Shown here piece after piece: positions 1 through 11,714 of a stretch of DNA of 11,714 bases (position 1 is its first letter; every line of letters begins with the position of its first letter). Source of the stretch: Chromatiales bacterium. Its GTDB lineage: Bacteria; Pseudomonadota; Gammaproteobacteria; Thiohalomonadales; Thiohalomonadaceae. The notes beneath the pieces were generated by a model. It was not told where the DNA came from. It did not search any database and saw only the letters and a program-made list of their open reading frames with translations. The position numbers were made by a program, and so were the translations under genes. The stretch is taken from contig JAOUQQ010000081.1 of the NCBI GenBank assembly GCA_029879245.1, positions 1 to 11,714 on the forward strand, written 5' to 3'.

Positions 1-67
1 TTCCTCAACCAAGTTCATGTTTGAATCTGCTCGTTGTAGACCGACTCGGTACAAATAAATTCCCCAT

Positions 68-1126
<1,059 letters not shown>

Positions 1127-1220
1127 TATGGTGGTGACCTGTGTCGGTGTTATTGGTGCTCTATCTTACCGTTTGCTGTGTAAGTATTCCGCCCTTAAAT
1201 AGCATTAATGTGCAACGCTA

Positions 1221-1832
1221 CTACTTTTGCACCGCCTGCTTCAACGCGGCGCGGATGATCGCCTCACTCCCCATCCCGTCGGTATCGAGGATACTGATCA
1301 GGCGGCTCGCCTCAGGCGGTTTGTAGCCGAGGGAGATCAGGGCACTGAGCGCATCCTTCACCGCATCGGCGGATGAGGCGATCTGAGATGTCGCAATCCC
1401 GCTGGCCGGTAATACCGGCGACGGTTGCCAGTCATCAAGACGGTCACGCATCTCGACGATCAGCCGCTCTGCGGTCTTCTTGCCGACACCGGGCAGGCGC
1501 ACCAGGGTGGCGGTATCACTGTCGTGCACGCAGCGGGCAAACTCATCGGCCGAGATCCCGGAGAGGATGGTGAGCGCCAGTTTGGCCCCCACACCATTGA
1601 CCTTAATCAGGGTACGAAACAGGGTACGTTCCGCCTCGGTGGCAAAGGCGAAGAGCAGGTGGGCGTCCTCACGCACCACCAAATGGGTGTGCAGGGTCAC
1701 CTCAGTCCCCACCTCGGGGAGCTGAAAGATGGTGCCCATCGGCGCCTCCAGCTCATAGCCGATCCCCCCCACATCGAGCAGCAGGTGGGGAGGCCTCTTC
1801 TCCGCAAGTATGCCGCGCAGGCGACCTATCAT
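1221..1832 (-). CDS. ruvA: Holliday junction DNA helicase subunit RuvA
   Basis: 203 aa. N-terminal OB domain (MIGRLRGIL...), two HhH motifs ([14 protein letters not shown] / [16 protein letters not shown]), C-terminal RuvB-interaction domain. The start overlaps the ruvC stop in ATGA fashion. Confidence 0.93.
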
Positions 1833-2347
1833 CGATAACGTCCTCTTCTACTGCCGCGCACCCCTTCGAGGTGGCGCAGGGTTTGACTGGTATGATTGTG
1901 GCACAGTGCCACAGCAAGGGCATCAGCGGCATCGGCCTGCGGCATCCCCGGCAGCTTGAGCAGCGCCTGCACCATGTGCTGCACCTGCTCCTTGCTGGCG
2001 TTACCCTTACCCACCGTCGCCTTCTTGATCTCGCTGGGGGTGTATTCGCTGAGCGTCAGCTCGCGTGACATCACCGCGCAGATGGCGGCGCCGCGGGCCT
2101 GCCCCAGCTTGAGGGCGGAGTCGGGATTGCGATGCATGAAGACCTGCTCAATCGCCACCTCATCAGGGGCATAGAGCTCGATGATGTCGCTCACCCCATC
2201 GAAGATGGTCTTGAGGCGCGAGGCAAACTCACCATCCCCGGCACGGATGCAACCGCTCTCTACGTAATGGAGACGCCCATTTGCCCGTTCGATAATCCCG
2301 AAGCCGGTAATACGCGAACCGGGGTCAATGCCGAGGATACGGGTCAT
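1829..2347 (-). CDS. ruvC: Crossover junction endodeoxyribonuclease RuvC
   Basis: 172 aa. N-terminal [17 protein letters not shown] with the catalytic Asp. RNase-H-like fold motifs (E in AIEQVF, D in [13 protein letters not shown]). 4-nt overlap with ruvA. Confidence 0.93.
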
Positions 2348-2363
2348 AGCTCTGGCCCGGCCC

Positions 2364-3098
2364 TTAACCGAGCTGGGCCATCACCTCTTCACTGAAGTCG
2401 GCGTTGGTATAGACGTTCTGTACATCGTCGAGCTCCTCCAGCATGTCGACCAGACGCATCACCTTCTGTGCATCCTCCAGCTCAAGCTCGACGCTGGTAG
2501 AGGGGCGTTGCGTGATCTCGCCCACCTGCGGGTCAAAACCGGCGGCAACCATCGCCTCCTTCACATGGGTGAACGCCTCCCACGCGGTGGTCACCTCGAT
2601 GGAGCCGTCATCGTTGTTCACCACATCCTCGGCCCCCGCCTCCATGATCGCCTCCTCATCGACGCCGGGTGGATAGTGCATCATGCCGATCCGGGTAAAG
2701 AGGTAGGCAACCGAACCGTCGGTACCCAGATTGCCGCCACACTTGGTGAAGGCGTGGCGTACATCGGAGACAGTACGATTACGGTTATCGGAGAGGCAGT
2801 CGACCATCACCGCCACACCGTTGGGGCCGTAGCCCTCATAGCGGATCTCGTCATAGTTATCATTATTGTCGGCACCGGCGCCACGCTTGATAGCGTTCTC
2901 AACGGTATCCTTCTTCATGTTCTGGCCCAGCGCCTTAGCCACCGCATCGCGCAGACGCGGGTTGCTGTCGATATCCGCCCCGCCCATCCTGGCGGCAACA
3001 ACGATCTCGCGGATCAGTTTGGTAAAGATCTTGCCACGCCTGGCATCCTGGGCCGCCTTACGATGCTTGATATTGGCCCATTTACTGTGACCGGCCAT
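2364..3098 (-). CDS. yebC: YebC/PmpR family DNA-binding transcriptional regulator
   Basis: 244 aa. Hallmark N-terminus [28 protein letters not shown] and conserved central/C-terminal blocks of the YebC (DUF28) family. Conserved position upstream of ruvC. Confidence 0.92.
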
Positions 3099-3130
3099 GA
3101 AGAAAACCCCGCTGCATCACGACAAAAACT

Positions 3131-3150
3131 GTCCGCATTGTAGCACCAAT
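3131..3150 (-). promoter_or_regulatory. Candidate extended -10 promoter (TGcTACAAT on minus strand) for the yebC-ruvCAB operon
   Basis: Reverse complement of 3137-3145 reads TGCTACAAT, a TG-extended -10 hexamer with one mismatch to TATAAT, about 40 nt upstream of the yebC ATG. There is no convincing -35. By-eye call only. Confidence 0.25.
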
Positions 3151-3172
3151 ACACGGGGCATTCGCAGAGAGG

Positions 3173-3529
3173 TTAGTCTCCTCCATCGAGGGAGACGGCC
3201 GTGCGGTCAAAGGGGGAGCCACCCGGTTCATCAAACAGCAGCTCATGGCTGCCGATGCGAATCATGTCGCCTGCAATCAGGCGTTTTTTGCTCACCTTTT
3301 CGCCATTGATGAAGAGGCCATTGGTGCTGTTGAAATCGGCGATCGTCACCTCGAATGCCCCATCCAGATAGTTGTCGGGTTTTACCACAATCACCGCATG
3401 GATACCGCTAATGGTGGGGTCATCGAGTTGAATGTCGTTATCGGAGCGGCGGCCGATGGTCACCCGCTCCTTCAGCAGCTCATACTCCTTAAGTGCCAGG
3501 CCATTCAGCATCAGGGTCAGTTTGGACAT
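3173..3529 (-). CDS. FHA domain-containing protein (single FHA, 118 aa)
   Basis: Canonical FHA signature. GR in VTIGRRSDNDIQL, SGIHAVI (S..H), STNGLFINGEKV, and a C-terminal GDMIRIG block. GAGG-N9-ATG ribosome-binding site. Paralogue of the upstream FHA gene. Confidence 0.85.
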   Translation of the reverse strand: MSKLTLMLNGLALKEYELLKERVTIGRRSDNDIQLDDPTISGIHAVIVVKPDNYLDGAFEVTIADFNSTNGLFINGEKVSKKRLIAGDMIRIGSHELLFDEPGGSPFDRTAVSLDGGD

Positions 3530-3542
3530 ACGCAGATTCCTC

Positions 3543-4163
3543 CTACAGACTCTCTATGAAGCCAAGACGAGCATCAGCAATGGCGATCTCATCACCATTT
3601 TTCAACACCACAGAGCCGGACTTGACCGCCTTGCCATTCACGCTGGTAGTGATCGGTTTGTCGCCTGTGGTGATCGGCAGCAACTCATACCCCTTTGCCG
3701 TCTTCATCACCACCGCCACCTGCATCCCCGGTTTGCCCAGGGCGGTACGCTCCTTCTCCAGTTTCATCACCTCACCGGCGCGCGGACCATTGAGGATCTT
3801 CAGGGCCGAGTTGCCACTCGCCTTCTTTTTGCTATCCGTATCACCGAACATAATCATGGTGGCGGCAAAGTCCTGCACATCCTCATCGACATAACAGAGC
3901 TCATGGCTGCCGATCTTGATCACATCGTTGTGTTTCAGCGGTGACTTGGAGATGGGGTGGTTGTTAAGACGGGTGCCATTGGTACTCCCCAGATCGGTGA
4001 TCGTCGGCTTGGGCTTGAGCAGGATCGCCGCGTGCTCCCCACTGACAATCGGCTCGTTGAGCATGATGTCATTACCTGTATTGCGCCCTATCGTGACGCG
4101 CTCACCCTGCAGCGGAAAGTCGCGTACATTCATACCGTTGTGGCTAATTACCAGCTTTGCCAT
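3543..4163 (-). CDS. Two-domain FHA protein: N-terminal canonical FHA plus C-terminal degenerate FHA-like domain
   Basis: N-terminal FHA: VTIGRNTGNDIML, SGEHAAIL, GSTNGTRLNNHPI, DVIKIGSHEL. C-terminal ~90 aa shows an FHA-like beta-sandwich pattern (LGKPG...VAVV...TSVNGKAV...LKNGDEIAIA) but lacks the conserved Arg/Ser/Asn phosphothreonine-binding residues. The ORF track starts at TTG 4169. The ATG at 4163 has a better GAGG-N9 ribosome-binding site. Confidence 0.85.
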   Translation of the reverse strand: MAKLVISHNGMNVRDFPLQGERVTIGRNTGNDIMLNEPIVSGEHAAILLKPKPTITDLGSTNGTRLNNHPISKSPLKHNDVIKIGSHELCYVDEDVQDFAATMIMFGDTDSKKKASGNSALKILNGPRAGEVMKLEKERTALGKPGMQVAVVMKTAKGYELLPITTGDKPITTSVNGKAVKSGSVVLKNGDEIAIADARLGFIESL

Positions 4164-4176
4164 CGTCAATACCTCA

Positions 4177-4884
4177 CTACCAGATTCGAACCACGATTAC
4201 CGAAATATTATCATCGCCGCCACGCTCATTGGCGGCATCCACCAGCGCACGCACCACCTCGGGCAGGGCATCGCCTGCCAGCAGGGTGGCAATCTCCTCA
4301 TCCATAAGATAGTTGCTCAGACCATCGGAACAGAGCAGGTAACAGTCATCGTCGACCACCGCTTCGTCACCCAGATCCACCGCCACCCCGGAGTCAAGCC
4401 CCAGTGCACGGGTGATCACATTCTTCTGCGGGGAGTTGCGCGCCTGCTCGGCCTCCAGCATCCCCTCATCCACCAGCTCCTGCACCAACGAGTGGTCACG
4501 GGTCAGCTGCGTCAACTCACCATCTCTTAAGCGGTAGAGGCGGGAGTCGCCCACATGGGCGTAGTGTAATCGCCCCTCCTCCAGCGCCAGCGCTACCACC
4601 GTGGTCCCCATGGTGTGGATCTCAGGGTCAGAAGTGGCGTGCGCATAGATCTGCAGGTTGGCCTGCTCTATCGCCCGCTGCAGCATCTGCGATGCACGGC
4701 TCTGACGTAACATCTCACCTATCGTCTCCACCGCAATGGCACTGGCCACCTCGCCGGCGTGGTGGCCACCCATACCATCTGCAACCACCGCCCACCCCTG
4801 CTCGGCATTCCAGGCGATGGCATCTTCATTGTGCTCACGCACCCGCCCCGTATCAGTCAATCCCACCATCTTCCATGCGGACAT
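4177..4884 (-). CDS. PP2C-family Ser/Thr protein phosphatase (Stp/PppA-like)
   Basis: 235 aa. PP2C motifs: DTGRVREHNED, VADGMGGHHAGEVAS, HTMGTT, CSDGL, and C-terminal GGDDNISVIVV. The start lies 3 nt after the kinase stop, so the two are translationally coupled. Confidence 0.9.
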   Translation of the reverse strand: MSAWKMVGLTDTGRVREHNEDAIAWNAEQGWAVVADGMGGHHAGEVASAIAVETIGEMLRQSRASQMLQRAIEQANLQIYAHATSDPEIHTMGTTVVALALEEGRLHYAHVGDSRLYRLRDGELTQLTRDHSLVQELVDEGMLEAEQARNSPQKNVITRALGLDSGVAVDLGDEAVVDDDCYLLCSDGLSNYLMDEEIATLLAGDALPEVVRALVDAANERGGDDNISVIVVRIW

Positions 4885-4887
4885 CGG

Positions 4888-7113
4888 CTATCCCCCCCGG
4901 CACCGTTTAAGGGCTGTCGCTACCTCCCCTGCACTCTGGTAGCGTTTGCCCGGCTCTTTTTGCAGACATTTATTGATGATTCGTGTGAGACAGATCGGGA
5001 TCCCCTTGCGGAAATTACCCGGTTTAGGATGGGCCTGATTGGTGATCTTGAACATCAGGCTACCCAGCGATTCTGCCTCAAACGGCAGGTGACCGGTGGC
5101 AAGTTGAAACAGGGTCACCCCGAGCGAGAAAATATCGGCCCGCCCATCCACCTTCTTCCCCGCCACCTGCTCCGGCGACATATAGGATGGGCTACCAAGA
5201 ACGGTACCGGTCTTGGTCTTACTGGCATCGGTCAGACAGGCAACACCGAAATCGGTCACCTTCACCACCTTCTCGTTACGCTCGTAGACGATATTGGCCG
5301 GTTTGATATCGCGGTGCACCACCTTCTGCTTGTGGGCGTAGTCGAGCGCCTCGGCCACCTCTTCCATAATCGCCATCACCTCCTTGAGCGGCAGCAGACT
5401 CTTTTTGCTGGAGAAGGCGGCCAAGTCCTGTCCCTTCAGGTAATCCATCGCGATGTAGGCAAGCTCCTGCTCCTCACCCACGTCGTAAATCGTCACAATA
5501 TTACGGTGGTTAAGACGCCCGGCGGTCTCTGCCTCTCGATAGAAGCGCTGCTTGACCTCCTTGAGCTCCTGCCCTTCAAACTCGTGAGCGAGGGCCATTG
5601 TTTTGATCGCCACCTCACGATTGATTCGCGGGTCCTGCCCCAGATAGACCATCCCCATGGCACCACGGCCGATCTCTTTCTCGATATGGTAGTGTCCCAG
5701 AGTTGGGCGCTGCACCCCCGTGGTCGCCTCCATCACCACGGTACCACCAGGTGCCGCACTGGACTGGGGCAGCACGATACGCTCACCCATCTCACGGTTG
5801 CGCGCCAGACGCTCACCTACATCCTTGAAGTTTCGTGCCAGACGCTGTAACTCGCCAAACAGTGCCACTGCCTTGTTGTACTGACGTTTGCGCTCAAAAT
5901 CGAGCCCCAGGTTATAGAGCTGCTCACGCAGGGTTTCACTATTAACACAGCGGCGATACTTCTCCCACGCTTGCTCCAGCTCTCCCTGCGACTGCAGCAT
6001 ACGCCCCAGTTGCGTGTTGGAGGTAGAGAGCTCCTCCACCAGTCGAGCCTCACGCAGGGAGCCCCGACGTTGCAACGTTATCAGCAGGTAACCACCCAGC
6101 AGTAGCAGGGTGGGGGCAATCAGCGGTAGCCACTGCGAAAGCAGTAACAGAAAGAGCATCTCGCTATTGAGCAAAAGAAACAGCAGCAGCAGTGAGGAGA
6201 GCAGACCCGAGGTAAGTCCAAGTCGCGGCAGCAACAGCATCAGGAACAACGCCACCGCCAGCCATGCACCGTACTGTAACCACACCGTGAGTGAGTGGAA
6301 TCCCACCTGTCGCCCGTTGAGCAGCGCGTCCAGCGCCACCGCGTGGGCCGTTACTTGCACCGCATCACCGATGATCACCCGTTTACCACGCAGAGATTTG
6401 ATAGAGACCTTATCTGCGATCACCTCGCGAAGGTCGTAACGCTGGATCCCCTCTCCATCCCCCAGATAGGTCATGGGGTGATAGACATAGGCCGGATTGT
6501 CACCACTTAAATTCTGCTGTTTGCGGGGCAGCAACTGGTAGAGGAGCGAGGAGTGCCTGCCCTCCTCCTGCCACACCGCAGCGGGGACACCGAGTGGTCG
6601 TTCTCCCCTGAGCACCACCCCGCTCCCCCTCGCCTGCGCCAACAGTCCGGCGGGGGGCAGTGAGATATCCTCGATCAACCGACGTCGCGGCTGTGCCTGA
6701 GAGCGCAGATAGGTGCTAAGTGACTGCTCACCCTCCTCTCTTACCCCTTCTCTAGCCGTCACATAGGAGGTAAGCCAGACATTATCGGCCCGCTTGATCG
6801 CCGTCGCCAGTGCGGCACTCTCATCATAGAGCGGCAGCATGAGGGCCACCGCTCGGGCTCCCTTTAACTTCTCCACCACCTGTGACAGCTCATCCTGTGA
6901 GACACGCTTGCCGCTATCGATAACAATCACCTGATCGCTACGCTCACTGGCACCGACATACTTCAGCAGGGTCTCGTAGAAACCCTCCTCAAGGTGATCC
7001 AGCAGTGGTGTTTGAAGCAGCCCCAGCACGGTCAGGGAGAGCAGCAACCCCGCCAGCCATGAGCCACCTCTACGCAGTTTTAGTCGTCGATGCGTTGTTC
7101 GCTTCAGTTTCAT
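4888..7113 (-). CDS. Transmembrane sensor Ser/Thr protein kinase: N-terminal TM, CHASE2-like periplasmic domain, 3 TM helices, coiled-coil/TPR-like linker, C-terminal Hanks kinase
   Basis: 741 aa. N-terminal TM helix after a K/R-rich N-terminus. About 270 aa extracytoplasmic region with CHASE2-like blocks (QVIVIDSG...ALMLPLYDE; KRVIIGDAVQVTAHAVALDALLNG). Three Leu-rich TM helices. Kinase motifs: GRGAMGMVY, VAIK, HRDIKPANIV, DFG, SPSYMSPE, and activation-loop threonines TKTGT. Confidence 0.88.
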   Translation of the reverse strand: MKLKRTTHRRLKLRRGGSWLAGLLLSLTVLGLLQTPLLDHLEEGFYETLLKYVGASERSDQVIVIDSGKRVSQDELSQVVEKLKGARAVALMLPLYDESAALATAIKRADNVWLTSYVTAREGVREEGEQSLSTYLRSQAQPRRRLIEDISLPPAGLLAQARGSGVVLRGERPLGVPAAVWQEEGRHSSLLYQLLPRKQQNLSGDNPAYVYHPMTYLGDGEGIQRYDLREVIADKVSIKSLRGKRVIIGDAVQVTAHAVALDALLNGRQVGFHSLTVWLQYGAWLAVALFLMLLLPRLGLTSGLLSSLLLLFLLLNSEMLFLLLLSQWLPLIAPTLLLLGGYLLITLQRRGSLREARLVEELSTSNTQLGRMLQSQGELEQAWEKYRRCVNSETLREQLYNLGLDFERKRQYNKAVALFGELQRLARNFKDVGERLARNREMGERIVLPQSSAAPGGTVVMEATTGVQRPTLGHYHIEKEIGRGAMGMVYLGQDPRINREVAIKTMALAHEFEGQELKEVKQRFYREAETAGRLNHRNIVTIYDVGEEQELAYIAMDYLKGQDLAAFSSKKSLLPLKEVMAIMEEVAEALDYAHKQKVVHRDIKPANIVYERNEKVVKVTDFGVACLTDASKTKTGTVLGSPSYMSPEQVAGKKVDGRADIFSLGVTLFQLATGHLPFEAESLGSLMFKITNQAHPKPGNFRKGIPICLTRIINKCLQKEPGKRYQSAGEVATALKRCRGG

Positions 7114-7225
7114 TGAGTTAACGCGGGTATTTCACCGTTATTGTTATGATGCCGTCTCGCCGGAAGGGCACTTCTGATCCCGTAAGAGTGTGCCAAACCT
7201 TTATCCCGAAAACAGGAACTGGGTC

Positions 7226-7245
7226 TACTATTGCCAATTACAGTA
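7226..7245. promoter_or_regulatory. LexA (SOS) box-like imperfect palindrome TACTATTGCCAATTACAGTA
   Basis: Matches the gammaproteobacterial consensus TACTGT-N8-ACAGTA at 19 of 20 defined positions. The single mismatch is in the left CTGT core (CTAT). Overlaps the HIT gene stop codon and lies about 113 nt upstream of the kinase operon start codon. Confidence 0.25.
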
Positions 7246-7636
7246 GTCGACCTATGCGCTGGCGTAGAAACGTCACCTGATCATCATCATAGGGTCTGCC
7301 CTCTCCCACACCCCAGACAGGACCTGGCCACGTCTCATCCCCCTTGAAGCGGACAATATGGTGCAGATGCAGCTGCGGCACAAGATTGCCCAGGACGCCG
7401 ATGTTGAGTTTGTCGCCACTAAACTCCTCCATCATCCACCGGCCCAGTTGGGAAGATTCACGCAACAGCTGTTGCTGCTCCCCCTCCTCCAGCTGAAAGA
7501 TCTCCGTGATCCCCTCACGGCGAGGTACCAGCACAAACCAGGGGTAGCGCGCATCGTTGAGCAGCAGTAGAAGCGACAGGGAAAGCTCCCCCATCACAAT
7601 GGTATCGCGCTCAAGCTGTGGATGGAGGGTGAACAC
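7238..7636 (-). CDS. HIT-like family protein (Pseudomonas-type short HIT homologue)
   Basis: 132 aa. Conserved blocks LLLLNDARYPWFVLVPRR and GNLVPQLHLHHIVRF (histidine-triad-like) followed by PGPVWG. GTG start immediately abutting the stop codon of the upstream SPFH gene (tagGTG). Confidence 0.72.
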   Translation of the reverse strand: MFTLHPQLERDTIVMGELSLSLLLLLNDARYPWFVLVPRREGITEIFQLEEGEQQQLLRESSQLGRWMMEEFSGDKLNIGVLGNLVPQLHLHHIVRFKGDETWPGPVWGVGEGRPYDDDQVTFLRQRIGRLL

Positions 7637-9301
7637 CTACCTCTTTTTCCCCGTCTCCTGCTGTGCCCACTTGACGATATTGGAGGCCCCCAGCACCGCG
7701 GCGGCCCCCTCCAGGCTGGTTCCCGCCCCCTGTACATTGACGGTGGGTACCTTGACGATCTCCGGATTGGCCTGGGCGGCGGCCAGAATCTCTTTGAGCA
7801 TTGCCAGCTCCTTGGCCGCATCCTTGCCCAGCACGTTGGCACGAGCCGACTCACCTTTGGCGATTTCCATCAGCTTCAGTTTCTCCGCCTCACCGAGGAG
7901 CTTGCCCTCCTCCTTGCGTTTCTCCGCCACCTGCACGTCGATATTGGCGGCCATCAGGCGCCCCTGCTCCTGAGCCTCGGAACGGGCCTTCTCCACCTCG
8001 ATGCGCTTCACCTGCGCCTCCTTCTCCCGGCCGTAGGTCTCCTGCAACTGCAGCGCCAACTGCTCGCGCTGGCGGGCCACCAGAAGTTCGGGCGGGATCA
8101 CCGGGTCGCCGAAGCGGATCTCCTTGAGGGTGACCCCCGCCTTGAACAGCTCGGGGGCAAGGGCCTCCTCCGTCTTCTTCTCCAGCATTGCCCGCTGGTT
8201 AATGAGCTCCAGCACCTTGGTGGTCTTCTCACCAGTGATGTTGCGCACCACCGAGCGAACACCCGGTGTGGCGATCTTATCCTCCACCGCCTGCAACTCG
8301 CCTACCGAGGCGACCACCCGCGGGGCGTCCCTGGGATTGACCTGCACCAGCATGCGCATCTCCAGCGGCACCCTCCACCCCTCGACGGTCGCCATGATCG
8401 CCTTATCGGCGGCATTCTCCGGCATCGGCACCTCCACCGTGGTCGCCTGCTGGTTGATCTTTCCGTCCTCGTTCACCGTCAGGTCGATGCGCCGGGTGGT
8501 GTAGCCGCCACGATAGCTCCAGGTCTGCACCGTAGTCGGCAGGATGGTAGCCTGATAGGCGCGCGGGTTGAGAAAGTAGCGACCGGGCATCAGCGGTTCG
8601 TCCCACACCCCGATACACCCCTTGGAGACGATGGGAGATGCGAGCATGCTGTTGGGGTCGCTGTCCGGGATCTCGGTGGGGCACCCCTCCACCTCACCAA
8701 CGTTACTCTTGATGACCGCCACATGACCCGCCTTCACCTCCAGCGACGGCACTATCTGGTGCTTGAACAGGTACTGATTGAAGCGCCACAGCCCCGGCGG
8801 CAGTACGGTCAGCTGTACCCCCTTCTGCCCCCCCTGAGTGAGGAAGGTGTTGGCATCGAGCATGTTGTTGATCTGATCCTGCCCCCAGCCGCGAGCGATG
8901 TACTGCCCCTCCTTGAGCGGCTCACCGTCGGTGGCGGTGATGATCCCCATACTCCCCTCCGGCACCGCCACCACGTTCAGCTCCTCAATGTCGTAGAGCA
9001 CTCGGATGAAGGGGACAAAGTGAAAGCCGGGACCCAGAATATCGGCCTGCGGCCCCTTCTGGCTGCCGACCGCAATAATGTGACCGGGGGGTAGCGAATC
9101 TGCCAGATAGATCCGCTTCATGTGGCCCACCTTGTCCTGATCAACAATGTAGAACGAGGTACTGGCAAACTGGAACAGTGCCATCACCATCAGTCCCAGT
9201 GAGACCAGTCTGGCCAGGGTCGGTGAAAGGGTTGCCGGGCGGCGCACCTGCAGAAAGAAGGCGGCGGCGATAAAGGCGACAAACAGCGTTAGCTGGATCA
9301 T
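7637..9301 (-). CDS. SPFH/band-7 (flotillin-like) membrane protein with long C-terminal coiled coil
   Basis: 554 aa. Two N-terminal hydrophobic segments. SPFH-like core (FYIVDQDKVGH...GPGFHFVPFIRV). C-terminal EA/KE-rich coiled coil (ARQREQLALQLQETYGREKEAQVKRIEVEKARSEAQEQ...). Strong GGAGGG ribosome-binding site. The core carries large insertions relative to canonical stomatin/HflKC. Confidence 0.7.
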   Translation of the reverse strand: MIQLTLFVAFIAAAFFLQVRRPATLSPTLARLVSLGLMVMALFQFASTSFYIVDQDKVGHMKRIYLADSLPPGHIIAVGSQKGPQADILGPGFHFVPFIRVLYDIEELNVVAVPEGSMGIITATDGEPLKEGQYIARGWGQDQINNMLDANTFLTQGGQKGVQLTVLPPGLWRFNQYLFKHQIVPSLEVKAGHVAVIKSNVGEVEGCPTEIPDSDPNSMLASPIVSKGCIGVWDEPLMPGRYFLNPRAYQATILPTTVQTWSYRGGYTTRRIDLTVNEDGKINQQATTVEVPMPENAADKAIMATVEGWRVPLEMRMLVQVNPRDAPRVVASVGELQAVEDKIATPGVRSVVRNITGEKTTKVLELINQRAMLEKKTEEALAPELFKAGVTLKEIRFGDPVIPPELLVARQREQLALQLQETYGREKEAQVKRIEVEKARSEAQEQGRLMAANIDVQVAEKRKEEGKLLGEAEKLKLMEIAKGESARANVLGKDAAKELAMLKEILAAAQANPEIVKVPTVNVQGAGTSLEGAAAVLGASNIVKWAQQETGKKR

Positions 9302-9376
9302 GATCTACTCCCTCCAGTTGGATATTTTTTATCTGCCCAAGGGTAGCCAGCCCCTACTCTCACGTCAAAGATCTTC

Positions 9377-9616
9377 TCAGCCCTTTGGCGGCAAATCCCC
9401 CAGGCGCTCAAGAGCCGTAAACCGGTTATCCCCATCGAACTTCAGTACAAACTCGCCCCGCACCCCGTCATGGGAGACAAAGCGGCGCAGGTGCTCGGCA
9501 GGAAACTCCACTCTGCGCCCATCGACACTCACCACCGAGATACTCCGCGCCACCCCCTGATAGTAGCTGAGGTAACGCTCGGCAGAGAGATTGAGATAGA
9601 AGCGAATCTGATTCAA
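9377..9616 (-). CDS. Small DUF2835-like protein
   Basis: 79 aa. Pattern YYQGVARSISVVSVDGRRVEFPAEHLRRFVSHDGVRGEFVLKFD...RFTALERL matches, as recalled, the gammaproteobacterial DUF2835 family. TTG start with a TAAGGT Shine-Dalgarno sequence. No in-frame ATG is available. Confidence 0.55.
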   Translation of the reverse strand: MNQIRFYLNLSAERYLSYYQGVARSISVVSVDGRRVEFPAEHLRRFVSHDGVRGEFVLKFDGDNRFTALERLGDLPPKG

Positions 9617-9686
9617 GATACCTTACCGTGGTTCCGGCACTCAGTGCATCATAGCCCGTGGAGCCGTAAAACATAAGGAATGGGGT

Positions 9687-10175
9687 GTGCGTCGAATCAA
9701 CCGTCTGCTGTTGTTACTACTGCTGTTTGGAGCAATCTTCCCCTTCACCTTTCCGTGGAAGGAGGGTAGGCCGATGCTCGACTGGCGTGAGCTCTCCCTC
9801 CCCGAGGTGGCACCGATAGAGCTACCCGAGTTCAATCTACCCCCGGGTGAATCAGCGGAGCGTCAGCCGCACCAGCCGATCACCCTCTATCGCTGGCTCG
9901 ATAACAGCGGCGGCGTACAATTTGGCACTACCCCGCCCACCGATGGCATCCCATATGAGACGCTGGAGGTTCACCCCGACGCCAACCTGATACAGCCACC
10001 CGTAGCCACATCACTGCCACAACAGTCGCAGAGAAGAGAGAGCTCTCCCTCCCCATCACTCACCTCGCCCCTGAGCACCTCGCCACAGGAGGCGATGCAG
10101 ATCATGCAAGATGCCCGTGAGATCCGCGAAATGTCACAGGAGCGGTTACGCCAGCACGAGGCGCTGACGCAGTAA
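9687..10175 (+). CDS. Secreted DUF4124-like protein with Ser/Pro-rich and charged C-terminal tail
   Basis: 162 aa. Signal-peptide-like N-terminus (RLLLLLLLFGAIFPF). DUF4124-like motif ITLYRWLDNSGGVQFGTTPP. Low-complexity SPSPSLTSPLSTSP then a helical charged tail. GTG start with AAGGA Shine-Dalgarno at -7. Confidence 0.6.
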   Translation: MRRINRLLLLLLLFGAIFPFTFPWKEGRPMLDWRELSLPEVAPIELPEFNLPPGESAERQPHQPITLYRWLDNSGGVQFGTTPPTDGIPYETLEVHPDANLIQPPVATSLPQQSQRRESSPSPSLTSPLSTSPQEAMQIMQDAREIREMSQERLRQHEALTQ

Positions 10176-10180
10176 ATTGA

Positions 10181-10474
10181 TCACTCTTTATCGCGTGCCT
10201 TACCGATGGTGTGTAACGGCACCACCACATCGCCCTGAGGCCTGGGCTCATCCTTGAAGCGCGGACGGTTGTCCATACTACGCCCCGCCTCTTCGGCCAA
10301 CTCCTGCTCACGCTGGGTGATCAGGATAAGACAGTCACGCAGGCCGTTAATGGTGTTGTCTGAGAGCGGGTGCTTCACCCCCGGCTGGGTAGCGGTATCC
10401 TTGATCACCTCGGTCAATACGCGCTTTACCGCGCTCAAAATGCGCTCTTCTTTCGATAAATTCTGCTCACTCAT
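10181..10474 (-). CDS. Conserved hypothetical protein (97 aa from ATG; family not recognised)
   Basis: High-GC3 codon usage, GGAGAG-N7-ATG ribosome-binding site at 10474. The ORF track extends to a GTG at 10543 with no Shine-Dalgarno sequence. Sequence MSEQNLSKEERILSAVKRVLTEVIKD...; I do not recognise a motif. Confidence 0.5.
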   Translation of the reverse strand: MSEQNLSKEERILSAVKRVLTEVIKDTATQPGVKHPLSDNTINGLRDCLILITQREQELAEEAGRSMDNRPRFKDEPRPQGDVVVPLHTIGKARDKE

Positions 10475-10611
10475 ATAGATTCTCTCCGGGGAAAATAGCG
10501 GCTGGGTCGTGTCGAACCAGTCTACAACACTCTCTAAGGCCACCCAAACGGTGCAAAGCGGCTATACTGGTGCCTCCATCGCAACAATGCAACGAGAAGA
10601 GCACCCGATTC

Positions 10612-11253
10612 ATGACCGCCCCCCACGCCCTGCTCTATACCGCCCCCGGCTGCCCCCACTGCCCCGGCATCAAGGCCGCACTGCACAAGTTACAGCAGGA
10701 GGGGGTAATTGGAACGCTGGAGAGCCACGACATCACCCAGCAGCCGCAACAGGCCGCGACACTGGGTATACGCAGTGTGCCGTGGCTGAGGCTGGGGGAG
10801 TTCATCCTCACCGGTGCCCAGACCCCGCAGCAGCTACGCCACTGGGCCGAACTGGCCAGCCATCCCGAAGGTATGAGTGGCTATCTGGCGCATCTACTCA
10901 GGGAGGGTGACCTGGCCGAGGTAGAGAGGATGCTCATCACCCAGCCGCACCACCTCGGTGCCCTGTTACCACTACTTGAAGAGCCCTCAAGCCCGATCCA
11001 GGTTCGCCTTGGGGTCAGCGCCATTCTGGAGCAGTTCGAGGCCCAACCGCCGCTGCAGCAACTGGTGCCGCAACTGATCACCCTTAGCGAATCGACTGAT
11101 CACCGCCTGCGTAGCGACGCCTGCCATCTCCTTGGCCTCACCCACGCCCCAGCCGCACTGGACGCCCTGCAGCGCTGTAGCCAGGATGAGCACGCCGAGG
11201 TGAGGGAAATTGCCACCGAGGCATTGGAATTACTCCAATCTAACCCTAAATAG
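10612..11253 (+). CDS. Glutaredoxin/thioredoxin-like CxxC domain fused to HEAT/PBS-lyase-like repeat domain
   Basis: N-terminal LLYTAPGCPHCPGIKAAL with the downstream cis-Pro motif RSVPWL, typical of a Grx-like fold. The C-terminal half has repeated helical hairpins (HRLRSDACHLLGLTHAPAALDALQRCSQDEHAEVREIATEALELL) resembling HEAT repeats. I prefer the ATG at 10612 over the track GTG at 10570, which lacks a Shine-Dalgarno sequence. Confidence 0.68.
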   Translation: MTAPHALLYTAPGCPHCPGIKAALHKLQQEGVIGTLESHDITQQPQQAATLGIRSVPWLRLGEFILTGAQTPQQLRHWAELASHPEGMSGYLAHLLREGDLAEVERMLITQPHHLGALLPLLEEPSSPIQVRLGVSAILEQFEAQPPLQQLVPQLITLSESTDHRLRSDACHLLGLTHAPAALDALQRCSQDEHAEVREIATEALELLQSNPK

Positions 11254-11341
11254 CCTCTTATCCGGGATATGCAGTGAAGGCATCCCCTGTCGAAACCAGC
11301 CACGGCCTCATTTGTACGCAAGTAGATGCACTGATTGATTT

Positions 11342-11714
11342 ATGGATAACGCCATTTCAGCTGAGTTACAGCAACGCCTGGCCGAGCTTCAGGCGATCTT
11401 CCACGCCCAGTTACCGGGAAAACTTGACGACATTCAGCACAGTTGGCACTCCCTGAAGGAGAAGTGGCAGGCTGATGAGCTGACCCTGTTGCACCGCTTG
11501 TGTCACAGCCTGGCTGGAAGTGCGGGCACCTTCGGTGCCCACGAGGTTGGCCAGCATGCCCGTATCATTGAGCACTCTCTCAAGGAGTTAAACGGCGCAG
11601 AGGAGGCACCCAGCTCAAGCGTGCTGGAACAGATCAATTCCATGATCGACACGCTGACCGATTATGCGGAGAAATGGGACCCCAAACAGCTCCCTGCGAT
11701 CACACCCGAGGATC
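11342..11714 (+). CDS. HPt (histidine phosphotransfer) domain protein, 5' partial (continues beyond window)
   Basis: Open frame from ATG 11342 to the window end, 124 codons with no stop. Contains the HPt signature LHRLCHSLAGSAGTFGAHEV (H..KG....G-type motif) within a four-helix-bundle-like sequence. Missed by the ORF track because it has no stop in the window. Confidence 0.6.
   Translation, partial: MDNAISAELQQRLAELQAIFHAQLPGKLDDIQHSWHSLKEKWQADELTLLHRLCHSLAGSAGTFGAHEVGQHARIIEHSLKELNGAEEAPSSSVLEQINSMIDTLTDYAEKWDPKQLPAITPED

Follow-up and report, generated by a model that had tools for sequence, protein, structure and literature searches.

The PpkA/PppA/Fha1-TagH pathway of the T6SS co-encodes a membrane Hanks kinase, a PP2C phosphatase and an FHA reader in Gram-negative bacteria, with FHA binding to phospho-threonine as the expected read-out. 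The actinobacterial divisome module PknB/PstP/FhaA/FhaB (FipA) brings together, in a compact gene cluster, a kinase, a PP2C phosphatase and a pair of FHA proteins. GarA and OdhI are small FHA proteins in which a conserved threonine of a disordered segment could be bound by the protein's own FHA domain once phosphorylated. Cyanobacterial Ser/Thr kinases with a CHASE2 domain, one of the few accessory domains located N-terminal to the kinase, have also been listed (PMC2176072). Finally, Rad53/Chk2 is a soluble nuclear protein in which FHA and kinase domains are fused, and it is activated by ATM/ATR-type kinases.

The locus described here belongs to a window of 11,714 nucleotides, the whole stretch of DNA that was analysed, from a Chromatiales bacterium (contig JAOUQQ010000081.1). 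It is probably a self-contained, vertically inherited phospho-threonine cassette, whose adjacency to yebC-ruvCAB would reflect ancestry and not a demonstrated coupling to Holliday-junction resolution. The literature searched contained no description of this cassette and none of a link between a kinase and ruv genes.

Architecture of the cassette

The original prediction of four tightly packed minus-strand genes located 74 nt before yebC-ruvCAB is borne out by the open reading frames, which are separated by spacers of 3, 7-13 and 13 nt (Table 1). The internal start of FHA2 is preferred because its homologs begin with MAKLVIS. Catalytic and binding motifs are all intact, and the set is therefore a complete writer, eraser and reader of phospho-threonine, as had been proposed. 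The yebC, ruvC, ruvA and ruvB genes are neighbours, which would count as members of this module by adjacency only.

Table 1. Coordinates of the features discussed in the text
Feature	Position	Strand	Description
Kinase gene	4888-7113	minus	741 aa ORF; transmembrane Hanks-type Ser/Thr kinase
Kinase, sensor part	6070-7113	minus	residues 1-348; degenerate CHASE2, N-terminal (hhalign, PF05226 in homologs, hydropathy)
Kinase, juxtamembrane region	5704-6069	minus	residues 349-470; cytoplasmic, TPR-like (weak TPR_2/TPR_7 matches)
Kinase, catalytic domain	4891-5703	minus	residues 471-741; C-terminal (Pfam/NCBIfam matches, invariant residues)
PP2C gene	4177-4884	minus	235 aa ORF; soluble Ser/Thr phosphatase (NCBIfam, Pfam)
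FHA2 ORF	3543-4169	minus	most likely start ATG at 4163
FHA2 protein	3543-4163	minus	206 aa; canonical FHA at the N-terminus, then a disordered linker and a degenerate FHA at the C-terminus
FHA2, Thr102 codon	3858-3860	minus	linker; context VQDFAxT-x-x-hydrophobic; candidate phospho-acceptor
FHA2, degenerate (pseudo-)FHA domain	3546-3818	minus	residues 116-206 (hhalign)
FHA1 gene	3173-3529	minus	118 aa ORF; single canonical FHA domain (Pfam FHA, E=2.1e-20)
Extended -10 element TGCTACAAT	3137-3145	minus	candidate yebC promoter, conserved across gaps
Downstream neighbours	68-3098	minus	Pfam matches
yebC	2364-3098	minus
ruvC	1829-2347	minus
ruvA	1221-1832	minus
ruvB	68-1126	minus
SOS-box-like site CTGTAATTGGCAATAG	7228-7243		judged not to be genuine

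The kinase, 100% identical to a protein of the MAG 'Chromatiales bacterium', matches Pfam Pkinase over residues 475-726 (E=1.8e-56). Its catalytic residues K504, D602, N607 and D621, together with T633 and T635 of the activation loop, are invariant across 22 kinase homologs. It had rightly been described as a sensor kinase, with one correction, the kinase domain being C-terminal and the CHASE2-type sensor N-terminal. On the basis of hydropathy, a first transmembrane helix (about residues 19-38) is followed by a periplasmic CHASE2-like domain, in agreement with the extracytoplasmic input put forward earlier, and by a hydrophobic block (about 275-348) corresponding to about three transmembrane helices. 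A Pfam search of the CHASE2-type domain of the window's kinase gave no match; PF05226 is present in kinase homologs, and the profile of the kinase family aligns with a genuine CHASE2 cyclase at 99.9% hhalign probability (E=2.7e-32). The window's copy is degenerate, since the GxWPWxR motif is lost and about 32-44 residues of a segment adjacent to it are missing. The juxtamembrane region carries the invariant motif YNLGLDFERKRQ (invariant columns Y400-Q411), which was used as a family-specific search pattern.

The phosphatase scores 270.5 bits against the NCBIfam Stp1/IreP model (cut-off 230) and matches Pfam PP2C_2 (E=6.8e-19) as well as Pfam PP2C; the metal-binding motifs RxxNED, DGMGG, GDSR, SDG and DDNIS are all legible in its translation. 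In FHA2, Pfam FHA covers residues 25-87 (E=3.9e-21), and the canonical residues R27, S41, H44 and N62 are invariant among homologs. The AlphaFold2 model (pLDDT 81) presents two beta-sandwich domains with disorder at 97-115, and the best PDB matches found with Foldseek are the FHA domains of GarA/OdhI (TM about 0.9). The candidate phospho-acceptor Thr102 falls within the linker of pLDDT<50 and is conserved in at least 90% of 35 FHA2 homologs, the +3 residue being mostly hydrophobic. The earlier description of FHA2 as a two-domain protein holds insofar as its N-terminal and C-terminal halves are homologous (hhalign 96.6%, E=5.5e-10), but the second domain is degenerate: it lies below the Pfam threshold (E=0.18), the phospho-threonine-binding Ser-x-x-His loop is deleted and GR is replaced by GK. 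Clustered at 50% identity, this pseudo-FHA family has 518 cluster representatives, and the domain almost always forms the C-terminal part of a protein of 200-250 aa. FHA1 shares 44% identity with residues 1-91 of FHA2 (E=9e-27); judged from its sequence, it is a paralog of the N-terminal domain of FHA2 and specific to the clade. A search with FHA1 found 67 clusters, and no FHA1 match follows the two-domain FHA2 in the cassettes of groups B and C, L012/L038 and L025, nor in L008.

The kinase domain also matches the PADLOC models PD-T4-6 and mad6 and the NCBIfam model MADS6, which could suggest that the cassette serves in phage defence through its Ser/Thr kinase. This reading is highly improbable, as these matches are limited to the generic kinase domain, and the NCBIfam score of 152 falls short of the cut-off of 460. 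No PADLOC model was matched by the FHA proteins, and the match of the PP2C, to the candidate-system model PDC-M21C, is weak (45 bits). Furthermore, the surroundings are those of a stable housekeeping block rather than a defence island, and the cassette is vertically inherited.

Distribution and genomic context

Among the matches listed, the three-gene core formed by the kinase, the PP2C and the two-domain FHA protein was found at about 40 loci distributed over the Gamma-, Beta-, Zeta- and Deltaproteobacteria, Nitrospirae, Elusimicrobiota and Terriglobia. A constant proximity to yebC-ruvCAB or to the SPFH/HIT genes, the check suggested along with the original prediction, was not observed: about 30 of these about 40 listed cassettes have other neighbours, with ruv and yebC absent within 10 kb, and SPFH/HIT genes flank the cassette solely in the window's own genome. 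At least seven core cassettes are inserted between radA and alr/dnaB, those of L012 and L038 between rluC-HAD-sppA and rlmD, and that of L025 between lpxC and an HD hydrolase. DNA-metabolism genes occur in some other contexts as well, with radA and dnaB near the group C cassettes and HU-like genes near that of L092.

At 15 loci or more, mostly in Betaproteobacteria, the genes downstream encode a CHASE2 adenylate/guanylate cyclase, a metallo-beta-lactamase/PDEase_II protein and a GAF-MshEN-T2SSE ATPase. This is the commonest recurring non-housekeeping neighbourhood among the matches listed. The cyclase is near at least 13 cassettes; for at least 11 of these it is the next gene downstream, in the same orientation and after a median gap of 77 nt. 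The PDEase_II-like hydrolase (at least 15 loci) and the ATPase (at least 10 loci) come next. The ancestral and current role of the cassette could therefore be the control of cyclic-nucleotide signalling and/or of a type-IV-pilus/MshE-like ATPase, with partners encoded elsewhere in the window's genome. Such a role is unlikely here, as no such genes exist within 10 kb on each side of the cassette, on the window's contig or at any yebC-linked locus, and this association could again be lineage-specific.

The adjacency to yebC-ruvCAB does recur, as anticipated, in eight related four-gene lineages, where the FHA1-yebC junction is intact, and in the three-gene locus L008. Among the matches listed, it is restricted to a single gammaproteobacterial clade (bootstrap 200/200; neighbour-joining trees on about 800 columns), which points to one evolutionary event. 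Two lineages nested in this clade, L090 and L092, carry an intact four-gene cassette away from yebC (bootstrap 191/200 and 199/200). The upstream flank has been repeatedly rearranged within the clade and holds SPFH/HIT genes, a DUF676 hydrolase, a Tricorn-like gene or hypothetical genes, while most yebC-linked loci are syntenic from aspS to tol-pal, the conserved housekeeping block being aspS ... yebC-ruvCAB-ybgC-tolQRAB-pal-cpoB-queE. The gene order aspS-nudB-yebC-ruvC-...-ruvAB of E. coli indicates that the slot between aspS and yebC is old and its contents variable. The cassette presumably entered this slot once and was then carried along, and the adjacency to yebC-ruvCAB is therefore, as read from trees and synteny, the inherited gene order of one bacterial lineage.

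The absence of secretion and cell-wall genes that had been claimed for the surroundings was confirmed for the T6SS and T3SS, of which no gene was found in 10 kb on each side of the cassette. It does not extend to the cell envelope, as tolQRAB-pal-cpoB begin about 70 nt past ruvB, just beyond the window edge. A regulation of the envelope or of division, for instance through Tol-Pal, by a functional analogue of the actinobacterial module might thus be considered, given that the conserved block includes these genes, some 4 kb downstream, at the majority of yebC-linked loci, that the sensor is periplasmic, that the set of a kinase, a PP2C and two FHA proteins has its parallel in Actinobacteria, and that lpxC adjoins the L025 cassette. 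It is nonetheless very unlikely: Tol-Pal is not adjacent to the cassette, because yebC-ruvCAB and sometimes ybgC intervene, it is missing near the cassettes of other lineages, and the PknB-PASTA and FhaB models are not matched at their cut-offs.

The FHA1-yebC gap and the question of DNA repair

In this clade, FHA1 and yebC are on the same strand and separated by 74-208 nt. The gap contains no terminator and no stable hairpin, so that read-through into yebC-ruvCAB is possible. The gap is poorly conserved apart from the TG-n-TA-n-n-AT positions of an extended -10 element, invariant in eight of eight gaps; TGNTAMAAT has a single match in the window for 0.17 expected. On account of this invariance, yebC is probably driven by a promoter of its own.

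An SOS-box-like site had been placed before the cassette and was rejected. The site, which overlaps the HIT stop codon, has one mismatch to CTGT-N8-ACAG. For such one-mismatch matches 4.55 are expected by chance, with two or more in 185 of 200 shuffles, and no conservation was seen upstream of the orthologous kinases in related loci.

The original prediction assigned to the cassette a checkpoint-like control of recombinational repair, junction resolution or YebC, which could operate in this clade through Ruv/YebC phosphorylation, FHA-mediated recruitment or read-through transcription. Consistent with it are the strand, the 74-nt gap and the missing terminator, and also the retention of the junction in the eight four-gene lineages and L008 despite a kinase identity down to 41% and a reshuffled upstream flank. 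FHA1, the gene adjoining yebC, is confined to this clade, the cassette has DNA-related neighbours in other contexts (radA, dnaB, HU-like genes), and a DNA-damage-sensing Ser/Thr kinase has been described in Deinococcus (preprint). However, flank conservation is on a par with that of the housekeeping block as a whole and is therefore not specific to such a role. A single event lies behind all yebC-linked cassettes, two nested lineages have the cassette without yebC, and some 30 listed core cassettes, in other phyla, lack ruv and yebC in 10 kb. The conserved promoter element of yebC itself and the lack of a LexA box above chance also speak against this control, and a periplasmic CHASE2 sensor would be an unexpected way for a DNA-damage signal to enter. 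Taken together, the other contexts, the single clade, the chance SOS box and the promoter of yebC reduce the link with repair to lineage-specific synteny; nothing specific favours this control, which is quite unlikely.

Proposed mechanism

The cassette is most likely a self-contained phospho-threonine switch that occupies a slot of varying content within an old housekeeping block, every phosphorylation step below being deduced from sequence. Activation through the periplasmic CHASE2-type sensor would lead the membrane kinase to autophosphorylate, likely at Thr633/Thr635, and then to phosphorylate the small FHA adaptors encoded beside it, with Thr102 of FHA2 as the best candidate site. Phospho-threonines of the kinase or of FHA2 would be read by the canonical FHA domains of the two adaptors, in a switch of the GarA/OdhI type, and this reading may alter binding by the degenerate C-terminal FHA domain of FHA2. 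The PP2C would reset the system, and the output would be encoded outside the cassette. According to this scenario, the cassette landed once between aspS and yebC, in the common ancestor of the yebC-linked gammaproteobacterial clade, and yebC kept its own promoter.

Comparison with known systems

Unlike the T6SS pathway, the cassette has no T6SS genes in 10 kb on each side, in keeping with its predicted location outside any T6SS or T3SS locus. Its kinase has the opposite topology, with the sensor at the N-terminus and the catalytic domain at the C-terminus, and the 118- and 206-aa FHA proteins score 34 and 29 bits against TagH (TIGR03354, cut-off 120). The announced likeness to the actinobacterial module is valid for gene content and for the PP2C, which belongs to the same Stp1/IreP family as PstP. 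It fails for the kinase, which has no PASTA domain and reaches 299 bits with PknB_PASTA (cut-off 450) through the kinase domain only, and for the FHA proteins, at 61 and 45 bits with the FhaB model (cut-off 125). Moreover, there is no rodA/pbpA near the cassette, the PP2C has no membrane anchor and the sensor is of the CHASE2 type. The analogy drawn with Rad53/Chk2 extends to the FHA fold, which Foldseek aligns, and to the joint action of FHA domains with a Ser/Thr kinase. It stops at the separate FHA proteins, at the transmembrane kinase with its periplasmic sensor and at gene adjacency as the sole link with DNA damage.

The cyanobacterial kinases likewise place a CHASE2 sensor at the N-terminus, ahead of a Hanks kinase domain, but their association with a PP2C and an FHA/pseudo-FHA adaptor is not described in PMC2176072, and the WPW motif is lost in the window's degenerate CHASE2. 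With respect to GarA/OdhI, FHA2 differs by its score of 54 bits with the OdhI model (cut-off 200), by a candidate threonine that is C-terminal and not N-terminal to the FHA domain, by the extra degenerate FHA domain and by the lack of any visible link of the cassette to 2-oxoglutarate dehydrogenase. It resembles them in the structure of its N-terminal domain, in its small size and in the conserved threonine of its disordered segment, which its own FHA domain could bind once phosphorylated.

Organization of the cassette

The genes of the minus strand follow one another without interruption from the SPFH gene to ruvB, according to the ORF listing and the Pfam and NCBIfam scans of the window (see the table). 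The original prediction of four adjoining genes, encoding a kinase, a PP2C phosphatase, a two-domain FHA protein (FHA2) and a single-FHA protein (FHA1), is confirmed with the corrections described below, its coordinates and gene list for this cassette being correct. The spacers inside the cassette measure 3, 7-13 and 13 nt, the gap separating HIT from the kinase 124 nt and that separating FHA1 from yebC 74 nt. Judged from their sequences, the four genes bring together, in one tight unit, a complete and apparently active set: the kinase as writer, PP2C as eraser and two canonical FHA domains as readers.

Features of the minus-strand gene series
Feature	Position	Strand	Basis
SPFH/Band-7 protein, 554 aa	7637-9301	-	ORF and family scan
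HIT protein	7238-7636	-	ORF and family scan
Kinase, 741 aa	4888-7113	-	ORF and family scan
PP2C, 235 aa	4177-4884	-	ORF and family scan
FHA2, 206 aa counted from ATG	3543-4163	-	ORF and family scan
FHA1, 118 aa	3173-3529	-	ORF and family scan
Extended -10 element TGCTACAAT	3137-3145	-	Conserved in FHA1-yebC gaps
yebC	2364-3098	-	ORF and family scan
ruvC	1829-2347	-	ORF and family scan
ruvA	1221-1832	-	ORF and family scan
ruvB	68-1126	-	ORF and family scan

Several details of the surrounding genes were also recorded. The stop codon of the SPFH gene immediately abuts the start codon of HIT. A 227-aa protein encoded on the plus strand (10570-11253) fuses a thioredoxin/glutaredoxin-like domain to HEAT repeats, and is accompanied by a DUF4124 protein (9687-10175) and by a 120-aa ORF (10181-10543) without any family match in the window scan. 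At the other end, the ruvA-ruvB gap of 94 nt contains no ORF, unlike that of L094, a locus of one related genome, in which a 61-aa ORF is called between the two genes (10246-10431).

The kinase and its degenerate CHASE2 sensor

The Hanks kinase domain occupies the C-terminus of the protein (residues 475-726, PF00069 E=1.8e-56). The GRGAMG loop, K504, HRDIKPAN, DFG and two activation-loop threonines are invariant in 22 kinase homologs, and every feature that characterizes a Hanks-type Ser/Thr kinase is present, from the Pkinase fold to the Gly-loop, the VAIK lysine, the HRD loop, DFG and the activation loop. The N-terminal half consists of one transmembrane helix, a periplasmic stretch of about 240 residues and then a hydrophobic block. 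No Pfam match was obtained at normal thresholds for this sensor region or for the second FHA domain of FHA2, and profile-profile comparison was therefore needed for both. A genuine CHASE2 cyclase is matched by the kinase family profile with a probability of 99.9% (E=2.7e-32), and relatives of the kinase carry the CHASE2 domain PF05226. This family is defined by its Pfam match and by a first transmembrane helix, a periplasmic domain with a GxWPWxR motif and three transmembrane helices. The topology of the window's sensor fits this description; the WPW motif and some 32-44 residues of the adjacent segment are absent, and for this reason the sensor is, on sequence grounds, a degenerate CHASE2 homolog. 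The GxWPWxR motif is lost throughout the sub-clade of this kinase, and the loss of the adjacent segment belongs to the window's own protein. Such a sensor may have changed its ligand or may no longer sense one. Both losses map to positions 6800-6990 (kinase residues about 40-105).

A TPR-like region located between the membrane and the kinase domain holds the motif YNLGLDFERKRQ, invariant in 22 aligned homologs that are 40-74% identical to the window's kinase. The corresponding pattern, with limited degeneracy allowed, retrieves relatives from Gammaproteobacteria to Nitrospirae and Terriglobia. This juxtamembrane motif (positions 5880-5915, kinase residues 400-411) may constitute a docking or dimerisation surface.

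CHASE2-linked Ser/Thr kinases are already known from cyanobacterial surveys (PMC2176072). P0063, a CHASE2 kinase that stands alone with neither PP2C nor FHA, was rejected as uninformative on the cassette.

The phosphatase and the FHA proteins

The PP2C protein belongs to the Stp1/IreP family, being matched over its full length by the model NF033484 (270.5 bits, cut-off 230), and the metal-binding PP2C motifs are readable in its translation. PF00498 matches FHA1 (E=2e-20) and the N-terminal domain of FHA2 (E=4e-21), both of which contain the Gly-Arg, Ser-x-x-His and Asn signatures of FHA domains; the canonical residues R27, S41, H44 and N62 are invariant among homologs of the latter domain. The C-terminal beta-sandwich of FHA2 is homologous to the N-terminal one (hhalign 96.6%, E=5.5e-10) and has lost the Ser-x-x-His loop. 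In spite of its homology, this pseudo-FHA domain thus lacks a signature expected of phospho-threonine-binding FHA domains. Used alone as a query, it retrieves 518 representatives (50%-identity clusters), and in nearly all of them it is found at the C-terminus of proteins of 200-250 aa. Between the two domains of FHA2 lies a disordered linker (residues 97-115, pLDDT<50), which carries T102 within the motif VQDFAxT; this threonine is kept in at least 90% of homologs, with a mostly hydrophobic residue at position +3. The best matches of FHA2 among solved structures are the FHA domains of GarA/OdhI. FHA1 is 44% identical to the N-terminal domain of FHA2 (E=9e-27), of which it is a paralog, and has a narrow distribution limited to 67 clusters.

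Synteny of the cassette across genomes

Contigs were looked up for kinase homologs at 66, 55, 52, 49 and 41% identity and for two divergent FHA2 proteins. All of them display the common order (aspS-nadA-variable genes)-kinase-PP2C-FHA2-FHA1-yebC-ruvC-ruvA-ruvB-(ybgC)-tolQRAB-pal-cpoB-queE. A wider sample was assembled by comparing the kinase alignment with one genome per GTDB species, which gave at least 80 loci onto which the window's proteins were mapped. The three-gene core (kinase, PP2C and FHA2) is present in at least about 40 loci among the matches listed, distributed over Gamma-, Beta-, Zeta- and Deltaproteobacteria, Nitrospirae, Elusimicrobiota and Terriglobia. The neighborhoods of these core loci are varied, and the question, posed by the original prediction, of whether the cassette always sits beside yebC-ruvCAB is answered in the negative; among the matches listed, L008, which lacks FHA1, is the only locus outside the window's relatives where yebC/ruv adjoins the core. 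A constant association with SPFH/HIT is likewise contradicted, as this pair adjoins the cassette in the window's own genome only, among the loci examined.

Other contexts recur. At least 15 loci, mostly from Betaproteobacteria, have a CHASE2 adenylate/guanylate cyclase, a PDEase_II-like hydrolase and a GAF-MshEN-T2SSE ATPase as neighbors. In Betaproteobacteria and some Gammaproteobacteria, the genes after the core are those of the cyclase, at a median gap of 77 nt, of a metallo-beta-lactamase/PDEase_II-like protein and of the ATPase; this arrangement is found in L013, L014, L016-L018, L020-L022, L028 from Acidovorax delafieldii DSM 64, L037 and others (for example L014 13312-15561, L022 13071-13862 and L013 9555-11960), and looks like a larger conserved signaling cluster with two paralogous CHASE2 sensors. 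Among the matches listed, cyclic-nucleotide enzymes and the MshE-like ATPase are the commonest non-housekeeping partners in other lineages; none is found near the window's cassette.

In at least seven loci, radA is found on one flank and alr/dnaB on the other. The three-gene cassettes of a Steroidobacteraceae-like group (L032, L039, L041, L045-L048) lie between a divergent radA and alr-dnaB, as illustrated by L046 8488-9849 (radA), L041 14407-15486 (alr) and L045 13736-15178 (dnaB). This second context with DNA-metabolism neighbors is likely coincidental. The remaining flanks comprise rluC-HAD-sppA and rlmD-cysK (L012 and L038), lpxC and an HD hydrolase (L025), adk-hemH and an RND pump (L090), and HU-like genes (L092). 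In this last locus (7587-9316; also L093 2833-4562), the four-gene cassette has no adjacent yebC; after it come an HU-like gene of 96 aa and an unusual protein of 480 aa, likewise with a Bac_DNA_binding domain. A surplus of DNA-metabolism neighbors was considered and set aside: ruv, radA/dnaB and HU account for 3 of about 8 distinct contexts by informal count, which is not clearly above chance.

A single origin beside yebC

Sequences of the kinase, PP2C and FHA2 were concatenated for 34 loci (803 columns), and a neighbor-joining tree was computed from them with 200 bootstraps. All yebC-linked cassettes, together with L090 and L092, form one clade (200/200), in which L008 branches as outgroup to those with four genes (199/200). 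Nested inside are both of the four-gene cassettes located away from yebC: L090 groups with L006/L089 (191/200), and L092 joins the sub-clade of the window (199/200). L008, L003 and L094 have one upstream gene in common, which encodes a DUF676-type hydrolase. The simplest history suggested by this tree would start with a single placement beside yebC, followed by vertical inheritance and a duplication that produced FHA1; the cassette would later have been separated from yebC twice, and it is intact after both events.

The order of the genes in E. coli is aspS-nudB-yebC-ruvC-...-ruvA-ruvB. The block is therefore old, and the cargo of the slot between aspS and yebC differs by lineage. In Pseudomonas aeruginosa, the order aspS-pmpR(yebC)-ruvCAB-ybgC-tolQRAB-oprL is presumably the same block minus the cassette.

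Transcription signals

A consensus scan found no terminator in the FHA1-yebC gap, which shows no unusual RNA structure (fold z-score -0.94), and Rfam gave no match in the window. Read-through into yebC is therefore possible. The element TGCTACAAT is the sole conserved feature of eight otherwise divergent FHA1-yebC gaps, with invariant TG-n-TA-n-n-AT positions, and has a single match in the window versus 0.17 expected. The yebC-ruvCAB genes very probably have their own promoter. For an operon with yebC-ruvCAB, co-transcription and a linkage conserved across independent lineages would be expected; the gap shows no terminator but a conserved internal promoter element, and the linkage goes back to one evolutionary event, with two subsequent losses.

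The SOS-box-like site placed upstream of the cassette by the original prediction does not stand: it is a one-mismatch match to CTGT-N8-ACAG that overlaps the HIT stop codon, 4.55 such matches being expected by chance, and it does not recur in front of orthologous kinases. The same search of the window found no LexA-type site upstream of yebC or ruvA, and membership of the LexA/SOS regulon was rejected on this chance-level match and its lack of conservation in orthologous loci. A conserved operator upstream of the kinase was also discarded, the alignment of 8 upstream regions (38% mean identity) yielding only a sub-clade motif; the window's upstream region contains a poor sigma-54-like match. 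The sub-clade motif, TTGAAC-n2-3-GTT-n2-TGTTTTC, precedes the kinase start in the window (7170-7215, reading TAGACCCAGTTCCTGTTTTC), L003, L004 and L005, and may be the cassette's own promoter or operator.

Proposed mechanism and significance

The three-gene core is retained across phyla. Its most likely mode of action would be the following. A periplasmic cue would act on the CHASE2-type domain, and the kinase would autophosphorylate on its activation loop and phosphorylate T102 in the FHA2 linker. FHA domains would recognise the phospho-threonine; this could happen inside FHA2, on the GarA/OdhI pattern, or involve FHA1/FHA2 and the kinase as partners. The output surface could be provided by the degenerate FHA domain, and PP2C would reset the system.

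A functional link of the cassette to Holliday-junction resolution, as proposed originally, appears very unlikely: the comparative data do not support it, and what speaks for it is a lineage-specific synteny. Slimmer still are the chances that this gammaproteobacterial clade recruited the cassette as a checkpoint-like controller of YebC and/or RuvABC, passing an envelope signal on to the processing of Holliday junctions through FHA1, the adaptor specific to this clade, the FHA1-yebC junction being kept by selection and not by inertia. If true, the repair link would be a rare instance, in a Gram-negative bacterium, of recombination placed under a eukaryote-like phospho-threonine checkpoint. A more general lesson is that, inside a housekeeping block with deep synteny, tight same-strand adjacency can give a false impression of functional linkage.

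The interest of the cassette lies chiefly in the wide distribution of its FHA/pseudo-FHA adaptor and in the Thr102 switch. This analysis defines a widespread, uncharacterised cassette, found in several phyla, in which a Hanks kinase with a CHASE2 sensor is encoded together with a PP2C and a small FHA/pseudo-FHA adaptor whose linker threonine is conserved. Thr102 offers a concrete and testable phospho-switch hypothesis, and the recurrent partner set of Betaproteobacteria (CHASE2 cyclase, phosphodiesterase-like hydrolase and GAF-MshE-type ATPase) may hint at the real output.

Comparison with known systems

By analogy, the cassette may work like the PpkA/PppA/Fha1 and PknB/PstP/FhaA/FhaB modules, with FHA2 resembling the GarA/OdhI switch. 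When membership was tested, it was assigned neither to the T6SS pathway, nor to the PknB/PASTA module, nor to GarA/OdhI. PpkA/PppA/Fha1 is embedded in T6SS loci, whereas no T6SS gene was found in the 22 kb around the cassette or in the related loci, which bears out the original statement on this point; against TagH (TIGR03354, cut-off 120), the window's two FHA proteins score 34 and 29 bits. The PASTA repeats of PknB/Stk1 are absent from the window's kinase, which reaches 299 bits with NF033483, below the 450 required, and over profile positions 7-268 only. The FHA proteins score 61 and 45 bits against the FhaB/FipA equivalog (NF049868, cut-off 125), and the PknB module is linked to rodA/pbpA, whereas no cell-wall synthesis gene adjoins the cassette. 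GarA/OdhI (NF041660, cut-off 200; 54 and 40 bits) is characterized by an N-terminal ETTS phospho-motif and by the control of 2-oxoglutarate dehydrogenase; the architecture of FHA2 differs, and the structural similarity is confined to the FHA fold.

Kinase-based anti-phage defence (PD-T4-6, MADS) was rejected as well, the PADLOC matches covering the generic kinase domain only; for MADS6, the score is 152 bits, below the cut-off of 460, and the housekeeping block offers no defence-island context. The literature searched yielded no account of the cassette and none of a kinase-ruv link. Within the bacterial Hanks-kinase/PP2C/FHA class, the cassette is an ordinary-looking member, as yet uncharacterised.
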